Translations under genes and position numbers: made by a program
IMG/VR virus record: IMGVR_UViG_3300042342_001499
DNA length: 64,000 nucleotides
Reading direction: 5' to 3' (one strand)
DNA from: an uncultured virus (IMG/VR IMGVR_UViG_3300042342_001499)
Taxonomy: Duplodnaviria; Heunggongvirae; Uroviricota; Caudoviricetes
Notes under the pieces: generated by a model
The model's database searches: none
Seen by the model: only the letters and a program-made list of their open reading frames with translations
Told to the model about the DNA's origin: nothing
Shown: positions 1-64,000 of the stretch, one piece after another
Layout: the number at the start of each line of letters is the position of its first letter
Position numbering within the stretch: the stretch's first letter is position 1

Positions 1-1210
1 CTCCTTTTGCTCCTTTTTGGAATTTAGAAATTGAATCCGATATTTTAGCAGGAATGTTAATTAGTGCATCTATCCCTTTTGTTATCCCGCTACCAACTTC
101 TAACAAAGACTTAAATAACCATGTAAACATTGAACTTAATATTGCAGGGGCTACAGTAGCAAAAACTGTTGTTGCAACTTTACCCATTCCCTCTGCTGCT
201 GCGTGGGATAATGATATGCCAGCTTTTTTTAAAGCATGCATTCCTAAATCCTCAATTCCTTTTTCTATAGCTGCTCCCGGTGCTTTTAAAAATCCTTTCA
301 GTGTCATTTTAGCGGAAGTGTTAGTTGCAACTGCTCTTGCGCCAGCACTAGGATCAACTAATCCTCCTGCTCCTGTTATAACATCATTTATTCCCAATAG
401 AAGTAACAAAGTACCAACCAAACCCTCAGGAAGAGCCGTAGCTAAAGCAGTATAAAATTTCTGCTCCGGACTAATACCGCCTTTACCAAATGCTTTAATT
501 GCACCGTCGTATTTGTGCCATCCCTCATATAGGTGAATACCTCCAGAAATCATCTGACATAGACCGCCAATTGGTATAAGTAATGCTCCAAGACCAGTTG
601 CAGATGCACCAGCTCCAGCTATACCAAGAACTGCAGAAAGTATACTAAATACTAGTGCGGCCCATTCTAAGAATGTCATTCCTTGTACGAATTTTACTAC
701 TGCATTTCCGCAAGATTTTAAAAAGCTCCAAGCTTTCTCTGCTCCGTAAGATATTGCTTTACCTGCTGATTTTATAATCTTTTCGCCTTTATCCCAGGCA
801 TTACCTGCTGATTTTTTTAAATTTCCCCAAGCTTTATGGATATCATCCATGGTAAGCCATTCGTTTATTTTATTGAATGTTATCTTCTCTATTAAAAATC
901 CTTCCCCGTCTTTAATAACAAGTGCATGTGTACCACAATCTAAATAATCAGAATTACCAATCCCAGCTCCTTCAAACCAATGTGATTTTGCTTCGTAAAG
1001 CATAGAGCATTCATAAAAAGCAAAAGAATTCTCTAAAAGAGACTCGTCAATATATCCCTCACTTTCTAAAAGAAAGTCGGAGAAGTAATTTTTAAATTCT
1101 TGAAATGAATATTTTGCTTGTGATTTATTTTCTTGTAAAGAAAAAAGGTCGTCATAGTCTATCCCCATATTTCTTAAGTGAAAAGACTGAAAAGATTCTA
1201 TATAACTCAT
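1..1210 (-). CDS. Large hydrophobic, Gly/Ala-rich putative virion (internal/ejected) protein, runs off the left edge
   Basis: Not in the ORF track because it has no stop in the window. Open frame from ATG at 1210 (MSYIESFQSFHLRNMG...), acidic N-terminus with LLES/INE motifs, then hydrophobic helices (WAALVFSILSAVLGIAGAG). GGATATATAG box at 1231-1240. Confidence 0.6.
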   Translation of the reverse strand, partial: MSYIESFQSFHLRNMGIDYDDLFSLQENKSQAKYSFQEFKNYFSDFLLESEGYIDESLLENSFAFYECSMLYEAKSHWFEGAGIGNSDYLDCGTHALVIKDGEGFLIEKITFNKINEWLTMDDIHKAWGNLKKSAGNAWDKGEKIIKSAGKAISYGAEKAWSFLKSCGNAVVKFVQGMTFLEWAALVFSILSAVLGIAGAGASATGLGALLIPIGGLCQMISGGIHLYEGWHKYDGAIKAFGKGGISPEQKFYTALATALPEGLVGTLLLLLGINDVITGAGGLVDPSAGARAVATNTSAKMTLKGFLKAPGAAIEKGIEDLGMHALKKAGISLSHAAAEGMGKVATTVFATVAPAILSSMFTWLFKSLLEVGSGITKGIDALINIPAKISDSISKFQKGAKG

Positions 1211-1252
1211 AATTTTGTAAATAATATAAACTATATATCCAATTTAAAAATA

Positions 1253-2119
1253 TTATCCAAGATAAGATTTTAGTAATTTGCTTCTTGTAGAAACCCTGAG
1301 CTTCTTAATGCTCTTCTCTTTTATCTGTCTTGCACGTTCTCTAGAGATCTCTAATTTGTTTCCAATCTCATCTAAAGATATTGGACATATATGATCTATT
1401 CCATAGAACATTTTAATTACATCTTTAGAACGGGGATCTAGTGTGCTAAGGCTCCTTTCTATTTCAATTTTTAATGATTCCTGTATTAACATTCTGTCTG
1501 CTAAAGGAGAATCATTATTAACCAATACTTCAAGCATAGACGAAGAATCTTCGTTACCGCCTAAAGGTGCATCAATAGATGAAGATTTTAATGATGCGGT
1601 AATAGTCTCGGAAACTTTACATTCTAATATATTTAATGCAGCAGAAATCTCTTCGTGTGTAGGCATTCTTTCTAAATCCTGTTCCAATTTACATACTACC
1701 TTATTTATTTTTCCTAATACACCTACTTGGTTCAGCGGCATTCTTATTATTCTTGATTTTTCAGAAAGAGCTTCTAGTATAGATTGTCTGATCCACCAAA
1801 CAGCATATGAAATAAATTTGAATCCCCTAGTTTCGTCGAATTTTTTAGCAGCTTTTATTAAACCCACATTACCCTCGTTTATAATATCTATTAAAGGTAA
1901 TCCCTGATTCTGATATTGTTTAGCAACAGATACGACAAATCTTAAATTTGCTTTAGTTAGCTTCTGTAAAGCATCTTGGTCTCCATTCCTAATTTTTCTT
2001 GCTAATATTGTTTCTTCCTCTGCTGTAATCATCTCTTCTTTTGAAATATCACTCAGATATTTCTCCAAAGACTTATCCGCACGATTAGTAATGGATTGTC
2101 CGATTTTAAGTTGTCTCAT
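1253..2119 (-). CDS. rpoD: RNA polymerase sigma-70 factor, Bacteroidota primary-sigma type
   Basis: MRQLKI..ITNR..SLEKYL N-terminus, NLRFVVSVAKQYQ, GFKFISYAVWWIRQSI (region 2), SRERARQI (region 4.2). No region 1.1. Confidence 0.93.
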   Translation of the reverse strand: MRQLKIGQSITNRADKSLEKYLSDISKEEMITAEEETILARKIRNGDQDALQKLTKANLRFVVSVAKQYQNQGLPLIDIINEGNVGLIKAAKKFDETRGFKFISYAVWWIRQSILEALSEKSRIIRMPLNQVGVLGKINKVVCKLEQDLERMPTHEEISAALNILECKVSETITASLKSSSIDAPLGGNEDSSSMLEVLVNNDSPLADRMLIQESLKIEIERSLSTLDPRSKDVIKMFYGIDHICPISLDEIGNKLEISRERARQIKEKSIKKLRVSTRSKLLKSYLG

Positions 2120-2146
2120 TTATAAGGTTTTAAAAGTTTATAAACG

Positions 2147-2183
2147 CTAAAGTAGAAAATTCTTATTTTATAAAAAAATGATT
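2147..2183 (-). promoter_or_regulatory. Early-type promoter of the sigma gene (AATCAT-N23-TACTTTAG)
   Basis: Same motif and 23-nt spacing as the promoter family of the 34-63 kb region. Confidence 0.75.
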
Positions 2184-2223
2184 CTTCTATCTTTCGAAAT
2201 CGCACAAAAATAAAAGAGTGATT

Positions 2224-3066
2224 CTATTTAATTGCTTCACAAATTCCGCCATCGGAATAAGTTTGATATCCCCGACTTTGAAACCAGTTATAAATTTCTT
2301 CTTTTTTATCCTGTGTTAAATTATAATCTTCAAATATGATAAGATCTGGCAATTTAATCTTGGATTCATCTATACTCATAATCAGCTCAGCATCTAGTCC
2401 TTCCACATCTAAATGTAGCCAATCAATATGCCCTTTGCATTCATTCATAATTAAATCAGTAATACTAATTGATTTTCTTTTCGAAGAACTAATTTCTTCA
2501 GTCTCCCAATGTCTGATAACATTCTCGACAATCGTATTAGTGTATCCCGCGCCTCCTTCAAAAAACTCAACGTCCTCTCCGTTGGTAGTTACTAATTCCT
2601 GTACTGTTTTAACTAGAGAATTATTCTTGTAGTTATTCTTTAATCTATTATATTGTTTATCTGAAGCTTCGACCAGTATAATCTCACACTCTCTTTTTTC
2701 GACAATTGGTACCCATTCTCCAAACTCGCCGTCATGAGTTCCTATAACAAGTCCTCTTGGAAATTTTCCTGCTGATATAATGCTCTTATTAAATATGTAT
2801 AGAGATTTATAAAAATGATTTCCATGCTCCATAATGTCCCATTCTTTTTTATAAACTAGCCTATCTGTGCTATCACATATCTCAACATCGAACATTTCAG
2901 TATTAGGGAAAGTAGCAAACCAATTATCATTTAGCTCGGTTGACCATTGTTCTTCACCACTTACATGTTTTTTTATTTTTAATCTTAGGGGTAAATTTTT
3001 ATTGTATTTACTAATTTCACCTACATTAACTTTAATACCATCAGTGTTATATGTTACAGTAATCAT
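2224..3066 (-). CDS. FkbM-family methyltransferase
   Basis: IGTHDG, LVEAS and WLHLDVEG motifs; sugar-cluster context. Confidence 0.75.
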   Translation of the reverse strand: MITVTYNTDGIKVNVGEISKYNKNLPLRLKIKKHVSGEEQWSTELNDNWFATFPNTEMFDVEICDSTDRLVYKKEWDIMEHGNHFYKSLYIFNKSIISAGKFPRGLVIGTHDGEFGEWVPIVEKRECEIILVEASDKQYNRLKNNYKNNSLVKTVQELVTTNGEDVEFFEGGAGYTNTIVENVIRHWETEEISSSKRKSISITDLIMNECKGHIDWLHLDVEGLDAELIMSIDESKIKLPDLIIFEDYNLTQDKKEEIYNWFQSRGYQTYSDGGICEAIK

Positions 3067-3611
3067 TTTTTATGTTTTTTAATGAAATAATTTATGTCTT
3101 GACTCCACATTATCATAGCATTTTCTTTTATCTTAGTTTCGGTCCAATCCCACCAAGCTATGTCTAATAAGTCAATTATCTGCTGATCTTCAAATCTATA
3201 CTTTAAATGCTTTGCTGGGTTTCCTCCTACAACTGAATATGGCTCAACATCTTTTGTGACTAAAGAACCAGCAGCAACAATTGATCCGTGTCCAATCCTA
3301 ACACCGGACATTATAGTTGATTTAGCGCCAATCCAGACATCACTTCCTATTGTTATATCTCCCTTACAAGAAGGATGTCCCATTCCCATGTGCATTTCTG
3401 CAATCTCATTAGTAACCGGTCCTAGAAGCTGTGAACTTGTTGTTATCCAATCAGATCTATGATTAGCATGTAAAAAGAAATTACAATCCCTACCTATTGA
3501 ACAATACTTTCCAACATTGATCTTGTATTCATCGCTCCAAGAAATTATATTGACATTTCGATCAAAATAAGTTCCTCTGTCCGCATTCCATAAATGTATA
3601 TTTTCTATCAT
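3063..3611 (-). CDS. CatB/Vat-like hexapeptide-repeat O-acetyltransferase
   Basis: VGKYCSIG, KGDITIGSDVWIG, VTKDVEPYSVVGGNPAK, IAWWDW. Confidence 0.88.
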   Translation of the reverse strand: MIENIHLWNADRGTYFDRNVNIISWSDEYKINVGKYCSIGRDCNFFLHANHRSDWITTSSQLLGPVTNEIAEMHMGMGHPSCKGDITIGSDVWIGAKSTIMSGVRIGHGSIVAAGSLVTKDVEPYSVVGGNPAKHLKYRFEDQQIIDLLDIAWWDWTETKIKENAMIMWSQDINYFIKKHKK

Positions 3612-5473
3612 GATATCTCTAATAAATTGTTATATATTTTTACTCTGCTGTTTGTTTTAACTATTTCAACTATATACCTTCTATCTGTTAATTCTATATC
3701 TGATATGTAAAATAACCAATATTGAAATAAGTTCTGATTTTTTAAAGATTCTACCACCTTTCCGTCGATTGTTTTAATAATAAAATCGACATTCTCATTA
3801 ATTTTTTTAGTGCTCAAGAAAGAATTTTTATCGAATGAGATGCTGTTGTCTTTATAGTAAACCAAAATCTCCTCGCAATCAATTACAGAGTTGCCATAAT
3901 CACCTTGGATGTTTTTATACTGCCAATCATGTTTTAATCCATGAAAGCAAAATACATCATTCTGATGACTAGGTAATATTAAATGCTCCGAAAGTTCAGT
4001 TGCATGGAAAGGATGATTCATATCTGTAAATTTAGACATGTTAATGTTTGATGATTCCTCTATATCACATAAATGTAATGATTTATTTAAACCATATTTT
4101 GATAAAATAACATTCGCTGAATCCTCATCATGTAATGTAAAAATACCGGGTCTGCTATCCTTATACTCCTCATACATTTGTAGTTGTTCTTTAAAAAACC
4201 ATTCGGAGTTTTTGTCGAATAACATTACGTTTGTTTTTCTTCTAGGAAATACAGTAACTTCTACGTTTGCTGCTTCTGCTAAAATATCAACAGTACTAGT
4301 CCAGTCTTCACCATCGATTATATTACACAAATACAATCTATCATGAGTGTGTTGATTAATTAGAGGATAATTTTCGAGTTGATTAAAATATGATGCGAAG
4401 TCGTCAGAAGCTGTTGTTAAATACACATCACTATCAATGAATATAAATTTCTTATCCGGTAAGAAATTAATAACATCCACCATTAATCTTGGCTTACAAC
4501 TAATGATATTTTCATCCCTTCCTCTTGAATCTTTCTTTCCTGATTCTATGTCAATTCTTTTAAAGATAAATTGATCACTGGTTAAGAATTTATTTGGTAT
4601 GTTGTAATCAAAATTAATAGAGTAAATTATACATTTTCTATTGGAGTATTTATTTATTGAATCCATTAAGAATGAAATTGTATGGGAATAATTTTCCGTA
4701 AACCCAAACACCCAATAAAAATCGCCAATAAACTTCTTGTCGTATCGTCCAAAGATCTTATTTTCGACTTTTTGAAAAATTGTGTGATCTTTTCTAATGA
4801 AATGATAGAGATGCTTTTCTACATCACCAACTATTAATTTACCTCCACTCCAACAAACATCATAGGTGTTCTTACCTCCATTTTCGGATTCACAATTCAT
4901 TGAATTGAAGATCTTGACCTTGTATTTTTCTTTAGCCAAATCACTTAAAGTATGTTCTTCGTAACACTCAACGTTATCACTTAACATACATCCAATATAA
5001 TCACCTTTTTTATAAAGATCTCGTAAATCTTGAGTATTTTTTATAATTAAAAATGGACCTGCTAATCTATTATGGAAAGTTTCTTCGCCAATAGTAATAA
5101 AATCATAATGATTCAAATATGGTTTTACTCCATTATAGACATCACCGAATAAAGTATCGATATCGTAACAACCGAAATAATCATAATCTACAAGATATTC
5201 CTCAAATATATCACCGAAAGCTGCCTTTAGATCGCAAGTTTTTTTATTATTCGATATCTTAATATTATAGTTTAATTTACCAGACAGTCTTATTTCAATA
5301 TCATCCTTTGTTGTATTAACTACTGTATAGTTTTTAGAATCTAATTTAATATCTTGATCAGTGAATAATATAAAGTCAAACCCAATAATATCTTTCGTGG
5401 TTTCATAATGAAACCAAAAGTAGTCTGGTATTTTACCAAACCAAACTTGTATTAAAACTATTTTATTATTCAT
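3608..5473 (-). CDS. Two-domain glycosyltransferase-like protein (DUF6625-like plus GT-A with DSD)
   Basis: WFGKIPDYF, CDLKAAFG.IF, GCYDIDTLFG in the N-half; CKP and FIFIDSD in the C-half. Confidence 0.65.
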   Translation of the reverse strand: MNNKIVLIQVWFGKIPDYFWFHYETTKDIIGFDFILFTDQDIKLDSKNYTVVNTTKDDIEIRLSGKLNYNIKISNNKKTCDLKAAFGDIFEEYLVDYDYFGCYDIDTLFGDVYNGVKPYLNHYDFITIGEETFHNRLAGPFLIIKNTQDLRDLYKKGDYIGCMLSDNVECYEEHTLSDLAKEKYKVKIFNSMNCESENGGKNTYDVCWSGGKLIVGDVEKHLYHFIRKDHTIFQKVENKIFGRYDKKFIGDFYWVFGFTENYSHTISFLMDSINKYSNRKCIIYSINFDYNIPNKFLTSDQFIFKRIDIESGKKDSRGRDENIISCKPRLMVDVINFLPDKKFIFIDSDVYLTTASDDFASYFNQLENYPLINQHTHDRLYLCNIIDGEDWTSTVDILAEAANVEVTVFPRRKTNVMLFDKNSEWFFKEQLQMYEEYKDSRPGIFTLHDEDSANVILSKYGLNKSLHLCDIEESSNINMSKFTDMNHPFHATELSEHLILPSHQNDVFCFHGLKHDWQYKNIQGDYGNSVIDCEEILVYYKDNSISFDKNSFLSTKKINENVDFIIKTIDGKVVESLKNQNLFQYWLFYISDIELTDRRYIVEIVKTNSRVKIYNNLLEIS

Positions 5474-6383
5474 TTTTTAAAATTTTATTTTCCCAATATT
5501 TTATAAATTCATCAATAGTTCTACCATCTCGTTTTTCTAATTCTAATAAATTATCTTTAACTAACCCAATTGTTTGTTCAGCCCATTTAATATCATTCAT
5601 ACCATAAGCAACCCCGCACATCTGAATTGGATTTTGTAATCGATATTCAATAGGTGTAATATCTTTATTTGGATTTAGTATTATACTTTTAGCCCCGCAT
5701 AATGTAGCTGCGGTAGTATAATAACTTTTATCGTCAAATGTTAAAACATATTCATATTTATTAAATTCATCTAACAAATAATCTAGATCCTTTTTTCCAT
5801 TATAATGTGGTATATCTGTTGACCCTAAATGATTTAAAAATTCTATTCCCCAATCAGGTGTATTTTTATGTATAATATGTCCGAATCCTTTTCGACGCGG
5901 GTTATTAGTATTATAAAATTTATCAAAATTATAATCAAAAACGGTCAATGGAAGTTGTTTGGCCCCTTCAGGTACTTTGAAGGTACCATAATTAAAAATA
6001 ACATCATCAACATTAAATGTATCCCATTGTTCTTGTGAATAATCATGTAATATCCATCTAGAATTGTACATAGTATTAAATTGATTACCATATGTTGTTT
6101 GTGGTGAAATGGATATTGTTCTACTTAAATTGAAATTAAATCCTTCCCATGTAAAATTGTTTCTCCACCCATCATCAAAAATTTCTGAGACATGTGTTGG
6201 TATAACCTCAATATTCTCGTGATTATATTTTGGGTTATTAAACACATAAACATGATGCCCCTTTAAAGCTATCTCATATGCTAATTTATGTAAAGCAAAA
6301 GATGCTCCTTTATTTTCTAACCCGATTGAAATCATCGTGTTAACTATAAAAGTTAATTTATTTTCACTACTCTTTAATAACAT
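5466..6383 (-). CDS. Putative glycosyltransferase (WavQ-like/GT-B-like)
   Basis: GASFALHKLA, YYTTAATLCGAKSI, GVAYG patterns; cluster context. Confidence 0.5.
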   Translation of the reverse strand: MLLKSSENKLTFIVNTMISIGLENKGASFALHKLAYEIALKGHHVYVFNNPKYNHENIEVIPTHVSEIFDDGWRNNFTWEGFNFNLSRTISISPQTTYGNQFNTMYNSRWILHDYSQEQWDTFNVDDVIFNYGTFKVPEGAKQLPLTVFDYNFDKFYNTNNPRRKGFGHIIHKNTPDWGIEFLNHLGSTDIPHYNGKKDLDYLLDEFNKYEYVLTFDDKSYYTTAATLCGAKSIILNPNKDITPIEYRLQNPIQMCGVAYGMNDIKWAEQTIGLVKDNLLELEKRDGRTIDEFIKYWENKILKNE

Positions 6384-6384
6384 A

Positions 6385-6963
6385 TTATTTAATCATTTTT
6401 GTAGGACAACCTACGTAAATTCCGGGTTCTCCAATATGTTTAACAACCGCACTATTCATACCAATTGTGGATAAACTATGAATTGATAATTTTTCTCTTA
6501 TAGATGAGTTATTACCCATATAAACACAATCAAATATTTTAACATTACCAGAAACAATCGCACCCGGCATAGCACTAAAGTAATCTCCTATTTCACAATC
6601 ATGTCCAATGTGATTACCTCTATTTAGAATTGCGTGTTTACCTATCTTTATATTTGTAGTTAAAATTGAATAAGCACCAATAAAACTCCCATCACCTATT
6701 TCAATATTTTCATCCATAATTAAAGCCGTTGGATGAACCCAGCTGAAATATTTTGTTTCTTTAGGTAATCTTTGGGTAATATCAAATCGGTCTTTTGAAT
6801 TAGAAACAGCAACCATTACATCATATTCATTAGGATCAAACTCAGATATTCGATTTGTCCCGTACACAACATATTCGTCGTCAACAAAACAAGTTAATTT
6901 AGCACCCATTTGAGCCATGACTTCTCTTGCGTGTCCACCATATCCGATTAATGCCCTTTTCAT
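6385..6963 (-). CDS. PglD/NeuD-family sugar acetyltransferase
   Basis: IGYGGHARE, HPTA, IGHDC and hexapeptide repeats. Confidence 0.88.
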   Translation of the reverse strand: MKRALIGYGGHAREVMAQMGAKLTCFVDDEYVVYGTNRISEFDPNEYDVMVAVSNSKDRFDITQRLPKETKYFSWVHPTALIMDENIEIGDGSFIGAYSILTTNIKIGKHAILNRGNHIGHDCEIGDYFSAMPGAIVSGNVKIFDCVYMGNNSSIREKLSIHSLSTIGMNSAVVKHIGEPGIYVGCPTKMIK

Positions 6964-7664
6964 TTCTTCTGAATAATAATTTTAATGTTATCGTGAGTAT
7001 CGTAGTGAGCACCAATCAATTTCCAATCAGTAACATTATTTAACACATGTTGATATACATGAGCTCCTTTACCGATCATTGGATATTTAATCACATCGTC
7101 AGCCCTTTGGCCATCGTTATGAAACCATTCAAGATAAGTACCTTGTCGATAATTATCATCGATTATTATAATACTTCCACTCTCCATTTTTGATTCGATT
7201 GATTTGAATTCTTCCCATCCATGTAACGCACTTGGTAACGGATTAAATAAATCAAAATCCCAACTATCTAAATGAACTAAATTTGGGATTTCTTCAAGCC
7301 CCTTTAGAAAAGAAACAGAATCATCAACGTGAATAGAGTAATCTAATCCCGGAATTGCATTTTTAAATATTGCTTTACTTTTTTCTGTAATATCTGGAAA
7401 TATATCAACTGAGATCATTTTACCTCCCGTTTTTTTTGCAACATAACCTAAAAATAAGCCAAATAACCCATCTCCATAACTTGAAGAAGCACCAGTCTCT
7501 AAAAAAATAATATTTTCAAATTTGAAGCTGTCATTTATTGAATCGATTAAAGTTTGACATTGTTTTCTTCGAGTTCCGTGTCCTACAGAATTATCATAAT
7601 CCTGTATTACTCCCCGCATATGATTTAGATAATCCAGGTATCCTTCTAAAAATAATTGTTTCAT
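6960..7664 (-). CDS. Class I SAM-dependent methyltransferase
   Basis: FLETGA, ISVDI, DSVSFL, HLDSWD, IIIDD. Confidence 0.7.
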   Translation of the reverse strand: MKQLFLEGYLDYLNHMRGVIQDYDNSVGHGTRRKQCQTLIDSINDSFKFENIIFLETGASSSYGDGLFGLFLGYVAKKTGGKMISVDIFPDITEKSKAIFKNAIPGLDYSIHVDDSVSFLKGLEEIPNLVHLDSWDFDLFNPLPSALHGWEEFKSIESKMESGSIIIIDDNYRQGTYLEWFHNDGQRADDVIKYPMIGKGAHVYQHVLNNVTDWKLIGAHYDTHDNIKIIIQKK

Positions 7665-7734
7665 TGATTATAAACTTTAAATTTTAATAAATCAGCTCCA
7701 TGATCGTACATAATATTATTAATATATTATTTTA

Positions 7735-8361
7735 TTATTTAATAAACCACCAAGTACCAAACCACTCTTTAGTTAAATTAGGAGTGTATCCATGTTTATT
7801 GCAAAACTCATCAACAGCAGTATTAACACCAAAAATCCCATTATATATTGGAGTACCATCTAATCTTGAGGTATAAATATATTTATCTTTCCCGTTCGGA
7901 GCAAAATTTGGGTCATTATACCAATCCATATTAATATAGTCATGTCCTGAAAAGATACCACCTTTTTTTAACTTTGGGAACCATAAACTAATGTCTTCAA
8001 CAACAAAATCATAAGCGTGATTAGCATCAATAAAAATAAAGTCTAATGACTCGTCTTGAAACATATCCGCAGCGATTTCTGAAGTTGATCTTACCATAAT
8101 ACCTTTATCCTCAAAACCTTTAATATTTTCCATAGTATCTTGATAAGCTTCCATATGATTTTTATGATTACTATCATCCTCATATTCATCACCCAATGGT
8201 CTCCAAACATCAACCATATAAAGGGTTCCTTCCCAGTTGTTTAAAATGTGTTTAGAAAATTCTCCTTTAAACACACCAATTTCAACTCCTTTACCGCTTG
8301 GAATTAATTTTTTTAAATCACTAATTAAATCATATCTATTATCGTATATAATATTATTCAT
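7735..8361 (-). CDS. Class I SAM methyltransferase (Methyltransf_24-like)
   Basis: VEIGVFKG, FIFIDANHAY, GGIFSGHDY. Confidence 0.85.
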   Translation of the reverse strand: MNNIIYDNRYDLISDLKKLIPSGKGVEIGVFKGEFSKHILNNWEGTLYMVDVWRPLGDEYEDDSNHKNHMEAYQDTMENIKGFEDKGIMVRSTSEIAADMFQDESLDFIFIDANHAYDFVVEDISLWFPKLKKGGIFSGHDYINMDWYNDPNFAPNGKDKYIYTSRLDGTPIYNGIFGVNTAVDEFCNKHGYTPNLTKEWFGTWWFIK

Positions 8362-8364
8362 ATA

Positions 8365-8991
8365 TTATTTTATTATTTTATTATTTTTGAATATCGTGAA
8401 TTCAGTTAAATCCCTATAGCCATTCAATTCGCTCATATCCGAATTATGTCTAGGATAATTTTGCATTAAACATAAACCATGTGCAGCTTCCTGTGGCGTC
8501 ATATACATATTCCAGCCAATCATATCGATATTATCATCCTTATAATATTTCTCACTTCTTCCCTCGTATCTTGCACGCTTAAACCAATCTGCTGCATCCT
8601 TATTATCTGTCAATATCATTCCTCCTTTACCTATAGGTAGCTGTTTCTTGATATGAAAAGAAAGACACATAAACGAACTGCTAATATACATGCTGGATGT
8701 TAATCTTTTTGCTGAGTCATAAATAGAATATGGCTTAAGTTGGTATTGGCCTACCCAGTGGTTTGTTTCCTGGTTAGTATCAAAAATGACATCACCTCCA
8801 GCATTTATTATGCTCATAGGCACAGAAAGGTATGTTTTTGATGGTATAGTAACACTACCAACATTTAGGTATTTACAACACAGAAAAATAGCACTAGTGC
8901 AGCTATCAACCGATACAGCGTAGGTTGATCCTGTATATTCAGCAATCTCCTCCTCAAACATCTGCACTATCTTATATGGATTATGTAGCAT
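8365..8991 (-). CDS. Short DegT/DnrJ/EryC1/StrS PLP aminotransferase
   Basis: FEEEIAEY, SCTSA, DSA, SFHIKK..GKGGMILT; only 208 aa. Confidence 0.8.
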   Translation of the reverse strand: MLHNPYKIVQMFEEEIAEYTGSTYAVSVDSCTSAIFLCCKYLNVGSVTIPSKTYLSVPMSIINAGGDVIFDTNQETNHWVGQYQLKPYSIYDSAKRLTSSMYISSSFMCLSFHIKKQLPIGKGGMILTDNKDAADWFKRARYEGRSEKYYKDDNIDMIGWNMYMTPQEAAHGLCLMQNYPRHNSDMSELNGYRDLTEFTIFKNNKIIK

Positions 8992-8993
8992 AA

Positions 8994-10655
8994 TTAATTT
9001 TTTTTTAGAATGTAAAATTTCTTTTCAAATCCACATGATTCAAAAAATCTAATACTCTCATAATTGTCCAATTTTATTTTAGCAAAAGCAGATTTCCAGA
9101 TTTCCATACATTCATTAACCATAAATCTACCAACACCCATTCTTTGAAAATCTGGATGCGTGCAGATCCTAATATCATCATCAATAACACCAATATACCC
9201 GGCAGGTGATCCATCAAATAATGCAACTCGATAATTTTTGCTGTGTACTTTCATATATTCGCTCTGCTCCTCTGCGCTTATATGTGATGTTTTAATAAAT
9301 CCATTAATAACCCTTTCGTCAAGTCTTAATAACCTAACAAATTCCCAATATGTCTCTGAGCATTGTACCAGTTTTATATTTTTTAATTTAACAAGCCAGC
9401 TTGAATCTGAAAATATTCTATCAGGTTTTCCAAAAAATTCATTAACTGCACGTATAACTCCAGGAGAATCTAAATTATAGTCATGACCGCAAATAATCGA
9501 TCCCGGACTCAGTCTTTTTAGTGAAGCCTCTATATCTTTTTTAATATAATCATACTCGTGATTTGCATCTATGTATATTACATCAAGCTCTGGTAGTTCT
9601 GGTAATGCACTCTCAGCATCCATTTTTAATTTGACTATATTCATACCCCTTGTTGCATCATCAAATTTGGTTTCTACTAGTCTGAAGCTATGATTTTTTT
9701 CTATATTCTCATACACGTTCAATTCATCTTCCCATATATCTATAGCGTACATTTTTCTTACCTTGCCTGATTTCATAAACATGCTGGTGCTTTCTCCAGC
9801 ATAACACCCAATCTCACCCATTATAATATTATCTGGTAAGGCTTTAATCAGATCAAGCAGTCCCTGTGTATTAGAGGAATTTCTCATTTCTATTATTTTC
9901 ATATCTTCATTATTATTGGTCCAGAAATCACAATCAAGCCATTCATCATTCACATTATGGCAATTCATTGAATCCTGTACGGTTCCTATTTTTTTAGCCT
10001 CCGAATTTATGAGACTAATTATATCGTCATCACTCTTATATTCTAGCATAGATGGAAAATTATATCTCGAATTTGTAATGGTATTTCTTCCCATTAAACC
10101 CAATTCCCTGACGGTGGTCATTCCCGTTCCTCCATTGAGGTTTATACTTACAAAGCATCTATCGTAATAGTTTTCTTTTAGTGTTTTAGGGGGAAGGTAC
10201 CCATATAGACTACCGGTATTTACATATATGATCTCGTAGTTTATTCTTTCTTGTATCCTGCATATCCTATCAAAATCAAATTCATTCTTTCTTGACTCGA
10301 ATCCAATATAACAATATATTTTATCACCTAACACGTTTGGTTTAAATTCTGAGTAATCTTTAAGCTCCAATTCTACATTCTTAATCTTATATCTTGTATT
10401 CTCTGGTAAGAATGGACTTCCTATAAGGATGATGCTGTCCGAGTATTCTATTCTTTCAAGGAATGTACAATCATATGGACTTATTGGATAGATAATCTTT
10501 AATCCTCTATGATTATTAATGATATCAACCTGCTCTATTCCAAGAAAGAAGCAGGGTTTATTTACATCATTATAATCGTCCAATTTCCATCTATCAAGGA
10601 ATCCTGGCTTAAAGAAGCCAAGGCATCCTGCAACGCTAGTTTGCTCTATTCTCAT
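8994..10655 (-). CDS. Fusion protein: GT-like domain + SAM methyltransferase + GNAT acetyltransferase
   Basis: EIGCYAGES, YIDANHEY, GHDY; C-terminal HPDFQRMGVG and N..SIRFFESCGF. Confidence 0.72.
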   Translation of the reverse strand: MRIEQTSVAGCLGFFKPGFLDRWKLDDYNDVNKPCFFLGIEQVDIINNHRGLKIIYPISPYDCTFLERIEYSDSIILIGSPFLPENTRYKIKNVELELKDYSEFKPNVLGDKIYCYIGFESRKNEFDFDRICRIQERINYEIIYVNTGSLYGYLPPKTLKENYYDRCFVSINLNGGTGMTTVRELGLMGRNTITNSRYNFPSMLEYKSDDDIISLINSEAKKIGTVQDSMNCHNVNDEWLDCDFWTNNNEDMKIIEMRNSSNTQGLLDLIKALPDNIIMGEIGCYAGESTSMFMKSGKVRKMYAIDIWEDELNVYENIEKNHSFRLVETKFDDATRGMNIVKLKMDAESALPELPELDVIYIDANHEYDYIKKDIEASLKRLSPGSIICGHDYNLDSPGVIRAVNEFFGKPDRIFSDSSWLVKLKNIKLVQCSETYWEFVRLLRLDERVINGFIKTSHISAEEQSEYMKVHSKNYRVALFDGSPAGYIGVIDDDIRICTHPDFQRMGVGRFMVNECMEIWKSAFAKIKLDNYESIRFFESCGFEKKFYILKKN

Positions 10656-11296
10656 TGTTTGTATATTTTAAATTTGGACAAATCAGGGTATGGTAATTCC
10701 AAATCAACATTATGTTTTTTAGAGCCATCTAAATTATAAAATTGACTCATCATTAATAATCCTCTCGCAGCTAACTCTGGCATCATATAAAAATTCCACC
10801 CCAGCATATCAAAATTATCATCATGATATGAGCACTCTCTCCTTCCACTAAACCTTGCTCTTTTAAACCATAGCATAGCTTGGTAATCGTCAGTTAAAAT
10901 TGCGCCTCCCTTACTTAATTTTAATGTCTTATAAGGACCAGTAAATGAAAGACACATATGCGATCCCGGAATATACATATCAGCATCAAATCTTAATGCT
11001 GAATCCCAAACATTACTTGGCGATAGCTGATATGCACCTTTAATCTTATCTCCCTTAACAGGAGTAAAATTAACCTTAAGACCTGCATGAATAATCTCAC
11101 ACGGAACTGAGGGGTATGTTTTAGATGGGCAATCTACTTTTCCTGATGATAAACTTTTCTTTATGTTTTTTTCGTAATACAAAGCTAAAAATAAAGCATT
11201 ACTCATGTTGTCCAATGCAATTGCATGAGGTGATCCCGTGTAATCACACAGGGATCTTTCAAAATCTTCAGTAATTTTATGTACTCCTTGTGCCAT
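10652..11296 (-). CDS. Second short DegT-family aminotransferase
   Basis: Paralog of 8365-8991: PSKTYPSVP, WDSA, SFTGPYK..KGGAILT, GWNFYM. Confidence 0.8.
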   Translation of the reverse strand: MAQGVHKITEDFERSLCDYTGSPHAIALDNMSNALFLALYYEKNIKKSLSSGKVDCPSKTYPSVPCEIIHAGLKVNFTPVKGDKIKGAYQLSPSNVWDSALRFDADMYIPGSHMCLSFTGPYKTLKLSKGGAILTDDYQAMLWFKRARFSGRRECSYHDDNFDMLGWNFYMMPELAARGLLMMSQFYNLDGSKKHNVDLELPYPDLSKFKIYKQ

Positions 11297-11297
11297 A

Positions 11298-12311
11298 TTA
11301 ATAAAATTCTATTTCGTTTGCTATGTTTTTAAAATAATCTTCGTATAAGAATACATCATCCTTATCATAAACCATCATTTTTTCAATATTACTATCAACT
11401 ATATGATAGCACCACTCTCCATAAGACAAAAACTCGTGATTCAATTCTATCTGATTTCCATCAGTAAAGACTACAATAATCTTTCTAAAATCTGGTGCTG
11501 GTTTTTTATTAACACTATAAATAGCTACAGTAGGTCTATCCCTAATTAAATAAAAACGTGTGTAACAATCTTTAAATTTTTCATCATAATAAACCTTAGT
11601 GTGTTTTGTGTTTAAATGTGTATCTGAAAATACTTCCCTCAATTCTTCATAGATGTATAATTCGTCAGTATTTGATTTTATTAAATTTTTATACATAAAT
11701 TCTTCCATCGTCACAAAATTACGATTACCATTTTCCCGATTCAAATATTCGATATAGTCCTGCTCGTTACTAATATTCCAAAAATTATTTAAGAAAAAAT
11801 CAATTTCACAAAAGAAATAATGTGCTTCAACTCCACCTTCGCCATCTTTCCCTGTAAAAAAAACACCCTTTTTACTATTTAATTCACAAGAATTATTCAT
11901 CTCTTTAATTCTATTTTTAGTCTCATTACCTAATAGAGCATCATATTCCATCTTATAAAAATGAGTATATCCCAGATCTTTTGCAATTTTTACACCATTA
12001 AATATATTAATTAAAACTGAAAGACCGTGAGGCTGCGAGTGTATAAAAATGTTTGATACTTTAAATGATTCATTAATGGTATAATAACTAACTAATTTGC
12101 TATTATCGAATTCGTATTCACCAGTAAAAAGCTGATTTCTTTTATCATAAAAAAGAAAATCTACTTTATCTTGGGTTTCCTTGGAAATCTTAGTATTGGT
12201 CATTAATAACACATCATCTCCAAAGCTTTTTGACGAATCAAGAAAGTTATTTAAAATTTTTTCATCCACCTCGTCAGTGATAAAAGCATCAAGTATTAAG
12301 ATCGACTTCAT
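11298..12311 (-). CDS. Hypothetical protein, possible GT-A-like enzyme; first gene of the sugar cluster
   Basis: 337-aa ORF; GYTHFYKMEYD resembles a DXD-type motif. Confidence 0.45.
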   Translation of the reverse strand: MKSILILDAFITDEVDEKILNNFLDSSKSFGDDVLLMTNTKISKETQDKVDFLFYDKRNQLFTGEYEFDNSKLVSYYTINESFKVSNIFIHSQPHGLSVLINIFNGVKIAKDLGYTHFYKMEYDALLGNETKNRIKEMNNSCELNSKKGVFFTGKDGEGGVEAHYFFCEIDFFLNNFWNISNEQDYIEYLNRENGNRNFVTMEEFMYKNLIKSNTDELYIYEELREVFSDTHLNTKHTKVYYDEKFKDCYTRFYLIRDRPTVAIYSVNKKPAPDFRKIIVVFTDGNQIELNHEFLSYGEWCYHIVDSNIEKMMVYDKDDVFLYEDYFKNIANEIEFY

Positions 12312-12374
12312 TTTTTAGTTTAATAATATTAATTTATACACCAAATGTGATCTTAAGTTTCTACCACTACGCAC

Positions 12375-12411
12375 AAAAAACCCCAGAATTTTAAAGTTCT
12401 GGGGTTTTTTT
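12375..12411. terminator. Intrinsic terminator (bidirectional shape)
   Basis: A6-CCCCAGAA-loop-TTCTGGGG-T7. Confidence 0.85.
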
Positions 12412-12415
12412 AAAT

Positions 12416-13978
12416 TTATCCTAAAAGACCCTTGATCTTATCCTTATTTTCTATTAGCTTTTTAATTAATCCTTGAAGTTCTCCTGTAAGTATCTTACCT
12501 CCATCAACTTTAACTTCTTTTCCTGATAGGCTCTTAATCATGTTAGCAACTTTAACTATAGCTTTCTCTGTATTTTTACCGTATGCTCCGTCTGTTGTTA
12601 ATTTTATTCCTATTCCTAAATTGTTATAATCTTCCTGGAATTTTTTAATGACTGGTGCATTAGCTCCATCTTTTTTAAGATTTCCCTTTTCGACGTTACC
12701 ACTCTTAATATCTTTGTCCGCCTCTTTTTTTTCATCACCCGCTTCTACTTTTCCAGTAAGCTCTTTTTTGTCTTTAGTAAATTCTTTTCCATCTTTATCT
12801 TTAAAGAACACCTTATCGCCCTCAATTTTAATTATTTCGCTTTGAGCTTCCTCTCCGTTTTCTCTTTTATATTTAACTATATCACCCGCTTTATATTCTA
12901 TAGCTTTTTCCGACTCACTTGCTTTAGCATCAGCAATTGCTTTATCATCTATCTCTTTAGCTTTGTCTGACATTGAATTTATACTTGTGATAATAGTAGA
13001 CATAGTATCTGCTATCTTCTTATCAACACCAATTTTAGTTAATTCTGATTTTTGTAGATCGTTAGTTTTTTGTATTATTTCATCAATTTCTGAATTCATT
13101 GATTCAAGTTTGTCTTTTCTTTCTTTCCTTTTCATCTTCTCCCAAGCTCCCTTATCTGAGAGTAACTTTTGGTATTCATCAAATTTACTGATAACCTCAG
13201 AAGCTTTACCTTTTAAGGTCTCACTGCTAGGATTTTTTTGCTGAGAGATCATTTCAGAGTAAATAGATTTCATTTTATCAGAAAGAGCATCTCTTTCGTC
13301 ATCAAATGTATTTTTCTCGTAAAGTGAAGGGTAATGATAATTGTCAAATCCTAATAGATTTTTATAAGGAGAGACATTACGATTTTCTTTTAATGGCTGG
13401 TTTTTAAGAATATCTTGGTAGCTTATGATCTTACTAGTAACCATCTTATTGATTACGTCATTATATTTCTTAGCTTCTTCTGTTGAAGCAACATCATTAT
13501 AAAGATCTTTAATAGATGAAGCTGCTTTATTAGCTTCTTCTTTTACAGCTGCATATTTAGGATCTACTTTATCGGAAACCTTTTTAATTACAGCTTCCAT
13601 TGTATTTGCTCTTTTAGTAGGATCTTTTTCCTCCGATACCGATAATAAATCCGCAAGTACATCTGGGTAATTAGGTGCCTTAGTTGCTGCAAACATATAG
13701 CACTTAAAAAATAGAGATATTACTTCGCTTATAGTTTTTACTGCTCCTGATGTTTCACCTGCTGCTCCAGTTCCCCCAGTTCCTCCAGTTCCTCCGGTTC
13801 CTCCAGTTCCTCCTGTAGATCCAGATGCTCCTTTATTAGATCCAAAAAGCTCCTCCGCTTTCTTTGCTGCAAGTTTTTCTGTTTCTGTGCCACCTCCACC
13901 AGTTGCACCAGTTCCTGCTGCTTCTTGTTCAAATATTTGGGTATAGCTGCTAAAATTTAATATGTTACGATATTCCAT
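12416..13978 (-). CDS. Putative virion protein with GGT repeats, coiled coil and C-terminal peptidoglycan-binding-like domain
   Basis: IFEQ N-terminal motif, (GGT)n linker, FQ..YNNLG..TDGAYGKNTEKAI resembling PG_binding_1. Confidence 0.55.
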   Translation of the reverse strand: MEYRNILNFSSYTQIFEQEAAGTGATGGGGTETEKLAAKKAEELFGSNKGASGSTGGTGGTGGTGGTGGTGAAGETSGAVKTISEVISLFFKCYMFAATKAPNYPDVLADLLSVSEEKDPTKRANTMEAVIKKVSDKVDPKYAAVKEEANKAASSIKDLYNDVASTEEAKKYNDVINKMVTSKIISYQDILKNQPLKENRNVSPYKNLLGFDNYHYPSLYEKNTFDDERDALSDKMKSIYSEMISQQKNPSSETLKGKASEVISKFDEYQKLLSDKGAWEKMKRKERKDKLESMNSEIDEIIQKTNDLQKSELTKIGVDKKIADTMSTIITSINSMSDKAKEIDDKAIADAKASESEKAIEYKAGDIVKYKRENGEEAQSEIIKIEGDKVFFKDKDGKEFTKDKKELTGKVEAGDEKKEADKDIKSGNVEKGNLKKDGANAPVIKKFQEDYNNLGIGIKLTTDGAYGKNTEKAIVKVANMIKSLSGKEVKVDGGKILTGELQGLIKKLIENKDKIKGLLG

Positions 13979-13998
13979 TTATTTATTTTTTTATATAT

Positions 13999-14709
13999 TT
14001 ATTTTTTGGGATTTATATCATAGACTCCTAAGGGAAGATTGGTAATACTTTGATCTTGTTTAAATTTCCATACAGCTTTTTTAAAATCCTCAACATATTG
14101 TTCGGGCATTTGTACACAAACTCTTTTTATCTTAATATTAATTATATCATCATCTATTACATTCTTTTTAATCAGATCTGCCTTAAATAATTCCGGTCTA
14201 TAAACATTAGTATTATCACCTTGTACACCCGTAATAGGAACGTTTATACTGCCAGTGCCTGATATAGAAACAGTAACAAATTGTTCAGCTTCAGCTTCTG
14301 GAGAATTTTTAATAGTGGCTTTACCTACAGTGGCTTTACCTTTAATAAATTGAATTCTTTTTTTGTCAACAAAAGGGTAATTATTTAGATCCTCTATAGT
14401 TTTGTCTCTTCTTCTTTCTGCTAATCCTTGATTATCAAATCCTTTAGCTCCTACTGCAGAAGCACCGCTATCAACAACAACTTTAACTGTGCCATTGGTA
14501 TTCAGTAGAAGATCATTAATTAATTGAACTATTTCAGTAAACTTCTTAGATGCTTGATCTAAAGAGTCTACACCAATTTTAAAATTCCCTGATCCTGTTG
14601 CTTTTACTTCCTTAGGAATATCTACACCATTAGGGTATTTTGCTTTCATACGGTCAATACTACTTGTATCCTGTCCAGTAATAGATTCGAATGTTTTTAG
14701 ATATTTCAT
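13999..14709 (-). CDS. Putative internal virion protein with OmpA-C-like domain
   Basis: MKYLKTFES N-terminus; F..G..SL, ASAVG, NQGLAERR resemble the OmpA-like PG-association motif. Confidence 0.45.
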   Translation of the reverse strand: MKYLKTFESITGQDTSSIDRMKAKYPNGVDIPKEVKATGSGNFKIGVDSLDQASKKFTEIVQLINDLLLNTNGTVKVVVDSGASAVGAKGFDNQGLAERRRDKTIEDLNNYPFVDKKRIQFIKGKATVGKATIKNSPEAEAEQFVTVSISGTGSINVPITGVQGDNTNVYRPELFKADLIKKNVIDDDIINIKIKRVCVQMPEQYVEDFKKAVWKFKQDQSITNLPLGVYDINPKK

Positions 14710-14729
14710 GTTCTATATATTAATATAGA

Positions 14730-15089
14730 CTATATATCCTTTTTTTTATTATTCCTCCTTAGATTTTCTGATCTTGATATTGCTTCTAAATTATTTGGAT
14801 CATCATTATATCGATCTCCATCTATATGTACAATAACGTGACCTTCTGGAATAGCCCCAAATGTTTCCTCGTAAGCAACTCTGGGTCTCCTAGCTCTTTT
14901 TCCTGTACCGTTCCAAAGATAAGCGCAGTCTTTTTTCATTACCTGAACACCTCCACTCCAACATGTATGATTTTCCCCCGTATGGTGATCTCCTTTAGTG
15001 AATACAGTATCGGATTTTCCGTTAACTCCTTTCTTTCCTTTATTCCACGGAATTAATCCTTTAGAGAATTGGCCTTTACTATTTCTCAA
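14730..15089 (-). CDS. HNH endonuclease
   Basis: GQFSKG..PWNKG repeat, VHIDGDRYNDDPNNLEAISRSEN; TTG start. Confidence 0.85.
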   Translation of the reverse strand: MRNSKGQFSKGLIPWNKGKKGVNGKSDTVFTKGDHHTGENHTCWSGGVQVMKKDCAYLWNGTGKRARRPRVAYEETFGAIPEGHVIVHIDGDRYNDDPNNLEAISRSENLRRNNKKKDI

Positions 15090-15091
15090 TA

Positions 15092-15700
15092 TTATTTGAT
15101 TTTTTTATAAATCCAGCATCCATCATTTATACCTGCAAATTTAGGTATACTCAAATAGTCACATTCTTCAAAATCCCGATAAAGAGCTTCAAAAAAATTA
15201 TCGTCACCTGTACATCCGCCATCACTTTCTCCTATATAGATTAAATATGTTCCCACTTTCATGTTTGATACAACTTCATGAGCCATTGGATTATCATAAG
15301 GAGGCCAAGCCATAAAAACATTACGATCTTCATATTTTTTGACCGCTTCGCTAGCATTTAATTTCTCGATCTTACAATGGAATTTACCATCTCTACACCA
15401 TCCATTTTTTTTATTTGGCTGTATATCAGTTGGTATGATATCAGCTCCCTGTACTATTGCTATGCTTTCTGTGTAGCCAAAACCACAGCCAACGGAAACT
15501 ATCGGACCATACTCTAATAATTTAGTGATCAATTCCTGTGTTGGTACGTGCCATGATGTTCCTACCCTGAATTTCTCTCTCCTTCCGTAGATATCCCCGA
15601 TATTATCAAGTTCTCTCATTTTTTTCATCATACTTAAAAAATCCATATTTGGAGATACTATCTCTTTTATATCTTCTGGTGCAAATACTATATTATCCAT
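15092..15700 (-). CDS. Putative SAM-dependent methyltransferase-fold protein
   Basis: SVGCGFGY, FMAWPPY, LIYIGE..GGCTG. Confidence 0.55.
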   Translation of the reverse strand: MDNIVFAPEDIKEIVSPNMDFLSMMKKMRELDNIGDIYGRREKFRVGTSWHVPTQELITKLLEYGPIVSVGCGFGYTESIAIVQGADIIPTDIQPNKKNGWCRDGKFHCKIEKLNASEAVKKYEDRNVFMAWPPYDNPMAHEVVSNMKVGTYLIYIGESDGGCTGDDNFFEALYRDFEECDYLSIPKFAGINDGCWIYKKIK

Positions 15701-15706
15701 AATTTT

Positions 15707-15913
15707 TTAATTAGATTTTAGTGAACCAATACAGACATTATTATCTGTTATATCCTCTTTATAACCCCATATATCAGAAGTTATCATATGACAAGCATGT
15801 TTTTTGTTTTGAATCTTTCCTATTCCTTCGATAGTTTTAACGTACCCTGGCCAAGATTTACTGTGTGAATCATCCTTAGTCCATGGACATTCTTTGCATG
15901 GCTTTCTATCCAT
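15707..15913 (-). CDS. Small Cys/His metal-binding protein
   Basis: PCKECPW...HACH...CIGS. Confidence 0.55.
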   Translation of the reverse strand: MDRKPCKECPWTKDDSHSKSWPGYVKTIEGIGKIQNKKHACHMITSDIWGYKEDITDNNVCIGSLKSN

Positions 15914-16205
15914 TTGCTTTACAGGTTAGGCATCCATTTTCTATTAATGGGTTACTTCTTTCTCCTGGACTTCCTTTATACTTAATCCAAGGGCCAGAAG
16001 GATCTCCTTCGCCGTTCCATTTATTCAGTGCCTCAAGAGCTTCTGATTCTGTCGGATAACAATATCTTCCTAGATACCCAATTTCCGTCATTCCTATTAT
16101 TAATCCAGTAGTGAAAATAAAATCTTTCAGTCCGCAAATACCTTTTCCTGGTATCTCTTTGATTTCTGAATATCCTTCTGTCTCTAGGTATGCTTTTAAA
16201 TCCAT
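15906..16205 (-). CDS. Hypothetical phage protein
   Basis: Start moved to MDLKAY, just downstream of the early promoter at about 16224-16260. Confidence 0.6.
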   Translation of the reverse strand: MDLKAYLETEGYSEIKEIPGKGICGLKDFIFTTGLIIGMTEIGYLGRYCYPTESEALEALNKWNGEGDPSGPWIKYKGSPGERSNPLIENGCLTCKANG

Positions 16206-16278
16206 ATTGTTATTTTTATAAAACAAATATAGAAACATCTATTAAAACAAAAAAATGATTCCTGCTATATTAATAGAT

Positions 16279-16488
16279 TTATTTCAAGTAAAATTCTAAA
16301 TGCTCCCAAACACTATTATATAAATCCTCGTGTGCATCTCCATCTTCGTCTCCTGAAATATCAACTATATTCTCGTCAAGCAAGTCGTCTACAATAATGC
16401 TTACCATATCTTCAAATTCTATATTTCTTGGATCCATCGAATCATATTTTTCTTCGATAGATGATTTTTGATTTTTTGTCAGTTCCAT
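16279..16488 (-). CDS. Small acidic hypothetical protein
   Basis: Tandem paralog of 16502-16723 (MxLT..K..I...YD; DEDG). Confidence 0.6.
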   Translation of the reverse strand: MELTKNQKSSIEEKYDSMDPRNIEFEDMVSIIVDDLLDENIVDISGDEDGDAHEDLYNSVWEHLEFYLK

Positions 16489-16501
16489 ATTATTTTATTA
16501 A

Positions 16502-16723
16502 TTAAATTTTTTGGTGCATTAATGATTCCAAATATATTCTTGATTCGGCAATTAATGCTTCCTCACACGATCCATCTTCATCTTCAGTTAAATTTATAAC
16601 ACCTTCCAATATTATATGATTCACTGACATTTCGAGTATATGCTCAAATGAAGGATCCCTTTCTTTTATATAAAAATCGTAATGATCCCTAATAACTTTT
16701 TTTTCCTCGTGTGTTAATTTCAT
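16502..16723 (-). CDS. Small acidic hypothetical protein
   Basis: Tandem paralog of 16279-16488. Confidence 0.6.
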   Translation of the reverse strand: MKLTHEEKKVIRDHYDFYIKERDPSFEHILEMSVNHIILEGVINLTEDEDGSCEEALIAESRIYLESLMHQKI

Positions 16724-16738
16724 TTTTTTATTAGTTTG

Positions 16739-16859
16739 TAGTCAGGACAGGATTCGAACCTCTACGATGATATGACACCATCTACGTTAGCAATTACACT
16801 TGCTCATCTTCGGGATGTGAACCCTTTTACGTTAGCGTCTACCATTCCGCCACCTGACT
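16739..16859 (-). ncRNA. tRNA-Leu-like RNA with expanded central insert (copy 1)
   Basis: Acceptor AGTCAGG/CCTGACT+A, D arm GCGGAATGGTAGACGC, T loop GGTTCGAATCC; 71 nt between D and T arms; no 7-nt anticodon loop. Confidence 0.75.
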
Positions 16860-16871
16860 ATAAAGATCTTT

Positions 16872-17213
16872 TTACAGATCTTTAAAAACACTAAACACTT
16901 CTGAAATAGGTGTTTCATTATTGAACACATGAAGTGTATCACCATTCATTGTTCTAGCTCTCATCTCAATACTAATAGTCTCGTGATTGTAATACATTGC
17001 GTATCTTCCACTTTCAGCATTGAACCAAAGGATATTTCCCATTCCCCCGTCTTTTACGGACTTAACCTCGATATCCCCTTCGGATTTCCAGATCACTGCT
17101 CCCATAAGAGCTAAAGAAATCTCTTGTACGCCCTTAGCGTGGTGATCGGCTCTACCTAGAACACCATTGAAGTAATCTTTCAGCAAATCTGCTGATTGCA
17201 TTTTAACAGCCAT
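16872..17213 (-). CDS. Homolog of Vibrio integron cassette protein Cass14 (VCH_CASS14 family)
   Basis: GVLGRADHHA..V.EI.LAL.GA.IW, N.LW, RYA..YNH...IEMR, recognised from memory of the family. Confidence 0.7.
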   Translation of the reverse strand: MAVKMQSADLLKDYFNGVLGRADHHAKGVQEISLALMGAVIWKSEGDIEVKSVKDGGMGNILWFNAESGRYAMYYNHETISIEMRARTMNGDTLHVFNNETPISEVFSVFKDL

Positions 17214-17292
17214 AATTATGATATTTGTTAATTAATAATAATGTAAATGTATAGATTTATCTATAAAGAAAAAAATGATTTCTTAAAAAAAA

Positions 17293-17862
17293 TCATTCCC
17301 ATATAAAATATGTAGATTTATCTTTCTGGTGCTCTACATATCCCGCAGGATTATATTGAGATTCATCGAAAGTACAGGAGTATTTGTGCCCAATATATCT
17401 TGTAGTAAGTCCAGGAAATGATCTAGATCCACCTTCTCTGTCTATTGAACCACCTGATATTAATTGATCCTCTCTGACATCAACACCAAGTTCTTCTGCT
17501 ATTCCGCGAATTAAAGAATTCAAAGGGTCTTCACCTATTTCCATTTTCTCCGACATTGAAGATTCTTTCACTCTAGTTCTTTCTCTTCCGTCTTTAAATA
17601 TTTGTTTTTCTTCTTTTAGTTTAAGACCTTTATAAAATATCTCGCACATTACAAATTCTATCTCTCTTACAAGAACACCATTTTTATCCACCAGCGAACA
17701 TTCATTGGATTCTATTTCTTTCGCTAAATGTTCTATAGTTTTTGCGTAACCTTTACCCCATTCATTAATAGAAATACCATAACTGATTAGATATGATTTT
17801 AAATCAGTATTACTACCAGATTCTAAATTTTCAAATTGTCTAGAAGAAAGAATGTATTTCAT
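17293..17862 (-). CDS. NUDIX-like hydrolase with virion-targeting-type N-terminus
   Basis: EKMEIGEDP...IRGIAEELG (variant Nudix box); ATATATA upstream. Confidence 0.55.
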   Translation of the reverse strand: MKYILSSRQFENLESGSNTDLKSYLISYGISINEWGKGYAKTIEHLAKEIESNECSLVDKNGVLVREIEFVMCEIFYKGLKLKEEKQIFKDGRERTRVKESSMSEKMEIGEDPLNSLIRGIAEELGVDVREDQLISGGSIDREGGSRSFPGLTTRYIGHKYSCTFDESQYNPAGYVEHQKDKSTYFIWE

Positions 17863-17898
17863 ATTCTATATATTATATAAGAACACAAAAAATATTTC

Positions 17899-18393
17899 TT
17901 ATTTAGAATAATTAGCCCTTGCTTTTTCCCATATTTTCCCAAGATGACTCTGTCCGATCCAAGAATCTTCTTCAATTAGAGCACCCCAAAATAAATTACT
18001 TCCTCTTTTACCACGAGAAGCCACATCCTCATATATTGGAAGATTATCCGTTTTTAATAGCTCTTTTAAAAGATCAGGATGCTGAGATATTTTTAATTCC
18101 ACACACATCTCCATGTTTTTTAAATCTTCTGAAGATAGAGGTGTAACTGCAATCTTACTAATGTCGCCAGACTCTTTAAGACGCTTCATTATACCCTTAG
18201 CTTTCAATTTAGCACCCATCGGGCTTTTCTCGTCCCGTATCTCTTTCTGTATCAAGGGATCGTTAAAACGAAGAGCTTGAAATAGAGCTTCGGTAGTTCG
18301 CCAAACTTCGCCGTTGTATGTTACTGGATGTGGTGACATATTACCTAACCAGCCATAAGGTAAAGCAACTTTAGTGAATGATATATACTTCAT
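17899..18393 (-). CDS. NADAR (YbiA-like) family protein
   Basis: GWLGNMSPHP, TTEALFQA, K.SQHPDL, FWG, G.SHLG. Start set at MKYISF behind an early promoter. Confidence 0.85.
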   Translation of the reverse strand: MKYISFTKVALPYGWLGNMSPHPVTYNGEVWRTTEALFQALRFNDPLIQKEIRDEKSPMGAKLKAKGIMKRLKESGDISKIAVTPLSSEDLKNMEMCVELKISQHPDLLKELLKTDNLPIYEDVASRGKRGSNLFWGALIEEDSWIGQSHLGKIWEKARANYSK

Positions 18394-18451
18394 ATTAACA
18401 GATTTTATATAGCAAATATAGAATATACTAATGAAATAAAAAAACGATTTA

Positions 18452-19813
18452 ATGATACATTTAAAATCATTTATAAATTTTATCAACGAGGGTGCTTGGT
18501 ACGAGGAAAATGGGAAAAATGTAAAAGTTTTTGTTTCTTTAAAAAATGATCCTAATAATCCGAACGAATTATTAAAAACCCCATATCTAAATGGAGACAA
18601 CTTTAATAAAGTTGGTATGGGAGGTATTAAAGTTTATTATGGATTACATCCCAAAACACCTTATTCAGGGGTAAGGGGAGCAAACGGAGATCCAGCATCT
18701 CAAAGAGCTAAGGGATACATCATGAATAATCTTAAAGATTCAAACCCTGATATTTTTTCAATGGCCACAGGAGAAACGTTAGAAGGATTTATTCAAGGAA
18801 CTGCAATTAAAAATTTATCATCGAAGAATATAAACTATATAGTTACTGTGGGATCATCACAGGGATTAGTAAAAACTATGAGAGATTCTTTATTAAATTT
18901 ATACCCGGAAGCAAATGTAATAGATTTAACTAAGATTGATTACTTTAATGCAGATGATGCAATAGATAAAGAAGCTTTAGAAAGAGCTATCCAAAGGGAA
19001 ATGGAAATACCCAGATTTGATTCTGATAAAAACCCTATAGATAGATTTTCTACCACTGCTTCTCTTGTAGAAGATTGGGCAAAAAGAATAGCAAAAAGTC
19101 TTAGAGAAAGAATAGAAGGTGGTGAAGAAAATCCCTCATTTAATATTAAATCAACAGGTATTAAAGGAAGTGTAAGATCCCTTCTTAGACCTAAATATAA
19201 TACAGCAAAAGAAGAATTCGTTGACGCGGTAGTAGATTGCGTATTTGGTAACGAAAACGGGGATACTGGAAAAATGCTCATAATAGATGATAACACCCAG
19301 CATTTTGTAGATTTTGCAAATATATCAAATAAAATAATCGAGATTCTTGCAGGAATAATAGATATCACTTCAAATAAAACACAAGAGGCTTTATTATCCA
19401 GTAATTTATTTGATAATATTATAGACAACTACAAAAAACGTAATGCAATAAGAAAAGCAGAAGCTGACATAGATAATATAATTCCAGATATTAATGACGA
19501 ATCTATTAAAAAAAGAATAGAAAACAATATAATAGGGTATGTTCTGTACACATTCAATAGTCAAATATCACACGAAACATATACATTAACAGCAAAACAA
19601 AGATTAGAAATAGGAGCTAGAGTTTTTGCTTTAATAAATCAAGTTAAAATGCAAATACCAAAATATAGATACATTGATGCTGCTCAACCTTTTGCTATTA
19701 AATCGATTGCTAAAGAAAAAGGGATAGGGTCAGAAGAACAAATAAAAGAGATGTACAAAGAATATTTAATTAAAAATAAAATTCTTAATAACCTCAACTG
19801 GACAAGAATATGA
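18452..19813 (+). CDS. Putative internal virion protein, possible PRTase-like fold
   Basis: MIHLKSFINFINE N-terminus; KMLIIDDN resembles a PRPP-binding loop. Confidence 0.45.
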   Translation: MIHLKSFINFINEGAWYEENGKNVKVFVSLKNDPNNPNELLKTPYLNGDNFNKVGMGGIKVYYGLHPKTPYSGVRGANGDPASQRAKGYIMNNLKDSNPDIFSMATGETLEGFIQGTAIKNLSSKNINYIVTVGSSQGLVKTMRDSLLNLYPEANVIDLTKIDYFNADDAIDKEALERAIQREMEIPRFDSDKNPIDRFSTTASLVEDWAKRIAKSLRERIEGGEENPSFNIKSTGIKGSVRSLLRPKYNTAKEEFVDAVVDCVFGNENGDTGKMLIIDDNTQHFVDFANISNKIIEILAGIIDITSNKTQEALLSSNLFDNIIDNYKKRNAIRKAEADIDNIIPDINDESIKKRIENNIIGYVLYTFNSQISHETYTLTAKQRLEIGARVFALINQVKMQIPKYRYIDAAQPFAIKSIAKEKGIGSEEQIKEMYKEYLIKNKILNNLNWTRI

Positions 19814-20217
19814 AACACTTAATACTTTTTGAAAATTTCTTTAATGAAAAAGAGCCTACACCAATATCAATAGGAGGTATAGAATCTATGATATCTAATA
19901 AAGGTAAAACGCCTTTTATAGTTGCAGTAGATCCCAATATAGAAGCAGAATATATTTCTGCAGGATCTAATAAATGGCAAGAACCAGGATCAATCACTAT
20001 GGTAAGAGTTAATGATCTATCTAAGATATTAAACAAACAGATAGTAATAAGTCCACACGGATATAATATAAGAGAAAGACCCACGGTTATCCTAGTATCA
20101 ACTAGAGATTTTTCTAAGCTTTCTGAAATAATTTTAGATAACTCTTATTCGTTCATTGTTGATTCTCCGCTTTATGGAATAATCACCAATGGAATAGATT
20201 ATTATAAATTGAAATAA
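19810..20217 (+). CDS. Putative internal virion protein
   Basis: MKHLILFENFFNE N-terminus; ATGA overlap with the upstream gene. Confidence 0.55.
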   Translation: MKHLILFENFFNEKEPTPISIGGIESMISNKGKTPFIVAVDPNIEAEYISAGSNKWQEPGSITMVRVNDLSKILNKQIVISPHGYNIRERPTVILVSTRDFSKLSEIILDNSYSFIVDSPLYGIITNGIDYYKLK

Positions 20218-20493
20218 CTAATTTACGAATTTACTATCAATTATTAGTACATCACCAACAATGATGTGGGAAATTCCATTATTCTGCAAAAATAAAGTTG
20301 CTGAGGTGTTAAATTCTAGTCCATCAATCTTTCCCTCTTCGTTAACTACCATTATCTTATTATCAGGAATTCTGACAAATTCTATATAACCTTTAACGCA
20401 ATCCTGCATTTCTTTTAAAGTTATCATCTTTCCAGAAAACTCTATTTTTTCTGATTTACCTGATGACTTTAATAAAATTCCGTGAGCTTTCAT
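20218..20493 (-). CDS. DUF3846-like protein
   Basis: LKEMQ..V.GYIE, VNEEGK, N..AT, IVGDV. Confidence 0.7.
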   Translation of the reverse strand: MKAHGILLKSSGKSEKIEFSGKMITLKEMQDCVKGYIEFVRIPDNKIMVVNEEGKIDGLEFNTSATLFLQNNGISHIIVGDVLIIDSKFVN

Positions 20494-20494
20494 A

Positions 20495-21142
20495 TTAATT
20501 TAGATTATTAAGTATTGAATATTTATTTTTAATATCTTCAATTTTTTTGTAGTCTGTTCCCACTATTGCATCTCGATCTGGAGATTCTATACCTTTAAGA
20601 GATCTTTTAATAATAATAGATTCCACCGTGTCTATATAATCTTTATTTAGACAAGAAATCATAATGGAAAGTGCAACTATATTTAACATTTTTGAAATTT
20701 CTTCATAATCTTTTATATCATCCTTCGCCTTCAATTCCATTATAAATCTAGTGTCAAACGTATTAGAAACAAATCCCTGTAGATTATTAAAAGGAATTGC
20801 TGGAAGCCCATCATACAGTTTTTTAATCCCATCTTCCACATTATCAATATTGCTATATTTCTGTCTTATTAGACCAGTATTTCTGAATTTAATGTCTGGA
20901 TTTTTCACTTTATTTGTTACATTCTCAGTGTACCATTTCCACATAGATTCAAATGTCCCATGTCCAAGATCTCCAATTAATTCACTAAACTCCTTCGTAT
21001 TACACATATAGAGAGTTGCAGTGAGTTTAATCATATTACCAATCCTTCTATCATTCTCTGTCTCTAAAAAATCCTCGCCAATAGAAAAAAATTCAGTGCC
21101 TAAAAATAATCTCCCTTTCTGTTTTTTACTTCTTCCTTCCAT
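20495..21142 (-). CDS. Hypothetical protein
   Basis: 215-aa ORF behind an early promoter. Confidence 0.6.
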   Translation of the reverse strand: MEGRSKKQKGRLFLGTEFFSIGEDFLETENDRRIGNMIKLTATLYMCNTKEFSELIGDLGHGTFESMWKWYTENVTNKVKNPDIKFRNTGLIRQKYSNIDNVEDGIKKLYDGLPAIPFNNLQGFVSNTFDTRFIMELKAKDDIKDYEEISKMLNIVALSIMISCLNKDYIDTVESIIIKRSLKGIESPDRDAIVGTDYKKIEDIKNKYSILNNLN

Positions 21143-21205
21143 ATCTTTTAATTTTTAATTGTGATGCAAATCTATAAAGCATAAATCGTATAAAAAAATG
21201 ATTTA

Positions 21206-21388
21206 TTAAGATGTAAAATTCTTTATCATCTGGTAGATCATTTTATAAACTTTTATTGAAGCCCAGATCACAAAATAGATCAATGCTACAAGAAGGATTA
21301 TGCTCATAATAAAAGGACTATTGAGTATATAAATAACTACTCCTATTAGAGCTAATAATAATAATGTGGTTGTTATATGAAGTTTCAT
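21206..21388 (-). CDS. Small membrane protein
   Basis: Two hydrophobic helices. Confidence 0.55.
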   Translation of the reverse strand: MKLHITTTLLLLALIGVVIYILNSPFIMSIILLVALIYFVIWASIKVYKMIYQMIKNFTS

Positions 21389-21415
21389 TTTTTTGTTTAT
21401 TTGGTTAATTATACT

Positions 21416-21562
21416 TTATACTAATTCTCTGCTATAAAGATTAGCTAATATTATCCTGGCTAATTTAAAATCTTTAGCCCTATTAAGTCTAAGTCCATAA
21501 GCAAAAGCTACGCATTTTAAATGTGGTAATGCTTCACTGATTGTCATTTTTCCTATTTCCAT
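21416..21562 (-). CDS. Small hypothetical protein
   Basis: Start MEIGKM downstream of the early promoter at about 21577-21613. Confidence 0.55.
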   Translation of the reverse strand: MEIGKMTISEALPHLKCVAFAYGLRLNRAKDFKLARIILANLYSRELV

Positions 21563-21625
21563 ATTATTAATTTTGGTAAAAGTATAGATTAATCCAAAAA
21601 GAAAAAAATGATTCATATATAACTT

Positions 21626-22069
21626 ATGATTAAATATTTTGCATACGGATCTAATATGGATATGACAAGACTATCTAATAGAGGTGTAAATCCAGAAACG
21701 AGGCACAAAGGCACTCTAAAAAATTGGAAATTAAAATTTAATAAGAAAGCATCTGCAGGAGATTGGAGCTTTGCCAATATAGAACAGTCAGAAGGAGATA
21801 TCGTAGAAGGATTAGTTTTTACGATAAAAGAAAGCGATCTCAAACTACTTGATAAATTTGAAGGGGCACCAAAACATTATAGAAGAGAGATCTTAGAGAT
21901 AGAAACTGACAGAGAAGCAATTAAGTGTATAACTTATATAGCACAGCCTGAACATATAATGGAAGGACTACTTCCAGTAAAAGAGTATATGGATTTTTTG
22001 ATAAAAGGATCGGCATTATTATCTTGCGAATATCAAAAGATGCTACTAGAAATAGATAAAACGATTTAA
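21626..22069 (+). CDS. Gamma-glutamylcyclotransferase family protein
   Basis: YFAYGSNM, VEGLV, LDKFEG...Y. Confidence 0.88.
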   Translation: MIKYFAYGSNMDMTRLSNRGVNPETRHKGTLKNWKLKFNKKASAGDWSFANIEQSEGDIVEGLVFTIKESDLKLLDKFEGAPKHYRREILEIETDREAIKCITYIAQPEHIMEGLLPVKEYMDFLIKGSALLSCEYQKMLLEIDKTI

Positions 22070-22155
22070 CCGAAAAAGTATCCGAGTAATCCAATAAATG
22101 AAAACCAAATAATCACATAAATAATCGGGTGTATTTCTCTCTTATTTTCTTTCAT
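22066..22155 (-). CDS. 29-aa membrane peptide
   Basis: MKENKREIHPIIYVIIWFSFIGLLGYFFG; read by hand, below the track cutoff. Confidence 0.4.
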   Translation of the reverse strand: MKENKREIHPIIYVIIWFSFIGLLGYFFG

Positions 22156-22163
22156 AATCTATA

Positions 22164-22640
22164 TTATTTGATATTCTTCCAATCAGGTGTTATATTAAAT
22201 ATAAGATCTACAATCTTTGACTTAGCATCAGAAGAATTATCATATGTGGGTACAGGGATTTGTTTGTCTTCTGAATTATAAATTTGAATAATCTTTTTCA
22301 TATCCGCTGCTTCAATCTTTCTCCTTTCACCTTCATTGTCTCTGATAACATAGAAATCTCCTCTAGTGCTTTTCCAAAAATCAGAAAGAGTCACTCCACC
22401 TTGATAAATTGGAGATTTAGAAGTGATCTTATAATCTTTAACACCATTAGGTCCTTTGATTCTAAGAGCAGAATGTGTAGCATAATCCTCACCATGTTTT
22501 CTCATTGTCTTCTTAACCACACAAAATTTATATGCAGTATCTGGCTTATGTAGCTGAACCCAATCTGTGGCTTCACCTGTGGGATGAGCATAAATTCCAG
22601 ATTCATTTACAAAGTCTTCGTATTTAGAAATATTTCTCAT
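22164..22640 (-). CDS. Putative internal virion protein
   Basis: MRNISKYEDFVNES N-terminus. Confidence 0.55.
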   Translation of the reverse strand: MRNISKYEDFVNESGIYAHPTGEATDWVQLHKPDTAYKFCVVKKTMRKHGEDYATHSALRIKGPNGVKDYKITSKSPIYQGGVTLSDFWKSTRGDFYVIRDNEGERRKIEAADMKKIIQIYNSEDKQIPVPTYDNSSDAKSKIVDLIFNITPDWKNIK

Positions 22641-22643
22641 ATA

Positions 22644-23282
22644 TTATGCTATTGCAGTTACGAATTTTTCGGTGAGATTTCCAGATTTATGTATAACCTC
22701 TTCATAGCCTTCTTTACCTTCATATTTTTCAAGTCCGCTATAATCGCCAGAATGACCTAATCCTCCTCTTCTTGCTATCTCATAATGTTTGCCATCTTGG
22801 ATCTTTGTTAAAGGAACAGACACAACTAACTTATTTCCTCCTAATTCCATTTTAATATTTTTAATATCTGGCTTGGCACTAATAGTTTTAAGGTATTCAT
22901 TTAATTCTAAAGTTAGCACATTCAGAAGCTGATGTATGGTATCTCCTTTACCTCCTTTAGCATGTTTAAGAAGAAATCCGGATTGTGGGCCATCATAAAT
23001 AATATTAAAAGCGGTAGGAGTTTTATTTATAGCAATCTTAGGAACTGTTTTATCGTTAACTTTACTTACCCCATTCCAAAATGCTTCCTTTCCAAAATGA
23101 GTCCAACAGTCATTATTTGGACAAGAAGACTCATCATTTCTTGTAGGAGATACAGGACCGCTAGGAGTAGAAGTCGAGGTCTCCTCTGATTTATCTCCGA
23201 AGCCTAATGCTTTAGCAAGTATGTTAGCATCCGGAAATAATTGTTCATTAATAAATTGGTCTATTGATTTAATATGCTTCAT
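22644..23282 (-). CDS. Putative internal virion protein
   Basis: MKHIKSIDQFINE N-terminus; GATATATA upstream. Confidence 0.55.
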   Translation of the reverse strand: MKHIKSIDQFINEQLFPDANILAKALGFGDKSEETSTSTPSGPVSPTRNDESSCPNNDCWTHFGKEAFWNGVSKVNDKTVPKIAINKTPTAFNIIYDGPQSGFLLKHAKGGKGDTIHQLLNVLTLELNEYLKTISAKPDIKNIKMELGGNKLVVSVPLTKIQDGKHYEIARRGGLGHSGDYSGLEKYEGKEGYEEVIHKSGNLTEKFVTAIA

Positions 23283-23325
23283 ATACTATATATCTCTATG
23301 AATTATATATTAGATTTAAGATATT

Positions 23326-24039
23326 CTATGTTTCTATAATGTACCATTTACCTTCGAAGTCTTCCACAAGACATGTGGTATTCTCACAGAAATCTCCGCT
23401 ATTCATATAATCAGACTCTAGTTTTGGTTGGTGTATATGTCCACATACTGCAACATCATACCCTTTCTCCCTTGTTAATCCCTTAGCATTTTTTTCAAAG
23501 TCGTCTATGAAGTTAATTGCACCCTTTACTGACTGTTTAATTGTCTTTGCCAATGAATAGTAAGGGAGATTAAATTTTTTTCTTATGAAGTTGTATAAAG
23601 TGTTTAATCTGATTACGAAATCATAAGACCATCCACCAACAACTGCTAGCCATCTCACTTTCATAATAACAAAATCTAGAACATCTCCATGAAAGCAATA
23701 ATAACTTCTACCGTCTGCTCCTATGTGTGTGTACTTTCTAACAATCTCTATATTATTTAAAGTGAATGGAATAAATGGTTTTAGAAAATCATCATGGTTA
23801 CCTCTGATGTAAATCACCTTAGTGTCTTTCTCAGATCTTTTCATAAACTTTCTGAACACCTTTGTGCATTCAGGTTTCCATTTATTGCTTCCTTTCAATG
23901 CCCATCCATCTATAATGTCTCCATTAAGTATTAGAGTCTCTGATTCATTCTCTTCTAGAAATTTTATAATCTTATCAGTCTGTGATTGTCTTGCTCCTAG
24001 ATGCAAGTCGCTCATTATTATAGTTCTCCACTTTTTCAT
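23326..24039 (-). CDS. LpxH-like metallophosphoesterase (UDP-2,3-diacylglucosamine diphosphatase family)
   Basis: SDLHLG, LNGDIID, GNHD, FHGD, CGHIH, NSGD. Confidence 0.85.
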   Translation of the reverse strand: MKKWRTIIMSDLHLGARQSQTDKIIKFLEENESETLILNGDIIDGWALKGSNKWKPECTKVFRKFMKRSEKDTKVIYIRGNHDDFLKPFIPFTLNNIEIVRKYTHIGADGRSYYCFHGDVLDFVIMKVRWLAVVGGWSYDFVIRLNTLYNFIRKKFNLPYYSLAKTIKQSVKGAINFIDDFEKNAKGLTREKGYDVAVCGHIHQPKLESDYMNSGDFCENTTCLVEDFEGKWYIIET

Positions 24040-24761
24040 TTCCAATACCCTTTATCACTTTCAAAAAACTTCTTATTGTTGCTGTTAAAGAAAGATCCCA
24101 GCATCAACTTTAGCATATACCATATTCCTTTGGATTCGAATCTTCTAGGAGGAGTGTACACAATATTGTTTATTCTTCCGAATTTTTTTGGTGTTATTTG
24201 TTTGGAAAAAATATAATCCTCTGCAACTTTTATATCCTCGTCAAATCCTCCAATTTCTTTGAAAGTATTTGATCTCACTAACATATAACCACCAAGACAA
24301 AAAGGAGTGGTCCATTTAGATGCCATTTGTATTAAATCGAATGTCTTATAGACATAATTATATTTACCATTGTCAGATCTAAATTTAGTGGTGACTAAAT
24401 CTAATACGTATTTGTTTATTTTTATAATAGATCTGATAATCACTTTGGGATCTAACAGAAATACATCTGCATCCATGAATAGAACATATGGTGTTGTAAC
24501 TAGTTTAAATCCGTTGTTTCTTGCCTTTGCGGGAAGTCCCCCGTCCATTAAATGAAGATCAAACATATCTGTCGTGCGTCCATACTCTAATCTTTCGATT
24601 AAATCTTGCTTTGTTACACCGTCATTAGAAGCGTCACAAACAATAACTTTAACACCATTAATACCTGATTGATAATTTAAAAGGTCTAAGGTTTTTAGAA
24701 TGGTATTCTTTTCGTTTTTACAAGGAATAACGATAGTTAATTGATCCGATAATTTAATCAT
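24036..24761 (-). CDS. GT2 family glycosyltransferase
   Basis: IVIPCKNE, ARNNG, FMDAD, GGFDE...AED. Confidence 0.9.
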   Translation of the reverse strand: MIKLSDQLTIVIPCKNEKNTILKTLDLLNYQSGINGVKVIVCDASNDGVTKQDLIERLEYGRTTDMFDLHLMDGGLPAKARNNGFKLVTTPYVLFMDADVFLLDPKVIIRSIIKINKYVLDLVTTKFRSDNGKYNYVYKTFDLIQMASKWTTPFCLGGYMLVRSNTFKEIGGFDEDIKVAEDYIFSKQITPKKFGRINNIVYTPPRRFESKGIWYMLKLMLGSFFNSNNKKFFESDKGYWK

Positions 24762-24878
24762 TCGATTATTTATTTTTTAGGAAATCCCCCATTTATTTAT
24801 ATATTCCTAAAAAATTAAGAGAAGATACGAATTAGTAAAAAGTAATCTTATTTTAACGTGAAACTGAATTAAATTGAT

Positions 24879-25289
24879 TTATATTGTCCTTATAATAAAT
24901 GATATACTCGATTCCTCTGACCAATCTATAATTTTAGCCTGATCCCTGTTCAAGTCAATCTCACCACCATCTCCATCATACCCTACTGCATCTTCTGAAT
25001 TAAGAAATTTTTCAACCTCTATAGGATCATCGATTAATACACTTGATCCATATCCGAAATCACTATCAACTTGTAATACTATTTCACTAGTGAGTGTCAC
25101 TGAGTAATTATTCTTGATATGATCAAAAACACCTAATTTCTTTAAGCTGATTATATATTTTGATTGTTTGTAATTAGCTCTTTTCAAACCATCGCTCAGT
25201 GAATCACCCCAATCCAAGAATTCTTTATAGCTAGAGAAATCTCTATGTATAGGAATCAATTCTATATGGCCAAGTTTTAATGTACTCAT
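24879..25289 (-). CDS. Hypothetical protein, paralog of 25286-25693
   Basis: Shared LK.GHIELIPI, IDD..E.E.F and G.D.DG.E motifs. Confidence 0.6.
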   Translation of the reverse strand: MSTLKLGHIELIPIHRDFSSYKEFLDWGDSLSDGLKRANYKQSKYIISLKKLGVFDHIKNNYSVTLTSEIVLQVDSDFGYGSSVLIDDPIEVEKFLNSEDAVGYDGDGGEIDLNRDQAKIIDWSEESSISFIIRTI

Positions 25290-25693
25290 ATTTTTCTATA
25301 TATAAAACAGTAATAATATCCAGTATCTTCAAATGATTGACAACTGTCCATATGAACATCAGATTCTTCACCATCTTCATCAAATCCATAACATTCCTTT
25401 CCTTTATGAAAGTTCTCTATTTCATCCTCGTCATCTATCATAACCAAATTCCCATCATCTGTAACAACATCAATTTGGGTCACGACACTAACTTGGTATA
25501 GATCACTAAAATTTCGATAAATTTTTAATTTACTAAATTCATCTACTATATACGAGCTAACATCTACTAAAGTGAATTTATATTCGGAACCCAATTCACT
25601 TAAATAATCTTTAAGATCACTATAACAATGAAAGTAACTCTTATTTGGCTCAATTGGGATTAATTCAATATGACCAATTTTTAAGGTTCTCAT
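25286..25693 (-). CDS. Hypothetical protein, paralog of 24879-25289
   Basis: Shared motifs as above. Confidence 0.6.
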   Translation of the reverse strand: MRTLKIGHIELIPIEPNKSYFHCYSDLKDYLSELGSEYKFTLVDVSSYIVDEFSKLKIYRNFSDLYQVSVVTQIDVVTDDGNLVMIDDEDEIENFHKGKECYGFDEDGEESDVHMDSCQSFEDTGYYYCFIYRKI

Positions 25694-25711
25694 ATTTATT
25701 TCTTTATATTA

Positions 25712-26434
25712 TTATATACCTATTACCCAAACAGTAGGATCAACATGATTATAGAAATGCCAGAACATTCTTCTTCTACCACCCACAGTGTAATAGTTAC
25801 CTCTATATAGTATAAACTGAGTACAAGGTAATTCTCCTCCGCTGGCTTCGACACGATTAAAATGAGCTATTGATCCTTTTATGTAAATCCAGAATTGAGC
25901 CATGTTTATAGTGATATCAGGATACTTCTGTACAAGACCTAATGTGTTACTAATAGTCGCATCATCTAATCCTGCAGCGATTGCTTTATTGTATTCTCTC
26001 TCACATTCATCTAAAAAATCTGGATTTTTTTCTAAAGCATCCCAATCGTGATTCTTAAAATTAGAACTTAATCTTGGACGTATATAATCTAAAGGCATCT
26101 TTTCCATCTCCCCTTGTTCAAACAATTCACGACACCAAATAATAAGGGGAATAAACCTTGGGTCATTCTGCTCCGCTAGTATTAAAAGTGCTTCAGTTGT
26201 GATCTCGTCAGACTTACTAGGTGGATCTACGTGTTTTTCTAACCATTTAGGCTCGCCATTAAATCCGTCTGCTTTGATGTCAAATATCTTCTGATCAATA
26301 TCAGAAGGAAGAAGAGCCTTTAACTCCGGATAATTCTTAAAAACTCGGTAGAATTCTTTAAACTCATACTCTGGTTTTTTATAGACCGGATTTTTCTTAG
26401 CTAAAAAAGCTTCAAATAGTTTTATATGTTTCAT
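25712..26434 (-). CDS. Putative internal virion protein
   Basis: MKHIKLFEAF N-terminus; GGRRR near the C-terminus is weakly ParB/Srx-like. Confidence 0.55.
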   Translation of the reverse strand: MKHIKLFEAFLAKKNPVYKKPEYEFKEFYRVFKNYPELKALLPSDIDQKIFDIKADGFNGEPKWLEKHVDPPSKSDEITTEALLILAEQNDPRFIPLIIWCRELFEQGEMEKMPLDYIRPRLSSNFKNHDWDALEKNPDFLDECEREYNKAIAAGLDDATISNTLGLVQKYPDITINMAQFWIYIKGSIAHFNRVEASGGELPCTQFILYRGNYYTVGGRRRMFWHFYNHVDPTVWVIGI

Positions 26435-26446
26435 AATTTATCCAAT

Positions 26447-27694
26447 TTAATTCTTATCATCTCCGAATCCAAATCTTCTCATCATAGATCCTCCTTTTAT
26501 CATACTAGCATCGTCTCTCATTATATCGCTAAATACATCAGCAAAAATTGGATTGTTACCCCATTCTTTACCCACTTTAGCATAATCTAATACATTATTA
26601 TTTTTTAAATCTAATAACATCTTACGCATCTTAGATTTACCAGATTCACTATTAGCATATTCCTCAACAATCACTCTTAGATCTTTATCACCTAATAATT
26701 CAGAAACAGTTTTAAAGAATTCTTCTATCTTATTATAATCCCAATTATTTAACACTTCTAAAATTTTCGCCTTGACCATATCTAAAGGATCGGGGGTGTA
26801 GGAATCACCGGATTCATATGCTGCTATAATATCTTTTAATATCTGAATAGCGGTATTAGATTTTATTACAGAAATCTCATCCATTCTCCATGTTGCGATA
26901 GTCTGTTTAGAGAATTCTTTAATTTTATTTAGAAATGCTTTATCTAAACCTTTGAATGTTTTAACCTTCGTTTTAAAAGTTCCAACCTCAGGAGATCCTT
27001 CTAATGTGATATCTATTTTACTATTAAGAAATAGTCCTTCGCCTTTATTAAAAACTCCTAGCGGTGTTACGTTTTTTAATGTGACCACTAATTCGTAAGG
27101 ATCATTATCAGAAATACTAGGAGAGAAATCTAAAATAGAATCGAAAAACTTATATGAAGGAGTCTCTAAAACCTTCATGGGATCACTAATATATTTATCT
27201 GATTCCGCCATCGCTTTAGTAACAGCTTGATCTGCTAAATCCCCATTATATTTTCTACTAAGTTCTAATACATTTTGATAAAATTTGTTGCCCTTTATCT
27301 TATTATATGTGTTACTACCAATAATTCCGCCAAAAACAAAATCTTCAAATTCAGAAGATTTTACTCCTCTTGATAAAGCATTAGCCAAATAATAAATGTA
27401 CACATAATCAAAAACTTTATCCCATGTATCCAATTTAGCATTCTGTGGTCCCACTTGATAAGCACCATAATAAAAAACACCATTCTTAGTGATCTTAAAA
27501 TCATACGAAGGTCCATCTATTCTAATAGAACCTCCTCTAATTATATTAAGGTCGATTACCATTCTGGGTATTAGAGATTGTAAATTTCTAAAGGATGGCA
27601 TTTGTTTTAATTTAGCTAACTCATTCTCATTCGTAGGAAGCTCTAAACTGTGCGTCTTACTTTCAAAAAGTGCAAATGACTTAAGATGTTTCAT
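26447..27694 (-). CDS. Putative internal virion protein with C-terminal GxxMxxRFG motif
   Basis: MKHLKSFALFES start, IKGGSMMRRFGF end; GATATATA upstream. Confidence 0.6.
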   Translation of the reverse strand: MKHLKSFALFESKTHSLELPTNENELAKLKQMPSFRNLQSLIPRMVIDLNIIRGGSIRIDGPSYDFKITKNGVFYYGAYQVGPQNAKLDTWDKVFDYVYIYYLANALSRGVKSSEFEDFVFGGIIGSNTYNKIKGNKFYQNVLELSRKYNGDLADQAVTKAMAESDKYISDPMKVLETPSYKFFDSILDFSPSISDNDPYELVVTLKNVTPLGVFNKGEGLFLNSKIDITLEGSPEVGTFKTKVKTFKGLDKAFLNKIKEFSKQTIATWRMDEISVIKSNTAIQILKDIIAAYESGDSYTPDPLDMVKAKILEVLNNWDYNKIEEFFKTVSELLGDKDLRVIVEEYANSESGKSKMRKMLLDLKNNNVLDYAKVGKEWGNNPIFADVFSDIMRDDASMIKGGSMMRRFGFGDDKN

Positions 27695-27765
27695 ACTACT
27701 ATATATCTAATTATTATCACACAAAAAAAGACCCTAAGGTCTTTTTGATTTTACGAGAATTTTAT

Positions 27766-28206
27766 TTATTTATTTTCAATTAGTAACTCTCCTACAACCT
27801 CTATTTTACCTACAAGCTCTTGAAATTTCACCTGAGATATATTCATAGAGTTTCTAGTGGCTTCATAAAGATCTGTAAGTAAATCGTCATACTCAGATTT
27901 AAGAGACTCCATATCTAATTCGCCATCTACACTTTTTTGGTAATAAGGAAGTTTAACATGAAAATGATGATATGTTAATAAAGCATCGCCACCTTTTTCT
28001 TTTGCAGCCTTAGATATTTTTGTTGCACCTGCTAATCTATTTTCTGCAAATTCTTGAATGGTCTCTTTTTCCTCGTTTACCCCGGAATTTTCTTTCACAC
28101 AGTTAGGTACAGGTCTACCGTCTTTATCTTTGGTTCCAATTTGCTTGTAGCCAGCCCAGCAAGGTCCTTTTTTTTCGAGTATAAATTTATCGTATGCTAA
28201 TATCAT
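27766..28206 (-). CDS. Putative virion protein with CWxGY...VPNCVKE motif
   Basis: FILE then PCWAGYKQIGTKDKDGRPVPNCVKE, a short motif I recognise from large T4-like phage proteins. Confidence 0.55.
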   Translation of the reverse strand: MILAYDKFILEKKGPCWAGYKQIGTKDKDGRPVPNCVKENSGVNEEKETIQEFAENRLAGATKISKAAKEKGGDALLTYHHFHVKLPYYQKSVDGELDMESLKSEYDDLLTDLYEATRNSMNISQVKFQELVGKIEVVGELLIENK

Positions 28207-28210
28207 ATGC

Positions 28211-28233
28211 TATATATCAAAAAAAGATATATA
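28211..28233. promoter_or_regulatory. Back-to-back late-type promoters TATATATC-N7-GATATATA
   Basis: Inverted GATATATA boxes each 4-5 nt from the ATG of divergent genes. Confidence 0.75.
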
Positions 28234-28238
28234 ATAGA

Positions 28239-28799
28239 ATGAAAAATATTTTTCAATACTCCAAATTCATTAATGAGATGTGGGACACAATCCCAGACAT
28301 CAATGTCATAAATAGAATCCCAGCAAGAGATGAAGATATCACATACGAATTTGAAATAGACGGAGCTATATACAAAGTGTTCATCATGGTGAGAAGGTGG
28401 GAAGACAACACAGCCACTCTGGAAATACATTTTGCATCTAAATCAAAAATCACAGACACAGAATACTCAGACTCACTCACAGGAAGAAACAACATGCAGG
28501 ATGTTATGGGAAGTGTGTGGTGGGCAGTAAAGGAATGGGCTAAAGAAAGAAGCAAAGGAGGAGACCTAGCATCTATTATAGTGGTAGCTAAATCTGAATC
28601 TCAAGGAGACGAAAGAAGATCTAAGATATATGCCAACTTCATAGCGAAGAAAGCTCAAGAAGCAGGAATGATCATTACAAAAACCGTAGACATCTCAGAC
28701 GTATACAATAACTTGATGCAAAGCCTAAGGGATTCTAGTGCTATTGTAACTAAATATTCTATTGAGAGATTTCCTTTAGATAGGTTAAAAAGCCTATAA
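28239..28799 (+). CDS. Putative internal virion protein
   Basis: Start at MKNIFQYSKFINE right after GATATATA. Confidence 0.6.
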   Translation: MKNIFQYSKFINEMWDTIPDINVINRIPARDEDITYEFEIDGAIYKVFIMVRRWEDNTATLEIHFASKSKITDTEYSDSLTGRNNMQDVMGSVWWAVKEWAKERSKGGDLASIIVVAKSESQGDERRSKIYANFIAKKAQEAGMIITKTVDISDVYNNLMQSLRDSSAIVTKYSIERFPLDRLKSL

Positions 28800-29333
28800 T
28801 AATATAAAGAAATCCGGGTCTTCTTGTAGCATCACATAGTTACCTGCTTGAGCATATCTTACAGCTTCATCAGTTTCACTAGATGATAATTTACGTTCTT
28901 CAATCTTAATAAAAACAGCTTCAGGCGATTTTTGTCCAATCCTATTTAAAATATTCGTATCCACCATAGTACTATTGCGTAACACATAGAATCCTTCAGC
29001 AGCATCATTAAGAGATTCTAATGAACTTAAATCAGAAGATGTAGATAAATCAAATACGCCCATAGGAGGATTACCTAATATATCAAATACCTCCATAAAT
29101 TTATGGAAGTCCCAAGCATTCTTTACAATAACAGGCATTATCATTCTAGCTTTAGCCATAATCTTCTCCATTCCTGGAATTCCTTTAAAAGTAGCTCTAA
29201 TATTTCTTTCGAAGGTTATTTTTTTATTAAGTGTATCAGCTAGATCATTAATATCTCCATACGCCTTCCACGAATTGTATCCAGTACCTGCTTCGCTAAG
29301 ATTAAATGATTCAAATATTCTAATGTGTTTCAT
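28794..29333 (-). CDS. Putative internal virion protein
   Basis: MKHIRIFESFNLSE; GGATATATA upstream. Confidence 0.6.
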   Translation of the reverse strand: MKHIRIFESFNLSEAGTGYNSWKAYGDINDLADTLNKKITFERNIRATFKGIPGMEKIMAKARMIMPVIVKNAWDFHKFMEVFDILGNPPMGVFDLSTSSDLSSLESLNDAAEGFYVLRNSTMVDTNILNRIGQKSPEAVFIKIEERKLSSSETDEAVRYAQAGNYVMLQEDPDFFILL

Positions 29334-29434
29334 ATGCTATATTATATATCCAAGATTAAGAATATTCCTAGTAAATAAAAATAAACCCAAATGATACAAT
29401 TTTTTCTATAACCCTTAACAGCCTCAATATAGAT

Positions 29435-29956
29435 CTAAATGATGCCTCTTTTAATCATAGTCTTTAAAATAGACACAGGAGAAATTCCAGGAACTAGAAG
29501 AAATTCAAATTCACCATTATCTAAATCAATACTTTCTATTAAATCATCAATTTTATAATGTGAACTTATTCCGATTTTATCCTTGATATAATCATTGATA
29601 GAAGGAAGTATAGCAACCATACTATCATATAAATCTTTAATACTAGGATCCTCCGTATCGAAATAAAAATCTTTATACGATGGCTCATTAGAAGAGACAC
29701 GTTCATAATAATCATACGAATTAACACTCATTGACCAACCAGCACCAGTCATATACTCTTCTGGATCCTCTTCAACTATCTCAGTAACCATCGCCTCAAA
29801 TCCCCATAACAAATAATCTTCGCCATTAGGATACTCATCATGCTCTATAAATATTTTCTTAGCAGATTCTTCATCCTTATCAATGATAACCATGATCTTT
29901 CTAAAAGTGTAATCAGGACCCCCATTGGCCTGGTAATCTATAATCCATCCTTTCAT
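29435..29956 (-). CDS. Acidic hypothetical protein (late promoter)
   Basis: GATATATAAGATATG leader; ends MIKRGII. Confidence 0.6.
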   Translation of the reverse strand: MKGWIIDYQANGGPDYTFRKIMVIIDKDEESAKKIFIEHDEYPNGEDYLLWGFEAMVTEIVEEDPEEYMTGAGWSMSVNSYDYYERVSSNEPSYKDFYFDTEDPSIKDLYDSMVAILPSINDYIKDKIGISSHYKIDDLIESIDLDNGEFEFLLVPGISPVSILKTMIKRGII

Positions 29957-30061
29957 ATCTTATATATCACACATAATTCAAGAGAATTCTAAGCCATCTT
30001 AGATCACGGCCCCTGGGCCATATCCAAAGTTAAGAATATTTTCTTCGAATAAAAAATGTGA

Positions 30062-30547
30062 TCATTTTATCAGTCCTCTTGCTAAAAGACGGGTAACTAT
30101 ATCTGGACTAATATGGACATTATAGTCCCTAACTAAAGCACTTAGTAGAGGAAGCACTTTCTCCAATTCTTTAGCGAATTCACCATAAGAGTAAAATTCC
30201 AATTCAGCATCAGGAAACTCCTCATCATCATCCAAATGATTTCCATAAAATCTCGCAGCCTCTTGTATATTAGTATAAGGTGCACTAATTTCTATGTGAC
30301 AATCCGTTATGTAATCATCCTTCCCATCTATAACATCGGTGAAGAAATCACCGATCTGTCCGAAATCCATATTAGTGGGATTCTTAAAATTATCAATCTT
30401 CTTAGAAACATCAAGCCATGTGTCTTTTAAATCTCTAACTAAATTAAATTTTATTTCATCAGGAGAATCACCGGAATATAATCTATAAGTGCGATACGGT
30501 CCTGCAGATCCATCTGTAATCTCCCAAGCATTAACAAAGTAAATCAT
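30062..30547 (-). CDS. Acidic hypothetical protein (late promoter)
   Basis: Same leader as 29435-29956; ends LLARGLIK. Confidence 0.6.
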   Translation of the reverse strand: MIYFVNAWEITDGSAGPYRTYRLYSGDSPDEIKFNLVRDLKDTWLDVSKKIDNFKNPTNMDFGQIGDFFTDVIDGKDDYITDCHIEISAPYTNIQEAARFYGNHLDDDEEFPDAELEFYSYGEFAKELEKVLPLLSALVRDYNVHISPDIVTRLLARGLIK

Positions 30548-30668
30548 ATCTTATATATCCACACATAACCAAAGAGAATTCCAAGCCATCTAAGGCTAAA
30601 GGCCCCCTGGGCCACTTCCAAAGTGTGTAGAAAAATCTAAAAGCCCGGAGGGCAAACTATTGTCGCAC

Positions 30669-30693
30669 AAAAAAGCCAGCTAGAAGCTGGCTT
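30669..30693 (-). terminator. Intrinsic terminator
   Basis: AAGCCAGC-TAGAA-GCTGGCTT stem followed by a T-tract on the minus strand. Confidence 0.8.
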
Positions 30694-30716
30694 AATATAT
30701 TATTTAGATCCTGAGA

Positions 30717-31226
30717 TTACATACCAGCCCAATTATCGCTTTCGTCATCTAAATGATCAAAGAAATCGTCAACAGACATAGATTCTGTTCCATTGTTTCC
30801 TTGATAATGAGTGATCATTCCTCTTTCTAAAGCAAATAAAGGAAGACCTCCATATTTCGGTGTGCCTTTTGTCTCCACATCCGTTCCGTCTGGCATAGTA
30901 ATGTATTCGTAATCATCCACATTAATTTCTCCTGTGGTGCAAGCTCTCCATTCATTTTGACTCTCCCATTCGATATAAGCAAGTCCTTCTCTTCCGTCAA
31001 TCAAAATGTCGTATAAATTCTCATCCGATCCAAACTTAACTGCAACTTCTTTATAGGATTCGGAAACATCTCTAAGTTCCTCTGCAACATCATTTGGAAA
31101 TATACCATACCAAATTGAGTCTTCTTCATGGAATAAGAATACTGATTCTCCCATTCTTGTAACGTCCTTATAAGTAGCAGAAGAATCTGAACTCATAAAT
31201 TGTTCAAATAATTTTACGTGTTTCAT
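30717..31226 (-). CDS. Putative internal virion protein
   Basis: MKHVKLFEQF. Confidence 0.6.
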   Translation of the reverse strand: MKHVKLFEQFMSSDSSATYKDVTRMGESVFLFHEEDSIWYGIFPNDVAEELRDVSESYKEVAVKFGSDENLYDILIDGREGLAYIEWESQNEWRACTTGEINVDDYEYITMPDGTDVETKGTPKYGGLPLFALERGMITHYQGNNGTESMSVDDFFDHLDDESDNWAGM

Positions 31227-31292
31227 ATTTAATTATTTTGTTTATATATCCAATTATATATCCAAAGTTAAGGTTATTTCTAGTAGATAAAA

Positions 31293-31721
31293 TCATCTCA
31301 TTGAAATAAGAGCATCTGGATTTAATAGTCTTGTTCCTCCAGAAGAATCTAAAACTACAAATCCGTCTAATTCTCTATCAGCTTTAAATATCATATGTTC
31401 GGGATTATCATATTCATAATTTTTACCAAGCTCTACTATATCACCAACATTGTCTCCGTAATTTTCCATCTCAGCAATATTTGAAGTACTAATCCCTTTT
31501 CCTCCCATAGGAACAATAACTAAATCATGATTGTCTGGGATATCTATAATTTCAATTCCTGAATAATCCGTTTCTTCTGGTATTAATTCAGTTAATCTAG
31601 AATATATCATTTTAGCTTCATCAGATGGAAAAACACCAACTGCCATTTGTGTTTCCATAAAAAAGCCTATAACACTATATTCTTTAGTATCAAATTGTTC
31701 AAATAATTTAACGTGTTTCAT
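31293..31721 (-). CDS. Putative internal virion protein
   Basis: MKHVKLFEQF; ends NPDALISMR. Confidence 0.6.
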   Translation of the reverse strand: MKHVKLFEQFDTKEYSVIGFFMETQMAVGVFPSDEAKMIYSRLTELIPEETDYSGIEIIDIPDNHDLVIVPMGGKGISTSNIAEMENYGDNVGDIVELGKNYEYDNPEHMIFKADRELDGFVVLDSSGGTRLLNPDALISMR

Positions 31722-31739
31722 ATTTCATATTTAATTGTT

Positions 31740-32132
31740 TTATCTCCTCATCATATTAAGAGCATCTGGATTACTGTCTAATAATTTATTTATATCTTCT
31801 AATACAGTAATATAATCTTCAGTGGAAAAAACCGCTCTTTGAGATTCACTCCAAGGGATTAATTTTTGTGCACGTATAGTCATTTCTGAGAATTCCTCTG
31901 AGTATCCAGGTTTAGCTTTCTGTACTCTTCCATTATTAGATATAGATACACCAACTGTACCATTATATAAATATAGCTTTCCCATTCCATCAAACATTTC
32001 AGGGGATCCTTCAGTAAATCCTTTTCTGGTCATTTCTAAATAAGGAAAAGAATTCCTAACTTCATTAGTATCTACTAAAGAAGAATCGTGTCTTCTAGCT
32101 ACAAAGGTTTCAAATAATTTAACATGTTTCAT
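31740..32132 (-). CDS. Putative internal virion protein
   Basis: MKHVKLFETF; ends NPDALNMMRR. Confidence 0.6.
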   Translation of the reverse strand: MKHVKLFETFVARRHDSSLVDTNEVRNSFPYLEMTRKGFTEGSPEMFDGMGKLYLYNGTVGVSISNNGRVQKAKPGYSEEFSEMTIRAQKLIPWSESQRAVFSTEDYITVLEDINKLLDSNPDALNMMRR

Positions 32133-32289
32133 ATTTAATTGTTTTGTTTATATATCCAAGATTAAGACTATTCCTAGTAGATAAAAAATGATACACAGAA
32201 ATTCATATATGAGCCTAGGAACTCCATGATTTTCTACGCACGTAAAAATTTCAAAACCAAACAAATCCGAATTTTAGGGCCCTCCCCCC

Positions 32290-32646
32290 TTATAAAGAAA
32301 CTGTTCTAACAGGTCTAGCGCAAATACCAATACTAGTACTATTCTGAAAAGCCTTAGCACCACCAGGAAAATACACACATTCTCTATGACCCACATAAAC
32401 TTGCGGGTGACTAACCTTAGGTGTTAATTCAGATGACCAATAGTACTCATTTGAAAATCCAAGAACCCCTAATTGACTTAGAGTACACATATAAGAAAGT
32501 TCCTCTATTGTGGGAAGTCTCCATCCATCACCTTTAAGTGCTAGACACAAAGATTGATACTGTGACCATGTCTTACCATAAGGAAGATCCTTATAGAAGA
32601 TCTCTAATCCAATTGCATCTATGACAAAGTTATTACCGTTATACAT
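32290..32646 (-). CDS. DUF1566/Lcl C-terminal (C-type-lectin-fold) domain protein
   Basis: GWRLPTIEEL, YYWSS, terminal RPVR. Confidence 0.7.
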   Translation of the reverse strand: MYNGNNFVIDAIGLEIFYKDLPYGKTWSQYQSLCLALKGDGWRLPTIEELSYMCTLSQLGVLGFSNEYYWSSELTPKVSHPQVYVGHRECVYFPGGAKAFQNSTSIGICARPVRTVSL

Positions 32647-32750
32647 ACCTCCTATATATCATAATCAAGGCGCAACCTAGGAGCACATAGATTTCTCCAG
32701 AAAAAAAAAATTAGGTTTTAGAACCACACACAATTTTAGGGCCCTCCCCC

Positions 32751-33269
32751 TTAGGCGATTTGGAAAGACCTCATAGCAATCACTTCATAAGTGGTGCCTT
32801 TAAAAGCAGACACATATGTGTCAGCAGCTGGCTCAGCAAATAATTGACCCAATGCAGTGTAACATATTGTATCATCTATATTGACCTGACCTTCAGAAGA
32901 ACTCCAATAACCAGCATAGTTATTTAAGAAAGCCAATTCAGAGGCATTTCTTTGAAGATACACTTTATTTAATTCATCCTTTGATGGAAGATACCAATCT
33001 GAATAACCTCCAGATGTTAAGTCGGAACATATCTTTGCAGCTATACCCGCTTGAGTACATCCAGCCACTATAGCAGCTGTATTAGCACTACCAGTACCAA
33101 TAGCAGTATTATGAACATCTATATAGGTTGTAGCACATCCCCAACCAGCAGTGCCTAATAATTTAGGACAAACTATTAGTCCATTATTATTTGGAGAAAT
33201 GTATCCAGGATCTCCGACTTGAAGATAATATACGATTATACCTCCTTGGAAAGTATCAAGTAGTGCCAT
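32751..33269 (-). CDS. DUF1566/Lcl domain protein
   Basis: GGIIVY, GTGSANT..I, GYSDWYLPSKDELN, YWSSSE, MRSF. Confidence 0.75.
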   Translation of the reverse strand: MALLDTFQGGIIVYYLQVGDPGYISPNNNGLIVCPKLLGTAGWGCATTYIDVHNTAIGTGSANTAAIVAGCTQAGIAAKICSDLTSGGYSDWYLPSKDELNKVYLQRNASELAFLNNYAGYWSSSEGQVNIDDTICYTALGQLFAEPAADTYVSAFKGTTYEVIAMRSFQIA

Positions 33270-33516
33270 GTCTTTTAGTTTTTCTATTATATATCCATAT
33301 AACGAGGCGAACCCCTAGGAGGGCACAGTTTCTACCAGGAAAAAAATTAGGTTTTAGAACCAATCCACTTTTTAGGACCCTCCCCCTCCATATACACATA
33401 TCACATAGAGAGAGAAGAGAGTACAGGGGTAAGTCCTAGATATCCCGGTGAAGTACTGGGGTCGAATCCCTAGAAACATTGATTTTTGAGGTCAATAAAA
33501 ATTCGCCAGACCAGGA

Positions 33517-33676
33517 CCGGGGGGTGTTTTTTCATATAGCCCCCGGGCCATTGAATTTGAGTTTTAGGGGGGGTAAAATCACTGTTTTAGGGGGGTAAAA
33601 AGGGGGCTTAGAAAGAGGGGTAAAATCACCTGTTTTCACTAAAAAACGTGTGTTTTAACGGGGGTGCCCTGGGGGA
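33517..33676 (+). repeat. G-run-rich non-coding tract with GGGGTAAAA(TCAC) repeats
   Basis: G7 at 33567, G6 at 33590, G5 at 33602, G4 at 33617; GGGGTAAAA three times. Confidence 0.7.
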
Positions 33677-33876
33677 TGAAAAAAGAGTGATTTTCAGCTT
33701 TTTTTGGCTATTCTCTTAGTTTGCCTGAGGTGCCTCAGGGCTGCAATGCATCTCTACTAACTTGACTTGTCTATTACTTCTGGGGTACCTCAAGAATCCT
33801 ATCTTGTCTTCATAGGAAACATAGGTCCACAAAAAAAGGCCACATGTGGCCCTTGGGGTTTGGGGTGAATTTTAAG

Positions 33877-34059
33877 TTAGAGGACTTCCACTTTTAGGCC
33901 CTTAAGAATTTTGTGAATTTGTGGGGTGATTTTAGAGGTGCCTTTGATGGTAGGTATCACAGTAGGCCCCTGGAGGGAGAAGATGTAATCTTGGCCTTCT
34001 AGGATGTCATAGCCTGCTAGGAGTGTCTTAACTTGCTTTAGTAGTAGCTGTTTGTTCAT
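33877..34059 (-). CDS. Small hypothetical protein
   Basis: Own early promoter and terminator. Confidence 0.55.
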   Translation of the reverse strand: MNKQLLLKQVKTLLAGYDILEGQDYIFSLQGPTVIPTIKGTSKITPQIHKILKGLKVEVL

Positions 34060-34188
34060 GAAGTAAATATAAGGGGTTTTCTTGGAATAAAAAAATGATT
34101 TCTTATGAAGAGTTGGTGCACAAAAAAAGAGGACCTAAGTCCTCTTTCTCTTTTATTATAACCCCCATTATAATAAAATGAATTTTTT

Positions 34189-34278
34189 TTAGTTTTGTGA
34201 TATGTGTGACCATATTCTTAATAGGTCTGATATAAGAATTTGTGTTCTAATATTTATAATTTGAATTTTTGATTTCAT
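34189..34278 (-). CDS. 29-aa micro-ORF
   Basis: MKSKIQIINIRTQILISDLLRIWSHISQN between a full promoter/leader and a terminator. Confidence 0.45.
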   Translation of the reverse strand: MKSKIQIINIRTQILISDLLRIWSHISQN

Positions 34279-34427
34279 TTGATTTGTTTAATTGATTAAC
34301 TAGACAAATATATGGAATTTTCTAAGATATAAAAAATGATTTCTTAGAATTTCTTGGAAGATTAATAATATCAATGGAGTCTATACAAAGTACTATAATC
34401 AGATGACATAGTACTATGTATCCTTAC

Positions 34428-34621
34428 TGGGGTGCCTTCTTTACTTTACCATAGAGTGATTCTGATTAAATCCTCTTCTCTTCACTCTATCTGAGGTGCC
34501 TTCTTTACTTTACCATAGAGTAAGTATATAAAATACATGCTTACTCTCTATTAATAAGGTGCCTTCGGGTAGGATGCAAGATTGTATAATGCTAGCTACT
34601 CTCTATTAATGAGGTGCCTTC
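34428..34621 (+). repeat. Four GGTGCCTTC-centred imperfect repeats
   Basis: GGTGCCTTCTTTACTTTACCATAGAGT at 34431 and 34495; TACTCTCTATTAATRAGGTGCCTTC at 34542 and 34597. Confidence 0.75.
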
Positions 34622-34704
34622 TGGCAGCAACTTAGAAGCAACTTGAAACCTTAGCACACAAAAAAAGCCTAGTTGCCTAGGCTTTGCATTGGGAAGAAAT
34701 AAAT

Positions 34705-34842
34705 TTAGAACTCTCTACATGCAGTTCCTGTGTAGTTACCTGTACACATTGACCAAATAGTATAGGAGAAAGCCACTACTAACATTAGTCCTAATCCGAT
34801 TGCCCAAACTCCCATTGCGATTTCTAAAGTTCTTAATTTCAT
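34705..34842 (-). CDS. 45-aa membrane peptide
   Basis: MKLRTLEIAMGVWAIGLGLMLVVAFSYTIW...; own promoter, leader and terminator. Confidence 0.55.
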   Translation of the reverse strand: MKLRTLEIAMGVWAIGLGLMLVVAFSYTIWSMCTGNYTGTACREF

Positions 34843-35003
34843 AATTGTTTTTATTTAATTGGTTTACTTAGCTAATATATGGATTTTTCTACTAAGTAAA
34901 AAACGATTTCTTGGAAAAATGTAGAAAAAGATTTAGGATAATGTGGGTTTCTGTGGGCACCTCAGCGGGTCAAATAGATATATAAATGATCTAATCAAAT
35001 TTT

Positions 35004-35210
35004 ATGTCACACGAAGATGTATTCTATGAGATTTACCAGGAGGTTCACTCGCAAGGACTGGAAGAGAGATTTTACCAGCAACTTAATAAGATGAAGTCAC
35101 AGGATAAGCATAAGTACAAGTGTATAAAAGATCATTGGGAATATGCTTATAGAAGAATCACTGGAGATCAGGAGATTCATGACACATTATTAAACAACAA
35201 TCAAGGGTAA
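35004..35210 (+). CDS. Hypothetical protein (late promoter)
   Basis: GATATATA at about 34977. Confidence 0.6.
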   Translation: MSHEDVFYEIYQEVHSQGLEERFYQQLNKMKSQDKHKYKCIKDHWEYAYRRITGDQEIHDTLLNNNQG

Positions 35211-35215
35211 GATTT

Positions 35216-35398
35216 ATGGAAGAGTACAGATTATTAACTAAGGATAGAGAGACTATTAGTAGTGTTAGATGTCATAATTTTGAAGAAGCAGTTGAATACT
35301 TTGCAGAGAAAAAAAGACTCAGTACAGCTGATTTAATTAGCATTTTTGAAGTTGACATTCTCTCAGCTGATTCACAAGGAGGCACCTCAAGAAGTTAA
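35216..35398 (+). CDS. Hypothetical protein
   Basis: Operonic with 35004-35210. Confidence 0.55.
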   Translation: MEEYRLLTKDRETISSVRCHNFEEAVEYFAEKKRLSTADLISIFEVDILSADSQGGTSRS

Positions 35399-35656
35399 GA
35401 AGATTTATTTCATAGTACTATTTTTATCTCTGGGGCACCTTATAATGCTTACTTTGGAAAGATTCTTTTTAGTGATTTAAAAAAATGAAGGCCTAAATAT
35501 AAGAATTATCACACCAAGAAAAAAATGATTTCTAATAGGTGATTAATAGGTGATTCTCTCTGGGGCACCTCAAGAATTCTCCATAGCCAAATCCAAAACC
35601 TTAGCCCACAAAAAAAGAGTCCGAAGACTCCTCTTTTGTTTTTTGTTGAATTAAAA

Positions 35657-35986
35657 TTATGCTTGTGCGTTTACCAATTCATTTGAAGTTGTGTAAAAGG
35701 TGCGGCGACCAGTTCTTAAAACTCTGAAAGTAATTAAATTATTTTCATTTTTAATTTGTGTGAAATTTAGAACTGAACCAGGAGTTGCACAATAAGAATT
35801 TTCCAATTCCATTTTTAAATTTTTATATAAACGAACTTTGTGGTCGAATGCTTTTTCGAATTTCAATTCGCTTAAGAAATCATCAAACTTTGGAGCAACC
35901 ATTTCTGCTTTTTTCTTTGCTGCGTACGCTTTGTTGTAAGTGGATTTTTTTGCTTTTTGTTCTGGTGTCATAATTGAGTTTTTCAT
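35657..35986 (-). CDS. Basic early protein, paralog family A (copy 1)
   Basis: QKAKK..YNKAYAAKKKA ... VRLY.N.KME..NSY.A.PGS.L.F..I.NENNLIT.RV.RTGRRTFYTTS. Confidence 0.7.
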   Translation of the reverse strand: MKNSIMTPEQKAKKSTYNKAYAAKKKAEMVAPKFDDFLSELKFEKAFDHKVRLYKNLKMELENSYCATPGSVLNFTQIKNENNLITFRVLRTGRRTFYTTSNELVNAQA

Positions 35987-36259
35987 AATTTGTTTTTTTA
36001 AGTTTTTGTTTAATTGATTAACATTACAAATATATGGAATCTTCTACTTTATAAAAAATGATTCTTGGAATTTCTTGGAAATTTCTAAAAAAAGATTTAG
36101 GGGATTCTCTGAGGCACCTACACGATTCTTGCTTGCTGGGGTTCCTCAGGTGAGACGCACGGGCTCGGCGCGGAATCCGATCCGAATCTTTTTAAATAAA
36201 AAAAGACTCCGAAGAGTCTTTCCTTTTACATCTGATAAGTGTTAATCAATCAAAAGTGT

Positions 36260-36490
36260 CTATCTAGTGCTCACTTTAATAGTGAATATTTTGTCTTGCA
36301 TACCTGCTAGGTCAACCATATCTCTGACCTTCTTAGCAGTTTCCTCGTGGTTATACCCAAACACCTCTATGAAGTATTTAGCTTGTCCTTCATATTTTGA
36401 TCCAGCAACAAAATATTCTCGTGAAGGAGCTTTTGGTTTCTTTACCTTGTTATCCTTTGTTCTCACATAAAAAGTGTCTGTAGTAGGCAT
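36260..36490 (-). CDS. Hypothetical protein
   Basis: Own promoter, leader and terminator. Confidence 0.6.
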   Translation of the reverse strand: MPTTDTFYVRTKDNKVKKPKAPSREYFVAGSKYEGQAKYFIEVFGYNHEETAKKVRDMVDLAGMQDKIFTIKVSTR

Positions 36491-36811
36491 ATATTAATCA
36501 TTTAATTGGTTTACTTAGCTAATGTAAATTAAATCTCTTAAATTAAAAAATGATTTCTGGGATTTTCATAGAAATACCCTTCGTACGCACGTACGTACGC
36601 GCTCGTCCCCCGGGAGGAGCCAGGGGAAATGAAAGATGAAGAAGAATGAAGATCACCTAGGGAACCACAGGAACACTTTCATATATTCACATGATATATT
36701 CTGATATAAGCCGGGGGTACCTCCTGATGGTTACATCAGACTAGTTACTGTAACCTTGGTTCACAAAAAAAGACTCTATTATTATAGAGTCTTTTTAAAT
36801 TAGTTATGAAG

Positions 36812-37216
36812 TTATTTTTTAGCAACCGGTTTAGCACCTGCAACTGGTTTAGCACCTGCAACTGGTTTAGCACCTGCAACTGGTTTAGCAACACCACCTT
36901 TACCTAACATCGGTACAGGTTTAGGAACTGCTGCTCCTGTTCTATCCTTGAAAGGACCTTGTTTGTTAAGAAACATTGTGAGTAAATTGCTCAACTTAGT
37001 TGCTATAAGGATTGGGCTGTTAGCTAAATTAGAGGGAAACTTAGAAGCTACCACGTTAACCATTGCACCAAAATCTTTAGCTGTTTTAGGGTCTTTGTAA
37101 TTAGGTTTAGTAAAAGCACTTTTAATAGCATCCATTATACCTTCGTCCAAATCATCATAATCATAGTCGAATTCGTGTGATTCATTAACGAATTCATCAA
37201 ATCTTTTAATTTCCAT
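36812..37216 (-). CDS. Putative internal virion protein with basic (KPVAGA)n tail
   Basis: MEIKRFDEFVNES; 18-bp tandem repeat near the 3' end; GATATA upstream. Confidence 0.6.
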   Translation of the reverse strand: MEIKRFDEFVNESHEFDYDYDDLDEGIMDAIKSAFTKPNYKDPKTAKDFGAMVNVVASKFPSNLANSPILIATKLSNLLTMFLNKQGPFKDRTGAAVPKPVPMLGKGGVAKPVAGAKPVAGAKPVAGAKPVAKK

Positions 37217-37501
37217 TTTGTTTATTTATTTATTGTATATATCAAATAATGATTAATTATCCTGGGGCACCTCAGATTGCTTATGTGTTTTCCTTACTCA
37301 AATATGACAATTTTTTTGGGAAACCCACTATAATATAGCATCTTTTTTTTAAACCATAATAGTATCCAGATTCCCTGGGGCACCTCAGAGTCTGGATGTT
37401 GTTTGGTTCTAAAACCTAAAATGTTTCCTTAGCCCACAAAAAAAGACCCAAGAGGGTCTTTTTATTTTTATAGTTAAAAGATTAATTAAAATATTATTTT
37501 T

Positions 37502-37990
37502 CTATATTTGTCTTAACCAATTAAAACATGGTTGATTAGTCTTAGTTCCGTTAAAAATAATAGCATCATTTGTTATTTCAATTTCTTTTTTTATAACCAT
37601 CAATCCATTAAAATCTTCAAAATTTGCTTTTAATAGTTCGGAGGAAAATTCTTTTGATTTATTAGCAGAAAAAAATAAAGTTTTATCTTTCTCCTGAAAA
37701 ATTGTCATTGGTATTTCACATCCAAGTTTTCCTAAATTTTCTTCCCTCCAGGGGAATGAGTCATTAATAATTTCCAATGTTTCGATATCTTCTGTCATTT
37801 CTCCTGTTGGTTTAGAATAACTAAACTTACGGGGAGAAGTTATAAATTTTTCAATAAAAGAATATGAATTTTCTTTTTCTAAAGGCTTCTGTGATATTAT
37901 TAAAAATTTACGAACATCATTTTTTTCATTTCGATTCCAATCTGTGATTGTTTCTAATTTAACTACAGTACAGAAAATATTGTCTTCCAT
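37502..37990 (-). CDS. Hypothetical protein
   Basis: Own promoter, leader and terminator. Confidence 0.6.
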   Translation of the reverse strand: MEDNIFCTVVKLETITDWNRNEKNDVRKFLIISQKPLEKENSYSFIEKFITSPRKFSYSKPTGEMTEDIETLEIINDSFPWREENLGKLGCEIPMTIFQEKDKTLFFSANKSKEFSSELLKANFEDFNGLMVIKKEIEITNDAIIFNGTKTNQPCFNWLRQI

Positions 37991-38173
37991 TTTTATAAAT
38001 TTTAGTTTAATTGATTAACATAGCAAATATATTGATTTTTCTACAAAGTAAAAAATGATTCTAAAGTTCCTGGGGCACCTCAAGAATTCTCCCATGGTTA
38101 CGTGGGAAATTACTTACCCCACAAAAAAAAGACTCCGAAGAGTCTTTCCTTTTACATTTGACATGTGTGTTAA

Positions 38174-38383
38174 TCAATCAAAAGTGTCTTCATTATCTTC
38201 ATTTAGATCTACGTCCCAATCTCCATCTCTATCTCTAAAAGCTACACCTCCGTGAATGTTTGGACCCACTTCGCCTATCCAGTCTTGTATACTCAATCGA
38301 TCCTCTGGATGGGCTTTAGTATTCCAATTGGCTAGGTCTTGTCTCACTAGACTCCACCATTCTTGTTTAGTAGTTGCTATCAT
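38174..38383 (-). CDS. Hypothetical protein
   Basis: ATGA-coupled to 38380-38598. Confidence 0.55.
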   Translation of the reverse strand: MIATTKQEWWSLVRQDLANWNTKAHPEDRLSIQDWIGEVGPNIHGGVAFRDRDGDWDVDLNEDNEDTFD

Positions 38384-38598
38384 TTCTCAAGTATTACAAA
38401 TGAGCCAAAGTAGTTATCAAACACTTTTATTAGGTGCTCGTAATCTCCTGACTTCATTTCTTTAATAATCACATCAGCATCTAAATCTAGTTGCCTTGCA
38501 AAGTTCTTAGCATATCCCATAAGGACAAATGCGTTACCATCAGGTCCAGTTAAATCAATAACTATTGGACCTTTCTTTTCTTTCTTATTTCTTATCAT
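38380..38598 (-). CDS. Conserved hypothetical phage protein
   Basis: IDLTGPDGNAF.LMG...M.SGDYEHL motif. Confidence 0.65.
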   Translation of the reverse strand: MIRNKKEKKGPIVIDLTGPDGNAFVLMGYAKNFARQLDLDADVIIKEMKSGDYEHLIKVFDNYFGSFVILEK

Positions 38599-39023
38599 GA
38601 GTGTTTGTTTAATTGATTAACTAGACAAATATATAGAATTTTCTAAGAAATAAAAAATGATTCTTGGAAAAATCTAATCAGGTCACTGTGACATGATCCT
38701 CTTGGGGCACCTCAGGAATTCTGATCAGTGCTATGTCAAAACCGGAGGCTACAAAAAAAGAGACCAGAGTCTCTTTTTTTAAGGATAAAGTAAATGCCTA
38801 TCTCAAACCCGTGGGGTTCCTCCTATCCATAATATGCAAAGTGATTCATCTCTTTTTTGTCAAATGATTACAAATTATCTCCCGGAGACTGCTGGAGATC
38901 TTCCGGAGATCTGCTGGAGATAATCTCTGGGGTTCCCCACGAAGTTCCCATAGTTACGTGGGAAATCTTACCACACAAAAAAAGGGAATCCGAAGACTCC
39001 CTTTTCCTAAAATTTAATTCCGG

Positions 39024-39341
39024 TTATTGAGCAGGAACTAATTCTTTAGATGTTGTATAAAAAGTTCTGCGACCTGTGCGTTTAACTCGATAAGTGATTA
39101 AGTTGTTTTCGTTAGAAATTTTAACAAAACTTAAAACTGAACCCGGACTCGCCTTGTATGAGTTTGTGATTTCCATTTTAAGGTTTCGATAAAGTCTAAT
39201 TGCATGGTCAAAAGCTTTTTCGAATTTGTCCTCATTGAAAATCACTGCGTTTTCAATTGATTGAGCTTTTTTCTTCGCTCTGTAGGCTTTGTCATAAGCT
39301 GCCTTTGCTGCTTTTTGAGATGCTGTCATTTCCTTTTTCAT
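39024..39341 (-). CDS. Basic early protein, paralog family A (copy 2)
   Basis: Clear full-length similarity to 35657-35986. Confidence 0.7.
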   Translation of the reverse strand: MKKEMTASQKAAKAAYDKAYRAKKKAQSIENAVIFNEDKFEKAFDHAIRLYRNLKMEITNSYKASPGSVLSFVKISNENNLITYRVKRTGRRTFYTTSKELVPAQ

Positions 39342-39583
39342 AATTAAAAGTTTTAAGTGGTTGTTTAATTGATTAACTAGACAAATATAAGTGGAATCTT
39401 CTAATATAAAAAACGATTTCTTGGAATTTCTTGGAAATTTCTAAAAAAGTTTTTTATGTGTTTTCAGCTGTTAACAGCTGTTTTCCCTGGGGTTCCTCAG
39501 GAAACTTGATCCAAACTTGAACTAAAACCTTAGCCCACAAAAAAGGACCCGAAGGTCCGTTTCCGCGAGGCGATCCGAATTGG

Positions 39584-39907
39584 TTATTTATTAAATAGAA
39601 ATTGTGTTGCTGCATTAAGGTCATGAATCGCTTCATCATCATCTTTATCACACTTAACCCATTCACCCTTATCCCATTTACAGTATAGATTATTCTCTTC
39701 AGCAACTAGACGGGTTCGTTCCCAAGCCACACCAGTATTGATTTCTTTTTGGTAATCTTCATATTCTGGACACCCGCAAGAGAGTCTTTGTCCTTCACAA
39801 TCAGTGCATCTTTCGATATCACATCCATTAATATGTCTTTGTCCTGGAGCCACACCACAATCGTAACATGGTTCTTTTGGAAAATCTTTAACTAATAACA
39901 CTCCCAT
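39584..39907 (-). CDS. Zinc-binding protein
   Basis: CYDCGV..G..H..GCDIERC..C.GQ.LSCGC. Confidence 0.6.
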   Translation of the reverse strand: MGVLLVKDFPKEPCYDCGVAPGQRHINGCDIERCTDCEGQRLSCGCPEYEDYQKEINTGVAWERTRLVAEENNLYCKWDKGEWVKCDKDDDEAIHDLNAATQFLFNK

Positions 39908-40019
39908 ATCTTTTTGTTTAAGTAAATATATAGATTTTTCTAAGAATTAAAAAATGATTTAGTGAAAAAACCCCTTCGCGAGCACGCATACGCAAGTCCC
40001 CCTCCTGAGGTCCCTGGGG

Positions 40020-40310
40020 CTAAATAGTAAGTAAACTTCTAACTTGATTAAAGTAGGCTTCAATATCATTTAAGAATTTGATAGCTCTTTCTTCATTGTC
40101 TGCATATGCAAAGAATTGACCTGACTCAGAGTCAAACTCTATACCTTCACTGTCAATTTTATTCTGGACAAACTCTTCAAAGTCATAAGCAGATTCAAAC
40201 TCTCTAACAGTCACACTCTTCTTAACGAGTCCTGTGATTGTCCATTGAGCTCCTTTCCAGTCTCCTTTATAAACTGAAAGCCCTATTGGTGATTTAGTTT
40301 CTTGATTCAT
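40020..40310 (-). CDS. Hypothetical protein
   Basis: 96-aa ORF in cassette. Confidence 0.6.
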   Translation of the reverse strand: MNQETKSPIGLSVYKGDWKGAQWTITGLVKKSVTVREFESAYDFEEFVQNKIDSEGIEFDSESGQFFAYADNEERAIKFLNDIEAYFNQVRSLLTI

Positions 40311-40473
40311 CGATTGTGATTTTTAAAATTCGTGAGCCTATCCAAGTTAAGCATCCTGCTAAGATAGCTATTACTACTTGACCTCCTATTACCGATGCGA
40401 AGAAAATCACTGAGGCCAATAGAAGTAAAAGAGATACAATTACAAGATTAATTTTTTCTGCTAGCTTTTCCAT
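40294..40473 (-). CDS. 59-aa two-helix membrane protein
   Basis: MEKLAEKINLVIVSLLLLLASVIFF...; follows an early promoter; read by hand. Confidence 0.55.
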   Translation of the reverse strand: MEKLAEKINLVIVSLLLLLASVIFFASVIGGQVVIAILAGCLTWIGSRILKITIDESRN

Positions 40474-40592
40474 TTGGTTTATTTAATTGGTTTACTCAGC
40501 TAATATATAGATTTTTCTACAAAGTAAAAAATGATTTCAAAAAGTAAACCTATAGGTTTAGTCTGATCAGACTTCCTGGGGTTCCCCAAGAT

Positions 40593-40646
40593 TTTGAAGT
40601 AGTCAGAGTATTTGAAGTAATCAGAGTATTTGAAGTAGTCAAAGAA
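40593..40646 (+). repeat. 3 x 18-bp intergenic tandem repeat
   Basis: TTTGAAGTARTCARAG(T/A)A three times, next to a dyad motif. Confidence 0.85.
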
Positions 40647-40706
40647 AACCTTCACACACAAAAAACCCCAGGATTTCTCTTGGGGTTTTTGTTTAATTAT
40701 TTTAAG

Positions 40707-40871
40707 TTAAATTTCTTTGTCTTTATCTTTCTCTTTCAGTATTCCTAATTCCTGATTATATCCCATTGCTAAACCAAAACTAGAAATTCCTATAATAACT
40801 GGATACTCTGAAAATAGAAGAGAAATTCCAACAACTGCAAATAATGTGATGATTAAATAATAAGTTTTCAT
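40707..40871 (-). CDS. 54-aa membrane protein
   Basis: Hydrophobic N-terminus (MKTYYL...LFAVVGISLLF), ends before a terminator; read by hand. Confidence 0.45.
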   Translation of the reverse strand: MKTYYLIITLFAVVGISLLFSEYPVIIGISSFGLAMGYNQELGILKEKDKDKEI

Positions 40872-40914
40872 AATGACAATTTAATATATTCTATCAGCAT
40901 GAAGATAAAGTGTT

Positions 40915-41364
40915 TCACTGTTTGCTAACAAAGTTTAATGCAGCAGTACTCCCTGTCATTTTAAATTCATATATTCCAGAATCACATGTTGTATCATTCA
41001 CTCTTAATTTAATAGAACTGCATGCTTTAAAATCAGCAAGACAAGTTTCAGATAATAAATTGTCAATAAAAAATACAGTCTCTCTATCAGATGAAGTTGT
41101 TGCATTAAACGTGTATTTTTTATAAGCTCCGTTGACCATAAAAGATAAGTCCACAGTTAATTCATCATCACATGTGTATCCACCGCTTATATAAAAGAAA
41201 ACCCCATCGCCAGTGTTTTCAAGCTTAAGCCAGGAACCTTTATTCTCTACTGTATAAGCAATTCTATATGGAGGGTCGAATCCATTGTCTATAGTCTTAT
41301 ATGTCCATTGTGCACTTGCTGTATAGCTTAGTGCTAATCCTATTAATAATAATAAAGTTTTCAT
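40915..41364 (-). CDS. Secreted/periplasmic protein with Sec signal peptide
   Basis: MKTLLLLIGLALSYTASA-QW; Gln at +1 is typical of Bacteroidota signal peptides. Confidence 0.7.
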   Translation of the reverse strand: MKTLLLLIGLALSYTASAQWTYKTIDNGFDPPYRIAYTVENKGSWLKLENTGDGVFFYISGGYTCDDELTVDLSFMVNGAYKKYTFNATTSSDRETVFFIDNLLSETCLADFKACSSIKLRVNDTTCDSGIYEFKMTGSTAALNFVSKQ

Positions 41365-41368
41365 AGTT

Positions 41369-41716
41369 TTAGATTTCGTGTCTGTATTTAGGGATTTTAA
41401 TTGTATCATCGTACCATTTGATGTTGTCTAAGTCTTGATCTTTCATGGTTACGAGTAAGCTTTGATATTCCATATGTGTTTCGTAAAACTCATTAACGAA
41501 CCAAGCTATTCTTTCTTCGTAAGTTAAAGCGTCCCAACCAATTCCTTCGAAGTTATAATTACCTCTTTTAATCTCTTCAAGTTCTCTTTGACGAGCTTCA
41601 TCGTACTTCGGGTGCTTTCTTTCTTCTTCTTTACACGTCAAACAAATATCTTGCATGTTAAACATAGACATTGTGTGTGAATTAGTTTCGGTACCACATC
41701 TTTGACATTTGTGCAT
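41369..41716 (-). CDS. Zinc-ribbon protein
   Basis: CQRC...MSMFN..ICLTC. Confidence 0.6.
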   Translation of the reverse strand: MHKCQRCGTETNSHTMSMFNMQDICLTCKEEERKHPKYDEARQRELEEIKRGNYNFEGIGWDALTYEERIAWFVNEFYETHMEYQSLLVTMKDQDLDNIKWYDDTIKIPKYRHEI

Positions 41717-41777
41717 AAGGTTAAGTTAATTGGTTATGTTGCAAATATATAGATTTTTCTAATAATAAAAAAATGTT

Positions 41778-41972
41778 TTAAAGAATTCCTTCCATGATTG
41801 CTACAATCATTCTTGATATCTCTTCTAGGTCTTCACCTTCGTAACCATAGGTTTCAACAGTATCTCTGGCTTCTTCTAAAGTGATAGTTCCTAATGGTGC
41901 ATCATAACCATGTTCGTCATGGATATCATCTACGATATTCTGTGCTTCAAACATTCTTTCGTCCTCCGTCAT
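41778..41972 (-). CDS. Small acidic protein
   Basis: Operonic ORF. Confidence 0.55.
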   Translation of the reverse strand: MTEDERMFEAQNIVDDIHDEHGYDAPLGTITLEEARDTVETYGYEGEDLEEISRMIVAIMEGIL

Positions 41973-41974
41973 AT

Positions 41975-42214
41975 CTACTTTTTCAGTTTATTTAAACCTT
42001 CCTTAATCTTATCTTTATCAACTCCTATCGCAAATAGTATCAGAACAACACCTAATGCAATAAAGAGTATTAATAAAGCTAATGCAATAGGTATCCATAT
42101 CGGAGATGTGACCCAAAGCCAAGACCAATTGATAACCCCAGTTAACTTAAGAGTAACTAGAATTAAAGTTAGAAATGGTAACGATACCGAGCAACCTGAT
42201 TTTTTATTTGTCAT
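41975..42214 (-). CDS. Small membrane protein
   Basis: LKLTGVINWSWLWVTSPIW motif, common in phage membrane proteins. Confidence 0.65.
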   Translation of the reverse strand: MTNKKSGCSVSLPFLTLILVTLKLTGVINWSWLWVTSPIWIPIALALLILFIALGVVLILFAIGVDKDKIKEGLNKLKK

Positions 42215-42217
42215 AAT

Positions 42218-42373
42218 TTAAAATTCAATGTGATCAATAGCTAGTTCTCCTGTGCCTTTACCGTCCTTCATAATTTCATAATTAGGATCCATACCGGCCG
42301 AAATAATATCGTCAATAAGTTGATCTAAGGTAGAGAAGGTTTTAGTGTAGTATACGCAATCTAATGAGTACAT
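42218..42373 (-). CDS. 51-aa hypothetical protein
   Basis: MYSLDCVYYTKTFSTLDQLIDDII..GMDPNYEI; first gene behind a promoter; read by hand. Confidence 0.55.
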   Translation of the reverse strand: MYSLDCVYYTKTFSTLDQLIDDIISAGMDPNYEIMKDGKGTGELAIDHIEF

Positions 42374-42437
42374 ATTTTTTTGTTTAATTGGTTATGATGC
42401 AAATATATAGAATTTTCCAAGAACAAAAAAATGATTT

Positions 42438-42815
42438 CTAAGAATTTATATAGAGTTTATTTCCTCTACTCTCTATACAACCAAACTCTTTTCCGTCAAC
42501 GTTACTCTCTTTAAAATCCCAACATGGTTTCACTCTGGGGTTATATCTGAGTCTGGATGTCTCCACTGGTGTTTCCTGAGGTACCCCAGTGATTATCATC
42601 TCTTCACATAATATCCATGCACACACAGTTTTGTTCTCCCCTTGAAATATCTTCTCTGCTTGTTTAGCATTATTACTTAACTTACACTTTGACATAATGA
42701 GTGTGACTTCATCAGGTGATAAGTATTCGATAGTGCCATCGGGGAAGACACACTTCCATTTCATGAAGTTCTTTCCTCTGGACAAATTGAATCTCACTTT
42801 TATTCTTCTTATCAT
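42438..42815 (-). CDS. Hypothetical phage protein
   Basis: VRFNL..G...KW, KTVCAW, YNPR. Confidence 0.6.
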   Translation of the reverse strand: MIRRIKVRFNLSRGKNFMKWKCVFPDGTIEYLSPDEVTLIMSKCKLSNNAKQAEKIFQGENKTVCAWILCEEMIITGVPQETPVETSRLRYNPRVKPCWDFKESNVDGKEFGCIESRGNKLYINS

Positions 42816-42949
42816 ACCACAAATATAATGAAAGATTTACTTTTCTACCGGGGGAGCCTCAGGAATTCTTCCCACAGATACGTGAAAAAACCTTAGCCCA
42901 CAAAAAAACCCCGGTAAATCCGAGGTCGTTCCGAGGCGTTCCGAGCCGA

Positions 42950-43270
42950 TTAGCTATACGGATCTAAATCAGAATTGGGTATCAATCGCCAGCTCTTCTC
43001 TGCTCCTATTAGATTGGTTAACTGTAAAGATTCTACCGACATTTTTAATCTCACTAAAGCTCCTTCATAATCTTTTTCTTCTAATAAGTCTTCAATATCC
43101 TGAGCTGTGCTTTCAGAGAGATCCACAATGTATACTACTGCATGTCTTTGACGATTAGCACCTGCTCTTAAATCAAGCATCATAGCATTCATTGAGTGTT
43201 CAGGATCAGTAGGATCTCCTTTAATGAAGCTTTCAATTCCATGTGCATCTGCGATTCCGAAGTATTTCAT
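42950..43270 (-). CDS. Hypothetical protein
   Basis: Own promoter and terminator; GIADAHGIESF, ANRQRH. Confidence 0.6.
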   Translation of the reverse strand: MKYFGIADAHGIESFIKGDPTDPEHSMNAMMLDLRAGANRQRHAVVYIVDLSESTAQDIEDLLEEKDYEGALVRLKMSVESLQLTNLIGAEKSWRLIPNSDLDPYS

Positions 43271-43385
43271 AATGATTTAGTTTAGTTACTTAGCTAATAT
43301 ATGGATTTTTCCACAAATAAAAAAATGATTCCAATAAAAACCTCTCGCGTACGCACGCATACGCAAGTCCCCCTCCTGAGGTCCC

Positions 43386-43616
43386 TTATATAGAATCCCA
43401 ATAACCTTCTCCTTTATAGTAGAGGAATATATCACCAGTGTGTGCATCAGTGAATGTTATACCATTAAAGTCCTCTTGAAGAGTGTAGCGTGATCCCAGA
43501 TCATCTTCGATATCACGCTTAGCTCTTAAAGAGGATATTCTTGTGAGCTCAGACCATAAGTCAATTAAAGCTGTGTAAGCTTTTACATTCTCTTGCTCTA
43601 GTTCTTCTAACGTCAT
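43386..43616 (-). CDS. Hypothetical protein
   Basis: Start set at MTLEEL. Confidence 0.5.
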   Translation of the reverse strand: MTLEELEQENVKAYTALIDLWSELTRISSLRAKRDIEDDLGSRYTLQEDFNGITFTDAHTGDIFLYYKGEGYWDSI

Positions 43617-43620
43617 GAGG

Positions 43621-43833
43621 CTAGATTTTAGATTTAAAGTGGTTAAATACACCAGGTATATGTTTCTTGTAATAAGGTTGGTTATCCATGCACCATTGCT
43701 TTAACTCCTGCTCTGTCTTAAATGGAGATTGCCATGAACCTCCTGACATTATTTGTCTGAACTGTGGCTCCAACGCGTCTACAAAGTCTTGAACTGTCCA
43801 TCCTTCCCAAATGTGTTTTGTCATATCATTCAT
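43621..43833 (-). CDS. Hypothetical phage protein
   Basis: IWEGWTVQDF, WCMDNQPYYKK.IP.V. Confidence 0.6.
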   Translation of the reverse strand: MNDMTKHIWEGWTVQDFVDALEPQFRQIMSGGSWQSPFKTEQELKQWCMDNQPYYKKHIPGVFNHFKSKI

Positions 43834-44028
43834 ATCATTTTATTTAATTGGTTTACTAAACAAATATATAGAATTTTCTACTTAATTAAAAATGATTCAT
43901 AAAAATTATTAAACATTTCCGGATACTTAACACGGGGGAGCCTCAGGAATTCTTCCCACAGATACGTGAAAAAACCTTAGCCCACAAAAAAAGACCCCGA
44001 AGGGCCTTTTCCGATAACCAATCAAAAA

Positions 44029-44448
44029 TTATTCATCGTCTTCGTTGTATTCAATTTCTCCTAAAATGTCTCGAAGTTCTTGCGGAAGATCTGGATCGTT
44101 AAGCATCATATCGATCAGTCCCTTAGGTGGTTTACTCGATCCCTTTCCTGCTACCATGCCTTTCATGTCCTCCAACATTTTGAGCATCAGCAATTTTTGT
44201 TTAGCTTCAGATGAAGCACGCATACACCCCATTACGAAACCAGCAAGGATTAGTTTTTTCTCGTAAGCGGTGATTTTAATATCAACCTCACCAAGCTCAC
44301 CATCTCTGACCTCAGCTGCTGTTGCTGCTAAAGCATCCGATATGGTATCGTACTTTTCAAGGTTTTGTTTTACGATTCCTTCAGCCTCTTCGAAGAAATC
44401 ATTTTTAAGGCCTAAGCCTTCTGTAACTGTTTCTGTTTTTCCTGACAT
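44029..44448 (-). CDS. Hypothetical protein
   Basis: Monocistronic cassette. Confidence 0.6.
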   Translation of the reverse strand: MSGKTETVTEGLGLKNDFFEEAEGIVKQNLEKYDTISDALAATAAEVRDGELGEVDIKITAYEKKLILAGFVMGCMRASSEAKQKLLMLKMLEDMKGMVAGKGSSKPPKGLIDMMLNDPDLPQELRDILGEIEYNEDDE

Positions 44449-44585
44449 AAGTTAATTATTTAATTGGTTTACTTAGCTAATATAGAAATTTCTAATTGAT
44501 ATAAAAAATGATTCTAGGAAATTATAGAAAAAAATTAAGATGATAAAAAAAGCCCCGAAGGGCTTTTCTTGCTAACCAACCAAAC

Positions 44586-44834
44586 TTAATCTACCCAAAT
44601 CTCTTGGGTTTTCGAAACCGATCTCCATTCGCCAACTTCCAAATCGAAGTAAGCTGTTTGAGCATCGGATATTTTACCACCCTTAGGGTGTTTTAGAATA
44701 GGAACACGTTCAAGGTCCAATGTTCCTAATGCAATGCGTAATGATCCGCCAACCTTTCTGTAATAGAATTTGTACGAACCCGTTTTGAGACCTTTCTTAA
44801 GATCATCATGTGTAATTTTTTTAAAGTCTGCCAT
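44586..44834 (-). CDS. SH3/WYL-like beta-barrel protein (DUF2693-like)
   Basis: F.Y.KV.GS.R.A.GTL...YFDLE..EWRS; start at MADFKK. Confidence 0.75.
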   Translation of the reverse strand: MADFKKITHDDLKKGLKTGSYKFYYRKVGGSLRIALGTLDLERVPILKHPKGGKISDAQTAYFDLEVGEWRSVSKTQEIWVD

Positions 44835-44920
44835 GTTTTTTTTTATTATTTGATTAACTCTATAAATATAAGACAAATCAATTGATTAAAAAAATGATTC
44901 CGTGGAATTTTCTAAAAAAA

Positions 44921-45050
44921 TAGTCAGGACAGGATTCGAACCTGTATAATAACTTATGAGCAGGACTTTCACCGGGTTTTTCAAGGTTACTCCGCGTTAT
45001 CTTTACTATTAACCTTTATTCATAGCGTCTACCAATTCCGCCACCTGACT
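44921..45050 (-). ncRNA. tRNA-Leu-like RNA with expanded central insert (copy 2)
   Basis: Acceptor AGTCAGG/CCTGACT+A, D arm GCGGAATTGGTAGACGC, perfect T arm ACAGG-TTCGAAT-CCTGT; 79-nt centre closed by TATGA/TCATA. Confidence 0.78.
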
Positions 45051-45345
45051 ATTTTATTAAAGTTATTACGATTACTGTTCCTGTTATGTATCCTGCACTC
45101 AGTGCCACTGCATTGAATATTCTCTCACTCCAATTAGTAGCCTCGATCATGTATCCTAGGAATGGTAGACCAAGGAATGGACTAATTGCTGCAAAGAATA
45201 TCATACCTGGTGCATTACCCTCAGACACAAATCTGATATAAAAAGTTGAGCATATCTCAATGACTAATGCTGATATGAAAATTATCAGGTATCTTATGTT
45301 ATATTTAATTTTCACAGATTTCTTTTTCTTCAAAATGTTCAGCAA
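45049..45345 (-). CDS. Three-helix membrane protein
   Basis: Hydrophobic ORF; start uncertain; its TAG overlaps the 5' end of the tRNA-like RNA. Confidence 0.55.
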   Translation of the reverse strand: MLNILKKKKSVKIKYNIRYLIIFISALVIEICSTFYIRFVSEGNAPGMIFFAAISPFLGLPFLGYMIEATNWSERIFNAVALSAGYITGTVIVITLIK

Positions 45346-45565
45346 CTGTTCTATTACCAGTTAACATTCGTAACTCATTTAAGAAGTTCTCAATATGATA
45401 AGCCATTAATTCTGCGTGGTCTGCATCGTTACCAGCTAATAATACAACCTTCATCGTCTCAGCAATGAAGTTTATCTGAGAGTCATTGTTTACTTCACCC
45501 AAATCAGCAAGATCACTAATATCTTTCATTACTTTTTTAAGTGCATTTAATTTGATTGGGTCCAT
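45305..45565 (-). CDS. Hypothetical protein
   Basis: First gene behind a promoter and leader. Confidence 0.6.
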   Translation of the reverse strand: MDPIKLNALKKVMKDISDLADLGEVNNDSQINFIAETMKVVLLAGNDADHAELMAYHIENFLNELRMLTGNRTVAEHFEEKEICEN

Positions 45566-45625
45566 TTCCTATGTTTTAATTGGTTAAGACAAATATATAG
45601 ATTTTTCTACAATTAAAAAAATGAT

Positions 45626-46186
45626 TTATACAAAAGCTCCAAACCGAGCTAGCATACTAACTCCAGGTCGAATAGCCTCCGGAATATTAGTAGTAATCAA
45701 TTTCCATTCTTCCTCACTCATTTTGTTTCTTAAACTCGCTGCTGCTGACAAAAAAGAATGACCCTTCCGCATTTTATCAAATATTGCATCTAATGTTTTC
45801 ACGGAGACTGGATTGGCGTCACACCATAACTCCCCGCCAACCTTGAGTGGTGCTCCCTCAAGTGAGGTGAGACGATTGTTGTAACAAAAGAAATACCCAC
45901 CAACCTTCTGTGGTGCTCCCACAAGTGATGTGAGTGAATTGTAGCCACAATTGAAATCATTACCAACCTTCTGTGGTGCTCCCTCAAGTGAGGTGAGCTG
46001 ATTGCCATAACAATAGAAACTCTCACTAACTATTCCGAACTTAACACCTTTAAAATCTTTAAGTCTCTGGTGGTAACAATCGAAACCCGCACAAACATCA
46101 ACAAGTCCAGTCTTAGGGTTTAGAGTCCATCTGCCATTAGCACACTTATCGAGCCAATTGATTTGTTTTTTGGTTAGAGTGGTCAT
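45626..46186 (-). CDS. 22-residue leucine-rich-repeat-like protein (3 repeats)
   Basis: FxC..NxLTSLEGAPQKV repeats, 66-bp period; ends GVSMLARFGAF. Confidence 0.75.
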   Translation of the reverse strand: MTTLTKKQINWLDKCANGRWTLNPKTGLVDVCAGFDCYHQRLKDFKGVKFGIVSESFYCYGNQLTSLEGAPQKVGNDFNCGYNSLTSLVGAPQKVGGYFFCYNNRLTSLEGAPLKVGGELWCDANPVSVKTLDAIFDKMRKGHSFLSAAASLRNKMSEEEWKLITTNIPEAIRPGVSMLARFGAFV

Positions 46187-46254
46187 TAGTAGATTTTAAT
46201 TGGTTAAGACAAATATAGAAAATTCTACAGGAAGAAAAAAATGATTCCTGGAAA

Positions 46255-46554
46255 TTATCTTATGATAAACTTCTTTATATCTACGACGGTGCCTTCTGAC
46301 TTAAGTAGCAATACATAAGTTCCTTTCTCGTTTGTGTTAATGTGTATAGATTTAGCACCATTAGAAGGAATATCAGTTACGTAATCCTCATCATTCTTTA
46401 GCACTGAGATAGTATCTGCGTTTACTTCCCAATTAATAGTACCGTAAGCATCACAATTAGAGTTCTTTTTTGTCTTACATGCAAGTAATATTGATAATAA
46501 GCAACAACAAGCTAGTATAATAATGAGTCTTGTGTTTAATGTTAGGTTTTTCAT
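46255..46554 (-). CDS. Putative lipoprotein with T9SS-CTD-like C-terminus
   Basis: LLA-CK lipobox; KGTYVLLL......KKFIIR end. Confidence 0.5.
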   Translation of the reverse strand: MKNLTLNTRLIIILACCCLLSILLACKTKKNSNCDAYGTINWEVNADTISVLKNDEDYVTDIPSNGAKSIHINTNEKGTYVLLLKSEGTVVDIKKFIIR

Positions 46555-46613
46555 ACTTAATTTTAATTGTGATTTATAGTGAAATCTCCGTGAATGTTTC
46601 GGGGGTACCTCAT

Positions 46614-47015
46614 TTAGAAGAAAGTAACACCATGTTTATTACGATTCATCATAGCATCTATAATTTCTTGAACTTTAGTGTATCTTCTTGTCTCAATTAT
46701 AGTACGGGAATCAATTTTTAACTTGAGAGTACCGGAATTCTGTACAATAGTCCAGTATTCTTTCTCGTGTTCATCATCACAAAAGCCTAGTTTAGTTGAG
46801 AGTTCTATGGAGGAACCACAGAAGTTACACCATCTTAATTTAGCACCACTTTCTTTTGGTATATTTACTATAGGAAACTTAACTGTGTCTCTCTTAACCA
46901 ACGGAGGAGCATCAGCACTTCCCTTCTTTCTTTCTCTGTATGCTTTGTCAGTACATTTCTTTGAACAATAAGTTCCTTTTCTTTCATGTTCAGTAGAACA
47001 TATTGGGCATGTCAT
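46614..47015 (-). CDS. Double zinc-finger protein
   Basis: CPIC...YCSKKC..KAYRERKK; CNFCG...FCDDEH. Confidence 0.65.
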   Translation of the reverse strand: MTCPICSTEHERKGTYCSKKCTDKAYRERKKGSADAPPLVKRDTVKFPIVNIPKESGAKLRWCNFCGSSIELSTKLGFCDDEHEKEYWTIVQNSGTLKLKIDSRTIIETRRYTKVQEIIDAMMNRNKHGVTFF

Positions 47016-47214
47016 AGTATTCTTTATTTGTTATAGAGCAAATATAATGAAAGATTCCTGGATTTAGCCCTGGGGTTCCTCAGGAAATTTCTAGGGAACC
47101 TATGAAAAACCCTTGAACAAAAGAAAAGCTCGATAAATCGAGCTTTTCGGGTTGGCAGATTGGAACTGAGATAATGGCAGTAATCTCAGAGCATTCAAGA
47201 CGACAGCATCTTGA

Positions 47215-47427
47215 TTATACTTCCTCTAGTATATAATAGTTTCGTGTGTTTTTACGTAAGCGAAGTACTTTACAATCTTTTCCTTCTTGATTAGTGTGTA
47301 TTTTTCCTGTTTCTTCGAAAGTAACTGTTTCACCCTCTTTTAAACGTGTTATCCCTTTTTCTTCAAATTTCAAGCTAGCGTATAATTTTACGGTATGGCT
47401 TAAAGTAACTGTGAGTTTTCTGTTCAT
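47215..47427 (-). CDS. Hypothetical protein
   Basis: ORF followed by hairpins and a terminator. Confidence 0.55.
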   Translation of the reverse strand: MNRKLTVTLSHTVKLYASLKFEEKGITRLKEGETVTFEETGKIHTNQEGKDCKVLRLRKNTRNYYILEEV

Positions 47428-47443
47428 TTTTTTATTTTTTAAA

Positions 47444-47677
47444 TTAAACTATTCTTCTGTAACTATTAAATTCGTTCATAACATAAACAAGCGAATTTCC
47501 GTAACTGTCTGTGCCTCTTATTAGAAGGTTATCTCCTTGCCATATAGCGTTTTCGATAATTAAGAAGTTAGGGCTTCCTGCAATTTTATAACAGTAAGGA
47601 CTATAGTACAAATGGATCGTGTTGTTATTTGGATCAATTTGTATTAAGCCGAAGTTTTTGCATTGTTGCCAGTTCAT
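47444..47677 (-). CDS. Hypothetical protein
   Basis: TAAATTTG -7 box upstream. Confidence 0.55.
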   Translation of the reverse strand: MNWQQCKNFGLIQIDPNNNTIHLYYSPYCYKIAGSPNFLIIENAIWQGDNLLIRGTDSYGNSLVYVMNEFNSYRRIV

Positions 47678-47768
47678 ATCTTTAACGTTTATTAGTTTAT
47701 TATATTACAAATTTACGGAGTATTTTCTATTAAAAAAAATCTTTTAGCGACTTTTTAACATTTAGTTG

Positions 47769-48275
47769 TTAATTACTAAATATCAACGTCATTATCCTCT
47801 CCTCTCTATCGGAGGCTTCTCCTTTTTCGTCTATTAGAACTCCTTTTATTGTGATAAAGATCGAATCTTCTAATACTGTTTCAGAGCTGATATCCATACG
47901 TGTTAGCAAATATTCATTATCTAACATTTCTATTATATCTAGGAAGAAAGCTCCATCTTCTCTTTTCTCGTATAATACTGATCCGAAGAACTTCTTCTTA
48001 AAATCCGTGGTTACAATATCTTTCATATCAGGATTGAAGTGCTCTGGCATTATATGATTACATAAGCTAACTATTTTAATATTCCTAGTCTTTGCTAATT
48101 TTATTAAATCAATTAATTTATATTTCTCGTTACGACTTAACCCTATCTGATTTAAAATATTATCCGTTATCTCGTTTTTCTTCATGTGATCCATATCGAT
48201 TATAGATAATGAATCCAAAGAAGTTACTTGATTATTTTGGTCTATTAATAGGCTTTGTGCCTTGTGCGATTTCAT
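47769..48275 (-). CDS. Hypothetical protein
   Basis: Promoter plus leader with repeated AACCAA. Confidence 0.55.
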   Translation of the reverse strand: MKSHKAQSLLIDQNNQVTSLDSLSIIDMDHMKKNEITDNILNQIGLSRNEKYKLIDLIKLAKTRNIKIVSLCNHIMPEHFNPDMKDIVTTDFKKKFFGSVLYEKREDGAFFLDIIEMLDNEYLLTRMDISSETVLEDSIFITIKGVLIDEKGEASDREERIMTLIFSN

Positions 48276-48479
48276 AATAATATGGTTTTGGTTTTGGTTT
48301 GTTCGTCTTACTCATATTTGTCCGTTTTGTATAAAGTAAATGTAGACGATTCTACTTGATATAAAAAATGATTTTATATAAAATTTATTCGAGGAAAAAA
48401 ATGATTTCTTAGAAAAGTCTCGAATAAAAAAAAGCCGAGTCTCCCCGGCTTATTCTAAACACTTAATAGAACCTACTGG

Positions 48480-48932
48480 TTAAACAATACCCACTCGGAA
48501 GAAGTGAGCATCTTTCTCTTGTAACTTGTGTGTCATCTGAAGTACATTAAGTATCTCTTTGCGACCATCAGCAATATTCTTTACCTCTACTGGAGTATTT
48601 TCTGCTTCCTTAATCAAATCTTCAGGTAGCACCATCAATCTAGGTGAGAGTCCTGTATCAGTCCAAATCTTAAATACAAGCTCAATAAGATTACTAGGGG
48701 TCTTACCCTCTTTAATCTCTTCAGCAAGCTTAAGCTGAAACTCTGGCTCCATCTCTATAGCTTGCTCATCAATTGAATTCATTATGTCTTCTGCTTGTGC
48801 ATTAGTTAAAATGAAATTAAGCCCTCTTAGAGGTCCATACATTTGATGTACCATGCCCATAAACACTTTGCCTTTGGTTTGATCAATCATTTCATTTAAC
48901 TGTGCTAAGACTTGAATTTTTTCTTGATTCAT
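48480..48932 (-). CDS. Hypothetical protein
   Basis: Monocistronic cassette. Confidence 0.6.
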   Translation of the reverse strand: MNQEKIQVLAQLNEMIDQTKGKVFMGMVHQMYGPLRGLNFILTNAQAEDIMNSIDEQAIEMEPEFQLKLAEEIKEGKTPSNLIELVFKIWTDTGLSPRLMVLPEDLIKEAENTPVEVKNIADGRKEILNVLQMTHKLQEKDAHFFRVGIV

Positions 48933-49177
48933 TTGATTTATTTATGTCTCAAATATAATAACACATTACTAATTAAAAAAATGATTTCCAGAATTTTCCA
49001 AAAAATCAACCTATAGGTTTAGTTAGGTTTAGTTTTCTGAGGTTCCCCAGTGATTAATGCTGATGCATCATGATCTATTTCCGGAGGTTCCCCAGTGAAT
49101 TCTGCGGATGCTGCGTGGCAAAACCAGAGGCCACAAAAAAAGGAGACCGAAGTCTCCTTGATTTTGGATATTAGACG

Positions 49178-50671
49178 TTATTGAAATTCTGCTCGAACAA
49201 CTTGATTGATAATTGACGATACCTCTTTCGGTAAAAGCTTCAAATCGTTAACCACTTTCGAATACGTGTAAAGCTCTTTGACGTGGTCTGCTTGAATACC
49301 AATTCCGACCGTGACAAATTCGTCTCTTCTTGCTCGTTCAAGGATTCGTTTAAGTTCTTCGTTATGCTCTTGACCTCCATAATTGTTTCCTGAAGGTTCA
49401 CCGTCGGATAGAGAGATGAAGATTATTCTGTCGTCATTAGTCTCTCGTACCTTCTTGTGAATAGCTTCGATAACTGGTCCGTCGTAATTCTGACACCAAT
49501 GTACGTTATGGTAAAATTTGATATTCTTTTCGTAATCGGTGTCGTACGGAGAATAGAAAGTGAAAATCTCAGGAGTGTAATCTCCGCTATGTCCGTAGAT
49601 GTATAATTTATCCGGAGGTAGAATTTGACTCATTGCGAGATAAAGCGTATTCATAATATGACGTTGAGACTGAACACGATTTCCGTGTCCCATGCTACCT
49701 GACATATCGGCTAATATACATACGGAGAAAGGCTTCGTATCTTGTTCCTCTACCCTCTGTTTGTATATCGATAGATTTCCTGCAGGGACCTCGGCTATTT
49801 TAGATGTGTCAAGTTTTCCGAGTTTAAGGTTCTTAACCTCATCGCTCTTAGGATCGAAATTGATATCCAATAGTTTGATTAAAAGTTCCGAATCTCTCTT
49901 CTCCTCCGCGTTGAATTGATAGCTAGCTCCTGAGTCTTTTTTATCGAAGGCAGTGAATTTAGGCTTTTCGGAGAATGCAGTTAAACTTCTCTCGGCTACA
50001 CTCCATGGCTTACTCTCGTTAATCTCCCCCATTAAACCTTGTATCGACTTACCGCTTTTTCCTTTAGGAGCTTCTTTACCTTCGGCCGGACTTCCACTTT
50101 CGCTTTCTTTCTCGTCTTCGCCATCACCTTCACCATCTCCTTGACCTTCACCATCACCTTCGCCTTCTTCTTCTTTCTCTCCCTGTGGTTGACCTTCGCC
50201 TTCTCCCTCACCTTCTTTCTTTCCTTTGCCTTCCTCTGGCTTAGGTTCTTGAATTTCCATTTCGATTGTACTTGATAAGATCGAATCCTTATAGTGTTCG
50301 AACATAGGCGCCATCTCAGGATAGGATGAGCAAATCGTACTTAAGATAGCTAGGTTATTCAAAGACACTACCGAATACTTCTTAACGGTCGTTCCGAAGA
50401 AAGAAGGTCTTTCGATAACCTTTGAAGTGAATTTGTCAATTAGACCTTTCTCTTTCGCCTTAAGAATGTAAAGCTTAATAAGCTTCTCCGCTTGCCATGT
50501 TCCTAATTCCCTAGCTGCTTCTCCGCTTGCTTTAATATCCAAATCGAAGTCGATTTTAATATACGGATAATCATTAAGAACTCGAGTAAATCCACCGAAG
50601 TGAGAATTTTCCCATCCTGAAGTTGATTTGTAACCTCCGCCCCAGCCACCCCATTGTTTGTATCCTGCCAT
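49178..50671 (-). CDS. VWA-domain protein (CobT/NorD-like partner of MoxR ATPase)
   Basis: Acidic G/E linker, GKLD, MIDAS DMSGSM, SDGEP, VGIGI. Confidence 0.85.
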   Translation of the reverse strand: MAGYKQWGGWGGGYKSTSGWENSHFGGFTRVLNDYPYIKIDFDLDIKASGEAARELGTWQAEKLIKLYILKAKEKGLIDKFTSKVIERPSFFGTTVKKYSVVSLNNLAILSTICSSYPEMAPMFEHYKDSILSSTIEMEIQEPKPEEGKGKKEGEGEGEGQPQGEKEEEGEGDGEGQGDGEGDGEDEKESESGSPAEGKEAPKGKSGKSIQGLMGEINESKPWSVAERSLTAFSEKPKFTAFDKKDSGASYQFNAEEKRDSELLIKLLDINFDPKSDEVKNLKLGKLDTSKIAEVPAGNLSIYKQRVEEQDTKPFSVCILADMSGSMGHGNRVQSQRHIMNTLYLAMSQILPPDKLYIYGHSGDYTPEIFTFYSPYDTDYEKNIKFYHNVHWCQNYDGPVIEAIHKKVRETNDDRIIFISLSDGEPSGNNYGGQEHNEELKRILERARRDEFVTVGIGIQADHVKELYTYSKVVNDLKLLPKEVSSIINQVVRAEFQ

Positions 50672-50778
50672 ATCTCTTTTGTTTAATTGGTTAAGACAAA
50701 TATATAGATTTTTCTACAATATAAAAAATGATTTCAAAAAAAGGACTGACGAATTTAATCGCCAGTCCAGTTGAGTTA

Positions 50779-51819
50779 CTACTTAGCAGATTCGTCTAAG
50801 ATAGATTTGATACTTTTAAGACCTTCTTGACTTCCGAGACCTTTGCAGAGTACGACGAAACCGTCATAGATTGTAAAGCCGTTAGAAACCAATTTCGTAA
50901 TTGTCTTAAGGTGACGAAGAGAAAGGTTGAACGAGATTTTGAACTCGTCATGCTCCTTATTGATTTGATTGAAGACGGAAACCAATTTTTTGATTTTATC
51001 TGCGGCCACTGTCGGAAACTCAGATTTTAGAGTTGACTCGATATCTTTTGTGTTAATCGAATCAACCTCAATTAGCATGAATCGGTCAAGTAATGCACGG
51101 TCTAACTTGTGCGTTCCTGTGTATTGACTACCCATGTTAGCCGTCGAGAAGAACACGCAGTTAGGGTGTATTTTTACTGGTGTCGTATCGTGGAACGAAT
51201 ACTCCATCGGTAATTCTCTTCGGAAGTCGAGACAAGGAAATAACAGGTTGTTTGCCATCGCTCCAGCTCTGGAGATTTCGTCTAAGAGTACGATACCAGG
51301 TTTTTGAATAACCTCGGAGAAACGAGAACGTTTGAATTCCGATTTTGTTACTCCGTCTTCCACTGAGATAACGTGATTTCCCACAAGACCCATTATGGGA
51401 TCGGTCATTGTACCCATGTCGAAGATAGTCAGTGGCAGGTCGAACACTTTTGCAAGATTCGCAACAACTTCTGTTTTGCCCGTTCCTGTTGCCCCGATAA
51501 GCATAGTACTAACTCCGAACTCGATATTGTGTTTAGCAATCTCAAATGTGCCCGCTTCCATTTTGAAGTACCCATTCAATGTGACCGTGGTACCAGCCAG
51601 TACAGCCAACTTAGGATCCGCTTTCAAACGAGGTGTATCGTTTATCGCCTCCACAGCTTCCGATAGTATCGTTTTTCTTCTCCTAAGAGATTCGGAGATC
51701 TTTGCCTTAGCTTCATCGCTCATAGGCTTTCTTACCTTCGGGCTAGCTTCTGATGCCGCTGCCAAATCTAGGATTTCTAACGTTTCCGTTTTTACTTCTG
51801 CTTTTTTTGTTCTTGCCAT
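50779..51819 (-). CDS. MoxR/CbbQ/CobS-like AAA+ ATPase with N-terminal NUMOD3-like motif
   Basis: GATGTGKT, LLDEISRA, TAN, LDRALLDRF, SLR; RKPMSDEAKAKISESLR. Confidence 0.88.
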   Translation of the reverse strand: MARTKKAEVKTETLEILDLAAASEASPKVRKPMSDEAKAKISESLRRRKTILSEAVEAINDTPRLKADPKLAVLAGTTVTLNGYFKMEAGTFEIAKHNIEFGVSTMLIGATGTGKTEVVANLAKVFDLPLTIFDMGTMTDPIMGLVGNHVISVEDGVTKSEFKRSRFSEVIQKPGIVLLDEISRAGAMANNLLFPCLDFRRELPMEYSFHDTTPVKIHPNCVFFSTANMGSQYTGTHKLDRALLDRFMLIEVDSINTKDIESTLKSEFPTVAADKIKKLVSVFNQINKEHDEFKISFNLSLRHLKTITKLVSNGFTIYDGFVVLCKGLGSQEGLKSIKSILDESAK

Positions 51820-51907
51820 TTTTATATAGTTTTAATTGGTTTACTTAGCTAATGTAGAATAATCTACTTGATAAAAAAAATGATTTTGGGATTCTTTTGG
51901 ACTTTTT

Positions 51908-52246
51908 TTATTCTTTAATTTCACTGTCCGAAGTGTAGAAGTTACGTTTACCCCGACGCACTCTGTAGATCACACGACCACCTCGATTTGTGATTTGTTC
52001 GAAGCTTAACTGTGTGCCTGCTTTGGCGCAAGACGAATTGACAGCTTCTAATCGACGGTTCCAAAATAACCTAACAGGGAATCCGAATTTCTTCGTAAAC
52101 GTTGCTACTACTACCTCAGGATCAGTACGAGATCCTCCAACTGGCTCTAGTGCTACAATAGCTCCAGCAGCTTTCTTTCTTTCGCGGTAGGCCTTGTCAT
52201 AAGCTGCCTTCTTCGCTTTTTGTTCATCTGACAATTGTTTTTTCAT
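51908..52246 (-). CDS. Basic early protein, paralog family A (copy 3)
   Basis: SDEQKAKKAAYDKAYRERKKA ... VRLF.N..LE..NS..A..G..LSF..I.N....IYRVR.G.R.FYTS. Confidence 0.65.
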   Translation of the reverse strand: MKKQLSDEQKAKKAAYDKAYRERKKAAGAIVALEPVGGSRTDPEVVVATFTKKFGFPVRLFWNRRLEAVNSSCAKAGTQLSFEQITNRGGRVIYRVRRGKRNFYTSDSEIKE

Positions 52247-52318
52247 TTTTATTTGTTTAATTGATTTACTTAGCTAAAGTAGAAATTTCTACTGAGATAA
52301 AAAAATGATTTTGAGAAT

Positions 52319-52624
52319 TTAATAGAAAAATCTTTTGATCGTGGTGTCACTATAACCTTGAAACTTCCAGTCAAGAGAGATACGTTCACAACCTACACTC
52401 TCGCAAAAGAACGTAAATAGAATGTTCCCGTTATCCTTAGGGTTAAGAAAGAAGATCACATCGACATCGCCAGTCTTTTCTTTAAATGCCTCTCCAGCAT
52501 ATTCGATCTCGCATGAGAAACTCTTATTGACGAATTGTTCAAATGCTTCTATAGAAGCTATCGGACCTGCTTTAGGCCAGATAAACATTTGTCTCCGAGT
52601 TGCCCATGGGTGTTTTCCTTTCAT
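52319..52624 (-). CDS. Hypothetical protein
   Basis: Promoter and leader. Confidence 0.55.
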   Translation of the reverse strand: MKGKHPWATRRQMFIWPKAGPIASIEAFEQFVNKSFSCEIEYAGEAFKEKTGDVDVIFFLNPKDNGNILFTFFCESVGCERISLDWKFQGYSDTTIKRFFY

Positions 52625-52829
52625 ATAGAGTTAATTGGTTAAGACAAATATATGGATTTTTCTACATTATAAAAAATGATTTCCAAAAAAATCTAGTCCG
52701 CATTTTTCACCGCAGTGCGCCTGAGGAGCCCCAGGGAATTTAGGATGGCCTAAAAAGTTTGTGGCAAAAGAAAGGGCCCAGATTTCTCTGAGCCCCGCGT
52801 TTAAACCAACTAAACACTAAACGTCTTTC

Positions 52830-53306
52830 TTACTCTTGCGAACTACATCCATAAACATCAGCAACTGATTCAAACTTATCTCCATCAACAACTTTCCATT
52901 CATTATTCAGGGTGAACACATATCCGTATTGTTCATAATCAGATTGTTGGTATTCTCCAATAGAGGCGTCAATTCTAGCTTCTTGTAGATCTTCGCCTCT
53001 GTCCCTATGATAAGCAACGGTCACGTCTTTTTGTGGTTCATCAAAAGTGTGTACAGATTTAGGTAACACTTTAAATTCTTTTAACATCCTAACTCCAATA
53101 AGGTGTTCCATAGGTTCAGAAGGTGCAATATTCTTACATAAAGAGCTGATTGCTCCTAAAGCGATTAGCTCTTTCACCTTCTCACGGTCTGAGTAATACT
53201 CAACTAACATTCTTCCGTTTCCTGTTGGATATCCGTCCCAGTGACAATAAATCGAAGAGACTGTGCCATCTTCGTTTTCTATTCCTATCCTAGATCTTGT
53301 TGCCAT
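52830..53306 (-). CDS. Conserved hypothetical phage protein
   Basis: MATRSRIG...IYCHWDGYP...G..L, YHRDRGE. Confidence 0.7.
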   Translation of the reverse strand: MATRSRIGIENEDGTVSSIYCHWDGYPTGNGRMLVEYYSDREKVKELIALGAISSLCKNIAPSEPMEHLIGVRMLKEFKVLPKSVHTFDEPQKDVTVAYHRDRGEDLQEARIDASIGEYQQSDYEQYGYVFTLNNEWKVVDGDKFESVADVYGCSSQE

Positions 53307-53311
53307 ATCAG

Positions 53312-53458
53312 TTAATTATTAATTTCGATTGTAATTGTAAAGCCTGAACCGAATGCCATTCTATACTCTGCTGCTAAATATTCTGCAGAACTAAGGGAGT
53401 CAGCGGTATCTATTACTTCCCTTCCGTAACGCGATATTGATATGATTTTGTATTTCAT
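53312..53458 (-). CDS. 48-aa hypothetical protein
   Basis: MKYKIISISRYGREVIDTA...EYRMAFG; first behind a promoter; read by hand. Confidence 0.55.
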   Translation of the reverse strand: MKYKIISISRYGREVIDTADSLSSAEYLAAEYRMAFGSGFTITIEINN

Positions 53459-53528
53459 TAGTGTGTTTTAATTGGTTAAGACAAATATAGAAAAATCTAT
53501 TTGATTAAAAAAATGATTCAAAGAAAAG

Positions 53529-53744
53529 TTACTCGCTTATTTTTTCAATCCATTCTCTATCAATGAAACTAACGGAACCATTCCCAAATTGAATTTGAAT
53601 ACTTTCATCTCTAACATCATCATCTAATATGTCTACATCAAATACTTCATCTTGTAATACTTTCTCCACTTCCATTATTTGTTCTCCATCTTCATCAAAC
53701 CCAAAACATTCAATAAATTGATCTTTTAAAAATTTAATTTTCAT
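53529..53744 (-). CDS. Small acidic protein
   Basis: Own promoter. Confidence 0.55.
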   Translation of the reverse strand: MKIKFLKDQFIECFGFDEDGEQIMEVEKVLQDEVFDVDILDDDVRDESIQIQFGNGSVSFIDREWIEKISE

Positions 53745-53802
53745 AATTTCTTTTTTTTGGTTAAGACAAATATAGAAAATTCTATTTAATTAAAAAAATG
53801 AT

Positions 53803-54027
53803 TTAATCAACCATGAACCAATTTTCTTCCAACAAAGATACCTCAGATTCATTAAACACATTATCAGAGTTGTCCACACAACAATCGACCTTACCAAAGT
53901 CAGTATCTTCAATTGCTAGATCAGCTTTTTTCATAAAGTCATCCAAAGTATCAAATTCGATAGTCTTTGTTATAGTGGGATATCCTTGGATTTTTCTACC
54001 ACTAATTTTAATATCTACTCGTCTCAT
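53803..54027 (-). CDS. Small acidic protein
   Basis: Stop abuts the next promoter. Confidence 0.55.
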   Translation of the reverse strand: MRRVDIKISGRKIQGYPTITKTIEFDTLDDFMKKADLAIEDTDFGKVDCCVDNSDNVFNESEVSLLEENWFMVD

Positions 54028-54063
54028 AATTTTTAGTTGTTAGTTAATTTTTAGTTGTTAGTT

Positions 54064-54366
54064 TTATTCCCACTCATCCCATTCGCTTTCTTCTTCCTCT
54101 TCTTCCTCTCCGTCATCAGCATCAAAAATGTTATTTACACCATCAATCTTTTCCTCAGTAAGCAATTGTGCTGTACACCATCTCTGTGCCCACACCGCAA
54201 TATACTCTTCCTTGTAATAATTAATTGCATCCTCTTCTGTCTCGTCATCCTCCTCACTTAAGTATTCATTAATTTCATCCTGAGTGATTTCAAAGCTCTC
54301 AACCAAAACACCTCCAGGTAAATACTCATTCGGTCCAGTAATAATTGCTTTATATTTTCTTTCCAT
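54064..54366 (-). CDS. Highly acidic protein
   Basis: Poly-Glu tail; own promoter. Confidence 0.6.
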   Translation of the reverse strand: MERKYKAIITGPNEYLPGGVLVESFEITQDEINEYLSEEDDETEEDAINYYKEEYIAVWAQRWCTAQLLTEEKIDGVNNIFDADDGEEEEEEESEWDEWE

Positions 54367-54390
54367 GTGAATTGGTTTACTTAGCTAATG

Positions 54391-54999
54391 TAGAAAATTC
54401 TATTTAATTAAAAAAATGATTTATTAAATAACACCAAATTATACTTATTTTTTAAGAGATTCTAAAGCTTTGATTAAAGAATCTAATTGATCATTATCCA
54501 AATTCTTAAATGGTTCTATTAGGGATTTAGCATCGAATAATAATTTGTTATATTTAGATTCATCAAATCCATAAATTTCAAAATCATCAATGGAAAGATC
54601 TTCTAATGGTGTTTCAACATTTTCTTCAAAATCTCCAAGATCTATTCCTAAAGATTCTAATTCATCAGGAGTTAATTCTAAAGTTGTTCTCAATTCCCAT
54701 TTATCAAATCCGCCATCCCCATCTATCCTTTCAAATTCTTTAAAATTTCCCCAAGAACTTCCCCAATTGCCTTCAAATGTTTTTAAGATAGATGTCATGA
54801 AATTGCGATTTGGAGCAATGAATGCCACGATGTCATTTCTAGTGTAATGACCCATCCCAGTTCTTGAAGATACATGATCATAAACATAAAGTGTTGGAAC
54901 TCCTTTTGATTTTTTCATTTTTTATATGTTTTAATTGGTTAGGACAAATATAGAAAATTCTATTTAATTAAAAAAATGATTTATTAAATAACACCAAAT
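54391..54999 (+). repeat. Identical 49-bp direct repeats (54391-54439, 54951-54999) flanking one gene
   Basis: TAGAAAATTCTATTTAATTAAAAAAATGATTTATTAAATAACACCAAAT twice. Confidence 0.92.
54445..54918 (-). CDS. Hypothetical protein
   Basis: Cassette between the 49-bp repeats. Confidence 0.6.
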   Translation of the reverse strand: MKKSKGVPTLYVYDHVSSRTGMGHYTRNDIVAFIAPNRNFMTSILKTFEGNWGSSWGNFKEFERIDGDGGFDKWELRTTLELTPDELESLGIDLGDFEENVETPLEDLSIDDFEIYGFDESKYNKLLFDAKSLIEPFKNLDNDQLDSLIKALESLKK

Positions 55000-55406
55000 C
55001 GGCCTAACATATTAGCTCCTTTGATAATTTTGGTATCTATGTGGGGTAGTAATAATGCCCAATCTTTTTTCGGTAATTCATTCTTTAAACTAGCTATTGC
55101 TATTTCGAGTTTTATTCCCTTTTTAATTTTTTCGAATATTAGCTCGGTTGCTTTAGGACTCACACAATTTGAGTAGTCTATTCTTATACCCATCTCATGT
55201 TTGTAAAAATCAGGTTTAGTCTTAGAGGGAGTAGGAATGATTCTTTTTCCTAATAAACTAGCCACCTTTGATATATGCCTGGTTGTGGTTCTTGAGAATT
55301 TACCTCTCTCATTAATAGAGTCGCCATCTATAGAAGCCACTTCGGTTTCATAACTAATGATCCGATCATCTACTACAAAAAGATTATTGCTCACTTTGAA
55401 AATCAT
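54984..55406 (-). CDS. Hypothetical protein with C-terminal GxxMxxRFG motif
   Basis: SYETEVA, SRTTTRH; ends IKGANMLGRFGVI. Confidence 0.6.
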   Translation of the reverse strand: MIFKVSNNLFVVDDRIISYETEVASIDGDSINERGKFSRTTTRHISKVASLLGKRIIPTPSKTKPDFYKHEMGIRIDYSNCVSPKATELIFEKIKKGIKLEIAIASLKNELPKKDWALLLPHIDTKIIKGANMLGRFGVI

Positions 55407-55408
55407 GA

Positions 55409-55576
55409 TTATTTGTTTTTAGTGTCTAACGCGCCTTGCTTATCAAGAAAATATGTTAATGATTTAGTAGCTTTATCCGCTTTATCAATGTCTTGGCTTT
55501 CAACTGCAGTCAGTAAAACCTGTGTGTGGTATTGGATCTTGTCCCAATATCCGTTAGGGTATTTTTCTGTTTTCAT
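55409..55576 (-). CDS. 55-aa hypothetical protein
   Basis: MKTEKYPNGYWDKIQYH...; fills the operon gap; read by hand. Confidence 0.5.
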   Translation of the reverse strand: MKTEKYPNGYWDKIQYHTQVLLTAVESQDIDKADKATKSLTYFLDKQGALDTKNK

Positions 55577-55580
55577 ATCT

Positions 55581-55802
55581 TTATTCTTTAGGTAACAAAT
55601 GACAGAAAGTTGCTCTTCCTGTGCGCTTAACTACATCACCATCAAATGAATTGTACTCCATCTCGGTGGCTTTCTTAAAAGGTAACTCTTGATCTAGGAA
55701 AGAATTAACAATCATCAACTCCTCATCTGATCCTCTATCAACCGCTATAACCCCTATAATCTTACCTCTTGCGTTTTCGATCTTTATGAAATTGATTTCC
55801 AT
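55581..55802 (-). CDS. Hypothetical protein
   Basis: Promoter and leader. Confidence 0.55.
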   Translation of the reverse strand: MEINFIKIENARGKIIGVIAVDRGSDEELMIVNSFLDQELPFKKATEMEYNSFDGDVVKRTGRATFCHLLPKE

Positions 55803-56004
55803 AATGCTCTGTTTAATTGGTTATATCAAATATATAGAATATTCCACAAAAATAAAAATGATTTCCAAGAAAGTTTTAAACTGAAGGTTTCTAGGATCCC
55901 TATGAATCCCTGGGGTTCCTCAGGAAGTTTACTGAAGTGCTGAAAAAAAGCCCAACAAAAAAGCCCGAGTATAAACTCAGGCTTTTTTTATATAGTGGAA
56001 GTTG

Positions 56005-56436
56005 CTATTGAATAGTCTCCTTCTCTTTGATTTCTGTGATATCTTCCATAATAGAACTAAGTGTGCGAGAGCTTTTTGCTCTAATTCTTTTTTCAACTTT
56101 AGCTATTCTTCCCTCAAGTACATTGTAAACACGTGTTTTTAATCTCATACGTATAGTGTCTCCGTAATGTAAATTGTACTGGAACTTACCATTAATAATC
56201 TGTAGGTCGTTACCATCAAGAATAATGTAAATGTCATTAACCTCTATATAGATTATGTCATTTAAGGGAGATAAGTGAATCTCAGCGTCTTTAAGAGACA
56301 ATGTTTTTTCAAATATACTAATCCCCATTTTTTGCTGATCTGATAAATCGGGGGTTTTTATTATCATCATTCCTAAATTATTACTTCTTCTTAATAATCT
56401 AAGCCATTGAACTCTGATGCCTCTCTTAATGTTCAT
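56005..56436 (-). CDS. Hypothetical protein
   Basis: 143-aa ORF before a terminator. Confidence 0.6.
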   Translation of the reverse strand: MNIKRGIRVQWLRLLRRSNNLGMMIIKTPDLSDQQKMGISIFEKTLSLKDAEIHLSPLNDIIYIEVNDIYIILDGNDLQIINGKFQYNLHYGDTIRMRLKTRVYNVLEGRIAKVEKRIRAKSSRTLSSIMEDITEIKEKETIQ

Positions 56437-56453
56437 ATATTTGTGTTTAGTGG

Positions 56454-56699
56454 TTACTTAATTATTTTAACCTTCTCTACCGACTCCGCAATCGCTCTCC
56501 ACTCCTTAAGATCCAAATCAAAATAGGGTGTTCCTAAGTGAGCCTTGTTACCTCCCTTTGGATGCCATTCTTCTGGTATTAAATCTAAACGTGTAGTACC
56601 ATATGCCGCTCTCTTTGAACCATCAACTTTTTCGAACTCAAATCTGACTTCTCCTTTAGCTAAACGTTTTTCTAAGACACTTCTTTTAATCTTTCCCAT
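56454..56699 (-). CDS. SH3/WYL-like beta-barrel protein (DUF2693-like), paralog of 44586-44834
   Basis: V.F.FEKVDGS.R.A.GT...HPKGG...YFDLD..EWR. Confidence 0.75.
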   Translation of the reverse strand: MGKIKRSVLEKRLAKGEVRFEFEKVDGSKRAAYGTTRLDLIPEEWHPKGGNKAHLGTPYFDLDLKEWRAIAESVEKVKIIK

Positions 56700-56775
56700 A
56701 TGATATTATAGTCGTTTTTACTGGTTTTGTTTCTTAATACAAATATATGTAGATTTTTCTAATTAAAAAAATGAT

Positions 56776-57462
56776 TTAATTAAAAAGTCCAAACCGACCT
56801 AACATACTAACTCCTGGTCGTATAGCCTCAGGAATATGAGGAGCAATCAATTTCCATTCTTCCTCACTCATTTCGTTTCTTAAACTCGCTGCTGCTGACA
56901 AAAAAGAATCACCCTCTTTCATTTTATCAAATATTGTCACTAATGTTTTCGCGGAGACTGGATTGACGTCACACCAGAACTTCCCTAAATGAACATTGAG
57001 TGTTGCTCCCTCAAGTGAGGCGAGACGATTTCTGTCACACCAGAAACCCCTGCCAACACTCTGTGGTGCTCCCACAAGTGAGATGAGCTGATTGTTGCTA
57101 CAAGAGAACTCACTACCAACCTTGAGTGGTGCTCCCACAAGTGAGGTGAGGCGATTGCCGTCACAATGGAAAAGCCCTTTAACCTTATGTGGTGCTCCCA
57201 CAAGTGAGGTGAGCTGATTGTTTGTACAAGAGAAACTCCCTCTAACCTTCTGTGGTGCTCCCACAAGTGAGGCGAGTGAATTGTTGTCACACAAGAAATC
57301 CCCCGTAACCTTTCCGAACTTAACACCTTTAAAATCTGAAAGTCCCTGAAATGAACAAATGAAATCCCCAAACACATCAACAAGTCCAGTCTGGAGGTTT
57401 AGAGTACATCCTTTAGCACATTTGTCGAGCCAATTGATTTGTTCTTGGGTTAGAGAGGTCAT
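56776..57462 (-). CDS. 22-residue leucine-rich-repeat-like protein (5 repeats)
   Basis: Close paralog of 45626-46186; ends GVSMLGRFGLF. Confidence 0.75.
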   Translation of the reverse strand: MTSLTQEQINWLDKCAKGCTLNLQTGLVDVFGDFICSFQGLSDFKGVKFGKVTGDFLCDNNSLASLVGAPQKVRGSFSCTNNQLTSLVGAPHKVKGLFHCDGNRLTSLVGAPLKVGSEFSCSNNQLISLVGAPQSVGRGFWCDRNRLASLEGATLNVHLGKFWCDVNPVSAKTLVTIFDKMKEGDSFLSAAASLRNEMSEEEWKLIAPHIPEAIRPGVSMLGRFGLFN

Positions 57463-57527
57463 TAGAGGGTTTTAATTGGTTAACTCAAATATAGAAAAAT
57501 CTACCCAATTAAAAAAATGATTCCTAA

Positions 57528-58484
57528 TTATCCCTTCTTCGGGATTCTAAACAGAGTGTCAAGTATTTCCATTCGTCTCACTAAATCCGAGTCATCTAAA
57601 GGAAGTACATCTGAAGGGGATTGTGTGTCCTCGTCTTCTCCTTCCAAATCGTATTTGACATCACCCGTTGCTGAAAGGTCGAATTGCATTTTTATATTAA
57701 CCTCGCCTCTTCGGTTCTTAGTGAACATCACATAGCGAGTACCGTCCTTATCAAACCTAAGCTCCATCATACCTGTCGTATTATGCTTAAGCTTATTTGA
57801 TCCGAGAAACACTCCCTCTTTTGTGACCTGTTGGATACACAAGAAACTCGTCCACTTCTTAGAGTCATTATTCGACATGTTGTGGTGACGCATAAGATCG
57901 ATTAACCATTTCTCCGTCTTCTTAGCTGTCATACCGCTGGCTTCCGCAACCGTGTCCTGAACCTCGACAAATGAATCGATAAGTACCACATCGTAACCTC
58001 GGTTCAACATAGTCTCAATAATTGATTTGGGATTTTCGTCTATGTACTCGCCAAGGAATAGAATGTCGAGATCTCCAAACTTAGGATATCGTTGTACGTA
58101 TCTGTAAAGATCCACTCGGTCCATTTCACCAGATATGAAAAGTACTGAAGCTCCGTTATTCTGTAAGTCGGCTAGAATATCCATCGACACTGTGCTCTTA
58201 CCGACACCAGGGTCTCCAACCAACATAAAGTTGGTAGCCCTAGGAAAACCACCTTCGGAACTTAGAAGGGTGTCGATTGGCTTATGCGTCTTAAGGCACT
58301 TAAATAAATCGGGGTCAAATGAGAGTTCGCTCATCTTCACACTCTCTGGAGAAATCCCTATTGCCTTAGCCGCTTCCGAGATCGTGTCGCCTTTAGCTAA
58401 TCTCTTAGCTTCAAAACTCTTCCGAACACTCTCAGCGATTTTCGCTTTAGCTTCATCTGACATGGGTTTTCTTGGTGCATTCAT
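57528..58484 (-). CDS. RadA/Sms-like RecA-superfamily ATPase with N-terminal NUMOD3-like motif
   Basis: GDPGVGKST, FISGEM, VLIDS, QVTKEG.F.G...LKH, KNR; no zinc finger or Lon-like domain. Confidence 0.8.
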   Translation of the reverse strand: MNAPRKPMSDEAKAKIAESVRKSFEAKRLAKGDTISEAAKAIGISPESVKMSELSFDPDLFKCLKTHKPIDTLLSSEGGFPRATNFMLVGDPGVGKSTVSMDILADLQNNGASVLFISGEMDRVDLYRYVQRYPKFGDLDILFLGEYIDENPKSIIETMLNRGYDVVLIDSFVEVQDTVAEASGMTAKKTEKWLIDLMRHHNMSNNDSKKWTSFLCIQQVTKEGVFLGSNKLKHNTTGMMELRFDKDGTRYVMFTKNRRGEVNIKMQFDLSATGDVKYDLEGEDEDTQSPSDVLPLDDSDLVRRMEILDTLFRIPKKG

Positions 58485-58535
58485 TTTATGAGATTTGAGA
58501 TAAAAATAATCAATCGATTCCGAAATAAAAAATGA

Positions 58536-59411
58536 TTATTCTTCGTTTACCGCAATGGTGTTTTTAATGCGCTCAGCAAATTCGTAATTCTCGTCTTGAA
58601 CTGCCATCTGCTCCATAACCTCTAGAACCACTTTCGGAAATTCATCAAGTACGCCTTTATCATACACATAGCGTATTGAATTAATCTCGTAATCTTCTAA
58701 CTCGTCAGCAGTCTCAGCTTCAATCTCATATAAACGGTCAAGGAACCATTCAGGAGAGCCTTGAATATCTGCGGCTAATTCATGAGCTTCATTTGAACCA
58801 CCCTCCGGTGTGTACTCTTCGACTAAATCTCCTGCTTGAAATGTGTACTCGCCGCAATTGTGACCAAAGTCCTCATCCGCATATCTCATACTAATAACTG
58901 CTTCCGGATACTTACGGCTTAAAGCCTCTATTACTGGATAAGGTGTACTCCACGCGGTTTCAAATGCGATCTCGTTACTTCCTTCGTCTGACGACTGAGA
59001 GTAAGCGTTCCATTTAGTACCCCAGTTAGCATTACTCCATGAGTACCAATCTTGGTGTCCGTATAATCTCACGTTATCCAAAGCCTTCTGAGCCTCTTCT
59101 AAATTAGCAAGCCCCTTATCACACATATGCGTGATTAAATCATCCTCTGTCGCAAACTCAGTCGCCCAATTGAACTCCATTATCTTTCTGATATCGGAAG
59201 GGTCACCTGCACGCCACTTTAAAATAGCAATGCCATTACTTGTGGAACTACCACTTGTGATATTTAATGTGTCCGGACGAGGTACGATTTTATTGAAATC
59301 AATAAACCTAGGCTCTCCGTCTTCATATTCACCAGCGATCTCTGATTTAATTCTAGCGACTAATTCTTCTGGTCCTGTGATTGTTAAAATGTTCGTTACG
59401 TGATTTGGCAT
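58536..59411 (-). CDS. DUF1281/Api92-like protein with C-terminal UVR-like motif
   Basis: MPNHVTN, WYSW...NWGTKWN, FETAWSTP; AVQDENYEFAERIKN. Confidence 0.7.
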   Translation of the reverse strand: MPNHVTNILTITGPEELVARIKSEIAGEYEDGEPRFIDFNKIVPRPDTLNITSGSSTSNGIAILKWRAGDPSDIRKIMEFNWATEFATEDDLITHMCDKGLANLEEAQKALDNVRLYGHQDWYSWSNANWGTKWNAYSQSSDEGSNEIAFETAWSTPYPVIEALSRKYPEAVISMRYADEDFGHNCGEYTFQAGDLVEEYTPEGGSNEAHELAADIQGSPEWFLDRLYEIEAETADELEDYEINSIRYVYDKGVLDEFPKVVLEVMEQMAVQDENYEFAERIKNTIAVNEE

Positions 59412-59474
59412 ATTCCTTTGTTTAATTGGTTAAGACAAATATATAGAATTTTCTACAAAGAAAAAAATGATTCC

Positions 59475-60302
59475 TTAAATTTTTAATTCTTTTTCAAGCC
59501 ACATAAATAAATGATTTAATTCATCCCTTCCTATCCCATTAATAATCGGTATAACTTGTTTTCCTATTCTTGAAGCATTGAAGAATAACTTTCTGTAGGA
59601 GTCGTCACTTATAGAATACAATTGGGGAGTATAGAGATGAAACAGAAAACTTGGTTTTATTAATTCAGCAAGTCTTTCAGAAGTGATTACTTTACTTTCG
59701 ACCAAAGAATAAGTATATGTAAATTCACCATTGTCATCTGTGGCTTCTTTAGAAAATTCAAATTTATTTTTTTTAATCTTCCTTAATTTCTTAATTCTAT
59801 CTTTTCCGTAATCATCATTATATTCTCTTTCCCATTCAGTTTCTTTTTCTAAAAGACCTTTGAGCTGCTTTTCGTCAACCACATCTTTGGAAACAATAAT
59901 GAAATAATTAACCACTTCTTCGTCTATATCTCTATAATCGTCCTCCTCTTTTCTGCATTCTTCAACCAAAGAGATAATTAGCTCCTTGTTTTCATCCTTT
60001 AAAGCTTGTAGCTTTACTTGGAGCTCTTTTTGGTCAGCCTTCTTACTTGATAGCTTTAGACTCTCAATAGCTTTAATAGCTTTAGTCTCTATATCGACGT
60101 CTAATATATCTGCCATTTCTAAAAGATTAATACCTAAAGAAACACAAAGATCATCTAATATAGCCATTGGTATAGAAGTAGGACTGGTCTTTAGCGAATC
60201 TAAAAGATCTTCATTTATAGAAATTTGATCTCTCTCGATGTTTGCTAAAGCAATTTTAGAAATCCCTTTTTTTAATGCTTTAATTTTTTCGTATTTTTCC
60301 AT
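59475..60302 (-). CDS. Hypothetical coiled-coil protein
   Basis: Promoter and leader; stop 3 nt from the next promoter. Confidence 0.6.
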   Translation of the reverse strand: MEKYEKIKALKKGISKIALANIERDQISINEDLLDSLKTSPTSIPMAILDDLCVSLGINLLEMADILDVDIETKAIKAIESLKLSSKKADQKELQVKLQALKDENKELIISLVEECRKEEDDYRDIDEEVVNYFIIVSKDVVDEKQLKGLLEKETEWEREYNDDYGKDRIKKLRKIKKNKFEFSKEATDDNGEFTYTYSLVESKVITSERLAELIKPSFLFHLYTPQLYSISDDSYRKLFFNASRIGKQVIPIINGIGRDELNHLFMWLEKELKI

Positions 60303-60362
60303 ATTCCTTTGTTTAATTGGTTAACTCAAATATATGGAATTTTCTACAAAGAAAAAAATGAT

Positions 60363-60887
60363 TTATGACATTTTTGTATCATAACGATTAATCAATTTCA
60401 GAATCGTCTCCTGGTGTTTGTACTCGTACACACTCATAAGGGCTAACCAATAGATATGTTCCACCTTGCCTAATACGATAACATCAGGTGTAGCGAAAGG
60501 TGTTCGATCTGCTGCCACTTGTTGTAGGCTTCGTAATTGACCGATACCAACTTGAAGTTTCATATGACCTTCGGGATCCACACCGTCTAAAATACGATCC
60601 AAAGCAATTCCTGTTTTTGATTCGACCTCTTCAACATCCACTCCGAAGAATTCGCCAGATCCTAATTGACCTCCTAAATCCTGATACATCTTATTGTGAA
60701 TCCGAGACATGTCCCCATACACATTCTGAACATCGTTCCAGAATAAATCGAACCTCTTCTCACTGCGGTCTAACATATCACCTGCACCATCGAGTATACG
60801 TGCCATACGCTTACTCTTATCATTACCACGTGCAAGGTCATCAACGATACCTCTTAAAGACGCAATTAAAATAGTTTTTGATTCCAT
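60363..60887 (-). CDS. Hypothetical protein
   Basis: Own promoter; stop overlaps the next promoter motif. Confidence 0.6.
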   Translation of the reverse strand: MESKTILIASLRGIVDDLARGNDKSKRMARILDGAGDMLDRSEKRFDLFWNDVQNVYGDMSRIHNKMYQDLGGQLGSGEFFGVDVEEVESKTGIALDRILDGVDPEGHMKLQVGIGQLRSLQQVAADRTPFATPDVIVLGKVEHIYWLALMSVYEYKHQETILKLINRYDTKMS

Positions 60888-61137
60888 AGTTTCCCCTTTT
60901 GTTTAAACAAATATAAGAGATTATTCTAAATAAAAAAAATGATTCATAGAAATTTCTATAAATTTATCGCGGAATCCGAGCGGCTCGCACTACGGAATCC
61001 GACTGCCGGATTACACCCTGGGGTTCCCCAAGAATTCTGCGGATGCAACGCAGAGAAAATCCGGATGTGGCTGCGGATTACCCACGGGGGTTCCTCAGTC
61101 GTCATCGATTCGGTTAGAAATTTCTAAATAAACCCCC

Positions 61138-61222
61138 ACAAAAAAACCGAGACGAATCTCGGTTTTTACTAACCAATATAAACCTAAACAATATATAAGC
61201 GAAACCTGAGTGTGATTTCACA
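61138..61222 (-). ncRNA. Candidate small regulatory RNA (about 85 nt)
   Basis: TATATTTG box at 61226-61233, no ORF, U-rich segment UUGUUUAGGUUUAUAUUGGUUAGU, terminator at 61140-61167. Confidence 0.55.
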
Positions 61223-61278
61223 TTGCAAATATAACACATTCTTTGCGGATAAAAAAATTTATCTCGGATAAATACAGT

Positions 61279-61710
61279 ATGCGGACAATTAAACTATACG
61301 AAAATTTCGGACAAGATCGCCTCGCCTTCTCTAGCAAGGTGGGTAGGGAAGACACACACCTCACTCTCTATGACGAACCAATGGATATGAGAAATGCATT
61401 GATCAATGGCGGAGTGGTTAATTGGGATATTGCTTTCTCCAAGAAATCATGGGGAATCGCACTAGGTGACACACCCACCACTATCACATCTATGAGATTT
61501 GATTACGAAGTGGAAGACGAAGACAATGAGGACGGAGATTACGTAGAGAAAGAGTGGGAAATCCCAGAAGGTGTCTTCTCTCCTGAGCAATTCACCACAG
61601 AGCTTAACAAGTTCCCTCTTTACCTTGAAGCTGTTGATATCAATATGAGACACACAATGGATCCTAAGTTCTGGAAGATCACTCTCTATTTAGGCGGAGA
61701 CCAGCATTAA
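61279..61710 (+). CDS. Putative internal virion protein
   Basis: Start at MRTIKLYENF right after GGATAAATA. Confidence 0.6.
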   Translation: MRTIKLYENFGQDRLAFSSKVGREDTHLTLYDEPMDMRNALINGGVVNWDIAFSKKSWGIALGDTPTTITSMRFDYEVEDEDNEDGDYVEKEWEIPEGVFSPEQFTTELNKFPLYLEAVDINMRHTMDPKFWKITLYLGGDQH

Positions 61711-61822
61711 TTCTTAGAAATTTCTACAAACATTACCCCTTCGCACACGTATCCGCGCGGGGTCCCCACCAGGTCGGTCCTCACAAAAAACCCCAGATCG
61801 AAATCCGGGGTTAATCAAATAG

Positions 61823-62461
61823 TTATTTACTCATCTTAACCTCAGTGCCTTCAGACGTCACACTCACGGTGATGTTAACACCGAACTCTTTAACGATCTG
61901 AGCAAGCTGTGTCAATTCTATAGCGTTGCTAGAGTGGGAAGGCACACTCACATGTGTCTTTACCGATTCCACAATTGCTTCGATAGCTGGAGCAGAGATC
62001 GCATTCTCCATTGGCTTACGTACTCGAGTGATGCCAGTAGGAGTTACAAATCTTGTCTCCGGATCAACAATGAATCCCTCATCGATCAATTGACTCTTAT
62101 GACAGTAGATAGCTGCAGCACTACGACCTAATAAATCAACAGTCTCTTCCACTGTCATCTTACTAAGCACTGCTTCTCTTAACATCTCATCTTCAGCCTG
62201 CGTCCATCTTCGATTTGAATTAGGAGTTATTTTATTCTGACTAGATTTACGTATCTTACGTCCATTCTTAGTGGTAGGGGTTTTAATAGTGCCATCTGGT
62301 AAGTAACGTGTACCTCTCGGTCTCACTTTGTTACCTAAGATTCTTCGTAGAGTCTCAGGATTAATGTTATGTGTTAACGCCACTTCTTTCAAAGTTCTGT
62401 TACCAGTCACATAGTCTCTGGTTGCTGCAGTCTTAACTGCCTTGGTGATAATTCTCGCCAT
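61823..62461 (-). CDS. DNA-binding protein (HTH plus Myb/SANT-like repeat)
   Basis: TLKEVA..HNINPETLRRIL; RRWTQAEDEML...LGRS..AI. Confidence 0.65.
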   Translation of the reverse strand: MARIITKAVKTAATRDYVTGNRTLKEVALTHNINPETLRRILGNKVRPRGTRYLPDGTIKTPTTKNGRKIRKSSQNKITPNSNRRWTQAEDEMLREAVLSKMTVEETVDLLGRSAAAIYCHKSQLIDEGFIVDPETRFVTPTGITRVRKPMENAISAPAIEAIVESVKTHVSVPSHSSNAIELTQLAQIVKEFGVNITVSVTSEGTEVKMSK

Positions 62462-62482
62462 TGTTTATTTAGATTTAAAAAG

Positions 62483-62851
62483 TTACATTTCTTCAACAAA
62501 GAACATAGCCATAGTGATACGCTTACCATTAGCTCGTGCTATCTGACGAGCTGCAGATGTCATATCCTTAGCTTGCTCTCTGGTTATTGTTTGCGGTGTA
62601 TCCGCATGTGAAACCCCAGTAGGGATTTTAACCTCTTTACCACTTGAGGTCTTCACCTTAGGTGATTTAGTCTTGAACTTGATCTTCTGTGGCTTAACCA
62701 ATCCCATTTGCGATTTCTGCCATGTCACAGCAGCTGGTGTGCGTCCTAACTCAGTAGAGATCTCTTCAATAGACTTTCCCTCTTTACTCATCGTCTTTAA
62801 AGTCTTACGATCTGACTTGGTCCAAACTGTCCCTTTCTTATTTGTAATCAT
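62483..62851 (-). CDS. Myb/SANT-like HTH DNA-binding protein
   Basis: WTKSDRKTL....G.SIEEIS.ELGRTPAAV. Confidence 0.65.
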   Translation of the reverse strand: MITNKKGTVWTKSDRKTLKTMSKEGKSIEEISTELGRTPAAVTWQKSQMGLVKPQKIKFKTKSPKVKTSSGKEVKIPTGVSHADTPQTITREQAKDMTSAARQIARANGKRITMAMFFVEEM

Positions 62852-62929
62852 ATCTTCTTTTGTGAGTTTGTTTTTAATTTGTTATTGCAAATATAGAGAC
62901 TTCTTATAAAAGAAAAAAAGGATTCCTAG

Positions 62930-64000
62930 AAATAACTCTCTCACACGAACGCGGGCACGTCACGCGTTTATATAAGAACACAAAGGAAACAAAAGACACT
63001 CGGACAAATTCCCGAGAACACCTTCGGGGTTCCCTGAGTCTCCCCGGGTTTCCCAGAGAATCCCAGATTCTCTAGGTATATCCTCGTGGAGGAGACTCAG
63101 GGATTCACACAGAAAAGGAGGTAACCAAAACAATCCAGGAACTTCCCAGAAATTCTCTGACAATCCCTGGGATCCACTCGCAGAAAATCTAAGAGAATCC
63201 CGGATAGCGAACCAAAAAATTATTCGGGGAGACTCCGAAGATCCTTTGTAATTCCCCTAGTGAAAAAATAAAAGAAGATCTTGGATTAGATTGGATTCTC
63301 ACGTGCACGTACACGCAAGGGGACCTGGGGAGGTCCCACGGGGACACACGTGGAAAGAGGGTTTAACCTTGCGCACTTTGTAGTATATTCTATATTCTTT
63401 CCACAAAGTTCCAGGGATCTCCACTAGTCTCCACAAATCCCCACTTTCTCTCTCTAATTTCCAGGGAATTTCCAGGAGGGTTCAGAGGGGTTAAGAGGTG
63501 GAGATTTACCCTTGCCTGTGGGTCTCTACTATAAGGGACTTCTCTCATGTACTCTGTATAGAGAGAGGTGTGTGCTTATGTGAGTTCTCTATGTGGGTAC
63601 TCTCTAGTAGGATGTGCACTTTATTATGTGAATTATTTGTTTTGATTAGTTCTGATAAGGTTTCGGGTTATGTGTGTGATATAGTAATGTGTGAGTTCTC
63701 TATATAGTGATTGTGTGTCTTCTCTATGTAGGTGTTGATGTTCTTTACTCTAGTAGAGTTGTTTGTGTTATTAAAGAGCGAGGGCGTGTTTGGGGTTTTC
63801 TTTGTGTTTTGTCCCCCCTTCGAAAGGTGAGATTTTTCTCTGATTTAAGTGTGTGTTTTCCGAGTGTTTTCTGGTGGTTAAATAGAGATTTTTCTATTCC
63901 GCGCTTTGTTGAGATTTAGGATAGGTATTCGGGGCGAACTAGGTATTTCTTATAAATGAGGCGAAAAACCGGGGCAAAACGAGGCAAGTTTATAGGTGCC
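62930..64000. other. Long non-coding, compositionally biased region
   Basis: No credible ORF; CCC/GGG-rich dyads followed by a G/T-rich, TG-repeat-rich tract. Confidence 0.6.

What the first reader, a model, noticed from the sequence alone, without database searches (positions are those of the whole stretch)
44921..45050. Second tRNA-scaffold RNA with a different 79-nt insert, fused to a gene stop codon
Seen: same acceptor and D arm as copy 1 and a perfect T arm. An anticodon-position stem TATGA/TCATA of different sequence from copy 1 closes a ~60-nt loop containing AAGGTTA/TAACCTT. Its 5' end overlaps the TAG of 45049-45345; copy 1 starts 12 nt after a stop. Both lie inside early transcripts and both have TAAA(A)GG just inside the stem. 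Inference: conserved arms with a replaced centre in two copies 28 kb apart argue for selection on shape rather than decay.
Basis: partly seen in the sequence, partly recalled or inferred. Interest (0 to 1): 0.8.

Follow-up and report, generated by a model that had tools for sequence, protein, structure and literature searches.

The report
Phage tRNA-shaped RNA carrying swappable insert
A large lake phage carries a gene for a 130-base RNA that keeps the upper half of a leucine tRNA but has a conserved 79-base insert in place of the codon-reading arm; it belongs to a big family of such phage RNAs whose job is still unknown.

Summary
On the minus strand at 44921-45050 lies a 130-nt tRNA-shaped gene (Rfam tRNA 38.1 bits). 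It shares acceptor, D and T arms with copy 1 (16739-16859) and has a different 79-nt centre. Its first base lies inside the TAG of a conserved small gene.

It is neither a decoding tRNA (ARAGORN 0) nor decay. The same insert recurs in 47 IMG/VR loci whose flanks are unrelated. There the scaffold stems show compensatory changes and the insert is almost invariant.

The scaffold alone defines a family of at least 131 variants, 54-182 nt long, with unrelated centres. Members keep the same flank signature as genuine phage tRNAs (T at -1, C at 74) and the bacterial LeuRS identity set. RNA-library contigs from lakes contain family members.

Best reading: a non-decoding small RNA cut out by tRNA-processing enzymes, in which the tRNA-Leu chassis gives processing and stability and the insert is the working part. 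The insert's partner is unknown.

I found no paper describing this family. This scan met the family before on other DNA.

The parts
44921..45050 (-). Copy 2: 130-nt non-decoding tRNA-Leu-shaped RNA gene (whole element)
   Evidence: RF00005 38.1 bits, model positions 1-71. ARAGORN finds no tRNA. 47 related loci.
45044..45050 (-). Acceptor stem, 5' strand AGTCAGG. A1 and G2 double as the last two letters of the upstream gene's TAG.
   Evidence: Compensatory changes in relatives.
45025..45041 (-). Leucine-type D arm (GCG/CGC stem, loop with GG)
   Evidence: Family-wide A14 130, A15 129 and GG 133 of 149.
44946..45024 (-). 79-nt insert ('payload') replacing the anticodon and variable arms; almost invariant in relatives
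   Evidence: Alignments A2 and A4. Helix counts.
44996..45001 (-). GATAAC, 5' strand of the best-supported insert helix
   Evidence: Paired with 44948-44953 in 29 of 29 sequences: one compensatory and three wobble-compatible changes. Also chosen by RNAalifold.
44948..44953 (-). GTTATT, 3' strand of that helix. It is directly preceded by the invariant CTCATAA (44954-44960), which reads like a Met/Ile2 anticodon loop but is not closed as a 7-nt loop.
   Evidence: The resemblance to a Met/Ile2 anticodon loop is recalled, not tested.
45010..45016 (-). AAGGTTA, which can pair with TAACCTT (44983-44989). With the helix above this would form a pseudoknot.
   Evidence: Invariant core of 5 pairs; outer pair unpaired in 12 of 29; no compensatory change. 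Structure unresolved.
44929..44945 (-). T arm ACAGG-TTCGAAT-CCTGT
   Evidence: Three T-stem pairs show compensatory changes in relatives.
44921..44928 (-). Acceptor 3' strand CCTGACT plus discriminator A. It is followed here by TTTTTTT rather than the family's usual C-A/T-A.
45049..45345 (-). Upstream small gene whose TAG overlaps the RNA's 5' end
   Evidence: 149 homologues, mostly 82 aa, named 'hypothetical protein' where a source names them. No Pfam or PHROG family.
44586..44876 (-). Downstream gene, WYL_2 (Sm-like SH3 barrel) family; ORF start 44 nt after the RNA
   Evidence: PF10902, E 2.9e-12. Not a recurrent neighbour: 0 of 91 downstream ORFs of family members.
16739..16859 (-). Copy 1: 121-nt sister RNA with the same chassis and a different, three-hairpin insert
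   Evidence: RF00005 29.1 bits. 12 related loci. Covariation in two insert hairpins.

Best explanation
Copy 2 is a gene for a non-decoding, tRNA-shaped small RNA. It belongs to a large phage family built on a leucine-tRNA 'chassis'.

Proposed mechanism:
1. It is transcribed on the minus strand together with the small genes around it.
2. Its tRNA upper half (acceptor stem, D arm, T arm, discriminator A, U at -1) lets the host's tRNA-maturation enzymes cut it out as a discrete, stable molecule. These would be RNase P at the 5' end and the tRNA 3'-end enzymes plus the CCA-adding enzyme at the 3' end.
3. The chassis keeps every bacterial leucyl-tRNA-synthetase identity element that can be read from sequence, so the RNA may also be charged.
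4. The 79-nt insert is the working part. It is a folded, nearly invariant module that acts in trans by sequence-specific recognition of a conserved partner, a protein or an RNA of host or phage. The partner is not identified.
5. Cutting at U|A would remove the stop codon of the upstream gene's mRNA, so excision should also shut that message down.

Shown:
- the anatomy
- family membership
- selection on scaffold pairing and on insert sequence
- flank signature shared with genuine phage tRNAs
- presence in RNA libraries

Inferred:
- cleavage, CCA addition and charging
- action of the insert in trans
- the effect on the upstream mRNA
For: **tRNA shape.** The tRNA model matches over its whole length, with a 62-nt insertion at the anticodon arm.

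**Not a decoder.** ARAGORN finds no tRNA in the window. Among 150 family elements ARAGORN calls a minority as tRNAs, with assorted anticodons (at least 25; the listing was cut at 25).

**Family.** These give 131 distinct elements of 54-182 nt with unrelated centres, often several per contig. The same arm hits only 20 stretches in one genome each of 185,579 species, all of them on MAG contigs, so it is not a host tRNA.

**Selection, copy-2 type.**
- 47 loci hold this insert.
- Similarity to the window is confined to the element in all of them.
- In 29 distinct sequences, 9 pairs (8 scaffold, 1 insert) changed on both sides, against 2.4 in shuffles, 0 of 500 shuffles reaching that. 98.2% of cells are paired, against 24-41% when partners are slid.
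- Most insert columns are invariant.

**Selection, copy-1 type.** 15 pairs changed on both sides, against 5.8 in shuffles, including 6 in two insert hairpins.

**Processing signature.**
- T at -1 in 110 of 131 scaffolds and in 90 of 127 canonical tRNAs of the same loci.
- C at position 74 in 128 of 131 scaffolds and in 124 of 127 canonical tRNAs.
- CAA and CTA are the commonest trailers in both sets.

**LeuRS identity set, of 149 elements**: U8 143, A14 130, A15 129, D-loop GG 133, U48 126. A73 is present in all, but the search pattern imposed it. In E. coli, A73, A15-U48, G18G19 and the D/T-loop contacts are needed, the anticodon and long variable arm are not, and truncated tRNA-Leu lacking both arms is still charged (PMC9976931, passages read).

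**Expression.** Four lake metatranscriptome runs from four studies hold contigs over the element. One 132-nt RNA-library contig is another family member, with a 19-nt centre, at word depth 560; contigs over the neighbouring genes have depth 7-15. At least five different centres are joined to the same arms.

**Independence from tRNA clusters.** A 115-kb record rated 99% complete gives no canonical tRNA match. It carries the identical copy-2 RNA and a second scaffold RNA.
Against: - No discrete processed RNA, 5' or 3' end, or CCA tail has been seen. The RNA evidence is from contigs only. The tool warns that DNA can sit in RNA libraries and that contig depth is a poor measure of expression.
- In this window copy 2 lacks the family's usual C at 74 and is followed by seven T. 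Its 3' maturation may therefore differ.
- Folded alone, copy 2 is no more stable than shuffles: z -0.92, with 43 of 200 shuffles folding as well.
- The insert's fold is unresolved, because it hardly varies. There is only one compensatory change, and the three candidate helices can coexist only as a pseudoknot.
- No partner is known. There is no recurrent neighbouring gene: 9 of 91 downstream ORFs have a Pfam family and all nine differ. Complementarity to the window's sense strand is no more than chance: longest 11 nt, with shuffles reaching at least 11 in 160 of 200.
- No motif is shared across centres.
Confidence: 0.55

Rival explanations
1. Pure 'punctuation'. The element acts only in cis as a tRNA-like cutting and stability signal that separates the messages of neighbouring genes, as tRNAs and t-elements do in organelles. 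The centre is a passenger.
For: - Elements are intergenic and on the same strand as their genes.
- The median gap from the upstream stop is 18 nt.
- The single commonest spacing is an overlap with the TAG, as in copy 2 (12 of the 111 elements that have an upstream ORF).
- The flank signature is the same as in genuine tRNAs.
- Centre length is unconstrained, 54-182 nt.
Against: - A passenger would drift. The copy-2 centre is almost invariant over 29 distinct sequences whose scaffold stems do vary.
- The copy-1 centre keeps two hairpins through compensatory changes.
- The same centre recurs next to unrelated genes.

This role does not exclude the best explanation: cutting is part of it.
Confidence: 0.2
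2. A DNA-level role. The conserved arms are handles for recombination, or the ends of a mobile cassette, that shuffle genes and centres between phages. The tRNA likeness is a relic.
For: - L220 and L225 hold a 130-nt element identical to copy 2. As in all 47 loci, their similarity to the window stops about 15 nt beyond it.
- In L190/L191 the orthologue of copy 1's upstream gene (76% identity over 524 nt) is followed by a copy-2-type centre, and homology stops 8 nt past the element.
- All four scaffolds on one contig share the same variant acceptor.
- Arrays of RNA-gene-RNA occur.
Against: - Stem changes are compensatory, so RNA pairing is kept.
- The nucleotides needed for the tRNA elbow (U8, A14, the D-loop GG, the T loop) are conserved.
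- Family members are present in RNA libraries, one at high contig depth.

Recombination at the arms is more likely a side effect that explains how centres get swapped.
Confidence: 0.12
3. A working tRNA after all. The invariant CTCATAA next to the GATAAC/GTTATY helix would be a CAU anticodon loop, with the extra sequence removed or tolerated.
For: CTCATAA and the 6-bp helix are invariant or compensated in 29 sequences. The chassis is fully tRNA-like.
Against: - It would need two separate insertions, 23 nt before and 35 nt inside the would-be anticodon arm.
- No group I intron or other Rfam family matches.
- 79 nt is far below the size of self-splicing introns (established knowledge).
- ARAGORN finds nothing.
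- Other family members have quite different centres, many with no 7-nt loop at all.
- Only 2-3 nt would be left for the variable region.
Confidence: 0.05
4. A decaying tRNA-Leu pseudogene hit by an insertion.
For: Leu-type D arm. The related record G001 carries a cluster of 24 canonical tRNA genes.
Against: Conservation over 47 loci, compensatory changes, two intact copies in one genome, and presence in RNA libraries.
Confidence: 0.02

Closest known systems
Bacteriophage T4 small stable RNAs, species 1 (rnaC, 139 nt) and species 2 (rnaD, 119 nt)
   Same: Phage-encoded RNAs of about 120-140 nt, annotated only as 'small, stable RNA'. rnaC ends in a canonical T arm with an acceptor-like stem.
   Different: - The T4 RNAs sit inside the tRNA cluster; copy 2 stands alone among small genes.
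- rnaC and rnaD do not match the tRNA model. The best hit is tRNA-Sec at 17.5 bits, E 0.76.
- They have no Leu-type D arm.
- blastn of the copy-2 region against 50,697 phage records, T4 among them, finds nothing.
- No family with one chassis and many centres is known for them, as far as I recall.
Plant mitochondrial t-elements and the organelle 'tRNA punctuation' model (PMC1920247; search listing and abstract start only)
   Same: tRNA-like structures between coding regions that serve as RNase P/Z cutting marks for mRNA ends.
   Different: As I recall, t-elements are minimal acceptor/T-arm mimics with no conserved cargo. Here a full D arm and a conserved, folded 79-nt module are kept, and the host is a phage.
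Engineered 'tRNA scaffold' for producing recombinant RNA in E. coli (PMC3753655; search listing and abstract start only)
   Same: The design is the same: the anticodon arm of a tRNA is replaced by an RNA of interest, so that the cell processes and stabilises it. This description of the design is recalled.
   Different: That scaffold is man-made. This one is a natural, diversified family.
YrlA-type bacterial and phage Y RNAs (PMC4201824; search listing and abstract start only)
   Same: Non-coding RNAs that mimic tRNA and also occur in phages.
   Different: As I recall, the tRNA-like module of YrlA is internal, and the RNA's two ends form the Ro-binding stem. No Rfam family other than tRNA matches here, and Pfam shows no Ro/TROVE gene in the window.
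Canonical bacterial or phage tRNA-Leu
   Same: Acceptor/T-arm geometry, Leu-type D arm, A73, and the same flanks as the phage's own tRNAs.
   Different: No anticodon stem-loop and no long variable arm. The record G001's own tRNA-Leu(UAG) has a different acceptor stem, GCCCAGG.

Membership tests
tRNA (Rfam RF00005), as a decoding tRNA | Acceptor, D and T arms with conserved tertiary nucleotides | tested here: met
   38.1 bits against a cut-off of 29, model positions 1-71.
tRNA (Rfam RF00005), as a decoding tRNA | 5-bp anticodon stem with a 7-nt loop at the standard place; total length about 70-95 nt | tested here: not met
   62 extra bases replace the arm. 130 nt in all. ARAGORN finds 0 genes.
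Bacterial tRNA-Leu identity (LeuRS substrate) | A73, A15-U48, G18G19, U8-A14 and D/T-loop contacts; anticodon and variable arm not required (PMC9976931, passages) | tested here: met
   All are present in copies 1 and 2. Family-wide, 126-143 of 149 for each. This is a sequence test only.
Bacterial tRNA-Leu identity (LeuRS substrate) | Actual leucylation | not testable with these tools
   Needs an in vitro charging assay.
Intron-bearing tRNA (group I intron in the anticodon loop) | A self-splicing intron core, recognisable by Rfam, which leaves a canonical tRNA once removed | tested here: not met
   No intron family at E up to 10 in the region or up to 1 in the window. The centre is only 79 nt.
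Intron-bearing tRNA (archaeal bulge-helix-bulge type) | A BHB motif at positions 37/38 | not tested
   No explicit BHB search was run. With introns allowed, ARAGORN was run only on other family elements and gave scattered, inconsistent calls.
tmRNA | A tRNA-Ala-like domain plus a tag reading frame | tested here: not met
   ARAGORN's tmRNA search finds none. No Rfam tmRNA match.
T4 species 1 / species 2 RNAs | Sequence or model similarity to rnaC or rnaD | tested here: not met
   No blastn match of the copy-2 region in the phage collection. rnaC and rnaD are not hit by RF00005.
Phage tRNA-Leu-chassis RNAs with variable centres (defined in this scan; no paper found) | AGTCAGG/CCTGACT-type acceptor, Leu-type D arm, canonical T arm, A73, and a non-tRNA centre of variable length | tested here: met
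   Copies 1 and 2 carry the exact arms shared by 131 distinct IMG/VR elements.
Phage tRNA-Leu-chassis RNAs with variable centres (defined in this scan; no paper found) | Flanks like genuine phage tRNAs (T at -1; C at 74) | tested here: inconclusive
   Copy 2 has T at -1 but TTT after A73. Copy 1 has T at -1 and CAA.

The most novel reading that the evidence does not exclude
Phages run a natural 'tRNA-scaffold display' system.

- One leucine-tRNA chassis is cut out by RNase P and the tRNA 3'-end enzymes. It may be CCA-tailed and charged by LeuRS, since that enzyme ignores the anticodon.
- The chassis carries a library of interchangeable RNA payloads. These could be decoys, sponges or aptamers aimed at host factors such as defence or translation proteins.
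- The identical arms double as recombination handles, so payloads can be swapped between loci and between phages.
- Where the RNA abuts a stop codon, as it does here, its excision also beheads the upstream message.
Probability: 0.3. Interest if true: 0.85.

Novelty: new variant of a known kind. Interest (0 to 1): 0.7.

Why it matters
tRNA look-alikes that do not decode are known only as scattered cases: the T4 stable RNAs, still without a function as far as I recall, organelle t-elements, Y RNAs and viral 3' ends.

This is different in scale and design. It is a large, diversified and apparently expressed family in uncultured lake phages. One tRNA-Leu chassis carries many unrelated, individually conserved RNA modules, the same design that engineers adopted to make stable RNAs in bacteria.

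If the payloads bind host factors, the family would be a new layer of phage-host conflict run by small RNAs. It would also be a ready-made catalogue of natural RNA modules.

It also bears on annotation. These genes are missed by ARAGORN, or called as tRNAs with odd anticodons.

Tried and rejected
- **Conserved protein partner.** The WYL_2 (Sm-like) gene just downstream of copy 2 looked promising. None of 91 downstream ORFs of family members has it. Only 9 of 91 have any Pfam family, and all nine differ.
- **Antisense target in the phage.** The longest complement of either insert to the window's sense strand is 11 nt. Shuffles reach at least 11 in 160 of 200 (copy 2) and 119 of 200 (copy 1). 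Only 64 kb was tested, and no host genome.
- **Shared motif across centres.** K-mer enrichment in 133 dereplicated centres gave only weak signals: GTAA-type loops, AAGGT 22 against 10 expected.
- **Mini-ORF in the insert.** ATG AAT AAA GGT TAA is there, but the ATG is lost in L190 and L226 and the following TAG varies. Rejected.
- **C at 74 as a scaffold-specific mark.** I first read it that way. That was an artefact: ARAGORN ends one base past the discriminator in 123 of 127 cases. Redone, genuine tRNAs show the same C.
- **Terminator or promoter role.** No consensus site falls on either copy.
- **Counting scaffolds per genome with RF00005.** The search misses known members, for example the identical copy in G004, so it gives no reliable count.
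- **Close relatives among named phages.** None found by blastn.
- **Parts of the stretch without RNA-contig cover.** Positions 45116-45216 have no cover. No conclusion drawn.
- **Host.** 10 of the 20 genome-contig hits (8 of 18 contigs) are binned as Bacteroidota. MAG binning of phage contigs is unreliable, so this is only a hint.

Full report
**1. What is there**

Read on the minus strand, window 45050 to 44921 spells, in order:
- a 7-bp acceptor stem (AGTCAGG ... CCTGACT)
- U8 and G9
- a leucine-type D arm (GCG/CGC stem, loop with GG)
- 79 nt that resemble no tRNA part
- a perfect T arm (ACAGG-TTCGAAT-CCTGT)
- discriminator A

Rfam's tRNA model matches end to end at 38.1 bits (cut-off 29), with 62 bases inserted where the anticodon arm belongs. 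ARAGORN finds no tRNA or tmRNA anywhere in the window. A permissive Rfam scan of all 64 kb gives only this element and copy 1 as tRNA-like, and no other credible family.

Copy 1 (16739-16859, minus strand, 121 nt) scores 29.1 bits and has one mismatched T-stem pair. The two copies are identical over the arms except for one D-loop base and two T-stem bases. Their centres do not align.

The first two bases of copy 2 are the AG of the TAG that ends ORF 45049-45345. That ORF is a real gene, with 149 homologues, mostly 82 aa. Copy 1 begins 12 nt after a stop codon. The strand is minus.

**2. The genome**

The window is AT-rich (30-41% G+C) and almost wholly coded on the minus strand. It carries:
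- a sigma-70-type factor
- sugar- and methyl-transferases
- a CobT/AAA pair
- many small ORFs without a family

No named phage matches by blastn. The nearest held record, G001, is a 154-kb viral contig rated 66% complete. It holds copy 1 with 100% identity over 1001 bases, and a cluster of 24 ordinary tRNAs 77 kb away. It does not contain the copy-2 region. DNA runs that hold the stretch come from lake water.

**3. A large family**

After removing duplicates there are 131 different elements of 54-182 nt. They share the same acceptor and mostly the same D arm, and have unrelated centres.

The same 22-mer occurs in only 20 stretches among one genome each of 185,579 prokaryote species. All 20 are on MAG contigs, and 10 are binned as Bacteroidota. 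The chassis is therefore phage-specific and not a copy of a host tRNA gene.

ARAGORN calls a minority of these elements as tRNAs, with anticodons scattered over many amino acids (at least 25 of 150; my listing was cut at 25). That is what chance loops would give.

Elements are intergenic and co-oriented with genes. For the 111 of 152 elements that have an upstream ORF of at least 50 aa:
- the median distance from stop codon to element is 18 nt
- the commonest single spacing is the TAG overlap seen in copy 2 (12 of 111)

**4. Selection on copy 2**

I searched IMG/VR with a pattern taken from the insert, which leaves the chassis free. This gave 47 loci. A further pattern, anchored at the D-arm/insert junction, added more divergent members.

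blastn and tblastx of 3.2 kb around copy 2 against those 47 loci match only the element itself. The query span never exceeds 1533-1695, and the element lies at 1551-1680. Two contigs (L220, L225) carry a 130-nt RNA identical to copy 2.

I aligned 29 distinct sequences. L189, L205 and L261 were left out because each has a one-base insertion in the T arm or acceptor. L214 and L221 were left out of this second alignment because of large D-loop hairpin inserts. In this alignment:
- 98.2% of cells of the proposed structure are paired, against 24-41% when partners are slid
- 9 pairs changed on both sides, against 2.4 in shuffles, 0 of 500 shuffles reaching that
- eight of those nine pairs lie in the acceptor, D and T stems; one sequence (L193) has an almost wholly different, still complementary acceptor

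The insert is nearly invariant. The RNA is under selection, and the centre is under tighter sequence constraint than the arms.

**5. Fold of the insert**

Three helices fit the sequences.
It is broken in 2 and has no compensatory change.
The outer pair is unpaired in 12 of 29.
- *GATAAC/GTTATY.* RNAalifold also chooses it. It is paired in all 29, with one compensatory change (A-U to G-C in L264) and three wobble-compatible changes.

The third helix crosses the first two, so all three can coexist only as a pseudoknot. Folded alone, the RNA is no more stable than shuffles (z -0.92). I leave the fold open.

Directly 5' of GTTATY lies the invariant CTCATAA. This reads like a Met/Ile2-type anticodon loop (recalled), but it is not closed as a 7-nt loop.

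**6. Copy 1 has a different fold**

Twelve loci hold the copy-1 insert. In 10 distinct sequences, 15 pairs changed on both sides, against 5.8 in shuffles, 0 of 500 reaching that. The insert contains:
- a hairpin of type AGYRA-loop-TYRCT: 2 covarying pairs, 100% paired
- a hairpin with a GTCAT loop: 4 covarying pairs, 96% paired
- an invariant T-loop-like hairpin, GGG-TTCRCAT-CCC

My column assignment for the closing stem was poor (57% paired). That reflects MAFFT register shifts, and I do not count it either way.

Across the family, 8 of 149 centres contain a second T-arm-like hairpin, against 0.6 expected (maximum 3 in 200 shuffles).

**7. Processing and charging signals**

| Feature | Scaffold elements | Canonical tRNAs in the same loci |
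|---|---|---|
| T at -1 | 110 of 131 | 90 of 127 |
| C after the discriminator | 128 of 131 | 124 of 127 |
| CAA trailer | 51 | 64 |
| CTA trailer | 30 | 19 |
| CCA trailer | 4 | absent from the 12 commonest trailers listed |

My first reading, that C74 is special to scaffolds, was wrong. ARAGORN's end coordinate lies one base past the discriminator in 123 of 127 cases. The scaffolds therefore carry the same flank signature as genuine tRNAs of these phages. This is the best available argument that they go through the same maturation.

Copy 1 follows the rule (T at -1, CAA). Copy 2 has T at -1 but is followed by TTTTTTT, as is one other subgroup (L196 type).

The chassis keeps these nucleotides, out of 149 elements:

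| Nucleotide | Count |
|---|---|
| U8 | 143 |
| A14 | 130 |
| A15 | 129 |
| GG in the D loop | 133 |
| U48 | 126 |
| A73 | 149 (imposed by the search pattern) |

According to the passages I read in PMC9976931:
- E. coli LeuRS needs A73, the A15-U48 pair, G18G19 and the D/T-loop contacts
- truncated tRNA-Leu lacking both arms is still charged

A Leu chassis is thus exactly the part of a tRNA that could lose its lower half and stay chargeable. Charging itself is untested.

**8. Expression**

Four lake metatranscriptome runs from four studies hold contigs over the element and its neighbours. Several RNA-library contigs join the same two arms across other, shorter centres. Five such centres of 19-27 letters are listed. 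One of these contigs, 132 nt long, has word depth 560, while contigs over the neighbouring genes have depth 7-15.

These are contigs. They cannot show ends or strand, depth is a poor measure of expression, and DNA can be present in RNA libraries. I take this as a hint that family members are abundant RNAs, not as proof.

**9. How centres get replaced**

- *Concerted change within a genome.* Scaffolds in one genome share acceptor variants. On one contig all four carry AGTC(C/T)T(G/A) ... CAGGACT, which is two compensated pair changes relative to the common form.
- *An orthologous site with a different centre.* In L190/L191 the orthologue of the gene upstream of copy 1 (a VCH_CASS14-family gene; 76% identity over 524 nt) is followed by a copy-2-type RNA, and homology to the window stops 8 nt past the element.

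Together with the unrelated flanks in section 4, this points to exchange by recombination within the identical arms. It explains 'same arms, replaced centre' mechanically. Because pairing is kept by compensation, I read it as a by-product of RNA-level selection and not as the primary function.

**10. What it most likely does**

I commit to a processed, stable, non-decoding RNA whose chassis provides excision, stability and possibly charging, and whose insert is a trans-acting module (confidence 0.55).

The anatomy, the family, the selection and the flank signature are shown. Cleavage, CCA addition, charging and action in trans are inferred.

One consequence is specific to copy 2. RNase P cutting between U(-1) and A1 would leave the upstream mRNA without its stop codon, so excision should inactivate that message. 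This is inference.

Searches for a partner failed:
- no recurrent neighbouring gene
- no complementarity beyond chance within the window
- no motif shared between centres

**11. Comparison with what is known**

The closest natural cases are the T4 stable RNAs. rnaC (139 nt) ends in a T arm with an acceptor-like stem, but it is not hit by the tRNA model and shares no sequence with copy 2. Organelle t-elements share the cutting-mark idea and lack cargo. The engineered tRNA scaffold shares the design.

I found no description of this family:
- Five full-text searches found none.
- PMC10690425 catalogues 10,006 candidate structured RNAs in viruses. The passages I read mention five tRNA-like candidates, none of them a Leu chassis with variable centres.
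- I did not read that paper's supplementary tables, so they may list members.

Earlier notes of this scan describe the same family on other genomes. Within the scan this is a repeat sighting. It adds the insert-anchored conservation test, the flank signature shared with real tRNAs, the orthologous-site swap and the RNA-library evidence.

**12. Verdict**

It is a new variant of a known kind, the tRNA-like non-coding RNAs. Its function is unknown. Interest 0.7.

Noticed in passing
window 16860-16885 (minus strand), and L190 just upstream of its element: An 8-bp inverted repeat (AAAGATCT ... AGATCTTT) spans the stop codon of the gene upstream of copy 1 and ends 3 nt before the RNA. The same motif precedes the copy-2-type RNA in L190/L191.
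   Followed up: partly
loci L001-L357 (phage tRNA genes): Genuine tRNA genes of these lake phages are followed by C-A/T-A and almost never by CCA. C is at position 74 in 124 of 127; CAA 64, CTA 19. This is an unexplained, conserved 3' trailer signature.
   Followed up: partly
G004 (contig of L220), 114,929 bp, rated 99% complete: This phage gives no canonical tRNA match at E<=0.01. It carries an RNA identical to copy 2 and a second scaffold RNA. The two flank an MGS-like-domain gene in the order RNA-gene-RNA.
   Followed up: partly
L214:1438-1593 and L221:1426-1575: Two copy-2-type RNAs carry an extra hairpin of about 25-30 nt inside the D loop. The chassis therefore tolerates a second insertion site.
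   Followed up: no
window 44586-44876 and 56454-56699 (minus strand): Two small WYL_2 (Sm-like SH3 barrel) proteins. One starts 44 nt downstream of copy 2. The pairing does not recur in the family.
   Followed up: yes
window 16872-17213 (minus strand): The gene just upstream of copy 1 belongs to the 'integron cassette protein VCH_CASS1' family (PF18315, E 8e-27). A gene family known from mobile cassettes sits next to a swappable RNA.
   Followed up: no
window 2224-12311 (minus strand): A block of sugar- and methyl-modifying genes: FkbM-type and other methyltransferases, two hexapeptide acyltransferases, a GNAT fusion and DUF6625. Two short ORFs (208 and 214 aa) each match only the N-terminal part of DegT-type aminotransferases, so they are possibly truncated or split.
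   Followed up: no
window 1253-2119 (minus strand): A full-length sigma-70-family factor (regions 1.2, 2, 3 and 4) encoded by the phage.
   Followed up: no
window 44963-45304, seen in RNA run X16: One 669-nt contig of a relative skips 340 nt, with 21 other letters in between. The skipped part covers the upstream small gene, the 5' arm and most of the insert. This is a deletion variant or an assembly joint.
   Followed up: no
window 14730-15089 (minus strand): An HNH_3 endonuclease gene 1.6 kb downstream of copy 1. I saw no link to the RNA.
   Followed up: no

Follow-up and report, generated by a model that had tools for sequence, protein, structure and literature searches.

A candidate anti-leader RNA and related boxes before terminators in the early region of a giant phage with Bacteroidota-type promoters

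A unit without a gene in the early region of an uncultured giant phage is very probably a real, conserved, strand-specific and structured non-coding RNA (ncRNA) gene of the minus strand. Its unpaired core is complementary to a leader shared by about 26 early transcription units, and our results suggest, tentatively, that the RNA is an anti-leader sRNA that acts in trans as part of a broader network of leaders and anti-leaders. More striking is that such anti-leader boxes recur upstream of terminators in three genomes of large phages. At the level of sequence, these features make it probable that RNA–RNA pairing serves the phage to tune its early genes.

The phage, its early cassettes and their shared leader

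The window, i.e., the whole stretch of 64,000 nucleotides that was analyzed, comes from a giant or jumbo phage of lake water. Its G + C content was 34%, and nearly all of its genes were on the minus strand. Positions 1–31234 matched, with 100% identity, the end of a virus record of 154 kb (G001); this record represents the same phage, ends at window position 31234 and does not include the ncRNA locus. Because of this match, the phage is large, and 187 kb of it were readable in all. The DNA runs with at least half of the sampled words numbered 15 and were from lakes or freshwater, and the RNA-library runs contained at most 0.36 of the sampled words. Among the contigs of four RNA-library runs, those of X16 reached 28 of 30 bins, with the bins over the locus among them, and one from X19 spanned 61175–61338; these contigs carry no information on strand, RNA ends or level and may be derived from DNA.

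The promoters of the window are of the Bacteroidota type, for which the consensus of the -7 box is TAnnTTTG (PMC6847099). From about 34.3 to 62.9 kb, the minus strand is organized as successive small cassettes. Their promoter module is GAATCATTTTTTT-N5-TAGAAnnTTC-TATATTTG (or TAYATTAG-CTAAGTA), which is followed by the leader (T)AACCAATTAAA(C/A/T) or its variant AATCAATTAAAC and by an ATG about 20 nt past the start of the leader motif. Many cassettes close with the same family of terminators, consisting of a hairpin (often with a TTCG loop), T7 and then GTGGGCTAAGG. Among the 28 minus-strand TAnnTTTG boxes with a nearby T run, 25 had a spacing of 16–18 nt. A gene lies behind 24 of these 25 boxes, and the box of the candidate unit is the sole exception.

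An earlier note on this DNA had claimed that more than 20 early genes share a leader. Consistent with this claim, AAYCAATTAAA was found in 22 copies on the minus strand of the window and in one copy on the plus strand, and a looser pattern identified 26 promoter-linked copies between 34297 and 62883. The leader motif was also present at the example positions given in that note, with coordinates that were 6–7 nt off the motif starts. Promoter-linked copies were absent from the other ~155 kb of the phage that was readable.

In the numbering used for Flavobacterium johnsoniae, the G of the -7 box is at -5 (PMC6847099). By this numbering, 13 of the 26 modules have the beginning of the leader motif at +1, three have it at +3 and 10 at +4. 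Because the motif is thus placed at +1 to +4, the leader would form the very 5′ end of the early mRNAs. It spans ~20 to 8 nt upstream of the AUG, with a median motif start of 20 nt before the AUG. In predictions it is left open, its median unpaired probability being 0.865. Moreover, nine modules with an identical promoter have no leader motif, so the motif is a separate element outside the core promoter. Searching a 596 Gb collection with the promoter-plus-leader pattern yielded 61 stretches, of which ~35 were from Bacteroidota by hand count, mostly with one stretch per genome. The possibility that the motif is a general leader of the hosts was rejected, given that most genomes had at most one copy and that the contigs with 2–4 copies resembled mis-binned phage.

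The non-coding RNA unit and its relatives

The coordinates of the unit, of three example target leaders and of the sister boxes are listed in Table 1. The earlier note had described a promoter box that drives about 85 nt without an open reading frame (ORF) into a terminator. All of these features were found at that place on the minus strand, and the predicted RNA is ~81 nt long, from ~61221 to ~61141. Its unpaired stretch of 31 nt comprises 61198–61168. The stem-loop of the terminator comprises 61162–61147 and its U7 61146–61140. Similar to others of its family, the terminator consists of a hairpin, T7 and GTGGG, and A and T runs flank it on both sides. No ORF of at least 25 amino acid residues starts inside the unit. 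The only one nearby on the minus strand (61239–61114, 41 residues) begins upstream of the -7 box, and the coding potential of the unit in related loci is limited to ATG-TGA or GTG-TGA. The unit's own 5′ end starts with GUGAAAUC and differs from the leader.

Table 1. Positions of the parts of the unit, example target leaders and sister boxes in the window
Feature	Position	Strand	Remark
T7 run, upstream promoter element	61251..61257	-	Ends 17 nt before the -7 box; in 15/15 related loci
-7 box TATATTTG, TAnnTTTG type	61226..61233	-	Invariant in 11/11 aligned sequences; also in the G002 and L142 orthologs
Predicted +1 (G 61221) and 5′ hairpin GUGAAAUC-ACACUCA-GGUUUCGC	61199..61221	-	RNAalifold consensus; start site predicted from sequence
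Variable linker	61189..61198	-	At least five sequence variants plus indels in 11 sequences
Unpaired core UUUAGGUUUAUAUUGGUUAG	61169..61188	-	20/20 nt invariant in 11 sequences; unpaired in MFE and consensus folds
Candidate anti-leader box GUUUAUAUUGGUUA	61183-61170	-	Predicted duplex with leader -10.4 to -12.2 kcal/mol
UGUUUAGGUUUAUAUUGGUUAGU before the terminator hairpin	61193-61171	-	Read from sequence
Intrinsic terminator: A tract, CCGAGA-UUCG-UCUCGG, U7	61140..61167	-	Terminator family of the phage
Example target leader AACCAAUUAAAC of gene 60302-59475	60311..60322	-	-15.3 kcal/mol with the core; motif at predicted +1
Example target leader of gene 59411-58536	59420..59431	-	-15.3 kcal/mol with the core
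Example target leader, best predicted duplex	55811..55822	-	-16.4 kcal/mol
Sister box GUUUAGUUGGUUU, 3′ UTR of gene 53306-52830	52803..52815	-	-12.6 kcal/mol; 8 nt before the terminator
Sister box GUUUGGUUGGUUA, directly after the stop of gene 44834-44586	44573..44585	-	-14.0 kcal/mol; both departures A to G
Sister box UUUUGAUUGGUUA, 3′ UTR of gene 44448-44029	44015..44027	-	-12.1 kcal/mol
Sister box UUUUGAUUGAUUA, matching variant leader UAAUCAAU	38171..38183	-	-10.3 kcal/mol (variant leader); nearly duplicates the box at 36255
Sister box UUUUGAUUGAUUA	36243..36255	-	-10.3 kcal/mol; read-through pairing predicted with the variant leader at 36019
Seventh box UUUUAAUUGGUUA	37514..37526	-	~55 nt upstream of terminator 37458; a complete plus-strand box-plus-leader copy in reverse

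The unit lies in a complex intergenic junction that contains iteron-like CGGAATCCG repeats, palindromes and a GC-rich element. Its flanking genes (60363–60887 and 61279–61710) were assigned no function by PHROGs or Pfam. No Rfam family was matched at the locus. The best Rfam match, rseX (RF01401), scored 29.4 bits vs. a threshold of 50 and was driven by the terminator, and C4 (RF01695) was missing from the matches up to E = 10 on 60880–61290. The single-sequence fold of the unit had a z-score of -1.72, and the plus-strand fold including the terminator had a z-score of -5.08. Two readings of the plus strand were rejected. A plus-strand leader copy that serves gene 61279 has no TAnnTTTG box upstream. 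A plus-strand RNA that runs from the GC-rich element to the terminator would carry the box-like sequence TATAAATTTA (~60957), which is lost in distant relatives. The substitutions in the hairpins, moreover, favor the minus strand over the plus-strand readings.

Relatives of the locus were identified through the divergent neighbor protein, which has 143 residues and no family match. Fifteen metagenome loci, with identities of 62–100%, were found, and the unit including its promoter was present in all of them. In the 11 distinct sequences that were aligned, the box, the 3′ arm of the hairpin, the 20-nt block and most of the terminator were invariant, and the linker and the sequence after the terminator varied. 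In the most distant metagenome loci, the unit was 80–86% identical, whereas the nucleotide identity of the neighboring gene was 71–73%. The substitutions in the stems were U-G to C-G, C-G to U-G, A-U to G-U and A-U to U-A; in the terminator stem, A-U to G-U occurred in four sequences and A-U to U-A in two. Canonical pairs accounted for 205 of 209 cells when read as minus-strand RNA vs. 182 of 209 on the plus strand. Covariation was thin among the 10 close sequences, with one double-changed pair, a value that 7 of 500 shuffles equaled or exceeded. Neither DNA nor protein relatives of the locus were found in the phage collection, and IMG/VR contained no match to the neighboring protein or to a 23-nt exact pattern.

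BLAST of the unit against five other phage genomes (G002–G006) returned chance pieces only, and an ortholog in G002 emerged later from a covariance model that was built from the close sequences and used to search for distant orthologs. The model matched G002 with 46 bits and a further locus, L142, with 44.9 bits. In both, the synteny included the divergent neighbor (41–43% amino acid identity), the GC-rich element and the next promoter downstream. After these orthologs were added, 9 of 19 pairs were double-changed, five of eight in the 5′ hairpin and four of 11 in the terminator, and none of 500 shuffles reached this number, although the alignment was fitted to the model and so favors the structure.

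In the two distant orthologs, the promoter and both hairpins are preserved, and so are the ACUCA loop and UAUUUAG.UUU. Their cores, AUUUAGAUUUUAAUUGUCAA in G002 and AUUUAGAUUUUGAUUGUUAAG in L142, have lost UUGGUUA and one G of the GG, and with the unchanged leader these cores reach only -5 to -7 kcal/mol, which is within background. The leader showed no change in any of the relatives that were read. Each lineage departs from full pairing in its own way, either through a bulge, on the side of the RNA or of the leader, or through a mismatch. Because UUGGUUA was lost, the deepest conservation is that of the hairpins, the ACUCA loop and UAUUUAG.UUU rather than that of the strongest part of the seed.

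Leader complementarity and boxes before terminators

The earlier note had proposed that the sequence before the terminator hairpin is antisense to the leader, and the predicted duplex agrees with this. GUUUA-U-AUUGGUUA can form 12–13 bp with AACCAAUUAAAC, a single U being bulged out, and the energy is -10.4 kcal/mol, falling to -12.2 kcal/mol when the preceding UU is included. When the 26 leaders were paired with the unpaired region of the RNA, the median energy was -11.85 kcal/mol, and 22 were at or below -10 kcal/mol. Comparison with shuffled controls, as that note had suggested, gave a modest result in favor of the pairing: when the dinucleotides of the unpaired region were shuffled 500 times, 2.2% of the shuffles equaled the observed median, and the median of the shuffles was -7.95. 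Furthermore, -10 was reached by 0.8% of 4308 minus-strand windows of 45 nt. AUUGGUUA alone is weak evidence, with seven minus-strand copies in the window. Scanning the whole phage with the 20-mer identified 106 sites at -13 or better, among which the leaders (-14) were not the best individual ones. A look-alike of the core at 49346 on the minus strand was rejected as a chance match that sits within a membrane-protein ORF. Because 2.2% of the shuffles match and A/U-rich RNAs pair promiscuously, support from this single locus is modest, and so is the confidence with which the core may be said to complement the shared leader beyond chance.

Similar complements of the leader were found at other terminators. 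Six of the 23 early minus-strand terminators, including that of the candidate, carry one within 45 nt before the hairpin; their stems start at 61162, 52795, 44564, 44006, 38144 and 36218, and the gap between box and stem is 7–8 nt in four of the six. G002 shares the promoter modules of the window (40 BLAST matches), and 5 of its 26 terminators reach -8 vs. 1.5% of windows. One further G002 box, at 167504, was overlooked by the hairpin scan. G003, a complete phage of 348 kb, has another upstream promoter element and the same leader. Three of its 16 terminators reach -12 vs. 0.5% of windows, and two of its 3′ UTRs hold two or three tandem boxes. In the three genomes pooled, 9 of 65 windows upstream of terminators were at or below -10 with the true leader. 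Among 300 permuted leaders, the corresponding mean was 0.36 and the maximum 5, and none reached 9.

A Hamming search, which has no wobble bias, found 13 matches within two mismatches, and 10 of them were before terminators. Within these terminator-linked boxes, 10 internal positions deviate from perfect complementarity, nine of them by a change of A to G, which keeps a G-U pair on the transcribed strand only. Between orthologs of the window and G002 with 47% amino acid identity, a 24-nt block of the 3′ UTR that contains the box of gene 53306–52830 was kept with two changes. A second gene pair keeps a box-like sequence, which overlaps the stop codon in G002, and the box was absent in two other ortholog pairs. 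The interpretation of the earlier note was supported in part: the locus is a conserved ncRNA with a leader-complementary core, whereas the seed is not a single master seed, as the box occurs in at least six other early 3′ UTRs here and in two further phages. A master off-switch would be one possible outcome of the pairing, and stabilization of the early mRNAs another.

The boxes in 3′ UTRs showed no clear preference for their own or the next leader, because each box pairs with most leaders. In predicted folds of read-through RNA, the box pairs with the next leader in four of the five 3′ UTR cases, with 7.6–11.6 expected bp. For the candidate unit, read-through pairing was predicted at 0.00 bp, and its downstream neighbor, gene 60887, carries a different leader.

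Proposed function, alternatives and known systems

Bacteroidota initiate translation without a Shine-Dalgarno sequence and need an open leader. In the proposed mechanism, the RNA polymerase of the host, which would be of the Bacteroidota type, starts the ~81-nt RNA at the early-type promoter and stops at the intrinsic terminator of the phage. The RNA would fold into a 5′ hairpin, ~31 unpaired A/U-rich bases and the terminator hairpin. Its anti-leader box, GUUUA(U)AUUGGUUA, would pair in trans with the first 12–13 bases (AACCAAUUAAAC) of ~26 early mRNAs, and the duplex, ~20 to 8 nt before the AUG, might lower 30S loading and/or alter decay that depends on the 5′ end. We infer from sequence that the unit is transcribed, where its RNA starts and stops, that pairing occurs in vivo and in which direction it acts. 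The RNA would be the free-standing member of a set, with the same box at about one quarter of the terminators of early units, and the 3′ UTR boxes might act in cis on read-through RNA or in trans as stable 3′ fragments. Because the unit's own 5′ end is no leader, the next gene lacks the leader and read-through pairing is predicted at 0.00 bp, the candidate's box must act in trans if it pairs with leaders at all. Since action in cis is precluded in that case, the trans reading is the best single explanation for the locus. Given the early-type promoter, production of the RNA would coincide with that of its targets, which fits tuning or feedback better than a delayed switch. The invariant block of 20 nt is longer than the leader complement, and therefore something else may constrain it.

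Such a constraint is central to the strongest alternative, which we regard as unlikely though still worth serious attention: the RNA is real, its main job is to bind a protein or another phage or host RNA through ACUCA and UAUUUAG.UUU, and the leader match is a by-product of descent from an anti-leader-plus-terminator module. It is favored by the distant orthologs, which keep the promoter, the hairpins, the loop and UAUUUAG.UUU and not UUGGUUA, by an invariant block that exceeds the leader complement and by the many sites that score like the leaders for the 20-mer. However, the 187 kb read yielded no recurrent target that would be better, both distant orthologs retain UUUU(A/G)AUUG, the complement of CAAUUAAAA, and the motif family is clearly used beside terminators by these phages.

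Another possibility is that the boxes act in cis only, by folding read-through RNA onto the next leader, and that the candidate is an orphan cassette that lost its ORF and its partner and has little function. The predicted folds of the 3′ UTR cases are consistent with cis action, as are a precedent in T4 (PMC3014915) and, by hand count, the presence of a box at 5 of 9 terminators with a leader within 200 nt downstream vs. 2 of 14 others. The candidate itself does not fit, given its lack of pairing with the leader region of the next gene. Moreover, an orphan would decay, yet the core is invariant in 11 sequences and synteny persists down to 41–43% identity of the neighbor, and up to three tandem boxes in one G003 3′ UTR are beyond the need of a single fold-back. 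As an account of the whole, cis action alone is rather improbable.

Still less probable is that the conserved block works as DNA within a regulatory or origin-like region between genes, serving as a protein-binding site or as a piece of a bidirectional terminator; both leaders and boxes would then be explained by a protein that recognizes AACCAAT regardless of its orientation. The complex junction with its CGGAATCCG repeats and palindromes, the A and T runs that flank the terminator and the G003 sense leaders that vary at the same positions, as AACCAACTAAA, would agree with this. However, the changes in the hairpin are compatible with G-U pairs only when the minus strand is read (205 vs. 182 of 209), and all 22 exact sense leaders in the window read AATTAAA, whereas 9 of 10 internal changes in the terminator-linked inverse copies are A to G on the transcribed strand. 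The inverse copies are also tied to the transcribed strand just before terminators, and the plus-strand copies have no plus-strand -7 box, except at 37515.

The suggestion of the earlier note that the leaders sponge a similar host sRNA, with the phage RNA as its mimic, found no direct support and is very improbable. The nearest sign of it is a single Flavobacteriaceae-type genome with a terminator-proximal UUGGUUUUAGAUUGGUCAG (38.5 bits). Yet this best match has no TAnnTTTG box or similar hairpin, and bacterial genomes carry the promoter-plus-leader pattern about once at most. The covariance model matched 0 of 3 genomes and gave two weak matches in 151 Flavobacteriaceae-type genomes (per-genome E of 4e-4 and 6e-4), a sample that may miss the host. 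A functionless chance resemblance in A/T-rich spacer, for which the unremarkable 8-mer with its seven minus-strand copies and the single-sequence z-score of only -1.72 could be cited, is scarcely credible in view of the conservation, covariation and synteny.

A trans-acting anti-leader RNA remains the reading that we tentatively prefer. In this reading, a single short RNA motif would be directed at the 5′ ends of ~26 transcription units; the motif recurs at terminators in three genomes of large phages. Should the pairing prove real, the virus would govern a whole temporal class of genes post-transcriptionally in hosts without Shine-Dalgarno-led initiation, the leader/anti-leader pair would be a simple and portable tool for Bacteroidota, and its signature would allow the early regions of uncultured phages to be annotated. 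A bolder and rather doubtful extension is a distributed circuit of freshwater jumbo phages, with a shared 12-nt 5′ tag on most early mRNAs and its complement directly before the protective terminator hairpins of about one quarter of the early units and of a gene-less unit, in a phylum whose translation initiation depends mainly on an open leader. If this were true, decay would leave nuclease-resistant 3′ ends that titrate the 5′ tags, which would amount to a protein-free timer or dosage governor of the early class.

Regulatory RNAs of phages are known mainly from a few enterobacterial phages. Our literature search, mostly at the level of abstracts, identified no phage-encoded regulatory RNA for Bacteroidota phages, nor any description, for these phages, of an RNA or a 3′ UTR motif that complements a common early leader. 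Similar to the candidate, the chromosomal sRNAs of Bacteroides are intrinsically terminated and belong to a phylum without Shine-Dalgarno-led initiation; different from the candidate, which is phage-encoded, they are encoded by the host (PMC10994844).

In T4, sequence upstream of genes e, soc, 49 and I-TevI occludes the start in read-through RNA, and only the mRNA initiated at the promoter is translated (PMC3014915). Four of the five 3′ UTR boxes of this study would fit such occlusion. Different from T4, where each gene has a private hairpin, a shared leader and a shared box are reused here, and the candidate RNA, with 0.00 bp, is excluded from the likeness.

CpxQ and SroC are sRNAs derived from 3′ UTRs, with terminator-proximal seeds, that depend on Hfq and target other genes. 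Similar to them, the seed of the candidate is just upstream of an intrinsic terminator, and stable 3′ ends could act in trans; in contrast, the targets here would be the early 5′ ends of the phage itself. Bacteroidota are not known to have Hfq. In hok mRNA (fbi-tac) and Staphylococcus aureus icaR, an element at the 3′ end pairs with the 5′ end or the initiation region of the same mRNA. Pairing of this kind is possible for 3′ UTR boxes whose mRNA starts with the leader, whereas the boxes have no preference for their own leader and the 5′ end of the candidate is no leader.

Finally, c4 of P1/P7 and the CI RNA of the satellite phage P4 (Rfam C4, RF01695) are short phage RNAs that repress their own early transcripts via repeated sites in the leader. 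By analogy, an exposed sequence of the candidate RNA would face repeated complementary sites in early leaders. The c4 and CI RNAs are cut from the operon that they control and act on two sites of that single operon, whereas the candidate has its own promoter and terminator, ~26 potential target units and a promoter of the Bacteroidota type.

Motifs and promoter classes around the early genes

The dyad-like motif YCTGAGGWRCCCCAGG was present in 14 minus-strand and five plus-strand copies, of which the minus-strand sites ranged from 33793 to 61098, within the early region. Most copies had a terminator on one side and the next early promoter on the other, and the motif is likely a protein-binding site upstream of early promoters. 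Moreover, the near-palindrome TAGAAnnTTCTA overlapped the start of the -7 box (TAnnTTTG) in most early modules and lay ~20-30 nt upstream of +1, where it may act as the operator of a dimeric regulator.

In six of the 26 modules, promoters of a second class, TAYWTTAG-CTAAGTA, stood in place of TATATTTG-tctt, while the upstream elements and the leader were unchanged from those of the other modules. This class may represent a different temporal class or be served by a different sigma factor.

Features identified in the phage and in genome G038
Feature	Position	Strand	Detail
GC-rich element	60947-61126		~155 nt; separates the sRNA terminator from the promoter of gene 60887
Dyad-like motif YCTGAGGWRCCCCAGG, examples	55923, 47083, 43946, 39500, 38083	-
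TAYWTTAG-CTAAGTA promoters, examples	52266, 51841, 44469, 40492, 36511, 34864	-
-7 box and leader (TATATTTGtcttAACCAATTAAAAc)	37503-37527	+	sole plus-strand copy in the window
Rfam tRNA match	44921-45050	-	130 nt, 38.1 bits; 62-nt insert in the anticodon-loop region
Rfam tRNA match	16739-16859	-	121 nt, 29.1 bits
UUGGUUUUAGAUUGGUCAG, core-like	L143 1501-1581 (G038)	-	intergenic, terminator-proximal; 38.5 bits

GC-rich element beside the sRNA gene

The GC-rich element has a perfect palindrome TAGAAATTTCTA on either side (60947-60958 and 61115-61126) and is adjoined by helicase- and primase-like genes. It contains several AATCCG/CGGATT repeats, whose copy number varies among relatives and thus renders the element iteron-like. 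The element could serve as an origin or as a regulator array.

Plus-strand leader copy and tRNA-like sequences

The plus-strand copy of the -7 box and leader sits within the 3' end of the minus-strand gene 37990-37502 and is followed only by ATG GTT GAT TAG. It could drive transcription of an antisense RNA. Read on the minus strand, the same stretch is a perfect anti-leader, the complement of the leader, ~55 nt before the terminator at 37458.

Rfam matched two tRNA-like sequences; ARAGORN reported no tRNA in the window. The two matches may represent phage tRNA genes that are interrupted or carry introns. In the part of the phage covered by G001, a record of the same phage that overlaps window 1-31234, several tRNA D-arm signatures (GTAGCTCAGTTGGTTAGAGC) were found at window coordinates of ~-60700 to -67600, suggesting a tRNA gene cluster. 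The D-loop of these tRNA-like sequences resembles the anti-leader core.

Anti-leader-like sequences in other genomes

The covariance-model search for host homologs of the sRNA matched UUGGUUUUAGAUUGGUCAG in the Flavobacteriaceae-type genome G038. Its resemblance to the unpaired sRNA core may be due to chance, because no TAnnTTTG box was found upstream of it. In the complete 348-kb phage G003 (L076/L077), which has the same leader, tandem anti-leader boxes were found in two 3' UTRs, at record positions 82287 and 83578. Each contains two or three boxes immediately before the terminator, such as AAUUGGUUA-AGUUGGUU-GAUUGGUUAA.
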